This document shows positions 1 to 64,000 of a DNA stretch of 64,000 bases, one piece after another; the first letter of the stretch is position 1; every line of letters begins with the position of its first letter. The notes below the pieces were generated by a model. The model worked only from the letters and a program-made list of their open reading frames with translations, searched no databases and was not told the DNA's origin. The position numbers were made by a program, and so were the translations under genes. This stretch comes from Bacillota bacterium (GTDB lineage Bacteria > Bacillota > Ch66 > Ch109): contig JBMNLH010000001.1 in the NCBI GenBank assembly GCA_050952625.1, forward strand, positions 512,001-576,000, in the 5' to 3' direction.

Positions 1-210
1 TAAGCCTTTACTCTGTTTAGTTAACTCCTCTTTTTGCTTTCCAATCCGTTTTTGTAAGGTCTTTTCTTTCTGGGTTTCCAGGGAAGAGGAGTGAACCACC
101 ACAAAATTATAAGGGTGTCCTTCCAGCTCATGATGGACCAAATAGGTTCGGTAGTGAGAAGCCTTCTTCGAGTTGGCTTCACTGACTATCCCAAGGTCAT
201 GCCAGGCGTT
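1..210 (-). pseudogene. IS1634-family-like transposase fragment running off the window edge
   Basis: Minus frame reads AWHDLGIVSEANSKKASHYRTYLVHHELEGHPYNFVVVHSSSLETQKEKTLQKRIGKQKEEL, which resembles the central region of IS1634 transposases. No start or N-terminal part is seen upstream. Confidence 0.55.
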
Positions 211-348
211 TCTAGACGACAGAGTTTGGTGATTACCGGAACAGCCATTGGTTTAAGGGCCTTAATCCCAGCAAATATTGACAATCGAATCAACTCCCCA
301 AAAAATATCTTAAAGAGTTATATTCGACATAAATATAGCGGTCCTTGT

Positions 349-1690
349 GGGTCTGTCAATAATTTTGTGCTTTGCCCTTCTTCCGTCTGTTCATCGTAGG
401 TGCGCTTTAACTTTGTCGGGGAAGTAAATAGACAGCTGTAGCAGAATTTGCCCCCAGTTTTGGACCCGGCCGGTCCATCTCTTCAAGACATCTTGGGTGG
501 CCATATATAACATCTTTAAGAGCGCTTCATCCGTTGGGAAAATACTCTTACCCTTGGTTACTTTGCGGAGCTGCCGGTGATAACTTTCGATCATATTGGT
601 AGTATAGATGATTTTTCTAATCTCAGGTGGATACTTGAAAAACGTCGAGATCTCCGCCCAGTTGTTGCGCCAGGACCGGACTATCAGTGGATATTTGTCT
701 CCCCAAGTAGCTTCAAATTGGTTTAGCTCTTCGCAAGCAGCAGGCTCAGAAGATGCCGTGTAAATGGTCTTTAAGGCGGCAGTTATCTTCTTAACATCTT
801 TGTATGAGACATAGCGTATGGAATTTCTCACCTGGTGCACGATACACTTCTGGATCTCAGCATCCGGGTAGCAGGCCGATATGGCTTCACTAAACCCAGT
901 GAGATTATCCACGCAAACGATTAGAATATCCTGAACTCCACGGTTTCTAAGTTCGTTTAAGACGGTGAGCCAGAACTTGGCAGATTCGTTTTCCCCGATC
1001 CAGATGCCCAATACGTCTTTATTGCCATCCAAGTCGATGCCTATTACCATATAGGCTGCCTTGTTTACAATCTGGCCGTCCTGCTTGACTTTAAAATGGA
1101 TTGCATCCAGGAAGACGGCTGCATAGATCTTCTGCAGCGGCCGGTTCTGCCACTCCTTGACCATAGGCATGATTTTGTTGGTGATATTAGATATTAGAGT
1201 AGGCGAAACCTCAATTCCGTACAGGTGCTCCAAATGATCCTGGATATCACGAGTGCTGACCCCTTTGGCGTAGAGAGCCAATACTTGGTCTTCGATACCA
1301 GTCACATTCTTCTGATGCTTTTTGACGATTAGAGGATCATGTTCGCCTTAGCGGTCCCGGGGGATCTGTATGTCGATTTCTCCGAATTCGCTGCGTACAG
1401 TTTTAGTACTATGCCCATTACGCCGGTTGCTTGTCCTTTTGTTTTGAACATCGTTCTTTTCATAGCCTAGGGTGGTATCCAATTCGGCCTCCAGCATCTC
1501 TTGTAGGGTCTCGGCAAAGAGGTCTTTAAGGACATTCTGGATGTCTTCAACGCTTTTTAGGTTGTTCTCTTTGATGAATTGCTTGATCTCAGCGCGGGAG
1601 ACCAGTTTCTTCTTCTCCATATGTATTCCTGCCTTTCCGTTTCATTTTATATTCGGAAAGAGCAGAAGCACAATTTATTTTACACACTCC
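349..1690 (-). mobile_element. IS256-family insertion sequence
   Basis: Imperfect terminal IRs GGGTCTGTCAATAATTTTGTGCTTTG (349) and revcomp GGAGTGTGTAAAAATAAATTGTGCTTCTG (ends 1690) flank a Mutator/IS256 DDE transposase. Confidence 0.9.
391..1620 (-). pseudogene. IS256 transposase with an in-frame TAA stop at 1348-1350
   Basis: ORFs 1348..1620 and 391..1305 are in one frame (IPRDR*GEHDPLIVKKHQKNVTGIED). IS256 motifs RNG, FLDAI, QKCIVH and YTTNMIES are present. Confidence 0.9.
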
Positions 1691-2470
1691 TTGAAAACCA
1701 AAGATAAGGATATTGTCTTTTATATCCTGCTGGAACTACAATCAAGCGTAGCTTTCCTGATGCCTTTCCGATTGCTAGTTTATATGGTTCAATTGTGGCT
1801 GCATTTTTATCAGGACACAGATAAAAACGTAAGAGCGCGCAAGGACTTCCGCTTACCGGTAATTATCCCAGCGGTTCTCTATAACGGAGCCAATAACTGG
1901 ACCGCCCCTTTAAGCTTTAAGGAGATACTAGCCGACTATGAGTCGTTCGAGAAGCACCTGGTCGATTTTCAGTACATACTTTTTGATGTTAACCGATACC
2001 AGAAGGAAGAACTGCTCCAGATGGCTAACTTGATCTCCAGCATCCTGTTGCTTGACCAAAAGATAAGCAAGGAAGAAATAATCAGCCGGTTGTGGCTGAT
2101 GATTGATACAATTAAGAAAATGCCCCCTGACGAGTTTCAACAGTTAAAAACCTGGCTGATTAATGTGTTACTGCCAAGAGTGCCAGAGCAGCAAAAAAGG
2201 GAAGTTGAGCAAATCTTGAAGGAAAGTGGCCCCCAGGAGGTGGTACAGATGATCTTGAATCTGGAAGTAACCCTGGATGAGATGCAGCAACAGGCCAAAC
2301 TTGAAGGTAAAAAAGAAGGTATAGAATTAGGTAAAAAAGAAGGCAAACTGGAAGAAAAGAGGAATGTGGCCAGGCTAGCCCTGCGCGAAGGATTTGAGAT
2401 TGAAGTCATTGCCAAGATAACCGGCCTCACTAAAGAAGAAATCCAGAAATTAAAGGAAGAGTTGAATTAA
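1691..2470 (+). pseudogene. Rpn family (Transposase_31, PD-(D/E)XK) recombination-promoting nuclease, 5'-truncated at the IS256 end
   Basis: FYILLELQS..MPFRLLVYM, VLYNG..W and the C-terminal EGKKEG repeats/IAKITGL are typical. The N-terminal part is missing at the IS boundary. Confidence 0.85.
2249..2470 (+). CDS. Putative internally translated small Rpn C-terminal protein (Rpn-S type, 73 aa)
   Basis: In-frame ATG at 2249 preceded by strong SD AGGAGGTG. It covers the C-terminal repeat/HTH part. Confidence 0.55.
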   Translation: MILNLEVTLDEMQQQAKLEGKKEGIELGKKEGKLEEKRNVARLALREGFEIEVIAKITGLTKEEIQKLKEELN

Positions 2471-2574
2471 TTCATTAATCATAATGGAATACTGATTCAT
2501 CGGACCCCGTAGAGAATTGCAACTCTATTGGGCTATTTGTTTTTAGAGGCACCAAATAAAAATCCATAAATTAC

Positions 2575-2606
2575 AATAGCAGGGATGCCTCCCTGCTATT
2601 TTTGTT
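2575..2606 (+). terminator. Intrinsic terminator hairpin, insertion target of the group IIC intron
   Basis: AATAGCAGGGA-TGCC-TCCCTGCTATT followed by a T-run immediately before the intron 5' end GTGCG. Confidence 0.8.
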
Positions 2607-4510
2607 GTGCGCCTGGCATGGGCGCAGTCTAACGGGTGAAAGTCCCTAGTGCGGGTTGATAGTGCCAAGCACATAGCCAAGGACAAGGGTGTCCATCGCG
2701 AGGTGGAATCTGAAGGAAGTCGGCGGCAAACTTCTGGTCTGACGAACAGAAATCACATTAGGCATCGTAAGCTGGGTAAGGTTGCAATACAAACTGAAGC
2801 CCGAAACTATCCGGAAGCTTACGGTGTAGATGTGGCAGATAGATGGAAGGAAAGACTGCGTTCTTACCCAGGGAGGCCTCACGGACAGGTGGAAACGGAG
2901 TATGAAACCTGGTTGAAACAAGATTTATCGTGAGGAGTCAGCAGAGGCCATAGTACAGAGGTGTTCTAGACACCGACGGAAGGGCTGAACCAAAGGAGGT
3001 GTGGGTCAATGAAAGTTACTGAAAGTGGCAATTTAAAACACAGACAACTTTGCTTTGAAGACTATCTGCAAATGGTATCTGCGGAACAGAGAGAGTATGC
3101 AGAAGTGTGCGCGCCACCTAAGATGACTGAAACCGACAGCACCAACACAAACCAGCAGAGGGAAGGATTGCTAGAGCAAATCTTGAGTAGGGATAATCTG
3201 AACCGTGCCTACAAACAGGTAAAAAGAAACAAAGGCGCAGGTGGAATTGACGGAATGCAGGTAGATGAACTTCTCCCCTTCCTCAAGGAAAACAAGAATG
3301 AACTCGTGCAATCCCTCCAGGAGGGTAAATACCGTCCTAAACCCGTGCGTAGAGTAGAAATACCCAAAGAGAACGGGAAAACCAGAAAACTAGGGATACC
3401 AACCGTCGTAGACAGACTAATCCAACAAGCCATTTGTCAGATTCTTAGCCCAATCTTCGAGAAACGATTTTCAGACAACAGCTTTGGATTCCGACCGAAA
3501 AGAAGCACCCATGACGCGCTCAAAAGATGCCAGACCAACATTACAGAGGGTTACAAATGGGTAGTCGATATAGACCTGGAAAAGTATTTTGATACGGTCA
3601 ACCAGAGCAAACTCATCCAAATATTATCGGAGACGATAAAGGACGGACGGGCTATTTCGCTTATACACAAATTTCTGCGAGCAGGGGTTATGGTAAGCGG
3701 ATTGTTTGAAGACAGCCCCCAGGGAGTGCCGCAAGGCGGCCCCACTAAGTCCGCTACTTGGGAATATCATGCTAAATGAGTGTGACCATGAACTGGAGAG
3801 ACGCGGACATCGGTTTGTGCGTTATGCTGATGATTTGCTGATTTTCTGTAGGAGCAAGAAAGCGGCAACACGTACATTAACCCACATTCTCCCATACATT
3901 GAAGGAAAATTATTCCTAAAGGTGAATCGGGAGAAAACACAGGTGGCATACGTGAACAAAGTCAAATACCTGGGGTACGGCTTCTACATCTACAAAGGAG
4001 AAGGGAGACTCAGGATACATCCCAAGAGTGTCCAGAAATTAAAAGACAAGATTCGGGAAGTTACAGGACGCAGTAACGGGATGGGAATCGAGGCAAGAAA
4101 ACTCCGATTGAACCAGATTGTCCGAGGATGGACAAATTACTTCAAACTGGCAGATGCAAAGAAGCTGATACCGGGTCTGGATGAATGGATCAGAAGCCGA
4201 ATAAGGATGGTAACATGGAAACGATGGAAGAAAGTCCGCACCCGCTTCGAGAATCTCAAACGCTTGGGAATCAAGGAAGAACAAGCATGGATGTGGGCAA
4301 ATACAAGAAGAGGCTATTGGCGTACTGCCCATAGCCCAATCCTGTTAATAGCCTTATCCAATGAGAAGCTCAAGCGTGCTGGATACCTTAGCTTGACGGA
4401 ATGCTGCTCTGTGAAGTAAAGTGTAAACTTTGGAACCGCCGTATACCGAACGGTACGTACGGTGGTGAGGGAGGTCGGCTACTCAAATAATGGGTAGCCT
4501 CCTACCCGAT
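2607..4510 (+). mobile_element. Group II intron, class IIC
   Basis: 5' GTGCGCC at 2607. Domain V GAACCGCCGTATACCGAACGGTACGTACGGTGGTG at ~4433-4467, domain VI, and 3' end CCTACCCGAT at 4510. Inserted just after a terminator hairpin. Confidence 0.93.
3009..4419 (+). pseudogene. ltrA: Group II intron reverse transcriptase/maturase, frameshifted near 3740
   Basis: RT motifs RKLGIPTVVDR, PQGG and YADD plus maturase domain, no endonuclease domain. An extra C in GGCGGCCCCACTAAGT breaks PQGGPLSPLL. Confidence 0.9.
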
Positions 4511-4594
4511 CGCAATTGGGATAAAATTTGGTTAGCAGCGGTGCTTTATGCAAAAATTCTAGGATATTACACCCCTTGTAAACCTTAATTTAAG

Positions 4595-4683
4595 TGGTGC
4601 CGGAGACCGGGGTCGAACCGGTACGATCTTGAAGGATCGCGGGATTTTAAGTCCCGTGCGTCTGCCAATTCCGCCACTCCGGC
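4595..4683 (-). tRNA. tRNA-Leu(TAA)
   Basis: GCCGGAGTGGCGGAATTGGCAGACGC...CTTAAAA..., long variable arm, GGTTCGAC, CCA end. Confidence 0.95.
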
Positions 4684-4715
4684 GTTCATATTATTTTTAT
4701 GCTTAGGAAGTATAA

Positions 4716-4790
4716 TGGAGGCGCCATCCGGATTTGAACCGGAGAATAAAGGATTTGCAGTCCTCTGCCTTACCACTTGGCTATGGCGCC
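4716..4790 (-). tRNA. tRNA-Cys(GCA)
   Basis: GGCGCCATAGCCAAGTGGTAAGGC...CTGCAAA...GGTTCAAATCC...TCCA. Confidence 0.95.
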
Positions 4791-4794
4791 ATAA

Positions 4795-4869
4795 TGGAGC
4801 GGAAAACGGGATTCGAACCCGCGGCCCTCGCCTTGGCAAGGCGATGCTCTACCACTGAGCTATTTCCGC
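4795..4869 (-). tRNA. tRNA-Gly(GCC)
   Basis: GCGGAAATAGCTCAGTGGTAGAGC...TTGCCAA...GGTTCGAATCCC...TCCA. Confidence 0.95.
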
Positions 4870-4910
4870 AAGAAAATGGAGATGTAGATCTCCATTAGAT
4901 TTAACCAAAA

Positions 4911-4986
<76 letters not shown>

Positions 4987-4990
4987 AAAA

Positions 4991-5067
4991 TGGCGGAGCT
5001 GACGGGAGTCGAACCCGCGGTCTCCTGCGTGACAGGCAGGCATGTTAGGCCTCTACACCACAGCTCC
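4991..5067 (-). tRNA. tRNA-Asp(GTC)
   Basis: GGAGCTGTGGTGTAGAGGCCTAAC...CTGTCAC...GGTTCGACTCCC...GCCA. Confidence 0.95.
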
Positions 5068-5098
5068 TGATGATTGCCGTTTATCGTCGGCACGACAT

Positions 5099-5127
5099 AT
5101 TATAGCGAAAATTTATCTTGGTGTCAA
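5099..5127 (-). promoter_or_regulatory. SigA promoter of the tRNA operon
   Basis: Perfect TTGACA-17 nt-TATAAT on the minus strand. Confidence 0.85.
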
Positions 5128-5205
5128 TGATTGATTATTGATGATCATAATAATGTTTTTTTATATTCTAGATAGGAAAATCTAGGAGAAATCCATCTCT
5201 GTCCG

Positions 5206-6069
5206 TTACCAAAATGTTAACATTGCTTCTCTAATTAGCTTTGCCCCTAACACACTGGTTAAATCGTTGAGATCATTTCCCGGTGACACTTCAACCAAAT
5301 CCATACCCACGATATTTTGCCCTTGCAGCTGGTGCAGGGCAGCCATGATTTCCCGCGAACTGCACCCGCCGGGTTCCGGGGTGCCGGTGCCCGGGGCATA
5401 GGCTGGGTCCACGACATCAATATCCAGCGTGAGGTAGATCGGACGACCACTGATCAGAGGCAGTATCTTTTTTAGTGGTTCTAGAACTTCTATCGGATAA
5501 AGGTTTGTGTTTTCCCGGGCAAAAGCGAACTCTTCCCGCGTACCGGAGCGGATTCCGAATTGATAAATGTTTATCCCTTTAACTATTTCTGAGACACGGC
5601 GCATCACCGTAGCGTGAGACAGTCGCTGCCCCAAGTAATCGGGTCGCAGGTCAGCGTGCGCGTCAAAGTGCAGGACAACCAGATCTGGATAATGGTTGGC
5701 CAAGGCTTTGATTAAGGGATAGGATACGAGGTGTTCACCACCTAAAAAGATTGGTTTTTTACCGTCAAGCACCAGCTGGGAGGCGGCTTGTTCGATTAAC
5801 CGAAGGCTTTCGTCTAAATTACCGAAAGGTAGAGACACGTCTCCTGCGTCAAAAAAATAGATCTCATTTAAATCTCGATTTCGGTACAGGCTGTACTCTT
5901 CTAAAGCAACCGACACTTGACGAATCTGCTGGGGGCCAAAACGGGTTCCCGGCCGAAAACTCAGGGTAGCTTCAAGGGGAACTCCCAGGATGACCACCTC
6001 TGCCTTTTCGTATTGGTCGAGACTGCCCATAAAACCATAACTCCGTTCGATTACCCGGTTATCAAGCAT
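5206..6069 (-). CDS. speB: Agmatinase / aminopropylagmatine ureohydrolase
   Basis: Ureohydrolase motifs GGEH, DAHAD, DIDVVDP, PGTGTPEPGG. Confidence 0.93.
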   Translation of the reverse strand: MLDNRVIERSYGFMGSLDQYEKAEVVILGVPLEATLSFRPGTRFGPQQIRQVSVALEEYSLYRNRDLNEIYFFDAGDVSLPFGNLDESLRLIEQAASQLVLDGKKPIFLGGEHLVSYPLIKALANHYPDLVVLHFDAHADLRPDYLGQRLSHATVMRRVSEIVKGINIYQFGIRSGTREEFAFARENTNLYPIEVLEPLKKILPLISGRPIYLTLDIDVVDPAYAPGTGTPEPGGCSSREIMAALHQLQGQNIVGMDLVEVSPGNDLNDLTSVLGAKLIREAMLTFW

Positions 6070-6120
6070 AAAGCAAGCGTCCCTTCGCCGATGATTTTTT
6101 TAACTCAAAACATGAAATCA

Positions 6121-6957
6121 TTAGTCGGTTTTGACCAAGTTCTGCACAAATTGAGGCAGCTTAAAGGCGGCTTTATGTACAGCCGGGGTGTAGTACCGGG
6201 ACTGTAAATCCGGACAATTTTCTTCGACAATAGCTTCCGGGTCGTATTTTTTCGAGCCCATGGTAAAGCTCCACATGCCGCTAGGATAGGTTGGGACATA
6301 AGCCAAGAACAGTTTCGTTATCGGATAAATACTAGCGATGTCGCGATAGACCCGGCGAATTAAATCCGCGTTAAAAAAAGGAGACTCGGTTTGGGCGACA
6401 AACAGTCCGTCGTCCTTTAGAGCTTCAAATATGCTTTGATAAAACTCAGCACTGAATAAACCTACTGCCGGACCTACTGGTTCAGTTGAATCAACAATGA
6501 TCATGTCAAACGTATTCTTGTTTTCTTTGACGTAGCGAATGCCGTCTTCAATCAAAACTTCAGCCCGCGGATTGCCGTGGAGGGCACTGCTGATTTCAGG
6601 CAGGTATAGTTTGGAGGCCTCGACTACTCGCGCGTCAATTTCGACCATCGTCGCTTTTTCTACCTTGGGATGCTTGACCACTTCCCGCAGGGTACCGCCA
6701 TCACCGCCTCCAATGATTAGCACCCGACGGGGATTGGGATGAGTATTTAAACCCACTGTCGTAATCATTTCGTGGTAAACAAACTCATCAACAATAGTGG
6801 TTTGCACCATACCGTCCAGGACCAGCATCCGGCCGAACTGTTCCGTATCAATAATTGCCAGGTGTTGATAGGGAGTTTGTTCAACGATCAAGGTGTTTTT
6901 AATCTTACAGGTTATCCCCACATTTGGGGTCTGCTTTTCTGTAAACCACATATCCAT
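6121..6957 (-). CDS. speE: Polyamine aminopropyltransferase (spermidine synthase)
   Basis: [32 protein letters not shown]. Confidence 0.95.
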
Positions 6958-7019
6958 GAATAAGCCTCCTGCTTGCTTTTGAGCAAGGATAAATTATTAT
7001 AGAGGATTAGCAGTGGCAA

Positions 7020-7478
7020 TTAGTACCACAATGGGGCCGCAGCAAAGGCACAACCTATTTCCTGAACTCTGTGTTCAGTTGCCGCAACCTTGATGTCCTT
7101 GAGCTCCATTTTTCTGGAGGCGAAGGCTTCTTTAACCATGGCTATCACGGCTGATTCTGCTTCAGCCTGAGAGCATTTGCCAGAAAATTCCATAATAACC
7201 CCAAAGGTATCTTCGGAAATGCCTACGGCGATCGCGGCCGAAATCAGTTCCCCTGGTACTTCGCTTACGATTGAACCGTAGGCGATAGGGACCAGTGATC
7301 CGGGGGGAAGCTGCAGGTCAGGAGTAAACTGAGCTCCTGGGGGTAAAATGCTGCTCACCCGTATTAAATTTACATTACCTACCCGTGCCTGTAAAAGAGC
7401 ATTATCAAAGGCGGTTAATTCACTTTTTCCCTCGGCACTGCCGGCGGTGACAAAAAATTTGGTTGGTGTAGGTAACAA
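7020..7478 (-). CDS. pdaD: Pyruvoyl-dependent arginine decarboxylase
   Basis: AFDNALL..VGNVNLIRVSSILPP self-cleavage motif. Likely TTG start at 7478 after GAGGGA. Confidence 0.88.
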   Translation of the reverse strand: MLPTPTKFFVTAGSAEGKSELTAFDNALLQARVGNVNLIRVSSILPPGAQFTPDLQLPPGSLVPIAYGSIVSEVPGELISAAIAVGISEDTFGVIMEFSGKCSQAEAESAVIAMVKEAFASRKMELKDIKVAATEHRVQEIGCAFAAAPLWY

Positions 7479-7509
7479 TTTACATCCCTCTCTTTCTGGA
7501 TTAACATAT

Positions 7510-7665
7510 AAAAAGGCCGGACCACATTTCAACGCCCGGCGAACGGTCTCTTTGATCCGTGGAACTTAGTTTTAAATTAACGTAATTATTATAACAGAAT
7601 CTGAAATCTTCCTTCGAGTGAGACTCGGGGTTACCCAAAGTGTTCCACTGGAAAGGATCAAAAAA
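7510..7665 (-). promoter_or_regulatory. Structured 5' leader with terminator upstream of pdaD-speE-speB (candidate cis-regulatory RNA)
   Basis: Long-range pairings TTTGATCC/GGATCAAA and GTGGAAC/GTTCCAC, an internal CGAG hairpin, then a GCCGGGC/GTCCGGC-UUUUU terminator. Extended -10 at 7675-7683. Confidence 0.5.
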
Positions 7666-7782
7666 TACAGAGTAATTATATCAAATCCTTGAAAAAAATA
7701 AACCATAATTTTTGACAACCTTCATAAAAAATAACCAGCAATCAGGTTGATTGCTGGACGAGCAACTGTATTATTGGATATT

Positions 7783-8196
7783 TTAACAATCCCTGCGTCT
7801 TATCGGGTGACCAGGACACATGTGGTGATAATGGGGAATGTACCGGCGATGACGGGGGTAGCGATACGGACTCGTACGGTCTTCATATTGGTCTTCATAC
7901 ATTTGTTTTTGCCTACCCGGCAGCATCCATTCTTTATCGTCTTCTTCAATAGGCATTAAGGCTTCCTTGTCATCATAATACTCGCCAAGGTATTTTTCGT
8001 CATAGTCGTCATCATAATCCCAATCCATGTATTCATCCATATACATTCTGTGTCTGGGCATTTCCATCATCATGTGGTGGTAATGATGGTGAATATGCCG
8101 GTGACAACGGCGGTCATAACGGTCTTGCTTTTCCTCCGCCGCTTCTTTTTGACGTTGTTCAGGACGTTGGACCGGACGTTGCATCCATGGAAACAT
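7783..8196 (-). CDS. His/Arg/Asp/Tyr/Met-rich hypothetical protein, probably spore-coat associated
   Basis: Low-complexity 137-aa ORF with SD GGAGGAGG and a SigK-like promoter (GCACC...CATATAAT) upstream. Confidence 0.6.
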   Translation of the reverse strand: MFPWMQRPVQRPEQRQKEAAEEKQDRYDRRCHRHIHHHYHHMMMEMPRHRMYMDEYMDWDYDDDYDEKYLGEYYDDKEALMPIEEDDKEWMLPGRQKQMYEDQYEDRTSPYRYPRHRRYIPHYHHMCPGHPIRRRDC

Positions 8197-8306
8197 TATA
8201 ATCCTCCCTCCTCGGAAAAATTTAGGTTTAGTGCAGGTGATTAGTTCATTATATGTATGTGATTGGAAATAGGTGCAAATAGTTACAATAAGGAGAGGAA
8301 AAGGAT

Positions 8307-8885
8307 ATGTTAAAATACCAAATCAGGACACCGATATCCATTATGCAAGCTACTATAAGTCAAGTCGGACTCTATGCTTTAGAACTTGGTCAGTTCATGC
8401 CTGATCTAAATGGAGGCCCCCCTGATAAATCCAGTCGGCTGAAGGAACTAGTTGTTCCGATTGATCTAGTAGATTCCTCGATCGGCCCGGAATATCACGC
8501 TACGGATAGGATGGCCATGGTTAACCATATAACGGGAATGGCTAATCAATTAGCGTATGACCTGAACCTTTATCTCGCCGGGGAGGATATTGATTTTTCT
8601 ATTCCTCTTGATTGGAGTAGTTATACTTCTTTTCAGCGTCGAGTACTTACCGTTACCAGCGAGATACCCAGGGGGACTACCCGTAGTTATCGTGAAGTAG
8701 CTGAAATAATCGGTAATTACCGGGCCGCCCGGGCAGTTGGCCAGGCTTTAAGGAGCAATCGTGTCCCGTTGCTTGTTCCCTGCCATCGGGTAATTACGAG
8801 TCAGGGAACCTTAGGTGGTTTTACCGGCGGCTTAGAGTGGAAAAGGTGGCTGTTGGCGTTAGAAGGAGTGTTGGATCTTCACTGA
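8307..8885 (+). CDS. ogt: Methylated-DNA-protein-cysteine methyltransferase
   Basis: IPRGTTRSY, ARAVG and the PCHRV active site. Confidence 0.9.
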   Translation: MLKYQIRTPISIMQATISQVGLYALELGQFMPDLNGGPPDKSSRLKELVVPIDLVDSSIGPEYHATDRMAMVNHITGMANQLAYDLNLYLAGEDIDFSIPLDWSSYTSFQRRVLTVTSEIPRGTTRSYREVAEIIGNYRAARAVGQALRSNRVPLLVPCHRVITSQGTLGGFTGGLEWKRWLLALEGVLDLH

Positions 8886-8973
8886 ACAACGCAGCTTCAG
8901 ATGGTGACTCTGCTTTGCCTGTAAATTTAACAAGGCAACCCTACCTAGTTAAAGCAGGGTCTATTAGATCAGA
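8874..8973 (+). repeat. Dispersed repeat family A copy (IS200/IS605-end-like MITE)
   Basis: CTTCACTGAACAACGCAGCTTCAGATGG matches copies at 12153, 26779, 33925, 37065, 46362 and 53850. Confidence 0.7.
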
Positions 8974-9122
8974 AAGGTTGAAACCCCTGGCGAGCCGCGT
9001 CCAGGGGTTTCTAAGGAGAATATATCAACGGGGAGGGTGGTGCCCCGTTGTTTGTATTATTTCCCGATTTTTTTGGTGATATTCGAGAAAAACTAAGTAC
9101 GAGCTAAACATTTCTTTACTTA

Positions 9123-9170
9123 CTAATTGTCCATGCCCCAAGGGCACAACCACCAATGAAAGTAGCGGAC
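9123..9170 (+). repeat. Dispersed repeat family C (CCATGCC..GGCACAACC..ATGAAA)
   Basis: Similar to 29308-29356 and weakly to 62565-62595. Confidence 0.6.
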
Positions 9171-9225
9171 ATATGTATGAAAAATTGTAATAAGTATTTA
9201 AGTCAATTGTTAACTAGGTCAATTG

Positions 9226-9606
9226 TTAACGGGGAAGACGGGTTTTAACCCGGACATGTCTGCTATAAGCCACTTTGCGTAACATTATCCAGGCTCCCAG
9301 CCACATAAATATACCGAAGAATAACGCAATCCAGTAAGGCGTCCCCTGGTAAGGCAGATAAAGCAGAGGAAAGATCCAGGCCGCCCCGATTATTCCCCGG
9401 GCGATCCCGGCACTCAATCGGCCGCCATAGCGAAAAACACTTAAAATCCCGGACAGGAATACAGCCAGGGTAAAGAAGGAGGCGATTACGGCACCAACTG
9501 TCTTGGGGCCTAATGCATGTTCAAAGGAAGTTAAAGTCGTAGTGAGATTTCCCATTAACAACCAGAATTGATCAATCAGATTAACACCTTCCAATGTCTT
9601 AATCAC
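9226..9606 (-). CDS. Hypothetical membrane protein
   Basis: 126-aa ORF with 3 hydrophobic segments and a SigH-like promoter upstream. Confidence 0.6.
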   Translation of the reverse strand: MIKTLEGVNLIDQFWLLMGNLTTTLTSFEHALGPKTVGAVIASFFTLAVFLSGILSVFRYGGRLSAGIARGIIGAAWIFPLLYLPYQGTPYWIALFFGIFMWLGAWIMLRKVAYSRHVRVKTRLPR

Positions 9607-9924
9607 CTTCTAGCTCAAATAAACCGGAAACAAAGAGTGATAAATCATGATCGCGCAGTGTTTTAATGAAGGTCAGCACTGAGCGGTTGCACATAGATTT
9701 CGACACAAATTTCCAGGGTCCTGCTTAAGCAAAGAGTTTCTGCAAAAATAAATACCCCCGGGTGGGGACCCAGGGGTTCCAAGGAGGATATATAAGGGGT
9801 GGGAACTACTCCCGTTTCTATTATTACCGTGGTTGGGTTAAATATACTAATCCGTATAGAAAATTCTCCTTCAGAAAAACTAAAATAGGCATTTAAGAAT
9901 TAAAGTGTTAGGAGGGAGAAAAAA

Positions 9925-10698
9925 GTGTTCCATAGTTTAAAGAAAATCTTTCTGACTGGGAAGCCTGCCCAGCAGACCGACCAGTTAACCCGGCGGTTTA
10001 GATTAAACCAACGTCAGATAATACTAGGGGTCTTGACTCTTTTATTGATCTGCGGTTTACAGGTTTATCGGGCCGAAATGGCTGTCGGTCAAAGAACAAC
10101 CCTTTATTGGGGAAGTACCGGGTCCGATGTGCGTCTCTTACAGTCAAAACTTAGCAATTGGGGTTATTACAAGGGCGGTATTGATGGAGTGTTTGGGCCC
10201 GATACTGCCCGGGCAGTGCGTGAGTTTCAACAAAAGAACGGCTTGGTCACGGATGGTATTGTCGGACCGGCCACTTGGGCGGCTTTAGGTTATTCCACGA
10301 CGATCGGCACCCAAACTGTTTCGGTCAGCAGCAAGGGGGTTTCCCAGAGCGATAATGTGGAATTACTAGCCCGGGCGATTACCGGGGAGGCCCGTGGCGA
10401 ATCATACCTTGGTCAAGTCGCGGTGGCCGCCGTGATTTTGAATCGGGTCGAGGATCCGCGTTTCCCGAATACCATTGCCGGGGTGATCTATCAACCCGGG
10501 GCATTTACCGCGGTGGCTGATGGCCAGATTAACCTACAACCCACGGAGAGTTCCCGAAGAGCCGCGATTGATGCTTTAAATGGGTGGGATCCTACTTATG
10601 GCTCAGTGTATTACTACAATCCAGCCAAGGCAACTAGTGCCTGGATCTGGTCACGCCCACGGACCTTAACGATTGGCAAGCACGTTTTTGCTAACTAG
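9925..10698 (+). CDS. sleB: Spore cortex-lytic enzyme
   Basis: PG-binding domain plus Hydrolase_2 (LARAITGEARGE, YYYNP, IGKHVF). Followed by ypeB. Confidence 0.93.
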   Translation: MFHSLKKIFLTGKPAQQTDQLTRRFRLNQRQIILGVLTLLLICGLQVYRAEMAVGQRTTLYWGSTGSDVRLLQSKLSNWGYYKGGIDGVFGPDTARAVREFQQKNGLVTDGIVGPATWAALGYSTTIGTQTVSVSSKGVSQSDNVELLARAITGEARGESYLGQVAVAAVILNRVEDPRFPNTIAGVIYQPGAFTAVADGQINLQPTESSRRAAIDALNGWDPTYGSVYYYNPAKATSAWIWSRPRTLTIGKHVFAN

Positions 10699-10724
10699 AG
10701 CTTGAGTGAAAGGATGAGTTTAAG

Positions 10725-12116
10725 ATGAGGCTTAATGATTTGAGTCTAAAAGATCATTGGCTCAAACGGAATTGGCCCGCTTTTGTCTTAACGATAATTC
10801 TGCTGGGTACGTTCGTTTGGGGACTCACACAGTATCGGGCGAAAACTCAGTTAAATACTTTTGTGGAGAACAGTTATCAACGTTCTTTTTACGAAATGAT
10901 CCAGAACGTCGAAAACGTGGAGGTTCTGCTGGCGAAAGGGCTGGTCTCGAATTCGCCTCGCCAAAATATCGTCTTGTTTTCGAATGTTTGGCGGGAGGCA
11001 TATTCCGCTCAAGAAAAGCTAAGCCAGTTACCTATTGCCCATGAATTAATTGAGCGGACTTCTAAGTTTTTGAATCAGATCGGTGATTTTAGTTTTACAC
11101 TGGCCCGTCAGATTGCGGATAAGCAAGACCTTTCCGCGGAACAGCGCAATAGTCTGCAGAGTTTGCAAAAAGAGGCGGATTTTTTGTCCACCGAGCTTCA
11201 TGCCTTGCGGAACAGTATCGGAACCAATCAATTTGCCTGGGCCGATATGCGCCAAACCGGGACCGCCAAGTTTCGTGAAGTGGCCCCGCAGCTATCTGAA
11301 GTTAGTTTTCAAAAGATAAATACCCAAATAGAGGGAACACCAACTTTAATCTACGATGGCCCTTTCTCTGATCATATTAATCAGATGAAACCGCTGGGCG
11401 TTACCGGCGAGGCAATTTCAGCTGAAGAAGCGGCGCGAATTGCCATGGAAAAAGCCGATCTCTTGCCCAATGTTCAATATACTCCGACTCAGATGGGAAC
11501 CGGGGAAGGAACTATCCCCATCTACCGGATTCATATTACCCCATCTCAGGGACAGACTCAGGACCAAATTATTATGGATATTAGCCAAACCGGGGGTCAT
11601 GTCGTTACTTACCTGAATTCTCGGCCTGTGGAGGGAGTCGGCTTAAATGGGGTTCAGGCTCAGGAAAAGGCAATCGATTACTTAAAGAAAAAGGGTTTTC
11701 CAGACCTTACGGTTACCTATGCGCAGGTGGATGATAGTTCGGCCACGATCGCTTTTGCCGGGGTGCTGGACGGAGTGATTCTTTATCCTGACCAAATCAA
11801 AGTTAAGGTGGCCTTGGATAATGGGCAGATCATCGGCGTGGATGCCCTGGGCTACCTGATGTCGCATCATCCACGCCAGTTAGTCAAACCCCGAGTGTCG
11901 GAAGATGAGGTACGGACCCAGGTGGCAGATCGCTTAAACATCGAACACGTTCGCCAGGCAATCATCCCCTTGGAGACTCGGCGGGAGGTTCAATGTTGGG
12001 AAGTAAAGGGTAATTGGCAGGAAGAAGACTTCTATCTTTACTATAATGTGCTTGATGGGAACGAAGAAAAGATCTTAAAGGTAATCAAGACGCCTCAGGG
12101 GCCGCTGACTGTATAG
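10725..12116 (+). CDS. ypeB: Germination protein YpeB
   Basis: ENSYQRSF, PTLIYDGPFSDH, YPDQIKVKVALDNG. Confidence 0.93.
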   Translation: MRLNDLSLKDHWLKRNWPAFVLTIILLGTFVWGLTQYRAKTQLNTFVENSYQRSFYEMIQNVENVEVLLAKGLVSNSPRQNIVLFSNVWREAYSAQEKLSQLPIAHELIERTSKFLNQIGDFSFTLARQIADKQDLSAEQRNSLQSLQKEADFLSTELHALRNSIGTNQFAWADMRQTGTAKFREVAPQLSEVSFQKINTQIEGTPTLIYDGPFSDHINQMKPLGVTGEAISAEEAARIAMEKADLLPNVQYTPTQMGTGEGTIPIYRIHITPSQGQTQDQIIMDISQTGGHVVTYLNSRPVEGVGLNGVQAQEKAIDYLKKKGFPDLTVTYAQVDDSSATIAFAGVLDGVILYPDQIKVKVALDNGQIIGVDALGYLMSHHPRQLVKPRVSEDEVRTQVADRLNIEHVRQAIIPLETRREVQCWEVKGNWQEEDFYLYYNVLDGNEEKILKVIKTPQGPLTV

Positions 12117-12152
12117 TCAGCTTATGGAAGCGGTTTTAGTGGCAGAAAAGGA

Positions 12153-12216
12153 GTGAGCTCGTCCAGCTTCGCTGAACATCGCAGCTTCAGGTAGAGAATC
12201 TACTCCACCTGAAGTT
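12153..12216 (+). repeat. Dispersed repeat family A copy
   Basis: GTGAGCTCGTCCAGCTTCGCTGAACATCGCAGCTTCAGGTAGAGAATCTACTCCACCTGAAG. Confidence 0.8.
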
Positions 12217-12327
12217 GTTTGTGTATTGTGCATTTGTGTATCTGTGTATCTGTTTGCGCGGAAGGAATCTCATGTGTTAAGATTGAAATAATTTACTGGC
12301 ATATTTTACATATAAGGGCGTGATGTT

Positions 12328-12798
12328 GTGCTTGGACCAAACCGGGAAGTCGAGATTTATACAGATGGTGCCTGTTCTGGCAATCCTGGGCCAGGGGGCT
12401 GGGCCGCGGTCCTGATCTACGGAGAAAAGAAGCGGGAAATTTCGGGCTATAGCGAGTATACAACTAATCAGCGAATGGAGCTCCAGGCCGCTATTGAAGG
12501 GCTCAAAGCCCTAAAGTATTCCTGTCAAGTAAAATTGTACAGCGATAGTGCCTATCTAATTAATGCTTTTACTAAAAACTGGCTTTTAAAGTGGCAGCAA
12601 AATGGGTGGCTTAACGTAAAAAAAGAGCCGGTAGAGAACCAGGATCAGTGGCAGATCCTGCTCGAACTAGCTCGTAAACATGAGGTTAATTGGATTAAGG
12701 TCCAGGGTCACGCAGATAATGAATATAACAATCGGTGTGATCAATTAGCCCGGTCTGCCATCGAGGCTAAGGCCGGGGTAGATCAGCGAAACGACTGA
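12328..12798 (+). CDS. rnhA: Ribonuclease HI
   Basis: YTDGACSGNPGPGG, TTNQRMEL, WIKVQGH, N.RCD.LA. Confidence 0.95.
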   Translation: MLGPNREVEIYTDGACSGNPGPGGWAAVLIYGEKKREISGYSEYTTNQRMELQAAIEGLKALKYSCQVKLYSDSAYLINAFTKNWLLKWQQNGWLNVKKEPVENQDQWQILLELARKHEVNWIKVQGHADNEYNNRCDQLARSAIEAKAGVDQRND

Positions 12799-12804
12799 GA
12801 TCAT

Positions 12805-13554
12805 CTAGCGGCTCCATTCGCCCATGGTCAATAATTCGGAAACAGTTACAAAACGATAGCCTTGTTCCTTTAGACCATTAATAATGGTGGGCAGGGCATC
12901 AACGGTCTGTTTACAGGTGTCGCTAGCGTGCATTAAGATAATATCGCCTGGATGAGCTCTGGCCAGCACACGTTTCGTAATTGCCTCAATTCCGGGATTT
13001 TTCCAGTCCAGAGAATCAGTCCCCCATTGGATAACTTGATAACCGCACTCATTCGCCGCCATAATGACGTGATCGGCATAGTCCCCATTCGGCGTACGGA
13101 TTAGTTTTGGAGAAGTACCGGTCACTTCCTGCAGGATATTATGCGCCTGCATTATTTCTTGTTTGATTTCATCTGGCTGGAGTGTACTCAAGTTGATGTG
13201 CCGTTGGCCATGGCTGGCTACCTCATGACCATTGTCAGCGATCCGGCGCGGAATCTCCGGGTACTTTTGGGCCCAGGGACCGGACAAAAAGAAGGTTGCT
13301 TTTACTTGGTTTTCTTCCAAGATATCCAGGACCGGTGTGGGCGTCTGAGTTCCCCAGCTAATATCAAAGGTCAGGGCTAAAACCTTTTCGCTGGTTTTTA
13401 CTTCGTAGATGGGCTTAATGCGGCTGGTTGCCTGGACATAGACAATGCTGGCACTTATTACGATCAAGGATAGACTTAGAGCAATGATCAATTTAGCCCG
13501 AGTGGATAGGGGATAGAAACAGAGGACTTTCACCAAAGGAACCTCCTTTTGCAT
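12805..13554 (-). CDS. pdaB: Polysaccharide deacetylase family sporulation protein
   Basis: ALTFDISWG, ATFF, EVASHG, RTPNG, IILMHASD. Confidence 0.85.
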   Translation of the reverse strand: MQKEVPLVKVLCFYPLSTRAKLIIALSLSLIVISASIVYVQATSRIKPIYEVKTSEKVLALTFDISWGTQTPTPVLDILEENQVKATFFLSGPWAQKYPEIPRRIADNGHEVASHGQRHINLSTLQPDEIKQEIMQAHNILQEVTGTSPKLIRTPNGDYADHVIMAANECGYQVIQWGTDSLDWKNPGIEAITKRVLARAHPGDIILMHASDTCKQTVDALPTIINGLKEQGYRFVTVSELLTMGEWSR

Positions 13555-13847
13555 TGTAAATACAACTATTAAATACTATTTTTGGAGAAGGTCGGTTATG
13601 ATTTTGATTTAGTGTAAATAATTGGGAAATAATAATCATAATCGGCCTAACGATTACTGTTGACTTTTTATTCGGTAGCGTTATAATAATTAATGCATTT
13701 AGTTGTTGTCTGTAACGTTAGATCGGTCAGCATTGATTACTTGATTGGCAGATATTTACGAAGTTATGCTTAAATACGAAGTTATAGTTAAATAAAGTTG
13801 CTAAAGCGAAAACCTTATGTTAAAATGATGATCAGATAAGAAAGAGT

Positions 13848-13922
13848 GGGCCGTTAGCTCAGTGGGAGAGCACTTCCTTGACGCGGAAGGGGCCGCTAGT
13901 TCAATCCTAGCACGGCCCACCA
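13848..13922 (+). tRNA. tRNA-Val(GAC)
   Basis: GGGCCGTTAGCTCAGTGGGAGAGC...TTGACGC...AGTTCAATCC...ACCA, followed by a terminator at 13927-13957. Confidence 0.93.
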
Positions 13923-14066
13923 TGAAAAAACGCCAGTTAATAAACTGGCTTTCTTTAATTTAAAGAACCCTTGCTTTTACAAGTAAGGGTTAAATTCATT
14001 CTAGTTATAGTGGAGTTTAGCCTCAGTCTAAAACCTAGTATCCAGTCAACTGAACAGGTGTTGATT

Positions 14067-14238
14067 GCGCAGTGTTTTATGTAGGTCAGCAATTGACGAT
14101 CTGCATCTAAGAACGGAACGAAGACGGCTGAGGGTAAGCAGGCATCACTATTCAAGCCTGAAGGAAAGTTTGATGCCTGCTTGAAGCACTCGAGGTTCGT
14201 TCCCAGCCTAGTCTGCTGACCGAGTAAAACACAAGCGT
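14067..14238. repeat. ~170-bp long imperfect hairpin element (repeat family B)
   Basis: Four nested inverted pairs. Its ends recur at 34144-34188 and 53943-53954. Confidence 0.7.
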
Positions 14239-14267
14239 AGATTAATTTTCAAATTGCAATTAAACGC

Positions 14268-14384
14268 TTAACAACGCCGGCATCCAAAGCCTCCAAAAAT
14301 GAAGATGAAGAAAATGATTATGATTATCCACCAAAAACTCCGGCCACCACCCAACAAATCAACGTCCGAATAGCCTCTATTCAT
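14268..14384 (-). CDS. 38-aa membrane peptide, YjcZ/SscA-like sporulation protein
   Basis: MNRGYSDVDLLGGGRSFWWIIIIIFFIFIFGGFGCRRC with SD AAAGGAGGA. Not in the ORF track. Confidence 0.7.
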   Translation of the reverse strand: MNRGYSDVDLLGGGRSFWWIIIIIFFIFIFGGFGCRRC

Positions 14385-14702
14385 TGCTTTATCCTCCTTT
14401 CACAATTATCTGTTTAACCATTTACTTATTTCAATTCATTTTATTCGGTTACCAGATAAATGGTGAAACCCCGAAGACAGGAAAATAAGCCAGTTAACTA
14501 ATTTAATAGAATAATTTGTTAGATATTAATTAATAATTTAAGAAAAAAAGGAAATTCTAATAATCCGGGCTATTCATCATTCACTTGAAATACGGGAAAA
14601 AGAAAAAATGGTGTTACAAAATTAGTCAAAATACCCCTTGAGTTATCGGTTGTTGCGCTATAGAATTATACATCATAATTTATCAGGAGGTTTGATGGGT
14701 CT

Positions 14703-14849
14703 ATGAATAAGGAATTGATTGAGGAGATTTTGAATACGGTAGGACTTGAGTCTGATAATTTTGAAAATGAGTTAAATTCTGGGACACAGGAAGCTTTGTT
14801 AAACCGAATGCCGGAGAGATCTCGTTCTTCTGGACTAACTCTTAAATAG
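14703..14849 (+). CDS. Possible 48-aa acidic hypothetical protein
   Basis: MNKELIEEILNTVGLESDNF... with AGGAGG 12 nt upstream and a promoter-like TTGAGT..TAGAAT. Confidence 0.35.
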   Translation: MNKELIEEILNTVGLESDNFENELNSGTQEALLNRMPERSRSSGLTLK

Positions 14850-15014
14850 TTTCATTTTATTTGTTTCCAAAACTATTAGATAGTATCGGATCAGGTTGTT
14901 GCTTGGTCTGATGCTAATTTTGGAGTAGGAGACGCGAGTATATGTGCTTAACCGGGTACATAAAATAAATATTAGATCGCGAAAGTATTAAAGGCCGAAA
15001 GGGGGTTTCGTACG

Positions 15015-15941
15015 GTGAATCCGACTGTCTCCGTAGGAGCCACCAAGAACGTTGATGTCCTCCGTGATCGGCTCTATTCAGGCTCACAGAACCTCCAGAA
15101 GCGAGGAGTTAAGCTGGTTCTCAGTACCCGGGAAGCTGGCAATATTACTTTCTTGGGCTGTAACTTGATTCCGCTGGATCGAGTTACCAAAACGGCTGAA
15201 CCTCAGGCCTTGATTTTACGTCAGTATTTGGCGAGAACTGTAGCTGAGCTTATCACTACCGATTGGGAAAAAATTTTATTAAGTAAAATGATTGACCATC
15301 AGAAGGATCTCTTTACCCCGGTCGAACGGAAGCAGATTCTGGAAAGAGCAGAACGTTTTTTAGAGTTGACTGATGGAATCGCGGGTTTTGGCACCAGTGA
15401 AAAAGCCGGATCGTCCAAGGGTAATTCCAATCGGCGGAACCTGATTCGACAAGCGGTGCTAGAGTATCTTGAAGCCAATGATGAGTTGGTGATAGATGGT
15501 TTTTTGCGTTTCCGCCTGAAGCATTATCTTGATCAGTTAAGTCAGGCCGTCGATTCAGCGATTGATGAATTGATGATGGAGAGGGAATACCAGGAGTTTA
15601 TCCGCCTCTTAAGATATTTTGTGGAAATCCAGGAACCGCGGGCTAACCAGGTCCACGTCGTTATGCGCCCCACTGGAATTTTTCACATCTACGACTCTCA
15701 TGGGCACCCGGTGGAACATGATTATCTGAATGGTTTCTTGCTGGACGTCGTGGAGACCGATTTAAACTACGAAGACCTGTTAATCAGTGCCTTGATCACA
15801 ATTGCCCCCCAGCAGATAACTATCCACCTAGCCGAAGCAAGCCAAATCGGCGAATCGGTAGAGACTATTCAAGAAGTTTTTGATGGTCGGGTAATTGTTT
15901 GCCCGGGTTGCGAGCACTGCCTTCGGTATAATAAATTATAG
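15015..15941 (+). CDS. ytxC: Sporulation protein YtxC family
   Basis: IDGFLRFRL, EREYQEFIRLLRYFV, LISALITIAP. Syntenic with thrS. Confidence 0.9.
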   Translation: MNPTVSVGATKNVDVLRDRLYSGSQNLQKRGVKLVLSTREAGNITFLGCNLIPLDRVTKTAEPQALILRQYLARTVAELITTDWEKILLSKMIDHQKDLFTPVERKQILERAERFLELTDGIAGFGTSEKAGSSKGNSNRRNLIRQAVLEYLEANDELVIDGFLRFRLKHYLDQLSQAVDSAIDELMMEREYQEFIRLLRYFVEIQEPRANQVHVVMRPTGIFHIYDSHGHPVEHDYLNGFLLDVVETDLNYEDLLISALITIAPQQITIHLAEASQIGESVETIQEVFDGRVIVCPGCEHCLRYNKL

Positions 15942-16134
15942 ACTGTTAAAAATCTTCATTCACAGTCGACAGTCGAAAAACGTTTATAAGATTATTGAAA
16001 AACCGGTGAGGTGCCGGTTTTTCTTTGTTCCTAAAGATATGATTTTCCGTTTTGCTTGCCCGGGTTAACTGGTAGCGTTACAATTAAGGTGTTTCGACAT
16101 ATTTTTGTTAATAACCGGGCTAGGTTTTTAGTTA

Positions 16135-16770
16135 TTGGTAACGAAAGAAGGTAAAACCGTGGTTGGTCAAGTTTTTCAAATTATACTGATCCCAGTTATT
16201 GGGGCAATAATTGGTTGGGTTACCAACGTTTTGGCTATTCGCCTTCTTTTTTATCCGCGTCAGCCTTTTCGTCTCCCGGTAGTTGGTTACGAGGTGCAAG
16301 GGCTGATCCCCAAACGTCGTTTGGATTTAGCCCGGGATATTGGGCGAGTGGTTGAAAAAGAACTTCTCTCATTGGACGATGTCTTAACCCGGATCAATAC
16401 CCCGGAAATCCAACTGCGGATAGCTGATACGGCAAGTAAACAGGTGGTTAGTCAAGTAAAAGGAAAAATCCCTAATTATATACCTCGCAGCGTTGTTCGG
16501 TTAATCGAGGAAGGGGTTTACTCCTGGTTGCTTAAAGAATTCCCATCTCTCTATGAGAAAACAATTTATCAAGTATCTGGGCAGGTTAAAGAGGAGATCA
16601 AAGTAGCGGAAATAATCGAGCATAAGCTGCACCAGTTTGAGTTGGAAAAATTTGAAGAATTGGTTAATGGAGTGGCGTCTCGGGAATTCCGCCATATCGA
16701 GTGGGTGGGAGCGATCTTAGGTTTCTTTATTGGCCTGGTTCAGGTCGGGGTATTTTATGTTTTTCAGTAG
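16135..16770 (+). CDS. DUF445 (YheB-like) membrane protein
   Basis: IGAIIGWVTNVLAIRLLF.P, QGLIPKRR, GAILGFFIG. Confidence 0.85.
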   Translation: MVTKEGKTVVGQVFQIILIPVIGAIIGWVTNVLAIRLLFYPRQPFRLPVVGYEVQGLIPKRRLDLARDIGRVVEKELLSLDDVLTRINTPEIQLRIADTASKQVVSQVKGKIPNYIPRSVVRLIEEGVYSWLLKEFPSLYEKTIYQVSGQVKEEIKVAEIIEHKLHQFELEKFEELVNGVASREFRHIEWVGAILGFFIGLVQVGVFYVFQ

Positions 16771-16787
16771 GAAAGGAGCATTGTAAC

Positions 16788-18704
16788 ATGGAAACAATTA
16801 AAGTATCACTAAAAGACGGATCAGTGAGAGAGTATCCGGTCGGGACGACTATCGGCCAGGTGGCGGAGAGCATTAGCCGGGGCTTGGCATCTAGGGCTCT
16901 AGTGGGTAAATTTAATGAACAGATTAAGGATTTAAGCCACCCCTTAATGGAAGATGGTCGACTGGATATCCTGACTTTTGATCAGGAAGAAGGTCGTGAG
17001 GTTTACCGGCACAGCTCTGCCCATATTTTGGCTCAAGCCGTGCAGAAGCTTTTCCCGGGTACCCGCTTGGGGATCGGGCCGGCGATTGAAAATGGTTTTT
17101 ATTATGATTTTGACTGTCTTCAATCGTTTACGCCCCAGGATCTGGAACGAATTGAGAAAGAGATGGCGGCCATTGTTAAGGCGGACCATCCCTTTGTGCG
17201 GCAAGAGGTGAGTCGGGAGGAAGCGATCCGCATCTTTACCGAACGGGGAGAAAACTACAAGGTTGAGCTGATCAACGATCTACCGGAGGACGCAACCATC
17301 ACCCTGTATCAACAGGGAGAGTTTCTCGACCTGTGTGCTGGCCCCCATGTCTCTTCGACTGGAAAAATTAGGGCCCTGAAGTTAATGAGCTTGGCCGGGG
17401 CTTACTGGCGGGGCAGTGAAAAAAATAAAATGCTGCAGCGGATTTACGGAACCTCTTTTGCTAAAAAAGCAGACCTCGATGAATACCTGTTCCAGTTGGA
17501 AGAAGCCAAACGCCGGGATCACCGGAAACTGGGGGCTGAGCTTGGCCTATTTGCCATCCTCGAAGAGGGACCCGGTTTTCCTTTTTTCTTACCCAAAGGA
17601 ATGATCCTCCGCAATCAATTGGAAAGTTACTGGCGGGAACTACACCAGTGCTGGGGTTACCAGGAGATCCGAACTCCGATTATTTTGCGCCGGGAAATGT
17701 GGGAACAGTCTGGCCACTGGGATCATTATAAAGAGAACATGTATTTCACGAAGATTGATGAAGATGATTTTGCCGTTAAGCCTATGAATTGCCCGGGGGC
17801 GATCCTGGTCTACCGGACCCAACTCCACAGCTATCGGGAGTTTCCGCTGCGCTTAGCAGAAATGGGCCTAGTCCACCGGCATGAAAAATCCGGGGTCTTG
17901 CACGGGTTGATGCGAGTCAGAGCCTTTACCCAGGATGATGCGCATATTTTTTGCTTAACCTCTCAGATCACTCAGGAGATTAAAGGGGTAATCGATTTGG
18001 TTGATGAGGTTTACCGGCTGTTCGGATTTTCCTACCATGTTGAACTGTCGACTCGGCCCGAGAAGTCAATGGGGTCACCAGAGATTTGGGAACAAGCGAC
18101 CAATGCCTTGCGCATAGCTATGGAAGAAAAAGGGATGGAGTATAAGGTAAATGAGGGTGATGGGGCTTTTTATGGGCCAAAGATTGACTTTCACCTGCGT
18201 GACTCCATCGGCCGAACCTGGCAGTGCGGGACGATCCAACTTGATTTCCAGATGCCGGAGAAATTTGATCTCACTTACATTGGCGAAGATGGGCAACGGC
18301 ACCGTCCAGTGATGATTCACCGGGTGGCTTTTGGGAGCATCGAACGGTTTATTGGGATTTTGATCGAACACTATGCCGGGGCTTTTCCGACCTGGTTGGC
18401 TCCGGTACAAGCTCGGGTTATTCCGATTACTGAACGGCACCATGAATATGCCCGGACCGTGGGTGCTAATCTGGCTGCGCAGGGTTTCCGAGTGGACATT
18501 GATGACCGCAGTGAGAAGGTTGGCTACAAAATCAGAGAAGGACAATTGGCCAAGATCCCGTATCTTCTAGTGGTAGGCGATAAGGAGCAGGAAAATAGTC
18601 AAGTAGCGGTTCGAGATCGGGCTAAGGGTGATCTGGGAGCAATGCCGTTAACCACTTTTGCCGCTCAATTGCAGGCGGAAAGTACTTGGAACAGCCGGGC
18701 ATAG
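16788..18704 (+). CDS. thrS: Threonyl-tRNA synthetase
   Basis: TGS domain, HSSAH, KPMNCP, RVRAFTQDDAH, GAFYGPK. ATG at 16788 after AAGGAG. Confidence 0.97.
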   Translation: METIKVSLKDGSVREYPVGTTIGQVAESISRGLASRALVGKFNEQIKDLSHPLMEDGRLDILTFDQEEGREVYRHSSAHILAQAVQKLFPGTRLGIGPAIENGFYYDFDCLQSFTPQDLERIEKEMAAIVKADHPFVRQEVSREEAIRIFTERGENYKVELINDLPEDATITLYQQGEFLDLCAGPHVSSTGKIRALKLMSLAGAYWRGSEKNKMLQRIYGTSFAKKADLDEYLFQLEEAKRRDHRKLGAELGLFAILEEGPGFPFFLPKGMILRNQLESYWRELHQCWGYQEIRTPIILRREMWEQSGHWDHYKENMYFTKIDEDDFAVKPMNCPGAILVYRTQLHSYREFPLRLAEMGLVHRHEKSGVLHGLMRVRAFTQDDAHIFCLTSQITQEIKGVIDLVDEVYRLFGFSYHVELSTRPEKSMGSPEIWEQATNALRIAMEEKGMEYKVNEGDGAFYGPKIDFHLRDSIGRTWQCGTIQLDFQMPEKFDLTYIGEDGQRHRPVMIHRVAFGSIERFIGILIEHYAGAFPTWLAPVQARVIPITERHHEYARTVGANLAAQGFRVDIDDRSEKVGYKIREGQLAKIPYLLVVGDKEQENSQVAVRDRAKGDLGAMPLTTFAAQLQAESTWNSRA

Positions 18705-18753
18705 TAAACATAGTGGCATGGATACCGCTAAGCAGCACCGTGCAAATTATCAA

Positions 18754-18862
18754 TTTTATTTAAAGTAGTCGCGCCTCTTTCCTGTTGGGCAGTTTCTGCG
18801 GTGCTAAAGTTCTACTTCTATTTCACGCAGTTCTTTCCTGTAGGCTTAGATACGGTGCTCCT
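18754..18862 (-). repeat. Solo inverted copy of the 107-bp pheS-pheT repeat unit
   Basis: Revcomp AGGAGCACCGTATCTAAGCCTACAGGAAAGAACTGCGTG...GAGGCGCGACTA matches the array at 24007. Confidence 0.93.
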
Positions 18863-18938
18863 TTGTTGACCTCCGTTAAGACAATGCGCGATGTTCCTGT
18901 TTTCAGAGTAATAAGGGAATAAGCATACTGATTTAGCG

Positions 18939-18967
18939 TTGACATGACTTGCCTGGCCTGCTATAAT
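18939..18967 (+). promoter_or_regulatory. SigA promoter of the infC operon
   Basis: TTGACA-17-TATAAT. Confidence 0.8.
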
Positions 18968-19003
18968 ATCTTTTGTTATAGATAATATAGGAGTCTTAAC
19001 GTT

Positions 19004-19128
19004 TAAGAAGAAGCCATCCGCTTCTCACCTTACGGTATCTCCAGGATTGCTGGTAAGGTTTTAGAATGTATTACTTTTTGATATGGAAGTAGTATCGTTT
19101 AGCGGGTGGAAAATTCTCCCGCTTTTTT
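19004..19128 (+). promoter_or_regulatory. Ribosomal protein L20 leader
   Basis: AAGAAGAAGCCATCCGCTTCTCACCT...GCGGGTGG...CCCGCTTTTT upstream of infC-rpmI-rplT. Confidence 0.8.
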
Positions 19129-19159
19129 ATTTTTAAATAATGGGTGGAGGTGGCGTCAC

Positions 19160-19672
19160 ATCAGCAAAGACCTGAGAATCAATGATGAGATTAGGGCCCG
19201 GGAGGTTCGCCTAGTCGGGGAAAATGGAGAGCAGTTAGGTATTTTTCCAGTTAGAGAGGCTTTGCGCGTTAGCCTGGAAAAGGGGTTGGACCTGGTAGAG
19301 GTTGCTCCAACGGCGAAGCCCCCGGTATGCCGGCTGATGGACTACGGGAAATTTCGGTATGAGCAATCAAAGCGTGATCGGGAAGCGCGGAAGAAGCAAA
19401 AAATCATTACTATTAAAGAGGTTAAGATCCGACCCAAAATTGAGAGCCATGACTTGGAAGTAAAGACGAAAAACGCGGAGCGTTTCTTGAAGGATGGGGA
19501 TAAAGTAAAAGTCACGGTAATGTTTAGAGGGCGCGAAATTACTCATCCGGCCTTGGGAAAACAGCTTTGTGAACAAATGGCCGAAATGTTAAGAGAAATA
19601 GCTAACGTTGAGAGAGAAGCCAAGCTTGAAGGACGCAATATGATCATGATCCTGTCTCCCAAGCATGAATGA
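19160..19672 (+). CDS. infC: Translation initiation factor IF-3 (ATC start)
   Basis: [32 protein letters not shown] followed by an in-frame ATC, the known non-canonical infC start. Confidence 0.95.
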
Positions 19673-19710
19673 ATATATATAAAATATTTTGGAAGAGAGG
19701 AGGAATTATC

Positions 19711-19908
19711 GTGCCCAAGATTAAGACACATAGAGGAGCTGCTAAGAGATTTAAGAAAACAGGTACTGGCAAGATAAAGCGAGCAAAGGCGTTTAAAAGC
19801 CATATTCTGGAAAAGAAAACAGCCAAGCGGAAGCGCAACTTACGGCAGGGTACCATGGTTAGTGCAGCTGATGCCCAACGAGTTGCTCGTTTAATTCCTT
19901 ATGCCTAG
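19711..19908 (+). CDS. rpmI: 50S ribosomal protein L35
   Basis: [24 protein letters not shown] start after AGGAGG. Confidence 0.96.
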
Positions 19909-19941
19909 TTAATATTATTTGTTCTAAAGGAGGTACCGCCC

Positions 19942-20301
19942 ATGCCCAGGGTTAAAGGGGGCCCTATCACCCGCCACAGACGGAAAAAGGTGCTTAAATT
20001 AGCTCGCGGATACCGGGGGGCTAAATCCCGATGTTTTCGAATTGCTAGTCATCAAATACTTAAATCACTGAGCTATGCCTATGCCCACCGTAAGGAAAAG
20101 AAGGGTGATTTCCGTAAACTTTGGATTGCGCGGATTAACGCCGCAGCCAGAATGAATGGTCTGTCTTACAGCAGGTTAATGTTTGGCCTAAAACAGGCGG
20201 GAGTTGAGATAAACCGGAAGATGCTGGCTGATTTGGCGGTCAATGATCTGCCGGCCTTTGGTCGACTGGTAGATACAGCCAAACAGAAACTAAACAAATA
20301 G
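19942..20301 (+). CDS. rplT: 50S ribosomal protein L20
   Basis: MPRVKGG...[14 protein letters not shown]...[10 protein letters not shown]. Confidence 0.97.
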
Positions 20302-20418
20302 AGTATTTAATTTTTAGTTTGAATGATACGATTAGATAGGAGTATGGTGATATTATAACCATGCTCCTTTTTATATAGGCACACGGGATGGTTTAACTGT
20401 CCCGGTCAAGGAAGAGGG

Positions 20419-21312
20419 TTGGAGAATTTGGAACAACGTATTACGTCACGGCATAATCCCCAGGTGAAATATGTCCGGGCCTTGAGTCAACGGAAATTTC
20501 GAGAGCAAGAGGGACGGTTTGTGATCGAAGGTGTCCGGCTACTCGAGGAAGCAGTCAGGGCAACCGCTAAAACGGCCGCAAAAGTATCAGCTAGAACAAC
20601 CGCCCAGTTTACTTTGGAAACAGTGTTTGTGTCTTCGGAACTGGTGCAAACTCAACGAATCTACAATTTGTTTAGAGAACTAAGAAAGATAGGGAGTGAG
20701 GTGTATACAGTCCCTCCGCGAGTCCTGGAAGTTATGGCGGATACCGTGAGTCCCCAGGGGATGGTTGGGGTTGTTCGGCGTGCCAAAACAAGTGAGACGG
20801 CGAATCGTTTAACAGAATTAACCCAGCAGCTTGGTCAGAGTAATGAGACACTGCCTCCGTTAGTTTTGGTGTTGGATCGAATCCAGGACCCGGGAAACTT
20901 GGGCACTTTGCTGCGAACGGCTGAAGCAGCGGGTGTTGCTGAGGTCTGGCTAACCCGTGGGACCGTCGATCCTTTTAGTGCGAAGGTTCTGCGTTCGACG
21001 ATGGGGTCAATTTTTCGCGTTCCTTTAACCACTGAAATTGATTATGTCCAGGTATTAGAGTTAAGCCAGGCCGGTCTTAAGTTAGTAGCGACAGAGGTCG
21101 GTGTCTCTAAACCCTATTATCAGGCCGACTTGGCGGTTCCGTTGGCGATCTTGCTGGGTAATGAGGGCAGTGGTTTAGATGAATCCCTTAAGTTGGCCAG
21201 TCAGGAAGTTGTGAATATCCCCCTCGCCGGTGAGGTTGAATCACTGAATGTGGCTGTTGCCGGAGCAATTCTGCTTTTTGAAGCGCGGCGGCAACGGTCA
21301 GCCAGATTCTAA
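20419..21312 (+). CDS. TrmH/SpoU family RNA methyltransferase
   Basis: IQDPGNLGTLLRTA, GNEGSG, ESLNVAVA. Confidence 0.9.
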   Translation: MENLEQRITSRHNPQVKYVRALSQRKFREQEGRFVIEGVRLLEEAVRATAKTAAKVSARTTAQFTLETVFVSSELVQTQRIYNLFRELRKIGSEVYTVPPRVLEVMADTVSPQGMVGVVRRAKTSETANRLTELTQQLGQSNETLPPLVLVLDRIQDPGNLGTLLRTAEAAGVAEVWLTRGTVDPFSAKVLRSTMGSIFRVPLTTEIDYVQVLELSQAGLKLVATEVGVSKPYYQADLAVPLAILLGNEGSGLDESLKLASQEVVNIPLAGEVESLNVAVAGAILLFEARRQRSARF

Positions 21313-21320
21313 TGAGCTTA

Positions 21321-22232
21321 TTATCGATAATACTGACCATCGCTTTGTTTGATCAGCCCTTTTCGTTCCAGTCTTTCCAAGTGTTTAAGCAGCATTACTT
21401 TTTCCCAGTACTGAATTAAAGGCCTTGGATCATTGGAAATCAGATGCTGGTCAGCTAGTTCGGCTAAAGTCTGCGGTTGATGCAAGGTCTGCAGAATCTT
21501 TTCATCCCGCTGAAAAACGTGATCAAGATAGGCGGCCACTCTTTGTTGCAGGTTATTGGTGACCAAACGACCATGGCCGGGGATTAAAAGGCGGGGCTGG
21601 AGATCACGGATTCGATAGACAGAGGCAATTAGCTGATCCAGGTCGGACGTAGTATCACCATACCAGGGACCATTTCGGGTCAGATCAATATCAGCCGAGA
21701 TCAAGATTCCCTCCTGCTCCCAGTAGAAACAGGAGTGGCCCGGGGTATGGCCCGGAGTATGGATGACCGTTAATTTCACGGCACCCAGATCAAGGATATC
21801 CCCTTCATCGAACGTCAGATCAACTCGTGATTCAGGCCACCGTACCACCCGGCTGTCTTGAAAAGTTAAGCCGGTTGCCGGGTAGTCAAAATCTATATCA
21901 AAGTTTAACGGAACGGACATCAATTCCTCCCATCGTCCGATAAAACTATTGGTAAATGCCGCCAGAGAGGTGATCATCTCAGCATCTAGCCGGTGGATCG
22001 CTATTTTGGCTTGGGTGAAAGCCCGGTTGCCATTAGTATGGTCTTCATGGCTATGGCTATTAATAACCAGTTCAACCTGTTCCGGCTGGCACTCTTGGAT
22101 AACCGCCAGTTCTAGACCGGTATCAATAACTGTTCTTATTTTATCTTCAATCAATAGACAATTACAATAGGGAAATCGTGTTGGTTTTTTCCCTTTTAAT
22201 AGATGCAGGTTTTTACAAATTTGCATAATCAT
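21321..22232 (-). CDS. MBL-fold metallo-hydrolase
   Basis: SHSHEDH, HTPGHTPGH, IPGHG, C-terminal winged helix. Confidence 0.85.
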   Translation of the reverse strand: MIMQICKNLHLLKGKKPTRFPYCNCLLIEDKIRTVIDTGLELAVIQECQPEQVELVINSHSHEDHTNGNRAFTQAKIAIHRLDAEMITSLAAFTNSFIGRWEELMSVPLNFDIDFDYPATGLTFQDSRVVRWPESRVDLTFDEGDILDLGAVKLTVIHTPGHTPGHSCFYWEQEGILISADIDLTRNGPWYGDTTSDLDQLIASVYRIRDLQPRLLIPGHGRLVTNNLQQRVAAYLDHVFQRDEKILQTLHQPQTLAELADQHLISNDPRPLIQYWEKVMLLKHLERLERKGLIKQSDGQYYR

Positions 22233-22432
22233 TTTTACCCCCCTATTCTATTAAACCTTGATAATCGTCAGTATTCAAGGAAAAGTGTTGTGAAAAAAGT
22301 GTACAATATTTGAACAATATTAATCTAAACATCATTAATCTAAATAACCAGATAACTTGAATTACCTTTCAGCGATATGCTATAATCAATTAAGAAATAT
22401 CCTCGAGGGATAGGGAAAGGTGTGGTAGTTCC

Positions 22433-22522
22433 ATGCTCCCAGCCGAATTTTTTTGGAGGATTTTCGAAGCAACCGGTTCAATAGTTGCTTATATCATGTA
22501 CCGTAAATTGATGGTTCAATAA
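22433..22522 (+). CDS. 29-aa YqzL-like small protein
   Basis: MLPAEFFWRIFEATGSIVAYIMYRKLMVQ carries the W..F..TG.I.AY..Y pattern. It lies downstream of the promoter at 22357-22386. Confidence 0.7.
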   Translation: MLPAEFFWRIFEATGSIVAYIMYRKLMVQ

Positions 22523-22525
22523 AAC

Positions 22526-22819
22526 AAATGTTATGCGTGGGACCAGTACCTGGAGGGTGACTTACAGGGAGGAGGCTCCGTGATTGAGAGGGCCTTTAAG
22601 CAGAAGTCCAGAGAATTCACCCACAAACAGCCGGCTGAAGGGTCAACGTCTTAAATAGACGAATGGTTCTGGTAGGTTTGGCCGGACCTTCCACCGTTAC
22701 TAGGAAGACCAGATCAGTTTGAGTGAATCTAGAAACAGAACTCTAGGCAAATGGTAATCTAGATTAACAAGGGTGGTACCGCGGAAGTAAGCTTTCGTCC
22801 CTGGGACGAAAGCTTTTTT
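22526..22819 (+). promoter_or_regulatory. T-box riboswitch (Phe)
   Basis: Specifier GAA-TTC-AC (22616-22618), CCGTTA, T-box AAGGGTGGTACCGCG (22769) and terminator AAGCTTTCGTCCC/GGGACGAAAGCTTTTT. Confidence 0.93.
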
Positions 22820-22821
22820 GC

Positions 22822-22923
22822 ATAATCAGAAAGGATAAGTGGACTTTCTGATTATCAGTAAATAAGTAAGTGCAACCAGGGCTTTCGCCTGGGCCAAAGG
22901 CTTGGCATAAGCCGGATTTTCTT
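22822..22923. repeat. Palindromic Firmicute intergenic repeat between the T-box and pheS
   Basis: ATAATCAGAAAG..CTTTCTGATTAT hairpin plus GGCTTTCGCC..CTTGGCATAAGCC. Single copy in this window. Confidence 0.45.
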
Positions 22924-22984
22924 TATCAATAATTCTTTATCTATAATCTTTATCTTTAATAATCATAAAAAGGAGGCAAAAGAA

Positions 22985-24007
22985 TTGCTTGAGCAATTGC
23001 GGAAGATTCAGGCAGAAGCAGAGGAGCTGATTAGAATAGCCCTTGATCTGCCAACACTAAATGAAATTCGCGTCCGCTATCTGGGAAAAAAAGGTGAATT
23101 AACTCAGGTCTTACGCGGCATGGGACGTCTCTCGGCCGAAGAACGCCCGTTAGTGGGGAAGCAAGCAAATGAGGTTCGTGATTATCTAGAAGAACAGATT
23201 CAAAGTAAAACTCAGCAAATCAAAGAGCAGGAAAAAACTAAAAAGTTAAGAGAAGAAGCCCTGGATGTCACTTTGCCGGGTCGGCGGATTGGTTTAGGCC
23301 GACGGCATCCGTTAACCCAGATTATGGATGAAATAAAAGAGATCTTTCTCGGCATGGGTTTTGAGATCGTCGAGGGCCCGGAAGTGGAACTGGATTATTA
23401 TAACTTTGAAGCATTAAACATCCCTAAGGATCATCCAGCCCGGGATATGCAGGATTCTTTCTACATTACCCCGGAAATACTTCTTCGAACTCATACCTCA
23501 CCGGTCCAGGCCAGGACCTATGAGGCCCGGGTACCAGAGGTGCCGGTACGGATTATTGCCCCGGGCAAGGTCTACCGACGAGATGATGATGCCACTCATT
23601 CCCCAATGTTTCAGCAGGTAGAGGGATTCTTGATTGACCGGCAGGTCAGTTTAGCGGACTTGAAAGGCACTTTACTCGCTTTTGCCCGTCAGATGTTTGG
23701 GCAGGACCGGGAGATTCGTTTGCGGCCTAGCTTCTTCCCGTTTACCGAACCGAGTGCCGAAGTTGACGTCTCTTGTGGGATGTGTCACGGCACCGGCTGC
23801 CGTACTTGTTCCTATACCGGCTGGCTCGAAATCCTGGGAGCCGGCATGGTCCACCCCCGCGTCCTGGAAATTGCCGGTTACGACCCGGAAAAAGTCTCCG
23901 GCTTTGCCTTCGGCATGGGAGTCGAACGAATAACCATGCTCAAATACGGTATCGACGACATGCGCCTCCTCTTCGAAAACGACCTCAGATTCCTGCAGCA
24001 GTTTTAG
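22985..24007 (+). CDS. pheS: Phenylalanyl-tRNA synthetase alpha subunit
   Basis: [34 protein letters not shown]. Confidence 0.97.
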
Positions 24008-24561
24008 GAGTGCCGTATCTAAGCCTACAGGAAAGAACAGCATGAAATAGAAGCAGAACTTTAGCACCGCAGAAACTGCCCAACAGGAAAGAGGCGCGAC
24101 TAGTTAAATAAAAGGAGTGCCGTATCTAAGCCTACAGGAAAGAACAGCATGAAATAGAAGCAGAACTTTAGCACCGCAGAAACTGCCCAACAGGAAAGAG
24201 GCGCGACTAGTTAAATAAAAGGAGTGCCGTATCTAAGCCTACAGGAAAGAACAGCATGAAATAGAAGCAGAACTTTAGCACCGCAGAAACTGCCCAACAG
24301 GAAAGAGGCGCGACTAGTTAAATAAAAAGGAGTGCCGTATCTAAGTCCACAGGAAAGAACTGCGTGAAATAGAAGTAGAACATTAGCACCGCAGAAACTG
24401 TACAAAAGGAAAGAGGTGCGACTAGTTAAATAAAAAGGAGTGCCGTATCTAAGCCTACAGGAAAGAACAGCATGAAATAGAAGCAGAACTTTAGCACCGC
24501 AGAAACTGCCCAACAGGAAAGAGGCGCGACTAGTTCAATAAATAGGAGCACCGTATCTAAG
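24005..24561 (+). repeat. Tandem array, 5 full units plus 1 partial unit of 107-108 bp
   Basis: GGAG(T/C) unit starts at 24007, 24114, 24221, 24329, 24437 and 24545. Units are near-identical with no unique spacers. Confidence 0.97.
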
Positions 24562-24583
24562 AAAAGAGTAAGGAGAGTTGTTT

Positions 24584-26660
24584 ATGCGAGTTCCTTTGAC
24601 CTGGCTGAAGGAATATGTAGATATCAAGATATCCCCGGAGGAACTGGCCCGGCGACCTGACCATGGCTGGAATCACCGTAGAGAACATCGACAGATTGTC
24701 AGCTCGGGAGGTAGTCCTGGAGTTGGAACTGACGCCGAATAGAGCTGACTGTTTGAGCCTGATCAACGTAGCCCGGGAAGTAGCGGCGGTGACCGGGGAA
24801 AAGCTGCACCTGCCGGAAGTGATCGTCCCGGAAACCAAAGAACGAATTGAAGACTTAGCCGGGGTTGAAATCGAGGCTCCCGCGCTATGTGATCGTTATC
24901 TGGCCCGGGTAATCCGAAATATTCGAATTGCCCCTTCCCCGATTTGGATGCAGGAGCGGCTGCAAGCAGCCGGCATTCGCCCGATCAACAATATTGTTGA
25001 TATTACTAATTATGTTATGCTAGAAACTGGTCAGCCACTGCATGCTTTTGATTACGATACGCTCACTGACCACCAAATTATTGTCCGGCAAGCCCGGCCA
25101 GGAGAAACCCTAAACACCTTAGACAAGACGAAGCGGGAATTAGCCCAAGAGATGCTGGTCATCGCCGACGCCCAGAGGGCTGTAGCTCTTGCTGGAGTGA
25201 TGGGCGGCCTGGAAACTGAGGTAACTGAAAGGACTCGGACGGTCTTGCTTGAGTCAGCCCACTTTGACCGGGTCAGTATCCGGCGCACTTCACGTCAAGT
25301 GGGCTTACGGTCTGAATCTTCCGTTCGGTTTGAAAAGGGAACCGACGTTGAAGGAGTGGTTTTGGGGGCTGATCGAGCTGCCCAGTTAATGGCCGAATTA
25401 GGGGCTGGCCAACCGGTCGCCGGGGTCGTTGACCGGTACCTTAACCCCCGTCAACCGCACAGCATTACCTTGCGGATTTCTCGAACTAATAGTTTGTTGG
25501 GGACGGACCTTAGCCAATCCGAGGTTATTAACTTGCTTGACCGGTTACAACTGAAACTAGTGATCAAAGATCATGATTCAGTAGTAGTGGAGGTTCCTTC
25601 TTACCGAGGGGATTTAGAACGGGAAGAAGATTTAATTGAAGAGGTTGCTCGACTCCACGGTTACGATCGAATCCCAATCACTCTCCCCAGCGGAACAACG
25701 ACTCAGGGAATCAAAACGACCCGACAAAAGGCTGTTGATCGGACTCGTGATCTGCTTACCGCTTGCGGCCTGACCGAGGTGGTTACCTTTAGTATGGTCA
25801 GCCCGCGCGTATTTGACCGGATTGGTCTAGCCGCTGATGACTCATTGCGTCAGGTGATGGTTCTGACCAACCCACTTAATGAGGAACAGAGCGTTTTACG
25901 AACCACGCTAATTCCCAACCTTCTCGAAGTAGCTGCGCGTAATTACAACCGACGAGTGGCTGATGTCGCGGTTTTTGAGCTCGGACGTGTTTTTCTCCCG
26001 GCTGAAGACGGGAATCCCGGGGTTTTACCTGACGAAAAGCTTTATGTGGCCGGTCTAACCATGGGCGATTTATTGCCAGGGTGGAGTGCTTCGCCTCAAC
26101 CAATGGACTTCTTTTACCTCAAAGGAGTAGTTGAAGAATTACTGACCGGTCTGGGGATCAAAGACTGCGCCTGGCAAGCCGCAGCACTGAGACCTACTTT
26201 TCACCCGGGGCGCAGTGCTGAAATTTATGGTGCTGGAGAGTTATTAGGCTTAATCGCGGAGATTCATCCGGACGTGTTAGAGGAGTACGGCCTGCCTAAA
26301 CGGACTTGGGTTTTTGAGTTGAACCTTGACCGGGTCCTGGCGGTGATGAGCCCGGTTAAGAGCTATTCCCCCTTAAGTCGATACCCCAGTGTCCAAAGAG
26401 ACTTAGCTCTCATTATTCCCGAAAGTCTGCCAGCAGCCAAGGTGGAAACGAAAATTTGGGAGTCCGGGCAGCCTCTGTTGCATCAAGTAACCCTGTTTGA
26501 TGTCTACCAGGGTAAACCAATTCCTGAGGGATACCGAAGTCTGGCTTATTCACTGATCTACCAGGCGAGTGATCGGACCTTAACTGATGAAGAGGTCAAT
26601 GAAAGACATCAATTGGTGCGGGATACCCTTAGTCGAGAAATGGGTGTTGAATTGCGTTAA
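24584..26660 (+). CDS. pheT: Phenylalanyl-tRNA synthetase beta subunit (apparent +1 frameshift near 24655; lacks B2 OB domain)
   Basis: MRVPLTWLKEYVDI...LARR from ATG 24584 joins LTMAGI in the +1 frame. TPNRADCLS, B3/4, B5 and FDX-ACB domains follow. Confidence 0.93.
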
Positions 26661-26778
26661 TCAACATAAACCATACGTACAATCCCTCCATAATTAGAAT
26701 GATCATACAGAAAGACCCTCTGATCTATGTTTCAGAGGGTTAACTTCTTGCGCCTGTAGTGATTAGCCTTGATGTCGT

Positions 26779-26903
26779 TTATCTGAATTCGAAAGATTCA
26801 AAAGCCCCCTACTTCTATAATTGGAGATTACCTTGTTCAAAATTCAGGTGGTGCAGAGTCTCCATCTGAAGCCCCAGTGCTCAGCGAAGCTGGATGAGTT
26901 CAC
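26779..26903 (-). repeat. Dispersed repeat family A copy
   Basis: ...CCCCTACTTCTATAA...GAGTCTCCATCTGAAG...CAGCGAAGCTGGATGAGTTCAC. Confidence 0.85.
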
Positions 26904-26915
26904 TGGATCTTTAGC

Positions 26916-28025
26916 CTAGCCCACTGAATCTGCTGCGCTATTGGTGATTAACTTGTTAATCTCCGGCTCAGTTAAGGTCTCCTTGATCCAAAACCGGGAT
27001 AAGGTTGACAGGTCTATGGTTCGGGATTGTTTTAAACGACGATGGTTTGCATCGAAGATAATCTTTATCACCGGTTTTTGTGGGTGGTCTTTACGGGTTT
27101 CCGTTACAACCGCTATTTCACCGGTATTTAGTAAAACTATGCTGCCCACTGGAAAAGCAGCTACATTGGCAATTAGATGGTTGACTACTAAAGGCTCAAA
27201 ATGTTTACCTATACCATCCTTAATAATCGCGAGGGCCAGATTAGTCGGGTAACCTGGCCGATACTGGCGATCAGCAATTAGAGCATCAAAGACATCCGCC
27301 ACCGCGACAATTCGAGCGTGTTGAGTAATTCGGTCAGCTGCTAGCCCTCGAGGGTAGCCGGTCCCATCCCAATGTTCATGGTGCTGAAAAGCGACATGCG
27401 CAGAGAGAAGGGAGATCTCTTGATTAGTTCTAAGGATCTCAAAACCAAATTCAGAGTGCTTCTGAACACTATTAAACTCCATTGGGGTTAATGGTCCTGG
27501 CTTATTCAAGATATCTGTACTGATTAAGGTTTTACCGATGTCATGCAACACAGCTCCAATCCCAATCTCTTGGAGTTTAAGCTGATCATATCCCATCGAA
27601 ATAGCAATTATGATTGAGAGGATACCGACATTGATTGAGTGCCCGAGAAGATAGTCGTCATAGGTCCGAATATCTTCTAAATTGAATAAAACGTTACGAT
27701 TCGCTAGTAATTCATCAACTAGCAGAGCTACGCTTTTTTGGACGGACTTTATATTCAGCTTACCTCTCTTCTTGAGAAACTCAGAGGTCTCTTTCAGCGT
27801 CTGAGTAACATAGACCCGGGTTTTTGGGGAGACAATGTCAGGGACATCTATGTTCGACAAATCATCTTTGATATAAATCGAAGCGAACCCTAATTGAGAA
27901 AGCCTCTCGATATATTTAGAAGTCAGTATGGTATCCTGAGTTAGTAGAATTTTACCTTCGGTATTTAAGATTGAGCGTCCAACGACCATCCCTTCTTGTA
28001 ATAAATCAATCGGTACTCTTCTCAT
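26916..28025 (-). CDS. HD-GYP domain cyclic-di-GMP phosphodiesterase
   Basis: LHDIGK, HHEHWDGTGYPRGL, VADVFDAL. Confidence 0.9.
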   Translation of the reverse strand: MRRVPIDLLQEGMVVGRSILNTEGKILLTQDTILTSKYIERLSQLGFASIYIKDDLSNIDVPDIVSPKTRVYVTQTLKETSEFLKKRGKLNIKSVQKSVALLVDELLANRNVLFNLEDIRTYDDYLLGHSINVGILSIIIAISMGYDQLKLQEIGIGAVLHDIGKTLISTDILNKPGPLTPMEFNSVQKHSEFGFEILRTNQEISLLSAHVAFQHHEHWDGTGYPRGLAADRITQHARIVAVADVFDALIADRQYRPGYPTNLALAIIKDGIGKHFEPLVVNHLIANVAAFPVGSIVLLNTGEIAVVTETRKDHPQKPVIKIIFDANHRRLKQSRTIDLSTLSRFWIKETLTEPEINKLITNSAADSVG

Positions 28026-28184
28026 TCAAAAGCTCTCCACATTTAATCAAAAGGTAATATATACTCTATTATGACAAAGGCATGCCGTGAAGTTGTTAGT
28101 TGTTAGTTGTTACTTCTTCAATTTACCATGTTTATAAAGAAAAGTATACCTTAAACGAATATGTTATAATGATAATATTTAAGT

Positions 28185-29276
28185 TTGACTGGGTTAGGGG
28201 AATTAGAGTTTACGATGTTTAAACGCTATCGTCTTTTAATTTTTCTGCTCGGATTGCTCTATTTGACTACGGTTGTTATCCTAAAGTATCAGGATTTACT
28301 GCTTTTTTCTCCAGTTCAGATCAAGACCTATGGTGATATTCGATTTCAGAAGGTGTTCCATTGGCAACCGGATCTGCAAATCAAAATGCACCATATCCAA
28401 TTGGCAAACAGTGAAGACATTAAGGTTATCCATTTAGGAAATTCAACAGTTTGGGGGGCATATGTGGCCCCAGAAGAAACGCTGTCCAGCTATTTAAATC
28501 AAAAGCTGTATGAAGACCAAACGCAACGGGTCTTTAACTTCGGTTATCCAGGAGCTTGGGCCGATAAACAGGCTTTTTATTTTAATGAAGCCCTTAAGTT
28601 TAACCCGGATTTATTATTATTGGGTGTTTCCCCAGTGGACTACCTGGATCTTGCTTATCTATTTCGAAAAAGTCCAGATTACGCTTCGGCCTTTAGTCAG
28701 GTTACCTATACGGATTCACTGGTTGACTCCTGGCAGAATCTAAGATTTTTAACCAGTGAAAATAAACAATGGGTTTTGCATAACCTAATCGGCAACTTAC
28801 TTCCTTTATCGAAATATGGTAATGTCTATCAGCATTACCTATGGACCGATTTGTACTGGCGTTTCTTGGAGGTGCGTCGGGCCTTGGGATACTCTGACAT
28901 TCCACGCTATGAGCAACCAACCGGACCCTATGTGCCCCCTGATTCGCCTAAGGTGACTTTTGAGAAATACCCTCTGATTTCACCTAGTTATCAGGCGTTA
29001 GAATACATGCTCAGTGAGGCAGCTGCTCGCCAAATCCCAGTTATTCTATATTTAGAGCCCCATATCTACCGGCAGGAAAATTTTGAGCCGGGGCTTTATG
29101 AAGCTTCGGTTAACCAAATCAAGAAAATTGCCCAGGATTATCACCAAGTAGTTTTAGAATTTACCGAACTAGATGACCCGAAGTATTTTGTTGACTGGGA
29201 CCATTTAAACCCCCGGGGTAACGAGGAACTGGCCGAGAAACTGACACCTTATGTTGCCCACAAGCTGGCAGACTAA
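28185..29276 (+). CDS. SGNH-like (DltD/AlgJ-type) membrane-anchored protein
   Basis: N-terminal TM, LGNSTVWG, FNFGYPG, D-W-D-H-LN. Lies next to an MBOAT gene. Confidence 0.65.
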   Translation: MTGLGELEFTMFKRYRLLIFLLGLLYLTTVVILKYQDLLLFSPVQIKTYGDIRFQKVFHWQPDLQIKMHHIQLANSEDIKVIHLGNSTVWGAYVAPEETLSSYLNQKLYEDQTQRVFNFGYPGAWADKQAFYFNEALKFNPDLLLLGVSPVDYLDLAYLFRKSPDYASAFSQVTYTDSLVDSWQNLRFLTSENKQWVLHNLIGNLLPLSKYGNVYQHYLWTDLYWRFLEVRRALGYSDIPRYEQPTGPYVPPDSPKVTFEKYPLISPSYQALEYMLSEAAARQIPVILYLEPHIYRQENFEPGLYEASVNQIKKIAQDYHQVVLEFTELDDPKYFVDWDHLNPRGNEELAEKLTPYVAHKLAD

Positions 29277-29359
29277 AAAATTCAAAGGTTGAACGGCTTT
29301 TTATTTACTAACCGCCCATGCCTGATAGGCACAACCGCCTATGAAAATAGCGGACGGAG

Positions 29360-29428
29360 GTCATCCTGAGCGTTAGCGAAGGATCTTCCTTCTTAGCAGG
29401 GGAAGGATTCTTCGCTTCACTCAGAATT
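29360..29428. repeat. GTCATCCTGAGCG..AGCGAAGGATCT/GATTCTTCGC..CTCAGAAT palindromic REP-like element
   Basis: Inverted arms are visible. It abuts a family C copy at 29308-29356. Confidence 0.6.
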
Positions 29429-29526
29429 ATCTCCTGCGTTAACCGCACTATGATAAACGAATAAGTGGTTATATTCATAGCAATGACACGATACGAAAAC
29501 TATTTATTAACTAACAGGGTGAAAAT

Positions 29527-30777
29527 GTGGAATTACATGAGCTGCATCAAGTAATTAACGTATTTGTGGATTTATTGCGTCATACTGATTTTGTGGCTGG
29601 ATTTTTGGTTGCCATAATTTTCGGTGCTTACCGCCTCATTCGGCCGATCAGCTTAAACTTCGTGATCGTTAACCTGTTGAGTCTTGCCTTTTTGATAATT
29701 ATGTATAATCTGGACACGATCGTGGTGGCCGGCATTATAACTTTGTTCATTTTCGGGCTTTGTCAAGGAATCGAGAGATTGACTGGGAGAATCCGCTGGG
29801 TTTTCGCCCTGATTGGGGTACTGTCTGCCGTGGGGCTTCTGGCAGTCTATAAATATTCCTTAATTCGAGAAGGCATAGAGTTTCTCTATCCTTCTTTTAG
29901 TCTGACTGTTCAGATTTTTGGCATCTCGTACTTCACCTTTAAGCTGATTCATGTCATAGTTGATACGTATTGTCGCCGAATCGAAGCGGTCCGTTTAAGC
30001 AGCCTTCTTTCTTATATTTTCTTTTTCCCCGCTTTTTTATCTGGTCCGATTGATCGTTACCAAAACTTCAGCGGTTTTCGCCGGCATTGGGGAACAATAG
30101 CTGAGCAGGATGTTAATTATGGCTTGGAGCGGATTATCTATGGACTCTTCCAAAAGTTTGTGCTGGCTGACTACATTCGCGACTGGATAATTCCGGTTTT
30201 AGGGAACATCTATCAATTCCCCCAGGGTTATGTAGCTCTGTGTGCGGCCATGTATTCTTTTCAACTCTATTTTGACTTTGCCGGCTACTCAAATCTAGCC
30301 ATTGGCACAGCCCGTCTGTTTGGCTATCGGTTGCCAGAAAATTTTAACCGTCCTTACTTAAAGCGTAATTTACGGGAGTTTTGGCGAAGCTGGCACATGA
30401 GTCTAACCAGTTGGCTGCGGGACTACGTCTATATTCCTCTAGGAGGAAGCCGTCGCAGCTACTGCCGGACCCTGTTAAACACACTGGTGCTGATGGCGGT
30501 GTGTGGGATTTGGCACGGAAGCACCTGGAATTTTTTGATTTGGGGTGTGTATCACGGATTGGGCTTAGTGGCAGTCAGAGTCTATGGAAGTTTATTGCAG
30601 ACCCTGCCGGATGCAAGGCTCTGGAATCAGTTAAAGACATTTTTAAAGCACAGTTGGTTTAGTTATGCAGTTAGTTTGGTTATGACTTTTATCTTTGTGG
30701 CTGTCGGATGGGTGTTTTTCTTTAATTCCTGGGAAGCCAGTTTGCAAATTATCCGGTATGTCGTTTCTGGTGATTAA
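29527..30777 (+). CDS. MBOAT family O-acyltransferase (AlgI/DltB-like)
   Basis: GISYFTF, SGPIDRY, DFAGYS, ENFNRPY, FWRSWHMSL, WHG. Confidence 0.92.
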   Translation: MELHELHQVINVFVDLLRHTDFVAGFLVAIIFGAYRLIRPISLNFVIVNLLSLAFLIIMYNLDTIVVAGIITLFIFGLCQGIERLTGRIRWVFALIGVLSAVGLLAVYKYSLIREGIEFLYPSFSLTVQIFGISYFTFKLIHVIVDTYCRRIEAVRLSSLLSYIFFFPAFLSGPIDRYQNFSGFRRHWGTIAEQDVNYGLERIIYGLFQKFVLADYIRDWIIPVLGNIYQFPQGYVALCAAMYSFQLYFDFAGYSNLAIGTARLFGYRLPENFNRPYLKRNLREFWRSWHMSLTSWLRDYVYIPLGGSRRSYCRTLLNTLVLMAVCGIWHGSTWNFLIWGVYHGLGLVAVRVYGSLLQTLPDARLWNQLKTFLKHSWFSYAVSLVMTFIFVAVGWVFFFNSWEASLQIIRYVVSGD

Positions 30778-31097
30778 TAATCCTTAGACCCAGAGGAATC
30801 AAAGCAAAATCAAAATCGGGACAACGAAGTCCCTCTGTCCATAGGTGGTGTTAATCGAAAATGAAAAAACCGGATCGCTTTGTGTTTTACCGAAGGTTAA
30901 TCGACCGAGACAGCGCACCTGCCCCCCTGTCTCGAATAATCAAGGTGCTATGGTTGTTTCTTTTGCTCGTTGCTTTTTTAGTTTTAAGAAAGCCCGATTC
31001 TAGTTTTATTTATGGAGGTTTTTAACGATCCAGGAAAAGGATTTTCTCTCTAATGCACCGAATTTTAGATTAAGATGTCGAAGAGGAGGCGGAGACC

Positions 31098-31382
31098 TTG
31101 AAAAGTCCAGCAGAGACCCAAGCTGAACAGTTAAGGGTTGCAGTGAAAATTTATGGGGAAGAATATGTGGTGCGAGGAACGTCTTCTCGAGAGCACATTC
31201 TTAAGATTGCCGCTCAGGTGGATGAGAAGATGTCGCTAATATCCCGAAGAAACCCTAACCTTTCTCCGAAAAAGCTGGCGATACTAACGGCACTTAATAT
31301 AGCTGATGAATTAAGTCAATTACAAGAGGATTACGATAATCTAGTTAAACTATTAGATGATAGTCCTCCGGATAATGGATAA
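31098..31382 (+). CDS. zapA: Cell division protein ZapA
   Basis: VKIYGEEY, VDEKM, LAILTALNIADE. Confidence 0.9.
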   Translation: MKSPAETQAEQLRVAVKIYGEEYVVRGTSSREHILKIAAQVDEKMSLISRRNPNLSPKKLAILTALNIADELSQLQEDYDNLVKLLDDSPPDNG

Positions 31383-32682
31383 AATAAGTAAAAGGGAGTG
31401 GATCCTCCACTTGCTGGGTCGTAAACTGTTTCGCCGTCAGAGTAGTCGAGTTCCTTTGGGATTAGCTTTGAGCTTTGCTCAAGAGCTTCAAAAATATCTT
31501 GAATCCCTTCCAGAGGTATTAAACGTCAGCCTCGCTGGAAGTGCCCGGCGCTGGAAGGAATCAGTAGGAGATATAGATTTAGTCGTCGCTACCCGAGAGC
31601 CGAACAAGGTAGCCGAGAAGTTTGTTAAGCATCCCCGATTGAGCCATGTTTTAGAACAGGCCCCGGATCGAATCCTGGTTTGTTCGCGTCTGGGGATCAA
31701 GGTTGAATTGATTCAAGTTCCACCCGAGGAGTTTTACCTGACCGTTTTTCGGGATACCGGATCGAAAGCCCACTGGCTGCATCTGGAGCAAGTGCTGGCT
31801 GAACGTGGAATTACCCCTGAGCTGGTTCAGGGTAATTCCGTTGAGGAATTCGAAAAGGGAGTCTATGCGGCTCTTGGCCTGGCGTACATCCCGCCAGAAT
31901 TACGTGAGGATCAAGGCGAAATAGAAGCGGCGGTCCAGGGGAAACTCCCACAATTATTGGAGCTTGGGGATATCAAGGGAGATTTGCACGTTCATACTAA
32001 TTGGAGCGATGGGATACATACTTTGCCGCAAATGGCCGATGCGGCTCGGGCGCGGGGCTATGAATATATAGCCATTACTGATCATTCCAAATCGCTGCGG
32101 ATAACGCATGGGCTTAGTGAAAAAAGGATCTTAGAGCAGCGAAAATTAATCGATCAGTATAATCGGGAGCACCCTGATTTCCGAGTTCTGGCGGGGATAG
32201 AAGTGGATATCTTGAGCAGCTCAGCTTTGGACTACCCAGATGATTTTTTAAAAGATATGGATATCGTTATCGCCTCGGTCCATACCGGTTTTAAACAAGA
32301 TCAAAAACGACTTACAGAACGGATCTTAACCGCGATAAAGAATGAACACGTAGATATTATAGCTCATCCGACCGGCCGATTGCTGGGACGTCGAGAGCCT
32401 TATCCACTAGATTTGGAGGAAGTGCTTGAGGTAGCGGCAACAACGCAGACGGCTGTAGAGATTAACGCCTCCCCGGACCGACTGGATCTGAACGATGCCA
32501 ACAGCCGCTGCCTAATGGAACAGGGCGGTTTACTCGCCATCAATACGGATGCCCATGACTGTCATCGTTTGGCGGATATGGAATTCGGTGTAATGACAGC
32601 CCGTCGGGGATGGGTAGAGAAAAAATCTGTAATTAATAGTTGGTCCTTAAAAAACCTCGAGCGATGGTTAGACAAAGGCTAA
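31375..32682 (+). CDS. polX: DNA polymerase X/PHP, N-terminally shortened
   Basis: AGSARR..VGDIDLVV palm, YIPPELRED and PHP motifs (HVHT.WSDG, TDH, AHPTGR, NTDAH). Lyase/HhH N-terminus is absent. Confidence 0.85.
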   Translation: MDKISKREWILHLLGRKLFRRQSSRVPLGLALSFAQELQKYLESLPEVLNVSLAGSARRWKESVGDIDLVVATREPNKVAEKFVKHPRLSHVLEQAPDRILVCSRLGIKVELIQVPPEEFYLTVFRDTGSKAHWLHLEQVLAERGITPELVQGNSVEEFEKGVYAALGLAYIPPELREDQGEIEAAVQGKLPQLLELGDIKGDLHVHTNWSDGIHTLPQMADAARARGYEYIAITDHSKSLRITHGLSEKRILEQRKLIDQYNREHPDFRVLAGIEVDILSSSALDYPDDFLKDMDIVIASVHTGFKQDQKRLTERILTAIKNEHVDIIAHPTGRLLGRREPYPLDLEEVLEVAATTQTAVEINASPDRLDLNDANSRCLMEQGGLLAINTDAHDCHRLADMEFGVMTARRGWVEKKSVINSWSLKNLERWLDKG

Positions 32683-32927
32683 TACTTTTGAGGTGTTATT
32701 TATTCTAATATTCATCAAACAATCTTAAAACAATATTAAGCGGGTAGACTTTATATATAATCATTGATACTCTTTGTGATTAACAGACTTCCGGGGGTGG
32801 GAAGCTGTTGACTAACAAGCATGACTCCGGTTGATGGTTAGGGCAGTATTCCATGGGTCGTTTGTTCTTCGTTCAGACCTGGCTTGACTCTAACAGCACT
32901 GTAAATTAAATAAAGGAGGAAGATGTT

Positions 32928-33878
32928 TTGAAATTACGGGCAATTTACGAACGGGCAGTTCAACTGGGTATGGAAGCTGATCCGCGAGGGCCAGAGGAGA
33001 TTCAGCGTCTTTTAGAACAGGTTAGAAATGAATATGCTGACTTAAAAGAAGAAGACAAACCGTTTTTCGATCAGGAGCGGTTATTTAATCCGTACAGTGA
33101 TACCCGCATTTTACATGGGGCTGACGATTTAGAGGTGCATAGAATTATTGCCGGGATTGATATGGAGATAGGCGAAGTGATGCTGGCTGACCGGCTTAGA
33201 GAAAAAGGTGTGGGGATTGATTTGATTTTATCCCACCATCCGGAAGGAAAGGCCCTCGCTGCATTACATGATGTGATGCATTTACAAGAGGATATTATGC
33301 ATCAACTGGGTGTACCGATTAACGTGGCTGAGGGGATAATGGCCAGCCGGATTTCTGAAGTCCACCGAGGGTTTTTACCGGTAAATCATAACCGGGCGGT
33401 CAATGCCGCTCAAATCCTTGATTTGCCTTTTATGTGCGTCCATACCCCAGCCGATAACCTGGTCACGCGTTTCCTTAATCAATTATTTGCCGCGAAGAGT
33501 CCACGGACCGTAGGGGATGTTGTCAAGATTCTGAAAGAGGTGCCCGAATATCGGGAAGCTCGTAAGTCGAAGGCCGGTCCGGAGATTGTCGCCGGCTCAG
33601 AGAAAAAACGAGCAGGTCAGATCTACGTCGATATGACCGGTGGCACCAGCGGCCCCGATACAGCTTACGAGAAGTTAGCCCGGGCTGGTGTCGGGACAAT
33701 TGTCGCGATGCATATCCCAGAAAAACACCGAACCGAGGCAGAAAAACAGCATATTAATGTCATAATTGCCGGACATATGGCCAGTGACTCCCTGGGGCTT
33801 AATCTATTTCTCGACCACCTGGAGCAACAAGGACTTGAGGTGATCCCCTGCTCTGGCTTGATTCGCGTATGCCGCTAA
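32928..33878 (+). CDS. Nif3-like (NGG1p-interacting factor) dinuclear metal protein
   Basis: NPYSDTR, SHHPEG, HTPADN, GHMASDSLG.N. Confidence 0.8.
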   Translation: MKLRAIYERAVQLGMEADPRGPEEIQRLLEQVRNEYADLKEEDKPFFDQERLFNPYSDTRILHGADDLEVHRIIAGIDMEIGEVMLADRLREKGVGIDLILSHHPEGKALAALHDVMHLQEDIMHQLGVPINVAEGIMASRISEVHRGFLPVNHNRAVNAAQILDLPFMCVHTPADNLVTRFLNQLFAAKSPRTVGDVVKILKEVPEYREARKSKAGPEIVAGSEKKRAGQIYVDMTGGTSGPDTAYEKLARAGVGTIVAMHIPEKHRTEAEKQHINVIIAGHMASDSLGLNLFLDHLEQQGLEVIPCSGLIRVCR

Positions 33879-33924
33879 CTAACCAGAGGGACGGTTCTTC
33901 CGGCCGGTTTGACTAAAGCGGTTT

Positions 33925-34051
33925 TATCTGAATCAAAAGACTCCCACTTCTATAAGCGGGGGTTACCTTGTTTAAACTTCAGGTTTAAACTTCAAGTGGA
34001 GTAGAGTCTCAGTAGAGTCTCCATCTGAAGCCTCGATGTTCAGCAAAGCTT
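33925..34051 (-). repeat. Dispersed repeat family A copy with internal short duplications
   Basis: ATCTGAATCAAAAGACTCCCACTTCTATAAG...AGTAGAGTCTC x2...CCATCTGAAGCCTCGATGTTCAGC, flanked by CCAGAGGGACGGTTCTTC copies. Confidence 0.8.
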
Positions 34052-34233
34052 GGCAGCCAGAGGGACGGTTCTTCTGGCTGTTGTAACCAACCGGAGGGGT
34101 TGGTTCTTCCAACTGTTGGACAGTTAATACTCTAAAAATAATTACGCTCGTGTTTTAACCCGGTCAGCAGGTTAAACTGTGAACGAGGATAGAGGCTAAA
34201 TGATGTAAACTACCAATCGGGTCTTGGCAGCGG

Positions 34234-37071
34234 TTGTCTAAATGGAGGTCGTATATTATGGAGTGGGAGATAAGAAATAGTCACTTTCAGGTCCTAGGTA
34301 ACATTAACTATTCGCCTAATAATCGGCCAAAGCTAAAGCCAGAATTGTTAGCACCAGCCGGCGAGATGGCTGCCTTGAAAGCAGCGGTAGAAAATGGAGC
34401 GGATGCTGTTTATTTAGGCGGCAAGGCTTTTAGTGCCCGGGCTTCGGCTGCTAATTTCTCTCATTCCGAATTAATAGAGGCAGTCAAGTATGCTCATTTG
34501 CGCGGGGTTAAGGTTTATGTCGCGGTCAATACCCTGATTGATAACCAAGAGATGGCTGAGGCCTTGGAGTATGCTTTCTTTTTACACCAGATTGGCGTGG
34601 ATGCTTTGATTATCCAGGATTTAGGTCTTTTGTTTGCCTTGCGTCGGGTGTTGCCGGAACTAAAGCTGCATGCCAGCACGCAAATGACCATTCATAATGC
34701 TGAGGGAGTCCGTTTTTTAGCTAAATGGGGGGTAGACCGGGTTGTCTTAGCCCGGGAGGTTTCCCTGGAGCAAATCGCCCGGATTCACGCACAGACTAGC
34801 TGTGAACTGGAAGTATTTATTCACGGGGCCTTGTGCATCAGCTATTCCGGGCAGTGCCTGCTGAGCAGTTTTATTGGCGGGCGCAGCGGGAATCGAGGCC
34901 GGTGCGCCCAGCCCTGCCGCTTAGCCTACAGTCTGGAACCGGCCGGGACCGAATCCACAAAGCCCCCAGCCAGGGGTGAGACCAGCCATCTATTGAGTAC
35001 GCGTGACTTAAACAGCCTGGAGTTATTACCCCAGTTGGTCAAGGCCGGCGTTAGTTCTCTGAAGATTGAGGGCCGAATGAAACGACCTGAGTATGTCGCC
35101 ACGGTGGTTCGGATCTATCGTCAAGCTCTAGATCGTCTTTTCGATAACCCGGCAGATTTTCAGGTTAACGCCGCAGAGAAACGCGACCTGGAGCAAATAT
35201 TTAATCGAGACTTTACTCCCGGTTATCTACTAGGTAATCCTGGGGGTAACTTAATGAGCCATCAGCGGCCTAATAACCGGGGTGTTTATTTGGGTCGAGT
35301 CATCCACTATGACCGTCAAAATAAGCAGGCCCGCATCAAATTGGAGGATACTTTGCGTTGTGGTGATGGCATTGAGATCTGGGTCACTAAAGGCGGTCGC
35401 CAGGGATTGACCGCGAATAAGCTGCTGGTCAAAGGGACACCACGGGAAGAAGCATATGCTGGAGAAGAAGCAATTATTGCTGGCGAAGCGGCGATGCACC
35501 CGGGTGATCGGGTTTTTAAGACTTATGATGGGCAACTAATGAGCCGGGCTCTAGAATCTTTTCGCCAACCCCAACGCCGGATTCCGTTGCGCGTTAAGGT
35601 TACGGCCGTAGTGGGGGAGCCGCTGGTCCTGGAAGCAGCAGACCCGGATAACAACCGGTGTCGGGTGGCCACTGAATTTATCGGGCAGGTTGCGGAACGC
35701 CGTCCCCTGACCCAGGATTTAGTTTATCAGCAGCTAAACCGGTTGGGTAATACCGTTTTTTGTTTAGACCAGCTCGAATTTGACTTAGCTCCGGATGTGA
35801 TTATCCCAGTTAGTGAGCTTAATCAGGTTCGCCGGAAAATGGTCGCAGAACTAGAGGAAAAAAGGTTAACCCGGGCTCGAGGACCGGAAGTCTCCCAAGC
35901 TGAGTTTCGGGAGCGGCTCCGAAAAGCCCCGGAAATGGATTCGAGACCAGGAAAAACAAAAACTAGGGCAACAATTGAAGCCGCCCAAAAAGAAAGTTCC
36001 CGGAACACAAGAAATAAACCAATGTCTGAAAATACACAAACGACCGAGGTGTCGGCTGCTGTGGTCAGCCAGTTGCCGAGGCTTTCGGTAGCTGTTGGTG
36101 ATCTGGCATCTGCCTGGGCAGCCTTAGTGGCCGGCGCAGATCAGATTTATTTACCGGAGGTTTCCTTCCGCAGTAAAGCCAGGGCAGACCGACACTTACT
36201 AGATAAGCTGATTGAGTCCGGACGGCAAAGAAAGGTTCGGCTGTTGGCGACCCTGCCGCGAATTATGGCGGAAACCGACCGGGAACGGGTCCAGCGTCGG
36301 ATTGAGGAATGGGAAAAGGTAACCCGGGAGGGAGCGTCAAATTTGGGCTGGTTGGTGGGCAACCCCGGGGGGATTGAGCTGCTGTTGAATCAGCCTAAGA
36401 CATTACTTTATGCTGACTATCCATTGAACTGCTTTAACACCGATGCAGTTCAAACCCTCTTACAGCTAGGGTTGACGCAGGTCACCCTTTCGCCGGAGCT
36501 GAACTATGAACAGCTTAAGGCCTTTGCCTTTAAACCAGCGGCGTTAGAGGTGATCGTCCATGGTTCCTGGCCGCTGATGGTTTCCGAACATTGTGTGGTG
36601 GGAGCAGTCCGCGGCCGGCGGGCTACAGACCAGCCTTGTCAGGGGCCGTGTCCGGGACAAAACTTTTCTCTCAAAGACCGGCTGGGGTTTCTTTTCCCGG
36701 TGGAAATGGATGAGAATTGTCGGATGTATCTATATAACCCAAAAGTTTTAGATCTAATTGACAATTTGGATCGTCTGACTTATCTAGGTTTTGGTTCTTT
36801 GCGGCTGGAGGTCCGACGGGAGTCGCCTGAATACGTCCGGGAAACGGTTCAAGTGTACCGCGAGGAATTAAACCGCTTGCCGGAAGTACTGGCTAAACAA
36901 GCCGGACCTGATCGGTTCGGTTGGACTATCGGCCAGTTGACTGACAGACGGTTTACTGAAGCGGGATTGAGCTATACTCCGCTCGCAACCAATCGAGAGA
37001 GGCTCAAACGACTGGCCCCGGCTGGTTTGACCCGAGGGCACTTTTATCGAGGGGTAGTCGCGGTGGAGTAA
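34234..37071 (+). CDS. U32 peptidase family protein with DUF3656 (RlhA-like RNA hydroxylase)
   Basis: PELLAPAG, HASTQ, HGALCISYSGQC, RGRCAQPCR, LKIEGRMK. Start may be at 34258 or later. Confidence 0.85.
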   Translation: MSKWRSYIMEWEIRNSHFQVLGNINYSPNNRPKLKPELLAPAGEMAALKAAVENGADAVYLGGKAFSARASAANFSHSELIEAVKYAHLRGVKVYVAVNTLIDNQEMAEALEYAFFLHQIGVDALIIQDLGLLFALRRVLPELKLHASTQMTIHNAEGVRFLAKWGVDRVVLAREVSLEQIARIHAQTSCELEVFIHGALCISYSGQCLLSSFIGGRSGNRGRCAQPCRLAYSLEPAGTESTKPPARGETSHLLSTRDLNSLELLPQLVKAGVSSLKIEGRMKRPEYVATVVRIYRQALDRLFDNPADFQVNAAEKRDLEQIFNRDFTPGYLLGNPGGNLMSHQRPNNRGVYLGRVIHYDRQNKQARIKLEDTLRCGDGIEIWVTKGGRQGLTANKLLVKGTPREEAYAGEEAIIAGEAAMHPGDRVFKTYDGQLMSRALESFRQPQRRIPLRVKVTAVVGEPLVLEAADPDNNRCRVATEFIGQVAERRPLTQDLVYQQLNRLGNTVFCLDQLEFDLAPDVIIPVSELNQVRRKMVAELEEKRLTRARGPEVSQAEFRERLRKAPEMDSRPGKTKTRATIEAAQKESSRNTRNKPMSENTQTTEVSAAVVSQLPRLSVAVGDLASAWAALVAGADQIYLPEVSFRSKARADRHLLDKLIESGRQRKVRLLATLPRIMAETDRERVQRRIEEWEKVTREGASNLGWLVGNPGGIELLLNQPKTLLYADYPLNCFNTDAVQTLLQLGLTQVTLSPELNYEQLKAFAFKPAALEVIVHGSWPLMVSEHCVVGAVRGRRATDQPCQGPCPGQNFSLKDRLGFLFPVEMDENCRMYLYNPKVLDLIDNLDRLTYLGFGSLRLEVRRESPEYVRETVQVYREELNRLPEVLAKQAGPDRFGWTIGQLTDRRFTEAGLSYTPLATNRERLKRLAPAGLTRGHFYRGVVAVE

Positions 37072-37168
37072 TTCATTCAGCTTCGCTGAACATTGAAACT
37101 TCAGATATAGAGACTTTATTCGACCTGAAGTTACCCCCACTTATAGGTGTGGGAGTCTGTTGATGCAT
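37065..37168 (+). repeat. Dispersed repeat family A copy
   Basis: GTAATTCATTCAGCTTCGCTGAACATTG...CCCCCACTTATAGGTGTGGGAGTC, overlapping the U32 stop codon. Confidence 0.75.
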
Positions 37169-37218
37169 ATATAGTATTATCTAATGATTGAATCTTGCAG
37201 GTCCGAATGCTAGAATGA

Positions 37219-39702
37219 ATGCATTTGGTAGGGGGGATATTGATGCTGGAACGGACACTGCAAAAGCTGGAATTTGATAAGTTGCTGGAAAAATTACAAG
37301 CACACTGTACTTGTAGCCTGGGCCGAGAGAAGGCCGAGGCTTTACTTCCGTCTATTCAATTACCGGTAATCATCAATTGGCAGCAAGAAACTTCGGAAGC
37401 TAAGGAAATCCTGCGGCGCGATCCTTTGCTCCCGCTGGGCGGGATCTGGGATATTCGGGCCGCTTTATGGAAAGCGGAAATGGGGGGCATTTTGGATCCC
37501 TCAGAATTACTCCAGGTTAGCTCGACACTGGCGGTGAGTCGCCGGTTAAAACACTTTTTACTGGGACGAACTGCTCCCGAGACTATAATTGGTCAATTAG
37601 CCGGTCAGTTAGGGATTTTTCATGAGCTGGAAAAAAAGGTTGAGGAATGCATCAGTGATGAAGCTGAGGTCAAGGATTCAGCTTCCCCGACCTTGCTGCG
37701 GCTCCGGCGTCAATTAGCAGTTTTACAAAGTCGGGTCCGGGAGAAGCTGGATAGTATTTTACGTCAGACAGAGCTGCAAAAATATCTGCAAGAAGCTATT
37801 ATTACGATGCGTGGGGATCGGTACGTGGTCCCGGTCAAACAAGAGTATCGTCACCAAGTCCCCGGGATAATTCATGATCAATCCGCCAGTGGGGCTACCG
37901 TTTATATTGAACCGATGGTGGTCGTGCAAATTAATAACGAGATTCGGCGGCAACAGGCAGAAGAACGGGAAGAGGTGCGGCGCATTTTACGCGAGCTAAC
38001 TGGACAAGTAGGGGCACAGACCATTGAAATTCGCGAGACCCTGGATGGATTGGCCCAACTCGATTTTGCCTTTGCCAAGGCGAAGCTCAGTCACGAGCAA
38101 GACGGCCTGGAACCGGTTTTAAACAATGCCGGTTGGCTGGATATTCATTTAGGTCGTCACCCATTGATCTCAGGCCGGGTCGTGCCGCTTTCAGTAAGCC
38201 TGGGGAAAGATTTTAATACCCTGGTGGTAACCGGGCCCAATACTGGGGGAAAAACAGTGGCCTTGAAGACGATTGGTTTACTCACCTTGATGGCTCAAGC
38301 TGGTCTGCACGTCCCGGCGGACCAGGGAACCTGCCTCAGTGTCTTTGAGCAAATCTTTGTGGACATCGGCGATGAGCAAAGTATTGAACAGTCATTAAGT
38401 ACCTTCTCATCCCATATGACCAATATTGTTGAAATCCTGCAACAGGTTAATGAACGCAGCCTGGTTTTACTAGATGAACTGGGGGCCGGTACAGATCCAA
38501 CCGAAGGAGCAGCCCTGGCCATTGCCATTTTAGAGCATCTGCTGGCTCAAGGGGCGCGAACTGTCGCCACTACCCACTACAGTGAGTTAAAAGTTTTCGC
38601 TTACAATCAGGCGCAAGTAGAAAATGCCTCGGTCGAATTCAATGCGGATACCCTGCAACCAACTTATCGGCTGCAATTGGGACTACCGGGTAAGAGCAAT
38701 GCCTTCGAGATTGCTGCCCGACTGGGACTGCAAGCGAGTATTGTTGAGGCGGCCCGGGGATACCTCTCGGCCGAGGAACTCCAGGTCGGAGATTTAATCC
38801 AAGATTTGAAGGAATCACAGCGAAAGAGTGAAGAAAATCAGCGAGAGACAGAAAAATTGCGACAAATGCAAGAGCGCGAGGAAGCAGAACTACGTCGGCG
38901 ACAAAGTGCCTGGCAGGAAAAAGAAACCCGCTTATTACAGCGGGCTCAAGAAGAAGCCATTGAGATCGTGCGGCAAGCGCGGAATGAAGCTGATCAAATT
39001 GTCCGTCAACTGCGGCAAATGCAAAAGGAGGCCGTTGACAAGGAAACACTTCGGCGGGCTCAAGAGGCGCAGGAACGCTTGCGGGATCGGGCTTCTCAAC
39101 TATATGAAGCCTGGACCAAGGTTTCAGACGAGGTTAACGAACGCTTGGGTCTGGTTGAACCTGAAGAACATACAGCTTTAAGTGACAACGGACAGCCAAA
39201 GATAGCATCAGACCAAGCGAAAAAGGCTCGGAAACGTTTGGGGCAGTTTAAACCAGGTGATCCGGTGCTAATTCCCCGGTTAAATCAGCGGGGCTATGTT
39301 TTAACAGCCGATTCCGCCACCGGAGAGGTACAGGTGCAGGCTGGTATCTTAAAAGTCACGGTTAAAGCAGCGGAGCTTCGGCCAGTTCAGGAGAAAACAG
39401 AGTATCGGGATTATTCCGGGTTAGGGAACCTAATGGCTTCAAAATCTCGGGAGATTTCGCCGGAAGTTCATCTGCGCGGGATGTTAGTCGATGAGGCTCT
39501 CATAGAATTGGAGAAATACCTGGACGATGCCTACTTGGCCGGGATGGCCGAGGTGCGGGTGATCCATGGTAAGGGGACCGGGACACTCCGGTCAGCGGTC
39601 AAACAATACCTGGCCAATCACCCGCACGTTAGCTCCTTCCGGTTAGGCGGTTATCAGGAGGGAGGCATTGGAGTCACGGTGGTTCAGTTAAAAAGCGGTT
39701 AG
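37219..39702 (+). CDS. mutS2: Endonuclease MutS2
   Basis: TGPNTGGKT, QSLSTFSSH, LDELGAGTDP, Smr domain (IHGKGTG). Likely start 37243. Confidence 0.95.
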   Translation: MHLVGGILMLERTLQKLEFDKLLEKLQAHCTCSLGREKAEALLPSIQLPVIINWQQETSEAKEILRRDPLLPLGGIWDIRAALWKAEMGGILDPSELLQVSSTLAVSRRLKHFLLGRTAPETIIGQLAGQLGIFHELEKKVEECISDEAEVKDSASPTLLRLRRQLAVLQSRVREKLDSILRQTELQKYLQEAIITMRGDRYVVPVKQEYRHQVPGIIHDQSASGATVYIEPMVVVQINNEIRRQQAEEREEVRRILRELTGQVGAQTIEIRETLDGLAQLDFAFAKAKLSHEQDGLEPVLNNAGWLDIHLGRHPLISGRVVPLSVSLGKDFNTLVVTGPNTGGKTVALKTIGLLTLMAQAGLHVPADQGTCLSVFEQIFVDIGDEQSIEQSLSTFSSHMTNIVEILQQVNERSLVLLDELGAGTDPTEGAALAIAILEHLLAQGARTVATTHYSELKVFAYNQAQVENASVEFNADTLQPTYRLQLGLPGKSNAFEIAARLGLQASIVEAARGYLSAEELQVGDLIQDLKESQRKSEENQRETEKLRQMQEREEAELRRRQSAWQEKETRLLQRAQEEAIEIVRQARNEADQIVRQLRQMQKEAVDKETLRRAQEAQERLRDRASQLYEAWTKVSDEVNERLGLVEPEEHTALSDNGQPKIASDQAKKARKRLGQFKPGDPVLIPRLNQRGYVLTADSATGEVQVQAGILKVTVKAAELRPVQEKTEYRDYSGLGNLMASKSREISPEVHLRGMLVDEALIELEKYLDDAYLAGMAEVRVIHGKGTGTLRSAVKQYLANHPHVSSFRLGGYQEGGIGVTVVQLKSG

Positions 39703-42066
39703 CTAATCATCATCATCGTCGTCATCATCATCATTGTGCCTGTTTTTGTTATTGTTGTTTTTACCGTTGGCCTGGTCTTTATTGTCTGAATTGTTTATCT
39801 CAGAGATAGCTCCGTTACCGCCACGATTCGGATTATATGGATCATGATTGTTTGGCCAAGGCCAAACCGCGTTTGGCCCATGCAGGGTACAGGATTCCCA
39901 GGGCAGATCATCCTCTTTAGGTTCACCCGGCGGGGGTCCTGTCTCAGACCGTTTGACAAATACTTCTGTAATTCTGGTTGGGCAGTAAACCGTCGCCAAC
40001 TTTCCTGACTCCGCGCAAATCTCGGCCTGGACATGCATTGAGCAGACTTCTGTCGGCACTTTTCCCTGGGCAAATATTTCTTTAACTAGGTTCTCAGCCG
40101 GGCAGATACCATTCGATAGCTTGCCGGAAACTTTGCACACAGTCGCCTCGGTTAAACCAGCCGGGACCGGGAAAGAGTGAACCGGAATCCCTTCGTGGGC
40201 TTTGGTCATGACTGCTTTCCAGATGGGACCCGGGTAGTTCCCGCCATAGACGCTTTTCATCGACATGTTTTGGTTATCATAACCCATCCAAACCGCTGCA
40301 GCAAAATCCGGTGTGTATCCGACAAACCAGGCATTCGTATCATCATTAGTGGTGCCAGTTTTTCCAGCCGCTGGTCGACCAAAGGCAGCCCTTGCGCCGG
40401 TGCCTGGCGGGACCATGACACTTTGTAAGAGATGGGTCATCAGGTAAGCACTCTGGGGATCCATGACAACCCGCTGTTGTGGGCGATGCTCATAAATTAT
40501 CTGGCCATCTTTATCGGTTATTTTAGAAATGGCAAATGGTTCATTATATACACCCTGATTAGCAAATACCGCATAGGCAGCGGCCATTTCCAAGGGAGTT
40601 ACCCCATGGGTAAGACCGCCTAGGGCTAGGGAAAGATTAACGTCGTTTTTTGCTCCTTTGGATACCAAGGTCGAAATGCCCATACTTTCAGCAAATTTCA
40701 GTCCTTCAGCCGGGCCAAGGATATCTAGCATTTTGACAGCGTAAGTATTGACAGATAGTTGGACCGCCGTTCGCATTGTTATCGGCCCTAAATACTGATT
40801 GTTATAGTTGCGAGGTGTCCAATTGGTTCCGCCCACTGAATAAGTAACCGGGGAATCTTCTAGTACCGTGCCCGGACCAAAACCCTTGATTAGAGCGGGC
40901 GCGTAAACAGCAATTGGTTTAAATGAGGACCCGGGCTGACGTTTGGCATCAGTCGCTCGATTAAAGCTTCGTTTCTGATCAACTTTGCGACCGCCGACTA
41001 GAGCTTTAATTTCTCCATTTTTGGGATTAACGACCGCAATGGCGGACTGAATAATATGCTCATTTTTACTTGGGGGAAAGTACTTATCTTGCGCATAAAT
41101 ATCTTCCGCGGTTTTTTGGATTTTACTATCCATGGTCGTAAAAATGCGTAAACCATCATGGTACATCGCCTGTTCTGGGTTATCTACTCCGCTTTTTTCC
41201 AGAATATCGACGCCTTCTTCAAAAACATAGTCAATAAAACACTGGTAGGCATTTTTATTAGCAGCCTCCCCTTCTTTTTTAACTAACTTGAAGGGTTCAT
41301 CTTTAGCCTGTTTGGCCTGAGCTTCATTAATATAACCACAGGTCACCATCCGATCTAGAACGGTAGCCTGTCTATCTTTCGCTGCTTCTGGGTGGCGGTA
41401 GGGAGAGTACCGTGCCGGTCCTTTAGCTAGCCCGGCCAGCATGGCACTTTCACCTAGTTCCAGATCTTCCACTTTTTTGCCAAAATAGTACTGAGCTGCT
41501 GCCTGTACGCCATAGGCACCACCGTCAAAGTAAATGCGATTTAAGTACATTTCTAGAATTTCGTCTTTGGTGTATTTCCGTTCCATTTGGACCGCTAGGA
41601 CCAGTTCCTGGATTTTTCGTTCTAATTTCTTTTCTTTGCTTTGATCAAAAAACGCATGATTAACTAACTGGATGGTAATCGTGCTGCCGCCCTCTGAACC
41701 CCAGCCCCCAACAATATTGGCGACAACAGCTCGGGCGATGGCATCTATCCGAAAACCGGGGTGATCATAAAACTTGTCATCCTCTGTGGCGAGAAAAGCA
41801 TTCTTCAAGTGATCCGGCATCCGGCTTAACTTAACTTCTTCCCGGTTTTCAACATAATGTAATCGCGAGACCAATTCGCCCTGGCTATCATAGATAAAAG
41901 TAGATTCAGAGGCATTGAGTTTACTAGGATCCCATGCCGGCATATTCTTGATTGCTCCGACTACATAACCAAGACCTACCCCGCCAAACATAAAGACAAC
42001 CAGCATTAGAACAAGCAAAACAATTCGGCTGGGTTTAAGCTTTCGTTTTGGTCTTTTTTCTTCCAC
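39703..42066 (-). CDS. Class A penicillin-binding protein (PBP1A family)
   Basis: EDDKFYDH, GGSTIT, RKIQE, SSFK, KTGT. Cys-rich and Asn/Asp-rich tail. Confidence 0.93.
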   Translation of the reverse strand: MEEKRPKRKLKPSRIVLLVLMLVVFMFGGVGLGYVVGAIKNMPAWDPSKLNASESTFIYDSQGELVSRLHYVENREEVKLSRMPDHLKNAFLATEDDKFYDHPGFRIDAIARAVVANIVGGWGSEGGSTITIQLVNHAFFDQSKEKKLERKIQELVLAVQMERKYTKDEILEMYLNRIYFDGGAYGVQAAAQYYFGKKVEDLELGESAMLAGLAKGPARYSPYRHPEAAKDRQATVLDRMVTCGYINEAQAKQAKDEPFKLVKKEGEAANKNAYQCFIDYVFEEGVDILEKSGVDNPEQAMYHDGLRIFTTMDSKIQKTAEDIYAQDKYFPPSKNEHIIQSAIAVVNPKNGEIKALVGGRKVDQKRSFNRATDAKRQPGSSFKPIAVYAPALIKGFGPGTVLEDSPVTYSVGGTNWTPRNYNNQYLGPITMRTAVQLSVNTYAVKMLDILGPAEGLKFAESMGISTLVSKGAKNDVNLSLALGGLTHGVTPLEMAAAYAVFANQGVYNEPFAISKITDKDGQIIYEHRPQQRVVMDPQSAYLMTHLLQSVMVPPGTGARAAFGRPAAGKTGTTNDDTNAWFVGYTPDFAAAVWMGYDNQNMSMKSVYGGNYPGPIWKAVMTKAHEGIPVHSFPVPAGLTEATVCKVSGKLSNGICPAENLVKEIFAQGKVPTEVCSMHVQAEICAESGKLATVYCPTRITEVFVKRSETGPPPGEPKEDDLPWESCTLHGPNAVWPWPNNHDPYNPNRGGNGAISEINNSDNKDQANGKNNNNKNRHNDDDDDDDDD

Positions 42067-42234
42067 CCTTTGTTCCCCCTTGTGGACAATAACTCAAATC
42101 TCCAACGACATCTTGGTTAGGCTTATTATAGCATAAACAACAAAAAGGAACACGGTTTGGAAAGAGAACCAAGTCCCTGATTGACTTGAAAAGCCTGGAA
42201 GGTTATGCTATTATGCCCCTGAGGAGGGAGCACT

Positions 42235-43473
42235 GTGGGAGTACAGGTGGATTCAATAGAGCACCAACTAGAGGTGCTGCGCCGAGGCACCGCTGAAATT
42301 ATACCCGAAGACGAATTGATTAATAAACTGGTTAAGTCACGACGGGAAGGAAAACCGTTAAAGGCCAAACTGGGGCTTGACCCAACAGCACCGGATATTC
42401 ATTTGGGACATACCGTGGTTTTAAACAAACTCAGACAGATTCAGGATCTTGGACATCACGTTATCTTGATTATCGGCGATTTTACCGGCCGGATTGGTGA
42501 CCCGAGCGGTCGTTCCGAAACCCGAAAACAGCTGACCGAAGCAGAGGTTTTGGCTAATGCGGAAACCTATAAAGAACAAATCTTTAAGGTATTAGACCCC
42601 AATCGGACCCAGATCGTCTTTAACAGTGAATGGCTGGGGCCGATGACCTTTGCTCAAGTGGTGGAACTGGGAGCTAAGTATACCTTGGCCCGGATGCTAG
42701 AACGGGATGATTTTACCAAACGTTTTAAACAGGGATTGCCGATCAGTATTCATGAGCTTTTTTATCCACTAATGCAGGGATATGATTCAGTCCATTTGCA
42801 GGCAGATATTGAACTTGGCGGAACGGACCAGAAATTTAACCTGTTGGTGGGACGGGCCCTGCAGCGCGAATATGGCCAGGAACCCCAAATTGCCATAACC
42901 ATGCCGATTTTGGAAGGACTGGATGGGGTTCAAAAGATGAGCAAAAGCCTGGGGAATTATGTGGGAGTAAACGAAGCTCCCCGGGAGATGTACGGGAAAA
43001 TTATGTCCCTGCCAGATGAATTAATGCTGCGCTATTTTGAACTGGTTACCCGGGTTCCCCTTAGTGAAATAAACCAGATCGCCCAGGGTTTAGAACAGAG
43101 CACTTTGCACCCCCGGGACGTTAAGATGCGTCTCGCTCGGGAAATTGTCACCATGTATCATGGTTCTGAGGCTGCTCAAGCAGCGGAAGCTGAGTTCCGC
43201 AAGGTTTTTCAACAAGGGGAATTGCCTGATGACCTGCCAGAAGTCTTAGTGCCGGCCAAGGAAATAACAGAAGGTCGGATCTGGATTGGCCGACTGTTGG
43301 TCGTCTTAAATCTGGTACCCAGTACCAGTGAAGCCCGGCGATTGGTGACCCAGGGTGGAGTTCAAATAGATGGACAACGCATTGATGATCCGGCGGCCAA
43401 TGTTTTACTTAAGGACGGAAACGTGGTGCGGGCCGGACGACGGAAATTTGCCCGGGTAAAGCTAGGAAGCTAG
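42235..43473 (+). CDS. tyrS: Tyrosyl-tRNA synthetase
   Basis: [25 protein letters not shown]4 domain. Confidence 0.96.
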
Positions 43474-43531
43474 TGGGACAGGGGGATTTGCTGTTGTTAT
43501 AGCCTGTTATCACTGCTTATTGTTTGCTGAC

Positions 43532-44500
43532 TTATGACCGATGATAAAGGGGAACCTTATCCCACATTGATCTGTTTGCCTCAGTCAGATATAGATTACT
43601 CTGGCGGTTATTGCCAACTAGATTTTCCAGATGCCGTTTAAGTCGGGGCTTTAAATCACTTCTTTGCAGAGCAAAGGTTAGATTGGCCATAATAAACCCC
43701 AATTTATCTCCGACATCAAACCGGGTGCCATAAAATTGATAACCGTAAATTTTTTCCTGGTGAGCTAGGATGCAGAGTGAATCAGTAAGCTGGATCTCTC
43801 CCCCGATACCCGGGGAGGCCTTAACCAGCAAGGGAAAGATAGCCGGGGTCAGGATATAGCGGCCAATGATGGCCAAGTCCGAAGGACTCTGTTCAAAGCT
43901 GGGCTTTTCGACTAAATCCCGGATAAGGCAACACGGATATTCATTGGTTTCTGGGTTGATGATCCCATACCGCTGAACATCTTCTAACGGAATCTTTTGG
44001 ACCGCAATTATCGGCGAGTGCAGTTTATCGTACAGGTCTAGCATTTGTTTAAGACAGGGAGTTGAAGCGATCACAATATCATCTGGCAGGAGGACCGCAA
44101 ACGGCTCGTCCCCTACTAGTTCCCAAGCCGAAGCCACCGCATAACCTAAACCTCGGGGGTGTTTCTCTCGGACGAAATGAATCTTGGCTAGATTACTGAT
44201 ACTTTTTATCGCTTCTAGCAAGTCAGTTTTACCTTGATGGCAGAGCCAGGTTTCTAATTCAATTGAACGCGTAAAATAATCTTCGACTATGCCTCTGTCT
44301 TGACGAGTTATAATGATTATTTCGGTTATCCCGGAGGCAACTGCTTCCTCAACTACGTACTGAATTGCCGGTTTATCAACGATGGGCAGCATTTCTTTGG
44401 GCTGAGACTTGGTTGCCGGTAGGAAGCGCGTTCCCCACCCTCCAGCGGGGATAACCGCTTTATGGATAGTCACACCGTTTAGCCCCCTCTCGATCAACAA
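43532..44500 (-). CDS. galU: UTP-glucose-1-phosphate uridylyltransferase
   Basis: KAVIPAGGWGTRFLPATK, PKEMLPIVDKP, VEKP, EIQLTD. Confidence 0.92.
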   Translation of the reverse strand: MLIERGLNGVTIHKAVIPAGGWGTRFLPATKSQPKEMLPIVDKPAIQYVVEEAVASGITEIIIITRQDRGIVEDYFTRSIELETWLCHQGKTDLLEAIKSISNLAKIHFVREKHPRGLGYAVASAWELVGDEPFAVLLPDDIVIASTPCLKQMLDLYDKLHSPIIAVQKIPLEDVQRYGIINPETNEYPCCLIRDLVEKPSFEQSPSDLAIIGRYILTPAIFPLLVKASPGIGGEIQLTDSLCILAHQEKIYGYQFYGTRFDVGDKLGFIMANLTFALQRSDLKPRLKRHLENLVGNNRQSNLYLTEANRSMWDKVPLYHRS

Positions 44501-44860
44501 GAGTTAATTAACCATCCTCACACAAAACCTGCCTTGGGAAGTACCCGGGCAGGTTTAAACGTCAGATTAACCGGATCATATAATGGGGCCAATTGTACCA
44601 GGGTATTCTTCTGATTGTGATTATATAAGCATTTGGTAATTAGCAACAAATTTACATTTTTTGGACGGCATGCCATTATTAAACTATATTTAAAGCATTA
44701 TACTTGATTTCCGGGGTTTTATCAATAGTAATTAGCAGGGAATGGAATTAATGTGTAGAATATATTTGGGAAATAATTTTAAAGAAAGGTGGTGCAGGTC
44801 TGGTTTTCTACCATTGTTAAAATCTAATCGCTTTAATAATGTTATAGAAACCAGAAAACT

Positions 44861-45556
44861 ATGATGGCAGATACTAACAAACCAATCCTAAAGTTTCATG
44901 GACATGGCTGTGTTCAATTAACCAGGGGCAATGTATCTCTTATTGTCGATCCATTTCTGAATGATAATCCGCAGTCTAAAATTCAGGCCTCAGATATTAA
45001 ATGTCAATATGTTCTAGTAACTCATGGTCATTTTGATCACTGTGCTGATGCGGCTCAAATAGTAGATAATAACCGGGCCTTGCTCGTTGGTACTCCGGAG
45101 GTGGCGCGGTATGTAGCTGATCAATGCCACAACCCAATGGTTGAAACCCTTGGTTTTGGGGCAAAAAAGACCTACGACTTTGGTTTCATTCGGGTAACCC
45201 CGGCCTGGCACGGCTCTGGAATCGCCGGGGCACTCCCGTGCGGTTTTATCGTTGGTTTTTATGATAAGGTTGTGTATTTTGCGGGTGATACGGGGCTCTT
45301 TGGTGACATGAAGCTTTTGGGTGAATTGGAAAACATCGACTACGCCGTCTTGCCTATTGGCAACTATTTTACAATGGGCCCAGATGATGCTGTCTTGGCG
45401 GCAGAATTTCTGAAAGCAAAAACAGTAATTCCCATCCACTATAATACTTGGCCGCCTATCGAACAAAATCCCAACGAGTTTGAGCGTAAAATGGCCGCAC
45501 ACAACAACATCGCGGTAATTATTCTTGAACCGGGTGCGGAAGTAGAGTTGACTTAG
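44861..45556 (+). CDS. UPF0173 metal-dependent hydrolase (MBL fold)
   Basis: THGHFDH, AGDTGLF, LPIG..FTMGP, IPIHYNTW. Confidence 0.88.
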   Translation: MMADTNKPILKFHGHGCVQLTRGNVSLIVDPFLNDNPQSKIQASDIKCQYVLVTHGHFDHCADAAQIVDNNRALLVGTPEVARYVADQCHNPMVETLGFGAKKTYDFGFIRVTPAWHGSGIAGALPCGFIVGFYDKVVYFAGDTGLFGDMKLLGELENIDYAVLPIGNYFTMGPDDAVLAAEFLKAKTVIPIHYNTWPPIEQNPNEFERKMAAHNNIAVIILEPGAEVELT

Positions 45557-45717
45557 CCCTGCTCTGGGATGGGATACGGGGATAGGTCAGGACACGGGGA
45601 CAGTCAAGTGTCCCGGGTAGTACTCTGGAATACTAACCCATGTTTTTTACTCGATATTAAGATGTATGAATAAGAGGCACCATCTGTCACTACTCCACAT
45701 ATATTGGGGGTGGAGGG

Positions 45718-46365
45718 GTGACAGCGGTGCCTTGTTTATTGCGTCGAAAAAAACCTAGAACCGGTTATATTTTCATTATCATTCTGAGCTTAGGCTTGAT
45801 TATCGGCAGCCTAATGGTTTTGGAGGGTCTCTTACGGCCGGGGATTAGGATCGCCGCAGAGGTTAAGGCCCGACAAATAGTTGTGTCGGTTATCAACCAA
45901 GCAGTAAAGGAAATAATGGTTGACGAGACGGTTTCCGCTGATTTAGTTGCTATTCATAAAGATAGTCAGGGCCGGGTAGTCCTAATGCAGCCGAATACGG
46001 TAAGGATTAATCGGTTAGTGGCGAATACCACGTTACACGTTCAGGAAGCGTTAAGTGACTTGAGTCAGGAAAGCTTTTCTTTTCCATTAGGGGAAGCAGT
46101 GAATAGTCCCTTGCTTTCCAGTTATGGTCCGGCGATTGATTTGAAACTAAGGCCAACGGGCAGTGCCCGGATTGAGCTTGAAGATCGCTTTGAGGCAGCC
46201 GGGATTAACCAAACCCGGTACTCAATTTATCTTAAGATTGAGAGTGAAGTAGTTCTGTTAACCCCAGTTCTAAGCCAAGATGTTAAAGTGGCGACAACCC
46301 TTCCTTTGACCGAAACAATAATTGTTGGTGAAGTTCCAGCCGCCTACCTTCAGTTCACTAAGTAA
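45718..46365 (+). CDS. yunB: Sporulation protein YunB
   Basis: FPLG, FEAAGINQTR, ETIIVGEVP. Confidence 0.9.
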   Translation: MTAVPCLLRRKKPRTGYIFIIILSLGLIIGSLMVLEGLLRPGIRIAAEVKARQIVVSVINQAVKEIMVDETVSADLVAIHKDSQGRVVLMQPNTVRINRLVANTTLHVQEALSDLSQESFSFPLGEAVNSPLLSSYGPAIDLKLRPTGSARIELEDRFEAAGINQTRYSIYLKIESEVVLLTPVLSQDVKVATTLPLTETIIVGEVPAAYLQFTK

Positions 46366-46476
46366 ACTCGTCCAGCCTCACCGAACATCGAGGCCTCAGG
46401 TTCCTGAAAAAAAGTACAGATAGACCTTCCGTACAAAATATCCTGAAGTACGGGGTGCGATTCACATAGTGAGTAA

Positions 46477-47586
46477 TCAAGAGCAGAGACTTTTGAGTAT
46501 AAAATAAGTGGACACTCCAGCCAAAAACCCGATCGCTGGGCTAAGTGCTATGCTAAGAACAACTACTCCGGCAAAGATAAACAACTCTTGATTATCTTCA
46601 GTTTTGATTGGTTTTATCAGATCTAGTCCACTATAAAAAAGCATCCCGCCTAAAACTGCCGAAGGAATAATCTGCAACATCTGCAAACCGGATGAACCTA
46701 AGAATAACCCGATAAACAGGAGTATCAAGCCGATAATAAAAGTGGAATATCCAGTTCTGGCCCCGAAACGATGATGGGCAGCCAATCCCCCACTGCCGTG
46801 ACATACCGGCACCATGCCCAATGGTGCACCTAGCAGGTTGCCAATCCCCAGAGTCAAACACAGGTTTTTATTGCTGACCCGTTCAGAGGTATCAGGGAAT
46901 AGCTGGCTAGCTAAAAAAGTAGTGACCAAGACAGAATTGGTTAAAGTTAGCGGCAATTGAGGCAGGGCAGCTTGAAAGAAGCCTCGGTAAAAATCATTCC
47001 AACCGGGCAACACCGGGTGGGGCAGGTTAAAGGCCCAATGTAAAGAGAGACGGCTGAGTTCCGGATGCAGGATGAATGATAAGGCCGTGCCCAAGACAAG
47101 GGCAACGATAGAGGCCGGAAAACGGCGATTCTTCATCAAGACTAGCATTATTAATAGAATGAGTATGCCTATTAGCCAATCACTGCTCACCATTTTCATA
47201 CCTAACATGGCTAAGCTAATGCCTAATCCGGTCTGAATACCAATAGTGACACTGGTAGGGGTGATCCTGGCCAATTTTTCGATCAGGCCGGTCACGGCAA
47301 TTATTAGCAGTAGCACACCAATTAAAATACCGGACGCCGCAATTTCTGCGGCTGTAAGATGATGGATAATAATAGCCGCCCCAACTACCTTCATGGGTTG
47401 AACCGGGATGGGCACCCGATAAAACCAAGCTGTGGCAAGATACATCAAGCCAAACATGACTAAGACGCTGGTTACATCCAAATTAGCGATGGTAATTGCT
47501 CCGATGACATAAGGAAGAAAAGTACCCAAATCGCCAACGGAACCGGCTAATTCACCACTTATATTATTTACTTTCGGTAATTTCAT
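46477..47586 (-). CDS. Putative sulfate/molybdate transporter (MOT1 family)
   Basis: ELAGSVGDLGT.LP, PVQPMK, CHGSGGLAAHHRFGART. Confidence 0.88.
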   Translation of the reverse strand: MKLPKVNNISGELAGSVGDLGTFLPYVIGAITIANLDVTSVLVMFGLMYLATAWFYRVPIPVQPMKVVGAAIIIHHLTAAEIAASGILIGVLLLIIAVTGLIEKLARITPTSVTIGIQTGLGISLAMLGMKMVSSDWLIGILILLIMLVLMKNRRFPASIVALVLGTALSFILHPELSRLSLHWAFNLPHPVLPGWNDFYRGFFQAALPQLPLTLTNSVLVTTFLASQLFPDTSERVSNKNLCLTLGIGNLLGAPLGMVPVCHGSGGLAAHHRFGARTGYSTFIIGLILLFIGLFLGSSGLQMLQIIPSAVLGGMLFYSGLDLIKPIKTEDNQELFIFAGVVVLSIALSPAIGFLAGVSTYFILKSLCS

Positions 47587-47700
47587 TTAATCCAAATCCT
47601 TTTGTATACCCGTATTTTCTAGTTGATCTATTATAACCTGGAGACAGCTGCTGGAGATCTAAGACAGATGATTAAATTTCGGGTACGGGCGCACCCTTAT

Positions 47701-47736
47701 TAATAAATACGGCGATGAAATCGCCGTATTTATTTT
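47701..47736. terminator. Hairpin terminator after the small Cys-rich gene
   Basis: AATAAATACGGCGAT-GAA-ATCGCCGTATTTATT. Confidence 0.7.
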
Positions 47737-47765
47737 GGTTTGCTTACTAAGTAATGATTACTTAA

Positions 47766-47897
47766 TTATTCTTCTTTTTGTTGGCAGGTGCACGTATTCC
47801 CTTTGCCGTGGCATTCTTCGATTTGTTCCGGACTACATTCGCCCGGCTTTCCTTGAAGTTTTTCCGGGTGTAGACAAATACTATCTTGTTGGCACAT
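47766..47897 (-). CDS. 43-aa Cys/His-rich small protein
   Basis: MCQQDSICLHPEKLQGKPGECSPEQIEECHGKGNTCTCQQKEE with perfect SD AAAGGAGGTGA. Not in the ORF track. Confidence 0.8.
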   Translation of the reverse strand: MCQQDSICLHPEKLQGKPGECSPEQIEECHGKGNTCTCQQKEE

Positions 47898-47992
47898 GAA
47901 TATCACCTCCTTTCTTTAAAAAACTCAGCAATCGGTTTTTGCCGTGACAGCACCACTAATCAGTAGGGAGGTGTATCCGACTAATCTGATTA

Positions 47993-49126
47993 TTATTTAA
48001 CTTGATTAATCACCGCCATGCACCCCTGGTTATAGAGATTCCGGGCAAAGCACTCAATACAGATATCCGCCCCGGTCGTTGTATGCGGAAACATGCTGCG
48101 GCTGCCAACTGCTATTCTTTTAATCCCCATCTGCGCGCCAATCGTATCCGTCGGAATATCCCGAAAATAACCAGAAAACGGGTAGGGTTTGTTTTCATCG
48201 TCATCCTCATAATAAAGGTAACCCTGAGGATAAGCCAAAAAGTGGTGCTTACCCATATACATGGCAAAAAACTGTAATTCGCCTTGCTCGTAGTGATACC
48301 AATCAACACGGTTATTACAGCGGGTAAAGGGTAGCGGAAAATCTTCCTCGCCCACTCCCTCAATCACGATCAAGGCAATCTTTTTCTGGGGAAGATTTTG
48401 TTCAATTAAGCCTCGAATCCCCGTAAGCTCAGCAGCTTGACCCAAATCAGTGGCAATCGGAATGTAAGCGTTGTGGGCCGGGATATTCACGGGTCTGCGC
48501 AGGGTTGTGCCGGGAACCTTATAAGTATAGCCTTCTTGAGCCACCACAAAATACTCCGGTAGCCGGGACGCCTCCGCCACGGTTCCCTCAAAAACTTCTA
48601 AGAGTTCCTTCTTGGTTACGACCCTCTGGATCTGAGGCAGACTGGCAATATACTTTAGATCTCTCTCACTGGCATGATGTAAACCCGCATAGCTGGCGGT
48701 CCAATTACTGGCGGCGGCCAGTCCGTCTAAATGACTAAAATCAATATACCCTCGGAGGGGGACTAAACCGCCTGTGCCAACAATAACCGGGGTAAATCCC
48801 GAACTGTGAACAAACCGGTCAATCTCCTGAAACACCGCCTCTATAATTTGCCGTTTATTTTCAGCCGATGTCTTGTAGAAACGAAACTGAAAGTAGGGTA
48901 AGCCGTAACTGATAAACGCGAATTGCGGATCATACTTGTCGATCAGATTCAGGGTGGTATCGGTTACCCAGGCATTGGTGGCCATTTCCACATCTCCGGG
49001 AAAAGGGTGCTTTGCCAGGATTCCTTTGACCATCTCAACGGTTGGGTCGTTCGTTTCAACCTTTTGGCCGGTCTTCAGGTCGAAAACCCTTTGCCATTCC
49101 CTAGCGTCAATTATGCCGATACTCAT
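47993..49126 (-). CDS. Hypothetical protein, possibly a permuted alkaline-phosphatase-superfamily fold
   Basis: ATG 49126 overlaps the radical SAM TGA, with SD GGAGGTG. Fold is inferred from motif resemblance only. Confidence 0.7.
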   Translation of the reverse strand: MSIGIIDAREWQRVFDLKTGQKVETNDPTVEMVKGILAKHPFPGDVEMATNAWVTDTTLNLIDKYDPQFAFISYGLPYFQFRFYKTSAENKRQIIEAVFQEIDRFVHSSGFTPVIVGTGGLVPLRGYIDFSHLDGLAAASNWTASYAGLHHASERDLKYIASLPQIQRVVTKKELLEVFEGTVAEASRLPEYFVVAQEGYTYKVPGTTLRRPVNIPAHNAYIPIATDLGQAAELTGIRGLIEQNLPQKKIALIVIEGVGEEDFPLPFTRCNNRVDWYHYEQGELQFFAMYMGKHHFLAYPQGYLYYEDDDENKPYPFSGYFRDIPTDTIGAQMGIKRIAVGSRSMFPHTTTGADICIECFARNLYNQGCMAVINQVK

Positions 49127-50130
49127 CAAGACACCTCCCTGGAGTGCCAATTGATTTTTTGGCCATGCAGTTTAATTTCCCGACCACAGGTTGGACATTT
49201 ATTCTCTAAGCACGAAAACTTAGCCAGTCGGTCTCCGCCGCAGCCAAGGCTCAATCGCTCAATCACCTCGGTCCCGCAGTCCGGGCAAATAGTGTTGACC
49301 CAATCGGAACCGACAAAGTTATGAAAATAGACGTATTGAAGTTTTTCTCTGACCAATTGCAAAACATCGTTAATCCGGTCAATGCTCGGATATTCAAATT
49401 CTTTCATCTTATACTCGGGCAGCAGACGGAAAACGTGAAAAGGTATCTCTCGATCAATTCCAGCCAGAAAAGTGGTCATTTCCTCAAGTTCGTGATCATT
49501 AATGGTTTGAATTATCGGCACGGTAACCTCAAGATGGTTGGTCGCGGCTAAACGCCGGATATTTCGCAAGACCGGTTCTCCGTTCTTTATCCCGATATAA
49601 TCGCGGTAAAATTCTGGAGACATCCCTTTAAGGCTAATATTAATGAAAGAAAAAATGCCGGCGATGATCTCCGTGGCCTCTTCCGTCATATAGGCATTAG
49701 TCAAACACCCCATAGGCATTCCAATGTCACGAGCAACTTGACTGACTTCAATCAGTGAAGGCAGTGAGACGGTAGGTTCATTAACGTTGAAGACTATATT
49801 ATGACAGCCTTGTTTTTGGGCCATTTTTACCAATTCTGCCGGGGTAAATTCAAACATGCCTTCCTGCTGTTTAGCCGGGTCTTCTTTGGCGACATAGGCA
49901 TTTGAACAATAGCGGCAAGCAAAATTACAGCTGCTGGTGCCAATGACCATACTGCGGCTGCCCGGATAGGCGTGATAGAAAGGGATAGATTCGATCTTGG
50001 AAATATTACAGGTTGACCATCGATTGGGAAAACGCTCCTTAACAAGTCCATTTTCCCCATAATACATTTTACAAACGCCAAATTTGCCTTCGTTTAATTC
50101 ACACCGCCATTCACAATAATTACATTGCAC
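49126..50130 (-). CDS. Radical SAM enzyme (AmmeMemoRadiSam/PflX-like)
   Basis: CNFACRYC motif, N-terminal CxxC..C..C, NEPT, C-terminal CPDC/CPTC. Confidence 0.9.
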   Translation of the reverse strand: MQCNYCEWRCELNEGKFGVCKMYYGENGLVKERFPNRWSTCNISKIESIPFYHAYPGSRSMVIGTSSCNFACRYCSNAYVAKEDPAKQQEGMFEFTPAELVKMAQKQGCHNIVFNVNEPTVSLPSLIEVSQVARDIGMPMGCLTNAYMTEEATEIIAGIFSFINISLKGMSPEFYRDYIGIKNGEPVLRNIRRLAATNHLEVTVPIIQTINDHELEEMTTFLAGIDREIPFHVFRLLPEYKMKEFEYPSIDRINDVLQLVREKLQYVYFHNFVGSDWVNTICPDCGTEVIERLSLGCGGDRLAKFSCLENKCPTCGREIKLHGQKINWHSREVS

Positions 50131-50965
50131 TCCTTACCATCTCCTTTTCCCGCATCTCTAGTTCATGCGTCAGGCAATCACAAAGATTACGTGGTACTAC
50201 TACCGGCAAACCGGCATTTGTCGCGTCTAGCCGGATATTTTCTCCCAGGGCCTGCCTCAGATGGGTATCTTTCATGATTTTTTCCGTTAATCCTTGAATC
50301 ACGACCCGCCCCTGTTTGAGCATAATGATTTCATCGCAGTAATACAGAGCCAGATTGGGATCATGCAGCGTTATCAAGGCAGTTACCCCGCGTTGCTTCA
50401 CCACTTGCTTCATCAATTCCATCATGCGGTGCTGATTACAAAAATCCAAATGGGAATTGGGTTCGTCCAGGAGCATCAGCGGAGTATCTTGATAAAGGGC
50501 TCTGGCTAATAAAACCATTTGCTGTTGGCCGCCTGACAGTTTATTGTACTGGGCTGAGGCCAGTTCGCTAATACCGACCTCAGCCATTACTTTATACGCT
50601 TTCTGCCTTTCACTTTTCCCGGGAGAGGCCCAGGCTTTCAACCTAGCGGCACTCCCCATCAGAACTATATCCAGGACCGGAAAGGCGAAAACGGAATAGC
50701 TGCTTTGTGGGACAACGCTAATAAGTTGGGCTACTTGAACCCGACTTAACCGGTTAACATCCTTACCCATTACTGTGATCCGGCCACGATCGGGCTTAAT
50801 AATAGCGTTGATACAGTTCATCAACGTTGTTTTTCCCGAGCCGTTATGCCCCAATAATCCACAAATTCGTCCTTGACTCACCCAGGTATTAATCTCTTTC
50901 AGAACTGGTTCCCGGCCATATCCAGCAGTAAGGCCAGTTATTTTAATAGCCACTTTTTGCTGCAC
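50120..50965 (-). CDS. ABC transporter ATP-binding protein (FepC/BtuD type)
   Basis: GHNGSGKT, LSGGQ, LLDEP, TLHD. Confidence 0.93.
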   Translation of the reverse strand: MQQKVAIKITGLTAGYGREPVLKEINTWVSQGRICGLLGHNGSGKTTLMNCINAIIKPDRGRITVMGKDVNRLSRVQVAQLISVVPQSSYSVFAFPVLDIVLMGSAARLKAWASPGKSERQKAYKVMAEVGISELASAQYNKLSGGQQQMVLLARALYQDTPLMLLDEPNSHLDFCNQHRMMELMKQVVKQRGVTALITLHDPNLALYYCDEIIMLKQGRVVIQGLTEKIMKDTHLRQALGENIRLDATNAGLPVVVPRNLCDCLTHELEMREKEMVRSAM

Positions 50966-51965
50966 CGCCCTTTCTGCTTATTATCAGATAGCCCAAAAAT
51001 GGTGCGCCGAAGAGCGAGGTAATAATACTAATCGGTATTTCCGAGGCTGTAACTGTTCGGGCAAAAGTATCCATCAGTAGCATAAAACTGCCTCCTAAAA
51101 ACGCGGCCGCTGGAATCAGTCTTTTATGTTCAGTACCGACCAAAAAACGGGCGATGTGAGGCATGATCAGGCCGACCCATCTTATCTCGCCGACGGTTGC
51201 CACGGCGGAAGCGACAATCAAGGTGCTTATCCCTAAGTAAAAGAGACGCCATCTCTTAATGTTAACCCCTAAAGATAAAATTTCTTTTTCATCCTGGGTC
51301 ATAATGTTTAAACGCCAACTGAAAATGCAAAGGATAATGGAACCGATGATAATAATCGGCAGGGTGATCTCGACTTTTGGCCAACTGCTGGTTTGAAAGC
51401 TGCCCATGGTCCAGAACATGATTTTCGCTAATTGGGTGTATGGATCTGAAATATACTGAAGAATTGATAACCCTGCCTGGAAAATGGCACTAACCACGAT
51501 TCCCGAGATTACTAAGACTGACGCGGATTTATCCCAACTCCGGGTCCCCAATAGAAAAGTAATGCCGACAGCTAAAACGCCAAAACAGAAGGCGGAAAGC
51601 TGAATCCCCATGGCCATTTCGGTTATTAAAACGATACTCAGGGCTGCGCCAAAAGCTGAACCGGATGATACTCCCAAAATATCAGGGCTGGCTAAGGGAT
51701 TACGGAACAGGGCCTGAAAAATAACCCCGGCAATAGCGATGCCGCATCCTACCGCAAAAGCCATAATTATCCTGGGTAAACGAACATTCCAAAATACAAT
51801 TGCTGAATTCTCGATCGGGGCATCTAATATGCCCTTAATCCCTAACTTAGCGAAAAGGATACTGCCTAACTCAGCAAAGCTAATGGCATAACGCCCTACG
51901 CTCAAGGACACGATTAGAGAGAGGATAAAAACAATAATCAGGATAATCCAGATTTTTCTTTGCAC
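50943..51965 (-). CDS. FecCD/BtuC family ABC permease
   Basis: VRLPRI, FRNPLASPDILGVSSG, VGLIMPH. Confidence 0.93.
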   Translation of the reverse strand: MQRKIWIILIIVFILSLIVSLSVGRYAISFAELGSILFAKLGIKGILDAPIENSAIVFWNVRLPRIIMAFAVGCGIAIAGVIFQALFRNPLASPDILGVSSGSAFGAALSIVLITEMAMGIQLSAFCFGVLAVGITFLLGTRSWDKSASVLVISGIVVSAIFQAGLSILQYISDPYTQLAKIMFWTMGSFQTSSWPKVEITLPIIIIGSIILCIFSWRLNIMTQDEKEILSLGVNIKRWRLFYLGISTLIVASAVATVGEIRWVGLIMPHIARFLVGTEHKRLIPAAAFLGGSFMLLMDTFARTVTASEIPISIITSLFGAPFLGYLIISRKGGAAKSGY

Positions 51966-52010
51966 AGAAATTCCTCCGGTTGGTTTTTGCCGATTTAACC
52001 CTTGACGTGA

Positions 52011-53045
52011 CTAGAGTTTTCCACCCATTTCTGTGAAAGAATGGCCATAGCATTTCGTATAGAATTCATTGGCTTTCTCTAACATGTCAATGTCCGCAAA
52101 TTTTTCAGGATAGAAAGTTTTGCTCAGCCATAACACACCCAACACACAGTTAGGAGCCGGGAAATCCCACCAGCCAATGTTAGACGGCATGCTGTAAACC
52201 TTTTTCTCCTGAACTGCTTTCACTGTTTGGAAGTGTGGATTTTTATATACCTGTTGGTCGCCATAAGTATCCAGGGAAGAACCCAAAACTATGACCTCAG
52301 GATTCCAGGTAGCCACTTGCTCAGGAGATACCTCGGTCCAATATCCTTTAATATCTTTTGAGACACTCACGGCCCCAGCTAATTCGATTAATTTAGTAGT
52401 CAGCATATCTCCACTGGCCACCGTATAGACACTCTTGGGACCGGCAAACATTATCCGTGGCTTTTCATCTTCCGGGACATTGCCAACTCTCTGGTTAACC
52501 AATTCTAAAATATTTTGGCAGTAGGCAAGATATTCCTCACCTCGGTCCGGACAATTTAATACTTTGGCGATCAATCTTACCGCTTCAAAAGCTTCCTCAA
52601 AAGTCTCACCATTTACTGCAACCACCTTGATCCCCGCACTTTCAAACTGGTCAATCATAGACGCATCGGAAGAAGCATAAACGAAAGCCACCTGGGGTTG
52701 GAGGGCGATTAATTCTTCCATATTAAGGCCCATGCCCTCTGAAAGATAGGGTTTAGCAGCGTAAACTGGATCAACCGAGCCTATTGCCTTACCTAAATTG
52801 CCATAGATTGCCTGATCAACGAGTTTGTCCTGTTGCCCTAGCGCAAAAGCAATGTGGGCGGCAAAATGGTGGGTCCCGGTAATTTTGGTAACATCTTTCG
52901 GCACAGTCACGGTTCTGCCTAACTGATCAGTAACGGTGATTGTGGCTCCTTTCGGTGCCATTGCTTCATGAGCACAGCCACTGAGCATTAAACTCAAGAT
53001 TAAGACCATCACTGTAAATAAAGATAAACGCGATTTTTTCCGCAA
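52011..53045 (-). CDS. Periplasmic-binding-2 family substrate-binding lipoprotein
   Basis: Lipobox LSGC, TDQLGRTV.VP, WWD.P, K.FYPEKF. Confidence 0.9.
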   Translation of the reverse strand: MRKKSRLSLFTVMVLILSLMLSGCAHEAMAPKGATITVTDQLGRTVTVPKDVTKITGTHHFAAHIAFALGQQDKLVDQAIYGNLGKAIGSVDPVYAAKPYLSEGMGLNMEELIALQPQVAFVYASSDASMIDQFESAGIKVVAVNGETFEEAFEAVRLIAKVLNCPDRGEEYLAYCQNILELVNQRVGNVPEDEKPRIMFAGPKSVYTVASGDMLTTKLIELAGAVSVSKDIKGYWTEVSPEQVATWNPEVIVLGSSLDTYGDQQVYKNPHFQTVKAVQEKKVYSMPSNIGWWDFPAPNCVLGVLWLSKTFYPEKFADIDMLEKANEFYTKCYGHSFTEMGGKL

Positions 53046-53338
53046 AATACTTCAGCTCCTTTTTAAATTCTTAACTACCCGTTTTTTAAGTAACCCATCG
53101 AATCATCCTGGCGGCAAATACACAGGGTTGCTGATTCTTTAGTTTTCGGTTAAAAAACCAACTATCCAGATAAATGCAACTTGAAATCAGAACTGTAATT
53201 AATCTAAAATAATAACCTAAAATAATTCCTCCTTTCTTGTTGCCCTCTTGGCCGTAGGGATTAATTTGTAAGAAATAAAAAAGGCCAACTTTGCAAAGAA
53301 AAGCAAAGCTGACCCACCAGCCTATAAATTTTAACTTG

Positions 53339-53450
53339 CTCTCCTTTCCAAACACGGGAGGCGCAGCCGTTTCCAGCTACACCCTTCGGCTCAGCAGCCT
53401 TGCCAAAAATAGGTTTGTAAATATGGTTTAGGCTAAAGAACTCGGAGATA
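53339..53450 (-). promoter_or_regulatory. Moco-family riboswitch, P3-lacking (Wco-type), upstream of the ABC/radical SAM operon
   Basis: TCTCCGAG...CCTAA...GCCGAAGGGTGTAGCTGGAAACGGCTGCGCCTCCCGTGTTTGGAAAGGAGAG, followed by a terminator-like hairpin and U-run. Confidence 0.88.
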
Positions 53451-53585
53451 TAAAATTGTCTTATGTTTAATTGGGTTATTTGATTAATTGAACTACTACA
53501 GTAAGGTTATTTATAATTGTTAAGATGATAACTTGTAAAAGCAAAAATAATAATTATGGCTTTTTCTAGATTCCTGATCATCTTT

Positions 53586-53669
53586 ATTCGACACGAAAAC
53601 ATGAATTCCTGCAATTTCCCAATTAAATTTGTTTAAAGCAAAGCAGGATTTTGGCGAATTTAATCGAAT
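53586..53669. promoter_or_regulatory. Back-to-back SigH-type promoters
   Basis: Minus: GCAGGAATTCATGTTTTCGTGTCGAAT (53586-53612). Plus: GCAGGATTTTGGCGAATTTAATCGAAT (53643-53669). Confidence 0.6.
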
Positions 53670-53697
53670 TAAGCATCTATTAAAATATATATTATCA

Positions 53698-53792
53698 GCT
53701 CACCGAGCCTGCCGCCTAAGTCTTAAGATATGGCTACCAGGCCAATGGGTACAAGAGGAAACTTTTGTGCCTCCCGTTTTGGAAAGGAGGGC
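53698..53792 (+). promoter_or_regulatory. Moco-family riboswitch, P3-lacking (Wco-type), upstream of tsaA-fmdE/modD
   Basis: CACCGAG...CCTAAG...GGCCAATGGGTACAAGAGGAAACTTTTGTGCCTCCCGTTTTGGAAAGGAGG. Confidence 0.88.
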
Positions 53793-53849
53793 TTTTTTTG
53801 TCTGAGACATAACAAAGCTATGCCTTTTTTTAGCATAGCTTTAATTGTT

Positions 53850-53922
53850 TTACCTGAATCAGACTGGTGGAGTAGAGTCTCCATCTGCAGCCTCAATTTT
53901 CAGCGAAGCTGAACGATTTCAC
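53850..53922 (-). repeat. Dispersed repeat family A copy within the riboswitch leader
   Basis: GGTGGAGTAGAGTCTCCATCTGCAGCCTC...CAGCGAAGCTGAACGATTTCAC. Confidence 0.8.
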
Positions 53923-53973
53923 AATGAGAAAGTAAATTTAGTTAAAACACTGCGTAAATTATTATAAAAAGGA

Positions 53974-54798
53974 ATGATAAAAACAATGACAGAGTCTATC
54001 AAGCTAACTCCAATTGGCCGAGTGCATAATGATTATATTGATCCTGCCCAACCCAGAGTATCGGTCATGCAATCTACGATTGAGGTATTCCCCGAATATG
54101 CAGAGGGCTTACTGCGGTTGGATGAACATTCCCATATCTGGTTACTTGGTTGGTTCCATCTGTCCCAAAGGGATGTGCTTCGGGTTGTTCCCCGAATGAA
54201 TAAAGAGCTTGGGGAATATGGAGTGTTTGGCCTGAGGACCTTTAGCCGGCCAAATCCCATTGGGCTCACCGTTGTCAAATTGGAAAGTATCCAGGGAAAT
54301 ATGCTGACCGTCTCCAATCTTGATTTTATCAACGGCACTTTTATTCTAGATATTAAACCTTATTATGATCAAGATATTATTTTTTCGCCAATTCTCCCCT
54401 ATATCAAACCGACTGATCCTAACACACTGGAAGCCATATTGATGAAGAAGGCTCTGAACCACCACGGAGAAAAATGCGCCCAATTGATGATCGCCGTGAA
54501 AATGGCTGTGCTGGCGGAAAAAGAGTTTGGCCTGCTGACGGCACATGATCTTAAAGTCTCGGTGACCGGTTCCCGATGTTTGGGAGATGCCTTGCAAGGA
54601 ATTACGTTAGCTAAGCTGGCCAATCCCAGTCGTTTTAAATTTGAGGAAAATGATGAACAGGCAATCTCGGTTTGGGAAAAGGGTAACCGGGCAATAATAA
54701 TTACATTTAAGGGCAATAAAGACGATCAAGCTCGTAATCAACTAACAGAATTACCGTCAGACCAGCAGTTTGAAATTCAGTATAAGGAAGGTGTCTAG
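53974..54798 (+). CDS. TsaA/TrmO-like SAM-binding domain fused to an FmdE-like domain
   Basis: PIGRV, GVFGLRT.SRPNPIGL, ILDIKPY, then HHGEKC...CLGDALQGIT. Confidence 0.82.
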   Translation: MIKTMTESIKLTPIGRVHNDYIDPAQPRVSVMQSTIEVFPEYAEGLLRLDEHSHIWLLGWFHLSQRDVLRVVPRMNKELGEYGVFGLRTFSRPNPIGLTVVKLESIQGNMLTVSNLDFINGTFILDIKPYYDQDIIFSPILPYIKPTDPNTLEAILMKKALNHHGEKCAQLMIAVKMAVLAEKEFGLLTAHDLKVSVTGSRCLGDALQGITLAKLANPSRFKFEENDEQAISVWEKGNRAIIITFKGNKDDQARNQLTELPSDQQFEIQYKEGV

Positions 54799-54800
54799 AA

Positions 54801-55646
54801 ATTATCTACTTTACCGAGGAGAGTATTGATAAGTTTATTAAAGAGGACACACCTTATTTAGATCTGACTACTCTAGTTCTGGATATTGCCGGGAAAAAAG
54901 GGAGAATAGAATATATTTGCCGGGAAGAAGCGGTGATTTGCGGGACTGAAGAGGTTGTAAGAATATTTAATAAGCTGAACATCAAGCCTTTACACTATCT
55001 TGCTTCTGGTTCTAAGGTCGGTCCCCGCACCAGTGTAGTCGCAGCAGAAGGTAATGCAGAGGACCTACACATGGCCTGGAAGGTGTCGATGAATATCTTA
55101 GAGTATGCATCAGGTATTGCCACCAGAACGTATCGAATCTTGAACAAAGCCCGACAAGCTAATCCCAAAATCGAACTTCTTGCCACACGTAAGGTTTTTC
55201 CAGGCACCAAGGAGTTGTCAATCAAGGCGGTGGTAGCCGGCGGAGGCCTTCCTCACCGGCTAGGTTTATCAGAAACGGTTCTTATCTTTCAGCAGCACTT
55301 AAATTTCATTGGCGGGGTTGAGGCACTAATCTCCAAGTTGGATGAACTCAAAGCAAGAATCATCGAAAAAAAGGTGTTCGTTGAAGTGGAGACAGTAGAA
55401 GACGCTTTGCGGTTATGCCGGGCCGGAGTGCATGGCCTGCAATTTGATAAAGTAGCTCCTGCGGAATTGACCAAAGCCGTTGAGCAGATCAGAGCTAATT
55501 ATGACAATGTTGTTCTTCTGGCGGCGGGCGGCATCAATGAAAACAATGCGGAAGCTTACGCCCAGACCGGGGTGGATGGGTTGATTACCTCGGCGGTGTA
55601 TTATGGTAAGCCGATTGATTTTGGGACAAGGATAGTCCAGCTTTAA
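54801..55646 (+). CDS. modD: ModD protein (NadC/QPRTase-like), probable ATT start
   Basis: IYFTEESIDKFIKEDTPYLDLTT N-terminus, SGIATRT, TRKVFPGTK, HRLGLSET, QFDK, AAGGIN. Confidence 0.88.
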   Translation: MIYFTEESIDKFIKEDTPYLDLTTLVLDIAGKKGRIEYICREEAVICGTEEVVRIFNKLNIKPLHYLASGSKVGPRTSVVAAEGNAEDLHMAWKVSMNILEYASGIATRTYRILNKARQANPKIELLATRKVFPGTKELSIKAVVAGGGLPHRLGLSETVLIFQQHLNFIGGVEALISKLDELKARIIEKKVFVEVETVEDALRLCRAGVHGLQFDKVAPAELTKAVEQIRANYDNVVLLAAGGINENNAEAYAQTGVDGLITSAVYYGKPIDFGTRIVQL

Positions 55647-55767
55647 AACCTTAGATGATGATGGAAAACATAAAAGCGAGTGCTACCACGCTGTTCTCGC
55701 CTCTTGGGAGAAAAGCAGGCAAATTCAAGACCCCTACTTCTATAAGGAAGTAGGGGTTGATTCTTGT

Positions 55768-57312
55768 CTAGGGCAACTCAATGGTCTTGAAACTAATACT
55801 ATAGTCGATAGTGGCTGGTGAGATATTTTGCCCACCGGCTTCTGCTTCTGGTTGCTGGAAAATCAGGCTCATGTTTCTTTCTGTCGTTTTTACGGGATAG
55901 AGCGACCCGGGGGCAGTCTGATTAATCAGCAGACGATAGGGATCCAGGTGGCCAAAATAGTATTCCTTGACGCGTTCTTTTTGGGCCTCGCTGAATCCAC
56001 GAGCGAGGCAGATGGTCTTAGCCATGGCCGGATCAACTGGAATCCATCCATAATTAGGTAAATAGAACTCTGCCCAGGTCCAGGGAGCCTCATACCCGGG
56101 GATTAGTCGATAGCCGCTGTTTACCCGAGCCGGAACCCCGGCTGTTCGACAGAGGTTGGTAAAGAGAAAAGCCTGAAGAGTCGAATCGCCGGCTTTTTTA
56201 TCAAGCAGATAATGGCTGGCCGAAGACGCTGACACCAAAGGATAAGAGACATGGCTCATTTTAATATTGTCTTGGATCCAGTTGTATATCCTTTGGGCTT
56301 TTCGATAAGGATTTTCTTCTTCAGCCACGATTTGAGCCGCTAGTTCCTTCATTTGGGAACTTTGTTCCAGATGAGGTTCTGACTTGGTAAATCGTTGATA
56401 CAGTTCGTCTTCAGGGAGATATGTTCCGACCAGGTCCGGGTTTATTTGCGGACTTATTTCATAAGTTTTAAAACTGTAGGATAGGTCCAGGTAAAGGTCT
56501 TGATTATTAGTGTTTTTCATTTCCACATAAGCAGTACCAATCTCTCGATCAAGCTGCGGTGGATACAGTAGACTAGCCTGGGGATTGACTGATACCAAGT
56601 GCACCTCTGTCTGGGAGGGTGCGAGGATCGGATAAGGAATCCAGCAGCTAACAGTCTGATAAGGCGGTAACTTAGTGTAATCAAATTTTACACGACAATT
56701 GGCTTGAAAGGTTCTGGGATTTTGTAAGACCTGGATTCTTGATTGATTTGGGTTGCCTAACACAAAAGGGGTCAGTTGGCCAGCTAGAGCGGTATGGTAT
56801 TCATTCCAGCCGATCAGACGTTGGGCAATCTGCGGATCCTGATAGGCCATGTTCTCGATAAGATTAGTGTGGTATCGTTTCTGACCATCAATAAATCTTG
56901 CTTCTACTAAGCCTTGGAGTTCCCAATTGTTTAAGTCGTTTGACTGGAAGTACCGAATTTTTTGAGACATGAGCTGAAGAACGGCCGGCATGTCCAAACT
57001 GTAATCCTCGGCTAACTGCAAGGTTCGCGCAATCCCTTCGTTGGCTTGGTTTAGTTTGTCTTGATTTCCCTGTCGCTCAAAAAGATCTCGGGCTTGGGTG
57101 TATTTTAAACGCGCTAAAGTGAGCTCCCCGTTGGTCTCCAGATCCCGGGCTTCTTTATAGTGCTGGTCCGCAATACTAAAGGTAGACCCCAGGGTAGACC
57201 CTGAGTCGAGAGCAGGACGCAAAAAAAGATAAGCCCCTAGGCCAAGGCCAGAGCCTATAAGAACCATAATTATGCCTATGATTAGATGCTTAACTGTTTT
57301 CGTAGTAATAAT
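55768..57312 (-). CDS. Membrane-anchored transglutaminase-like domain protein
   Basis: LCRTAGVPAR, WAEFYLPNYGWIPVDP. The usual catalytic GDC appears as GDS. Start at ATT 57312/57309 or ATG 57267. Confidence 0.8.
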   Translation of the reverse strand: MITTKTVKHLIIGIIMVLIGSGLGLGAYLFLRPALDSGSTLGSTFSIADQHYKEARDLETNGELTLARLKYTQARDLFERQGNQDKLNQANEGIARTLQLAEDYSLDMPAVLQLMSQKIRYFQSNDLNNWELQGLVEARFIDGQKRYHTNLIENMAYQDPQIAQRLIGWNEYHTALAGQLTPFVLGNPNQSRIQVLQNPRTFQANCRVKFDYTKLPPYQTVSCWIPYPILAPSQTEVHLVSVNPQASLLYPPQLDREIGTAYVEMKNTNNQDLYLDLSYSFKTYEISPQINPDLVGTYLPEDELYQRFTKSEPHLEQSSQMKELAAQIVAEEENPYRKAQRIYNWIQDNIKMSHVSYPLVSASSASHYLLDKKAGDSTLQAFLFTNLCRTAGVPARVNSGYRLIPGYEAPWTWAEFYLPNYGWIPVDPAMAKTICLARGFSEAQKERVKEYYFGHLDPYRLLINQTAPGSLYPVKTTERNMSLIFQQPEAEAGGQNISPATIDYSISFKTIELP

Positions 57313-57321
57313 TTCTACCCC

Positions 57322-58269
57322 CTAAACCAGGTACGAGAAAACCCGTTGAATATAGTTATTTGTTTCCTTGAATGGAGGGATTCCTCCGTATTTTTGAACA
57401 TTTCCCGGACCGGCATTGTAAGCGGCTAAGGCCAAAGTCAAGTTATTGTCAAACTTATCCAGCATTTGTCGGAGGTAGCGGGTACCGCCTTCGATATTTT
57501 CGGCTGGATCCCAGGCATTTTTTACGCCAAGTGCTCGGGCGGTATCCGGCATTAACTGCATTAAACCACGGGCCCCGGCCCGCGATAATGCCAGAGGATT
57601 AAAGTTAGATTCGGCTTTAATCACTGCTTTGATTAGGTCTGCCGCCACGTTGTATTTTTGACTGGCTGATTCGATAAGCTGGTTCCATGATCCATTATCG
57701 TGTCTAGGTGAAGATTGCTTAGGAACTGAGCGATCCTGCTGCGTAAGGGATTGAGTTTGTTGTTGATTATTCAGGACATTAGTTTTGGGCAACGTCGGTT
57801 TAGTTACACTTGCCTCTGCTGGATTTACCTTTTCTGATGGCAGGTTTTCCGCCAGTTGTTGATATAGTTGGTCCGCTAAGCCTAAGTTCCCATTTTGGGA
57901 CACTATTTTGGCGTATTCTTCGTCTAGCATTGATTCGAAAATATCCAGGCCAACACTTTCCCCAAAAAGATTTGTCTTTGGTATAGAATTCCGCATCGAA
58001 CGAAGCATCTGATATACCATAACGCTTTCGAGCTCCTGACAGGCGGATCGCAACTGCGCGTGTTGACTATTGATGGCTAGCTTTGTGCTTTGGAGTGATG
58101 GTGTTGATTGATTAGGCGAAGAATTTAGTGAGTTTAGCAAGAGATTATCAAAAGTGCTCGAACCCGTATTTGTTTTGGTACTTTCAGGCAAGGCTGACTG
58201 AGTCGGTTTTATCATCCGATACATGGTATCAGTCAAACCAATCAGATTATTAAACATATTGTTAGACAT
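57322..58269 (-). CDS. FlgJ-type rod-binding domain fused to an SLT lytic transglycosylase
   Basis: [18 protein letters not shown]...[11 protein letters not shown] (rod-binding) plus ESNFNP, GLMQLMP, AAYNAG (SLT). Confidence 0.85.
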
Positions 58270-58360
58270 CCTGCTTCACCCATTTCTATCCACAGAAGAT
58301 TACTGTCTGATATTGCAACTATTTTGATATTGATTTTATAGAGTAACCATAATTTCAAAT

Positions 58361-59149
58361 TTAACGTTTTAGGTTATTCGCCATCCCTAGCATATCGTCA
58401 GAAGTCTGAATTACTTTAGAGTTTATTTCATAAGCCCGCTGGGCTGTAATCATATTAATCATTTCTTCAACTACTTGAACGTTTGAGGCTTCCAGAAAGC
58501 CGGGCTCCAGTCTAATCGTTCCATCGGCGGTCGGGTCCCAAATAATTGGCTCACCGGAGGAGGCGGAACGTCGGTAGAGATTATGACCCATTTTATCAAG
58601 TCCAGCGGGATTAATAAATTTCACTAGTTCCAGTTGTCCACCCGGGGTTGGTTCTTGATTCCCCGGTTCGCTATAAGTAATTGCCCCGGTTTGAGAAATC
58701 GCAATATCTGTGGCCTCGGGCGGAAAGGTGTCGGCTCCGACTACCAAATAGCCGTTGGAGGTTACTAACTGGCCTTCGCTATCAATCTTAAATGAACCGT
58801 CCCGGGTATATAAAGGCTCATCATAACCAGGTACCTCAATCTGAAAAAAGGCCGGACCATTTATCGCTATATCCAATGGATTTTCCGTCGAAATCAGATT
58901 GCCGTCATTAAATAGCGTTTGGATCGCTGTTGGCCGTACTCCTAGTCCTAGTTGCAATCCCAAGGGCTGGGCGATGTCGTTTTGATCGATTGCTGGTTTG
59001 CGAATCGTGGTATAAAGCAGGTCCTGAAACTCGGTCCGCGCTTTTTTGAAGCCGGTGGTATTAACATTGGACAGGTTGTGTGCAATAGTATCAATGTTTA
59101 ATTGCTGAGCCGTCATCCCCTGCCTAGCGGTATGTAACGCATGCATCAT
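58361..59149 (-). CDS. flgG: Flagellar basal-body rod protein FlgG
   Basis: IAHNLSNVNTTGFK, YTRDGSF, LEASNVQVVEEM..MITAQRAYEINSK. Confidence 0.93.
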   Translation of the reverse strand: MMHALHTARQGMTAQQLNIDTIAHNLSNVNTTGFKKARTEFQDLLYTTIRKPAIDQNDIAQPLGLQLGLGVRPTAIQTLFNDGNLISTENPLDIAINGPAFFQIEVPGYDEPLYTRDGSFKIDSEGQLVTSNGYLVVGADTFPPEATDIAISQTGAITYSEPGNQEPTPGGQLELVKFINPAGLDKMGHNLYRRSASSGEPIIWDPTADGTIRLEPGFLEASNVQVVEEMINMITAQRAYEINSKVIQTSDDMLGMANNLKR

Positions 59150-59403
59150 TTGTTTCTACCCCCACTTAATAATCTTAGTGCTTCAGTCGGTCCGCACTAG
59201 GGAGGCCCCTGTTAAAACAGTCCAGCCTCGTAATACACTATTTTGACATTTTTCTAGAGATTCCTGCTTTTGGATCAAAAAATTTTCCAATAAAGCTAAA
59301 AAATTTCTATCGAAGAAGTCGAATTTCGGACCATTCATTCTAGAAATATTTATGGATTAATGATAAAGTAATCAATAATGGAATGGTCGTGGGAGGTGAA
59401 TAA

Positions 59404-59649
59404 ATGTCAGTATTCGGGTTTTTGCCCAGTGTGGGGCCGTGGGAACTAATTTTAATTTTAGTCATTGCCTTAATTATTTTCGGGCCTGGCAAATTACCGG
59501 AGGTTGGACGTTCTCTGGGCAAGAGTATCAATGAATTTAAACGAGCTTCGGTAGATATTAAAAAACAAATTGAGGACGAGGTTAAAGAAGTAAAACAGGT
59601 TACAGAAGACACCACGATCAGTAATAATGCTGCTAAAGAAAAGGTTTAA
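59404..59649 (+). CDS. tatA: Twin-arginine translocase TatA
   Basis: [33 protein letters not shown]. Confidence 0.93.
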
Positions 59650-59788
59650 AGAAAAGGTCTATGCAAAATGTTTAATAATAACAACAATTAGATTACTTGT
59701 TGACAGAAAGGCGAAAGATGTGTTATCTTTATCGCCGGTATGTTAAACCGGATATTATTCCGATCATCAACTGAATACCGGATAGGTA

Positions 59789-59963
59789 CTCTTATCCAGA
59801 GAGGTGGAGGGATGGGCCCGATGAAACCCGGCAACCAGACAACTGAAGGGAACACAGCTCCAATCAGTCGTCCGCGGTGCCAATTCCCACAGAATACGTT
59901 TGTATTCTGATAGATGAGAGAAGGGCCGGCTGACTAAACCCCTTCTTAATCGAAGGGGTTTTT
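59789..59963 (+). promoter_or_regulatory. SAM-I (S-box) riboswitch with terminator
   Basis: CTTATCCAGAGAGGTGGAGGGA..GGCCCGATGAAACCCGGCAACC...GGTGCCAATTCC...GATGAG, then AAACCCCTTC/GAAGGGGTTTTT. Confidence 0.95.
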
Positions 59964-60068
59964 ATATGAGTGCTGTTTATATAGCTGTTCATATGATTTT
60001 GTTTAAGTAGATACAATTAGATTGACATTATTTTAACGGATCTCACCTTTTCATTAAGCTTCAAAGGA

Positions 60069-62531
60069 GTGGGTGCATTGGAGTCAAACAGTAAACTAGG
60101 AAAATGGGTCAAGGAACGGGTTTTAGTTCTGGATGGAGCGATGGGGACCATGCTGCAGGCCCGGGGGCTTAAGCCAGGTGAGTGTCCGGAATTGCTGAAT
60201 TTAACCAAACCAGAGGCGGTCCAGGCGGTTCACCAGGCCTACGTCGAGGCCGGGGCCAGCATTATTCAAACCAATACCTTTGGGGGCAATCGTTATAAAC
60301 TTGGGGAATACGGCTTGGCCGGGCAAGTCAAAGAAATTAATCAGGCAGCGGTTCGTCTGGCTCGGGAAGTGGCCGGAGATAGAGCTCTAGTGGCTGTATC
60401 TATCGGACCGACGGGCTTGCTTAGTGAACCCTATGGCGAGGCCACTTTTGATCATTTTTATGCCGCTTTTGCGGAACAAGCCCGGGCGGTCGAAGAGGCC
60501 GGGGCTGATTTGATTAGCCTTGAGACCATGTCTGACTTACAAGAGATCCGGGCTGCGTTGATTGCGGTCAAAGAAAATACCAGCCGGCCGGTCCTGGCCC
60601 AGATGACTTTTGAACCGAACGGGCGGACCATGATGGGGACCGATCCGACCACCGCAGCCGTCGTATTGGAAGCATTGGGAGCGGATGCAGTAGGGGCTAA
60701 TTGTTCCGGCGGTCCAGCTGAATTGCTGACTGTGCTGCAGGAGATGGCTCAGGTTACCAGTCTACCCCTGGTGGTGCAGCCTAATGCTGGTCTGCCCCGG
60801 TTGGTCGACGGCCGGACGGTCTTTGATCAGACCCCCGAGACCATGGCTGCCTATGCCGTAAAGTTATTAGAAACTGGGGCCTGGATCATCGGCGGGTGCT
60901 GCGGCACCACCCCAGAGCATATTCAGGCGATCAGTCAGGCGTTACAAGGCAAAAGAGTGGTGGTCCGGCCACGTCAGCGGTATTCTACCCTGACCAGCCG
61001 GTCCCAAACGGTGATAATTGCGGCCGACCATCCGCCGGTATTTGTGGGCGAGCGCATTAATCCAACGGCCCGAAAAAAGTTAGCTCAGGATATTCGGGAA
61101 GGCCGGATGCAGATGGTCCTAGATGAAGCCCGAGGCCAGGTGGAGGCTGGGGCCCCGATCCTGGATGTGAATATGGGTGTCCCCGGCATTGACGAGCCGG
61201 CCGCGATGAAACAGGCGGTTATTCAGATTCAGGGAGCCGTGAAAGTTCCGCTATCCCTTGATTCAGCCAATCCAGCGGCAATCGAAGCCGGGCTCAAGGC
61301 CTATGCCGGCAAAGCCCTCATTAATTCGGTTAATGGGGAAGAAAAAAGCTTGCGGGTAGTTCTCCCGCTAGCTCGAAAATATGGGGCAGCGGTATTAGGT
61401 TTAACGTTAGATGAGCGAGGAATTCCGGCGACTGCCGAAGAACGGCTAGCGATCGCCGGTCGGATTGTTCAGGCGGCAGAGGAGTATGGGATTGCCCGGG
61501 AGGATGTCTATATCGACTGTCTGGTTCAAACAGCCAGCGCGCAACAGGTTCAAGTGATGGAGACCTTGAAGGGAGTACAACTAGTTAAGGAAAAACTGGG
61601 GGTTAAGACCATGCTGGGCGTGAGTAATGTGTCGCACGGCCTCCCGGCCCGGGAAATACTCAATTCTACTTTCTTGGCCATGGCCCTTGGATTTGGTCTG
61701 GATCTCCCAATTATTAACCCCTTTGATCAGCGGATGCGGGAGGTTCTGGCGGCTGCGGCGGTTTTGACTAATCGGGATCAGTACTGCGGGCGATATATCG
61801 AACAGTTTAAGGATTATGCAGCCGCAACCAAGCCGGCTCCAACTGCGGTTAAAACGGAGGCAATAGTTGCCGCCAAGCCAGCCACGAGCGAGGCAGTTGA
61901 CATATCGATCAAATCGAGAATTCAACAAGCGATTATTGACGGCGACCGGAACAGTATTCAGGAACTGATTCAGCAGGCCCTAGTGCTAGGATTAAAACCG
62001 CTGGCTTTAGTGAATGAAGCGATGATTCCGGGAATCGACGAAGTAGGCCGACGTTATGAGGATCAGACTTTTTTTCTGCCCCAGCTGATCCTAGGGGCAG
62101 AAACCATGAAGGCCGGCTTTGAGGTATTGCGGCCACTGCTGAGTAGTAATGAGGGCCGGTCCGTCGGGAAAATTGTCCTGGCCACGGTGCAGGGAGACAT
62201 CCACGACATTGGCAAAAACATAGTGGCAGTCATGCTGGAGAATTACGGATTTCAGGTGATTGATTTGGGCAAGGATGTTCCAACGATAGAGATAGTTGAG
62301 CGCGCGGAAAAAGAACAGGCTGAGCTAATCGGACTGAGTGCCTTGATGACCACCACCATGCCGCGAATGGCGGAAGTAGTCAGTGAGGTGCGGAAACGAG
62401 GTCTGGCTGCCCGGGTCATGATTGGGGGAGCCGTGGTGACCGAGGATTATGCCCGGAAGATTGGAGCAGATGCTTACGCGGCGGATGCCCGGGCTGGGGT
62501 GTTGCGGGCGTTGGAACTGGTGGGCGCTTAA
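60069..62531 (+). CDS. metH: Cobalamin-dependent methionine synthase (no reactivation domain)
   Basis: DGAMGT, GGCCGT, GERIN, DIHDIGKNIV, SALMTTT. Confidence 0.92.
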   Translation: MGALESNSKLGKWVKERVLVLDGAMGTMLQARGLKPGECPELLNLTKPEAVQAVHQAYVEAGASIIQTNTFGGNRYKLGEYGLAGQVKEINQAAVRLAREVAGDRALVAVSIGPTGLLSEPYGEATFDHFYAAFAEQARAVEEAGADLISLETMSDLQEIRAALIAVKENTSRPVLAQMTFEPNGRTMMGTDPTTAAVVLEALGADAVGANCSGGPAELLTVLQEMAQVTSLPLVVQPNAGLPRLVDGRTVFDQTPETMAAYAVKLLETGAWIIGGCCGTTPEHIQAISQALQGKRVVVRPRQRYSTLTSRSQTVIIAADHPPVFVGERINPTARKKLAQDIREGRMQMVLDEARGQVEAGAPILDVNMGVPGIDEPAAMKQAVIQIQGAVKVPLSLDSANPAAIEAGLKAYAGKALINSVNGEEKSLRVVLPLARKYGAAVLGLTLDERGIPATAEERLAIAGRIVQAAEEYGIAREDVYIDCLVQTASAQQVQVMETLKGVQLVKEKLGVKTMLGVSNVSHGLPAREILNSTFLAMALGFGLDLPIINPFDQRMREVLAAAAVLTNRDQYCGRYIEQFKDYAAATKPAPTAVKTEAIVAAKPATSEAVDISIKSRIQQAIIDGDRNSIQELIQQALVLGLKPLALVNEAMIPGIDEVGRRYEDQTFFLPQLILGAETMKAGFEVLRPLLSSNEGRSVGKIVLATVQGDIHDIGKNIVAVMLENYGFQVIDLGKDVPTIEIVERAEKEQAELIGLSALMTTTMPRMAEVVSEVRKRGLAARVMIGGAVVTEDYARKIGADAYAADARAGVLRALELVGA

Positions 62532-62644
62532 ATAAAAGAGAAAAAAGACATGATCTTTTTGACGTTGCCCCAAGGACGCAAGCACCTTTGAAAATAACAC
62601 AAAGGATAAGAAACCGTGTTAGTACCGAATAGGGAGGGAATTGA

Positions 62645-63859
62645 GTGAGTTTTAAACGAACCTATGCCGAAATCAATGAAAAGATCAAAAAAGGTCAAGC
62701 GGTAGTTGTTACCGCGGAAGAGGTTATTGGCCTGGTGGAGCAGAAGGGAGTAGCCGAGGTTGCCCGAGAGGTAGATGTTGTTACCACAGGTACTTTCGGG
62801 CCGATGTGTTCCTCCGGCGTGTTCTTGAACTTTGGCCATCCCAAACCACGGATTCGGATGAAAAAGGTCTGGTTAAATGGGGTTGCTGCTTACGCCGGGA
62901 TCGCGGCGGTCGATGCCTACCTAGGGGCCACTGAACTGCCGGATAATGACCCGGAGAATAAGCACGGTCCCGGCCGGTTCCTCTACGGCGGCGGTCACGT
63001 TATTGAAGACCTGGTGGCTCGGCGTCCGGTTCGGCTGGAGGCGACAGCCTATCCAACCAACTGTTACCCCCGGCGCCGGATAGAGACAACCATTACCCTG
63101 GATGAGATTAACGAGGCAACTTTATTTAACCCGAGAAACGCCTATCAGAACTATAATGTGGCGGTTAACCGGTCCAACAAAACAATCTACACCTATCTGG
63201 GCATGTTAAAACCCAACTTAGGCAATGCCTCCTATTCAAGTGCCGGTCAATTGAGCCCGCTCCTGAATGACCCATATTTCCGAACGATTGGAATCGGGAC
63301 CCGAATCTTTCTCGGAGGAGGCGTTGGTTATGTAGCCTGGCACGGGACCCAGCACAGCCCTTGCGGAACGCGGGGCGAGAATGGGGTTCCCCAAGGGGGA
63401 GCGGGTACTCTGGCGGTGGTTGGCAATTTGAAACAGATGAAACCGGAGTGGCTGCGGGGAACCAGTTTAACTGGTTATGGGGCCTCTCTGACAGTAGGCC
63501 TGGGGATTCCAATTCCGATCTTGGACGAAGAGATGCTGCGCTATACAGCAGTCAGGGACGAGGAGATTTTTGCCCCGCTGATTGATTATAGTGAGGATTT
63601 TCCCCAGTGCCGACCAAGCAACCTTGGTCTGGTTAGCTATGCGGAACTGAAAAGCGGCCAAATTACGATTGAGGGGAAAGAAGTACCAACTAATCCGATG
63701 TCCAGTTACCCGGCAGCGCGCAAGATTGCCCAAACACTTAAAGAGTGGATCCAAAAAGGTGAGTTTTTGTTAACCGAACCAGTTGAGTTGCTGCCTTCCG
63801 CTGACTCCGGGATTAAAATGAACAGCTTGGTGGAGAGAAACGGGGTCAACGGCAAGTAA
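62645..63859 (+). CDS. DUF39 homocysteine biosynthesis protein (aspartate-semialdehyde sulfurtransferase)
   Basis: RTYAEINEKI..G.AVVVTAEE, VDVVTTGTFGPMCSSG, NPRNAYQNY, TIGIGTRIFLGG. Confidence 0.88.
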   Translation: MSFKRTYAEINEKIKKGQAVVVTAEEVIGLVEQKGVAEVAREVDVVTTGTFGPMCSSGVFLNFGHPKPRIRMKKVWLNGVAAYAGIAAVDAYLGATELPDNDPENKHGPGRFLYGGGHVIEDLVARRPVRLEATAYPTNCYPRRRIETTITLDEINEATLFNPRNAYQNYNVAVNRSNKTIYTYLGMLKPNLGNASYSSAGQLSPLLNDPYFRTIGIGTRIFLGGGVGYVAWHGTQHSPCGTRGENGVPQGGAGTLAVVGNLKQMKPEWLRGTSLTGYGASLTVGLGIPIPILDEEMLRYTAVRDEEIFAPLIDYSEDFPQCRPSNLGLVSYAELKSGQITIEGKEVPTNPMSSYPAARKIAQTLKEWIQKGEFLLTEPVELLPSADSGIKMNSLVERNGVNGK

Positions 63860-63892
63860 GGTTATTAAACAGGGAAGAGAGGGGTTGCGGGA

Positions 63893-64000
63893 GTGGTTAA
63901 TCAAAAAGTCGTTCTGAAGTTTTCTGCCGCTTTGGTTGAACAACCGATTATTTATCGGCTGATTAAAAATTATGACCTGATGGTTAATATAATAAAGGCG
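63893..64000 (+). CDS. NIL-domain (ferredoxin) protein, partial
   Basis: MVNQKVVLKFSAALVEQPIIYRLIKNYDLMVNIIKA, the usual partner of DUF39. Runs off the window edge. Confidence 0.8.
   Translation, partial: MVNQKVVLKFSAALVEQPIIYRLIKNYDLMVNIIKA

Follow-up and report, generated by a model that had tools for sequence, protein, structure and literature searches.

The window, a stretch of 64,000 nucleotides from a member of the Bacillota, contains two divergent riboswitch-led operons in which a type II ABC importer is encoded together with a radical SAM enzyme and an uncharacterised 377-aa protein, and we read this locus, with about an even chance of being right, as a module for the acquisition of tungsten, possibly also of molybdenum, that would be under negative feedback by the finished cofactor and would import a complexed species for processing in the cytoplasm. 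The new core of the locus is the radical SAM/377-aa pair. Every element that the first-pass annotation had listed was confirmed at its coordinates, with families assigned by Pfam and NCBIfam and riboswitches by Rfam, and the features of the locus are as follows:

46477..47586, minus strand, homologue of MOT1-family (SulP-related) molybdate transporters, 369 aa (PF16983 MFS_MOT1, 183.5 bits)
47702..47734, strong hairpin of 15 pairs 3' of the peptide gene, terminator of the left operon
47766..47897, minus strand, 43-aa Cys/His-rich peptide (open reading frame with ribosome-binding site)
47926..47944, minus strand, weak terminator-like hairpin in the gap between the 377-aa gene and the peptide gene (6 pairs, then AGTTTTTTAA)
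47993..49126, minus strand, 377-aa protein of an uncharacterised family (no Pfam or NCBIfam match)
49126..50130, minus strand, radical SAM enzyme, 334 aa (PF04055, 65 bits; CNFACRYC)
50120..50965, minus strand, ABC ATPase of the heme/B12/siderophore-importer type (ABC_tran)
50943..51965, minus strand, FecCD/BtuC-type permease of a type II ABC importer (PF01032, 285 bits)
52011..53045, minus strand, lipoprotein substrate-binding protein (Peripla_BP_2, 113 bits; lipobox LSGC)
53282..53315, minus strand, intrinsic terminator directly 3' of the left aptamer (13 pairs and T tract)
53325..53459, minus strand, Moco/Tuco aptamer heading the left operon (RF01055, 83.0 bits, E 1.2e-18)
53689..53805, plus strand, Moco/Tuco aptamer heading the right operon (RF01055, 74.7 bits, E 3.3e-16)
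53813..53843, plus strand, hairpin with T-rich tail 3' of the right aptamer (read from the sequence)
53974..54798, plus strand, fusion of a TsaA/TrmO N-domain with FmdE, 274 aa (PF01980, 105.8 bits; PF02663, 34 bits)
54801..55646, plus strand, ModD of QPRTase fold, 281 aa if started at ATT 54801 (TIGR01334)
55729..55758, bidirectional terminator hairpin at the end of the right operon (hairpin scan)

The left operon runs on the minus strand from the lipoprotein through permease, ATPase, radical SAM enzyme and 377-aa protein to the Cys peptide, and the right operon, divergent from it on the plus strand, consists of the TsaA-FmdE gene followed by modD. The overlaps that had been noted between gene ends from the permease to the 377-aa gene amount to 23 nt (permease/ATPase), 11 nt (ATPase/radical SAM) and 1 nt (radical SAM/377-aa, TGATG). 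Both aptamers score above the RF01055 gathering score of 36 (Rfam cmscan), so each operon is indeed headed by a Moco-family riboswitch, and in both alignments the P3 stem is missing, which makes them P3-less or "Tuco-type". Because two riboswitches of this type head its operons, the locus can be tied to molybdenum and tungsten, as had been proposed. According to the available text of PMC2408646, P3-less Moco RNAs correlate with tungsten use and the Moco element of E. coli is an OFF switch. The terminator at 53282..53315 is the expression platform of the left riboswitch, and the hairpin at 53813..53843 is likely a plus-strand terminator, for which the hairpin scan gave a stem on the minus strand only. 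Contigs from RNA libraries of two studies span parts of all genes, which is weak evidence since DNA carry-over could explain them.

The Cys residues of the radical SAM enzyme, of which the invariant ones were read from a family alignment, comprise an N-terminal set (C3/C6/C10/C20), the core C68x3C72x2C75 and a C-terminal Cys-rich ribbon. Its top NCBIfam match, TIGR04337, reaches 147 bits and stays under the cut-off of 220, a Pfam scan detected no SPASM domain, and a sequence search for a related solved structure found none. For the 377-aa protein 488 homologues were found, none with a name, and 0 of 18 family members matched Pfam even at E 10, PF01663 included. The AlphaFold model of the protein (pLDDT 93.3) gave with Foldseek matches of which all 20 listed, up to rank 26, belong to the alkaline phosphatase (AP) superfamily, with E 8e-6 against PhnA/NPP-type structures. 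In VIA the model matched phosphonoacetate hydrolase PhnA (1ei6) with Z 10.2 over 222 residues (rmsd 3.8), followed by seven AP-fold enzymes at Z 7.3-8.8 (ENPP6/7/4 at 8.2-8.8; ENPP4/6/7 and Xac NPP at 7.9-8.8) and then by unrelated chains, none of them above Z 6.2; in Atlas, 29 of 30 feature neighbours of the protein are PF01663 clusters. As predicted from the model, the 377-aa protein has a divergent AP-superfamily fold that is NPP/PhnA-like. Although PhnA and the NPP/ENPP phosphodiesterases (PF01663) are its best structural matches, identity to the matched structures is only 10-16%, the alignment is limited to the last, C-terminal two thirds of the AP fold (residues 1-246 of the model with 136-407 of PhnA), and residues 294-377 are extra. 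Neither a canonical nucleophile nor a set of bimetal ligands could be made out in the protein and, given this and the partial fold, its enzymatic activity is not certain.

An anaerobic sulfatase-maturating enzyme and its sulfatase likewise pair a radical SAM enzyme with an AP-superfamily protein. The pair of the window differs from these in that no SPASM domain was detected in its radical SAM enzyme, that its 377-aa partner has the conserved Cys within ECFARN and not within C/S-x-P/A-x-R, and that it travels with importers. Neighbours were counted in 80 fetched loci of the 377-aa family, which come from several phyla. In 74 of them the radical SAM gene immediately precedes the 377-aa gene, and five of the other six have less than 300 nt of DNA upstream; in addition, 7 of 9 scanned forms of 443 to 734 aa (representative clusters) are radical SAM-377-aa fusions, and the gene-neighbourhood analysis suggested by the first-pass annotation was thus positive for the pair. 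Parts of FecCD-type importers are near the pair in 56/80 loci, genes of TonB systems in 45/80 and TonB receptors in 37/80, and a Syntrophales operon (L079) has the order TonB-dependent receptor, ABC importer, radical SAM enzyme, 377-aa protein. A literature search gave no description of the pair or of the importer unit, in agreement with the earlier statement that the gene set is undescribed as a unit.

The fold of the 377-aa protein bears on the possibility that ready-made Moco or Tuco, a dinucleotide (MGD/MCD) or a precursor is imported, the AP-fold protein trimming it and the radical SAM enzyme repairing or remodelling the pterin. Nucleotide pyrophosphatases/phosphodiesterases are among the closest folds and PF01663 clusters among the feature neighbours, the imported product would itself be the riboswitch ligand, and the TonB receptors fit a ligand of >1 kDa. 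Nucleotide-handling neighbours also recur (Metallophos in 16 loci, NTPase_1 in 8, and a deaminase-fold cluster), and weak SUOX-fold (Oxidored_molyb) matches occur in TP_methylase fusions and in riboswitch-led operons next door in the window genome. We consider such salvage fairly unlikely, however, as MoaC was found in 43/43 carrier genomes tested, the binding protein is of the MolA clade, and the 377-aa protein lacks the N-terminal section of the AP fold, in which the NPP nucleophile lies, and gives no PF01663 signal. The window genome itself carries MoaC and two MoeA genes, so no auxotrophy would drive salvage.

In PDB searches, the binding protein matched 4hn9 at 1e-38 and MolA (3psa/3psh) over its full length at E 2.7e-33, and by its sequence it is assigned to the MolA (HI_1472) clade. 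The system shares the FecCD permease/Peripla_BP_2 class with MolBC-A of Haemophilus influenzae (HI1470/71 and MolA HI1472), and both are linked to molybdenum and tungsten. MolA uses K221 and R264 as ligand residues (bioRxiv 10.64898/2026.10.15.759412), whereas the window protein has D and T at the aligned positions. In an alignment of 20 orthologous binding proteins the K221 position is E/Q/D and the R264 position T/S/A/V, never Lys or Arg. As the oxyanion-binding residues are replaced in the protein and its orthologues, the predicted binding mode leans away from that of MolA, and a chelate, a pterin cofactor and a bare oxyanion are all candidate ligands. Also different from MolBC-A are the riboswitch control, the radical SAM/377-aa pair and, in diderm relatives, the TonB-dependent receptor. 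A radical SAM paralogue with 32% full-length identity carries, in 4 loci, a fused C-lobe of this very binding-protein subfamily (E 2e-20), suggesting that the radical SAM/377-aa pair acts on the transported ligand.

These observations must be weighed against a plain importer of oxyanions, that is a low-affinity tungstate/molybdate pump like MolBC-A, with the pair co-expressed for the maturation of the cofactor or of formate dehydrogenase and taking no part in processing what is imported. Such an importer would agree with the full-length resemblance to MolA, with the MOT1, ModD and TupABC-like genes in the same regulon and with MolBC-A being an established small-substrate type II importer in the available texts of PMC4031551 and bioRxiv 10.64898/2026.10.15.759412. 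It is nevertheless unlikely, considering the missing Lys and Arg, the fusion of a radical SAM paralogue to a binding-protein lobe, the TonB-dependent receptors within the same operons (as in L079) and the fact that the pair is joined to importer genes far more often than to cofactor-biosynthesis genes. The riboswitch-controlled importers TupABC, ModABC and WtpABC share with the locus the logic of cofactor feedback on metal uptake, but are of type I, have PBP_like_2/SBP_bac_11 binding proteins and come with no processing enzymes.

Iron chelates, heme and B12 are the usual ligands of Peripla_BP_2/FecCD systems, and heme, B12 and siderophore transporters are the top NCBIfam matches of the ATPase and permease. 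The locus might accordingly serve for a chelate of iron or another metal and only be co-regulated with tungsten demand, and large amounts of iron are indeed needed by the radical SAM enzyme and by W/Mo enzymes. In the available text of PMC11725836 this is how the authors read the "Fe ABC-type" transporters that riboswitches control in Eubacterium limosum; there, P3-less RF01055 elements likewise stand before ABC importers with an iron-transporter annotation (fetABC1/2), one with a terminator platform, and tungsten limitation raised this operon. That text, as far as available, names no protein families and no radical SAM/unknown pair, and the likeness is one of description. The finding corrects the first-pass annotation, whose list of known uptake systems had left out such tungsten-responsive transporters. 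For the locus of the window, an iron importer is very unlikely, since ModE, ModABC, ModD, MoeA, MoaE and MOT1 adjoin the pair in unrelated lineages, FmdE-domain genes are found in 32/80 loci, and nothing specific to iron was noticed among the genes of the clusters. An unambiguous Mo/W marker (ModA/B, ModD, ModE, MoeA, MoaE, MOT1 or the riboswitch) is present in 20/80 loci and absent from the fetched DNA of the other 60. Three loci of two phyla (L001, L003, L079) have a Moco riboswitch directly in front of the operon, and no such riboswitch is within the fetched DNA of 74/80, including the close Desulfosporosinus locus L002; thus the lack of Mo/W riboswitch context, named earlier as speaking against the reading, applies to most homologues but not to all. 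The riboswitch link is lineage-specific, and elsewhere the Mo/W link rests on adjoining mod, moe, moa and ModE genes. That MoaC occurs in every carrier genome tested also speaks for a link to Mo/W beyond the window. A sample of 40 relatives, including 5 from the same family, contained no member of the 377-aa protein family, and therefore the module is accessory and patchily distributed.

The 43-aa peptide has the invariant residues C8, C21, C29, H30 and C38 and the core motif PEKLxGKPxECSPEQIxECHG. Its closeness to the radical SAM gene would suit a biosynthetic cluster, in which the pair makes a metallophore or a RiPP-like modified Cys peptide and the product, once loaded, returns through the ABC system, and so would the SAM-dependent methyltransferases (22/80) and DUF364 proteins (24/80) near the pair elsewhere, one DUF364 enzyme cyclising a SAM derivative according to the available text of PMC12930334. 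Yet peptide homologues lie directly 3' of the 377-aa gene in just 5/80 loci (L001-L004 and L018) and form only 9 clusters in a large protein database, and the peptide looks like a repeatable metal-binding-like module, tandemly duplicated in member P0245, and not like a leader/core layout. Furthermore, the window is without an exporter or further biosynthetic genes and the pair travels with importers rather than with a fixed biosynthetic set, so the metallophore alternative offered by the first-pass annotation is weakened and appears highly improbable. The MOT1 gene does follow the left arm, as described, but the strong hairpin at 47702..47734 separates it from the peptide gene, so it is probably a transcription unit of its own, with no riboswitch of its own, and not part of a shared transcript; MOT1 genes follow the pair in L008 and L022 too.

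In the right operon, the TsaA-FmdE protein matches TIGR00104 at 115.5 bits, and its motifs HHGEKC and C-L-G-D-A-L-Q hold three of the four FmdE metal ligands named in the available text of PMC2954224, where the UPF0066-FmdE architecture is also listed. In the case of ModD, the family assignment stands: the annotated 237-aa form from GTG (54933-55646) scores 187.8 bits with TIGR01334 (cut-off 178.85), but only from profile position 45. The GTG is probably not the true start, as homology extends 5' of it, through an upstream frame reading IIYFTEESIDKF..., to ATT 54801, which is located behind AAGGAAGG, and hence ModD likely has 281 aa and a non-canonical start. DUF364 and modD have been tied to contexts of molybdate transport (PMC2954201; bioRxiv 10.1101/2024.03.05.583561), and the available texts of these two papers and of PMC2954224 describe neither the radical SAM/377-aa pair nor the unit, beside which such Mo-linked proteins (FmdE-domain, DUF364) recur.

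Returning to the acquisition of a complexed tungsten or molybdenum species, we infer the riboswitch ligand, the imported species and the chemistry as follows. Plentiful tungsten-pterin cofactor would bind both P3-less aptamers and the terminators just 3' of them would stop transcription, whereas both operons would be transcribed when the cofactor is scarce. The MolA-clade lipoprotein would then capture the W/Mo species outside the cell and the FecCD/BtuCD-like importer would carry it inward. The radical SAM enzyme with its extra Cys clusters and the AP-fold 377-aa protein, which the overlapping genes would couple translationally to the importer, may work jointly on the imported compound, which they would most likely convert or strip of its metal if this arrives in a carrier form, and TsaA-FmdE, with a putative His/Glu/Cys/Cys metal site, and ModD would probably handle the metal downstream, toward MoeA and the pterin. 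Relatives with two membranes have a TonB-dependent receptor, together with ExbB, ExbD and TonB, joined to this core. This reading is weakened by the nearest characterised relative of the binding protein, MolA, binding bare molybdate/tungstate, by the usual ligands of the transporter family, and by the many loci without a marker or riboswitch; moreover, a second tungstate route is not obviously needed, because a TupABC-like operon led by a further P3-less riboswitch is present in the window genome. With these reservations, the Tuco-switched importer and its enzyme pair point to an unstudied route of tungsten or molybdenum acquisition in anaerobic bacteria.

Family scans of the called open reading frames (ORFs) with Pfam and NCBIfam bore out the gene content first noted for both arms of the divergent locus, and the overlaps running from the permease to the 377-aa protein were confirmed as 23 nt (permease/ATPase), 11 nt (ATPase/radical SAM) and 1 nt (radical SAM/377-aa). 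From its family scores (FecCD permease, PF01032, 285 bits; binding lipoprotein, PF01497, 113 bits; ATPase, PF00005, 104 bits), the importer of the left operon is assigned to the type II ABC importers (BtuCD/FecCD class). The MOT1-family transporter that follows (PF16983, 183.5 bits against a threshold of 30) is parted from the Cys-peptide gene by a strong hairpin and, for this reason, is probably transcribed on its own.

Features of the divergent locus, in window coordinates
46477-47586, minus strand, MOT1-family transporter
47702-47734, strand unspecified, strong hairpin between the Cys-peptide gene and MOT1 (hairpin scan)
47766-47897, minus strand, 43-aa Cys peptide
47993-49126, minus strand, 377-aa protein
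49126-50130, minus strand, radical SAM enzyme
50120-50965, minus strand, ATPase
50943-51965, minus strand, permease
52011-53045, minus strand, binding lipoprotein
53315-53282, minus strand, hairpin of 13 pairs with a T tract after the left aptamer (terminator/hairpin scan)
53325-53459, minus strand, Moco/Tuco aptamer of the left operon (RF01055, 83.0 bits, model positions 1-135)
53689-53805, plus strand, Moco/Tuco aptamer of the right operon (RF01055, 74.7 bits, model positions 1-135)
53813-53843, plus strand, hairpin with a T-rich tail after the right aptamer (read from the sequence; the scan gives a stem on the other strand only)
53974-54798, plus strand, TsaA-FmdE fusion
54801 (ATT) or 54933 (GTG) to 55646, plus strand, ModD

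That each operon is headed by a Moco-family riboswitch, as the first-pass annotation had claimed, is supported by the Rfam covariance model RF01055, whose gathering score of 36 is far exceeded by both aptamers. They are two of the 13 Rfam matches over threshold in the whole window, lie 229 nt apart and point outward in opposite directions. The columns of the P3 stem are deleted in both alignments, and by structure the two aptamers are assigned to the P3-less ('Tuco') subclass, for which a tungsten cofactor is the putative ligand. According to Regulski et al. (2008; PMC2408646), P3 is absent from 58 of 176 Moco RNAs and its absence tracks tungsten use. The same study describes the E. coli element as an OFF switch and gives Syntrophomonas wolfei 15 or more Moco RNA copies. 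An 89-aa ORF at 53086-53355 was rejected as a gene, as it overlaps the aptamer and the terminator and belongs to no family. The part of the leader that separates the terminator from the binding-protein gene (53063-53219) is variable, because contigs from RNA libraries (two runs of one study, 95-99% alike) carry 58 other letters in place of 155 nt. Elsewhere in the window, a group II intron at 2692-4510 (RF02001, 152.6 bits; RF01998; RF00029) adjoins five tRNA genes (4598-5067, minus strand), and a SAM riboswitch (59789-59920, plus strand, 84.8 bits) and a ribosomal protein L20 leader (18999-19136, plus strand, 60.3 bits) were detected.

The genome that contains the window (G000; 2.9 Mb, 9 contigs, 95.9% complete) holds seven RF01055 copies, all seven P3-less, and one of them precedes a TupABC-like operon. 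Neither ModA (TIGR01256) nor the AOR N-domain was found in this genome, which encodes MoaC, two MoeA proteins and three molybdopterin oxidoreductases (two with in-frame TGA); from this inventory, formate dehydrogenases are the likely cofactor users. The stretch itself was found in digester and bioreactor metagenomes. Just past the right end of the window (G000:C1:577831-601000; loci L083 and L085), two P3-less riboswitches at C1:579331 and C1:587699 stand before operons whose exported products are very large (1232, 475 and 1643 aa) and which also contain ExbB/ExbD-like genes, and weak Oxidored_molyb (SUOX-fold) matches occur at C1:583596, 593812, 599030 and 600284; together with the pair in the window, four riboswitches lie within about 30 kb. 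Another match (G000:C1:145478-145611, minus strand, 69.4 bits; L084) has no ORF of at least 100 aa downstream on the same strand over about 5.8 kb, is convergent with the gene for a 419-aa exported protein and has a 2.2-kb ORF-free stretch nearby. A weaker match with an insertion in P4 (G000:C8:60285-60433, minus strand, 50.4 bits; L087) lies upstream of genes whose N-terminal sequences read as hypA-, hypB- and NiFe-hydrogenase-like, and suggests a cofactor-dependent switch between formate and hydrogen metabolism.

In the right operon, the N-terminal domain of the TsaA-FmdE fusion was recognized by TIGR00104 (115.5 bits against 93.25) and PF01980; the C-terminal domain of TrmO is not present, the C-terminal half being an FmdE domain instead (PF02663, 34 bits against a threshold of 22.9). 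Compared with the His/His/Cys/Cys site of FmdE as given in PMC2954224, three of four residues (H, C, C) are kept whereas His17 is changed to Glu. ModD, in its 237-aa form, scored 187.8 bits with TIGR01334 (cut-off 178.85). Its homology extends in the 5' direction past the GTG start, as far as the ATT at 54801, which is preceded by a good ribosome-binding site and recovers the N-terminal 44 profile positions, the 44 residues that standard ORF calling cuts off, and ModD appears to begin at this non-canonical start.

Homologues of the 43-aa Cys peptide occur in nine database clusters and in 5 of the 80 loci compared (best 80 of 136) and share a C-C-CH-C module, invariant throughout and present twice in one member. 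The peptide is a lineage-specific extra, probably a small metal-binding accessory. That the locus serves metallophore or peptide biosynthesis is very improbable. Predicting a complex of the radical SAM enzyme and the 377-aa protein with the Cys peptide as partner returned a score of 0.00, that is, no answer from the predictor. An RNA contig from one metatranscriptome run (47736-47973, 237 nt, word depth 45) spans the peptide gene and ends beside the hairpin at 47702-47734; same-run contigs elsewhere on the locus have depths of 2-4, and genes cannot be ranked by contig depth. Every gene of the locus is covered in part by RNA-library contigs of two studies, which is compatible with expression and no proof of it; gaps in the cover carry no meaning. 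In a Syntrophomonas relative (L001), a second riboswitch (L001:11292-11411) lies right after the peptide gene and is followed by the gene for a GAF-domain ABC ATPase of 411 aa (L001:11963-13198).

Searches with the 377-aa protein gave 488 homologues at E ≤ 0.001. Among the 120 listed, most were about 45-53% identical to it, the nine closest were 71-97% identical, and none carried a Pfam domain or was informatively named. The family comprises 122 clusters in an exhaustive search of cluster representatives, and of nine longer forms scanned, seven carry an N-terminal Radical_SAM domain (P0127, P0133, P0144, P0159, P0190, P0175 and P0186) and two (P0204 and P0215) gave no Pfam match. One genome per species was scanned, 136 loci with a relative were obtained and the best 80 were taken for comparison. 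The neighbourhood check proposed earlier turned out in favour of co-occurrence: in 74 of these 80 loci (best 80 of 136), a radical SAM homologue of at least 50% identity is encoded directly upstream of the 377-aa gene on the same strand, which argues that the two proteins form one functional unit. In five of the six other loci the contig extends upstream for less than 300 nt, and only L021 is truly without the partner. Judged by record titles, the carriers belong to strict-anaerobe lineages (Syntrophomonas, Desulfosporosinus, Sporomusa and other Negativicutes, Geobacter/Pelobacter, Syntrophorhabdus, Smithella/Syntrophus, Acidobacteriota and Spirochaetota) and include the cultured Sporomusa ovata, S. 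acidovorans and Syntrophorhabdus aromaticivorans. No member was found in 40 sampled relatives of the genome studied here, five of them of the same family, and the 377-aa family is patchily distributed.

In order to describe the neighbourhoods, a crude ORF call was made for the 80 loci, the ORFs were grouped into clusters, each cluster was named by one Pfam-scanned representative, and all DNA of each locus was counted.

Genes in the neighbourhood of the 377-aa family (loci with the gene, best 80 of 136)
FecCD-type importer parts, 56/80
Any TonB-system gene, 45/80
TonB-dependent receptor, 37/80
FmdE-domain proteins, 32/80, of which 17 are TsaA-FmdE fusions
DUF364, 24/80
SAM methyltransferase cluster, 22/80
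Metallophos, 16/80
NTPase_1, 8/80
TP_methylase, 8/80

Unambiguous Mo/W markers (ModA-like SBP_bac_11 with ModB, ModD, ModE with HTH and two TOBE domains, MoeA, MoaE, MOT1 or a Moco riboswitch) were present in 20 of the best 80 of 136 loci, or 21 if a TupA-like protein in L037 is counted, and MoaC was present in 43 of 43 carrier genomes tested. The riboswitch context expected of the homologues held in part, as it recurs in two phyla and is the exception within the sample. Nine riboswitches (seven from the present genome and two from L001) were used to build a covariance model, which gave nine matches in only 6 of the best 80 of 136 loci, L001 matching by construction. An aptamer stands directly before the operon holding the pair in L001, L003 and L079, the last being a Syntrophales locus in which a TonB-dependent receptor comes first (TBDR-ATPase-permease-SBP-SBP-radical SAM-377aa-Metallophos). 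With Rfam, eight diverse loci yielded an RF01055 match in L001 alone and, over threshold, neither a cobalamin riboswitch nor one of another class, and no Moco riboswitch was found in the close Desulfosporosinus locus L002. The Syntrophales locus also has a Moco riboswitch (68-188) directly before an aldehyde dehydrogenase gene (291-1892; PF00171, 553 bits), whose product could be a cofactor-independent back-up, repressed when tungsten cofactor is available.

In Eubacterium limosum, a published study describes P3-less riboswitches that precede WOR1, tupABC, focA and two transporters of 'Fe ABC-type', both read by the authors as iron uptake; one of the two has a terminator platform and rose when W was limiting (PMC11725836). 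For the present locus, uptake of an iron chelate co-regulated with tungsten is very improbable, and the locus suggests another way to read the 'iron transporters' that lie under Tuco riboswitches in gut Eubacterium.

For the 377-aa protein, an AlphaFold model obtained from 46 diverse sequences (pLDDT 93.3, pTM 0.93) superseded an earlier model from 18 sequences (pLDDT 74, weak matches only). All 20 Foldseek rows listed up to rank 26 belong to the alkaline phosphatase (AP) superfamily, with phosphonoacetate hydrolase (PhnA) first (E 8e-6, TM about 0.4). A second aligner, independent of Foldseek and run against 48,161 chains, also placed phosphonoacetate hydrolase at the top (Z 10.2, 222 residues, rmsd 3.8), followed at ranks 2-8 by ENPP6, ENPP7, ENPP4, Xanthomonas NPP, SPAP, ENPP1 and PafA (Z 8.8 to 7.3); these eight chains are all of AP fold and unrelated helicases come next (Z 6.2). 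By language-model features, 29 of the 30 neighbours of the protein are PF01663 clusters. None of 18 family members matched PF01663 or anything else relevant in Pfam even at E 10, and the sequence profile of the family gave only chance-level matches to PDB sequences (E ≥ 0.2). The structural match spans model residues 1-246/293 and the C-terminal two thirds of AP enzymes (PhnA 136-407). Conserved residues of the family include D45, D156, E256, H348, D354, E358 and C359, and the most conserved stretch (S344, H348, D354, E358, C359, R362) falls outside the matched part. The model points to an AP-superfamily core fold of the NPP/PhnA branch; because of the absent PF01663 match, the partial coverage and the position of the conserved stretch, the protein is better labelled a divergent, possibly rearranged AP-superfamily fold with a putative catalytic apparatus, in which any counterpart of the canonical Ser/Thr/fGly nucleophile and Asp/His bimetal ligands is putative as well.

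Its radical SAM partner (PF04055, 65.1 bits) has a C68x3C72x2C75 motif invariant in 21 sequences, four more invariant N-terminal Cys and a C-terminal Cys-rich ribbon. TIGR04337 (AmmeMemoRadiSam), the closest named family, scored 147.1 bits, under its curated cut-off of 220, and our literature search found no functional study of it; TIGR04317 (tungsten cofactor oxidoreductase maturase) scored 34.1 bits, below its cut-off of 380, and no PDB sequence matched at E ≤ 0.001. Pairs of the anSME-sulfatase type combine SPASM with the motif C/S-x-P/A-x-R in the AP-fold partner, whereas in the present pair the SPASM family is absent among the Pfam matches of the radical SAM enzyme and the motif reads ECFARN. 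A cluster of proteins of 599-613 aa from four loci (for example L029:1035-2834, with members also in L036 and L079) may link this family to the transported ligand: the 599-aa protein is a full-length radical SAM paralogue (32% identity over 1-327, both Cys-rich ends included), whose other domain resembles the C-lobe of the binding protein in the window (26% identity, E 2e-20). This architecture, a radical SAM enzyme fused to a MolA-clade C-lobe, was not met by us in the literature. Since a lobe that binds the ligand is here present in the cytoplasm as part of a radical SAM enzyme, the fusion gives the best hint that enzymes of this family may work on the cargo of the binding protein.

The best solved relatives of the binding protein are two structural-genomics proteins and MolA (HI_1472) from Haemophilus influenzae, to which it aligned over its full length in a sequence search (E 2.7e-33, residues 38-337 against chain 4-323). 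MolA binds molybdate and tungstate (PMC4031551; bioRxiv 10.64898/2026.10.15.759412), with ligand contacts by K221 and R264 and with Y114 and Y301 in the pocket (bioRxiv 10.64898/2026.10.15.759412). When these residues (K221/R264/Y114/Y301) were mapped through a HMMER alignment, counted by hand with an offset of 21, the window protein was found to have D/T/S/F instead, small register errors being possible at about 30% identity. In 20 orthologous binding proteins of at least 45% identity, the position of K221 is taken by E, Q or D and that of R264 by T, S, A or V, and the pocket of MolA is apparently not kept. In WtpA-type proteins, carboxylates can ligate W/Mo directly, and a bare oxyanion is for that reason still a possible cargo; a plain oxyanion pump encoded beside unrelated maturation enzymes is quite improbable as an account of the locus. 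The loss of the MolA pocket, taken with the TonB receptors, makes us lean towards a cargo of another kind, which may be bulkier or complexed.

We give about even chances to the reading that the locus is a cofactor-repressed module for W/Mo acquisition. The MolA-clade lipoprotein and the type II importer would take in a W/Mo species, bound in another manner than in MolA, the radical SAM/AP-fold unit would convert this species or release its metal in the cytoplasm, and TsaA-FmdE together with ModD would hand the metal on. Salvage of a cofactor or pterin is a rather unlikely alternative. In a further reading, which is conceivable and short of an even chance, W/Mo would be taken up in carrier-bound form, by a pathway that is the first to be dedicated to this and consists of the pair and the MolA-clade type II importer, joined in diderms by a TonB-dependent receptor. 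The carrier could be an organic molecule (a 'tungstophore/molybdophore'), a thio-metal species or the pterin cofactor itself, and would be dismantled by the pair in the cytoplasm through radical chemistry and hydrolysis. To our knowledge, the known W/Mo uptake systems are oxyanion pumps only (ModABC, WtpABC, TupABC, MolBC-A and MOT1).

The earlier statement that no description of the gene set as a unit was known agrees with the full texts that could be searched. No paper was found there for riboswitch, radical SAM and ABC transporter combined, a prior description being possible in subscription journals and supplements, which lay outside reach; searchable texts on FmdE/ModD/tungsten, DUF364, Moco RNA/Tuco, molybdophore/TonB, MolA, AmmeMemoRadiSam and tungsten/TonB/radical SAM/riboswitch did not describe it either, and the accessible part of a thiomolybdate paper (PMC11484787) holds no relevant genes. 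The nearest remarks are genome-context notes on DUF364 (PMC2954201), ligand-gated channels near molybdopterin riboswitches and tetrapyrrole methyltransferases in Pelobacter carbinolicus (PMC3543383), and the riboswitch-led transporters of E. limosum (PMC11725836). The real novelty of the locus is the 377-aa protein with its radical SAM partner.

The locus is a compact, regulated and testable unit, in which the binding protein can serve as ligand bait and the natural fusion of the pair is handy for biochemistry. It bears on how anaerobes obtain W/Mo in sulfidic, metal-poor habitats and on the roles of FmdE, ModD and DUF364. Syntrophic fatty-acid oxidisers in digesters rely on W/Se formate dehydrogenases, and for this reason the system may matter for trace-metal dosing of biogas reactors. 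If carrier-bound uptake is true, the system would be the W/Mo counterpart of siderophore or B12 uptake, widespread in strict anaerobes.
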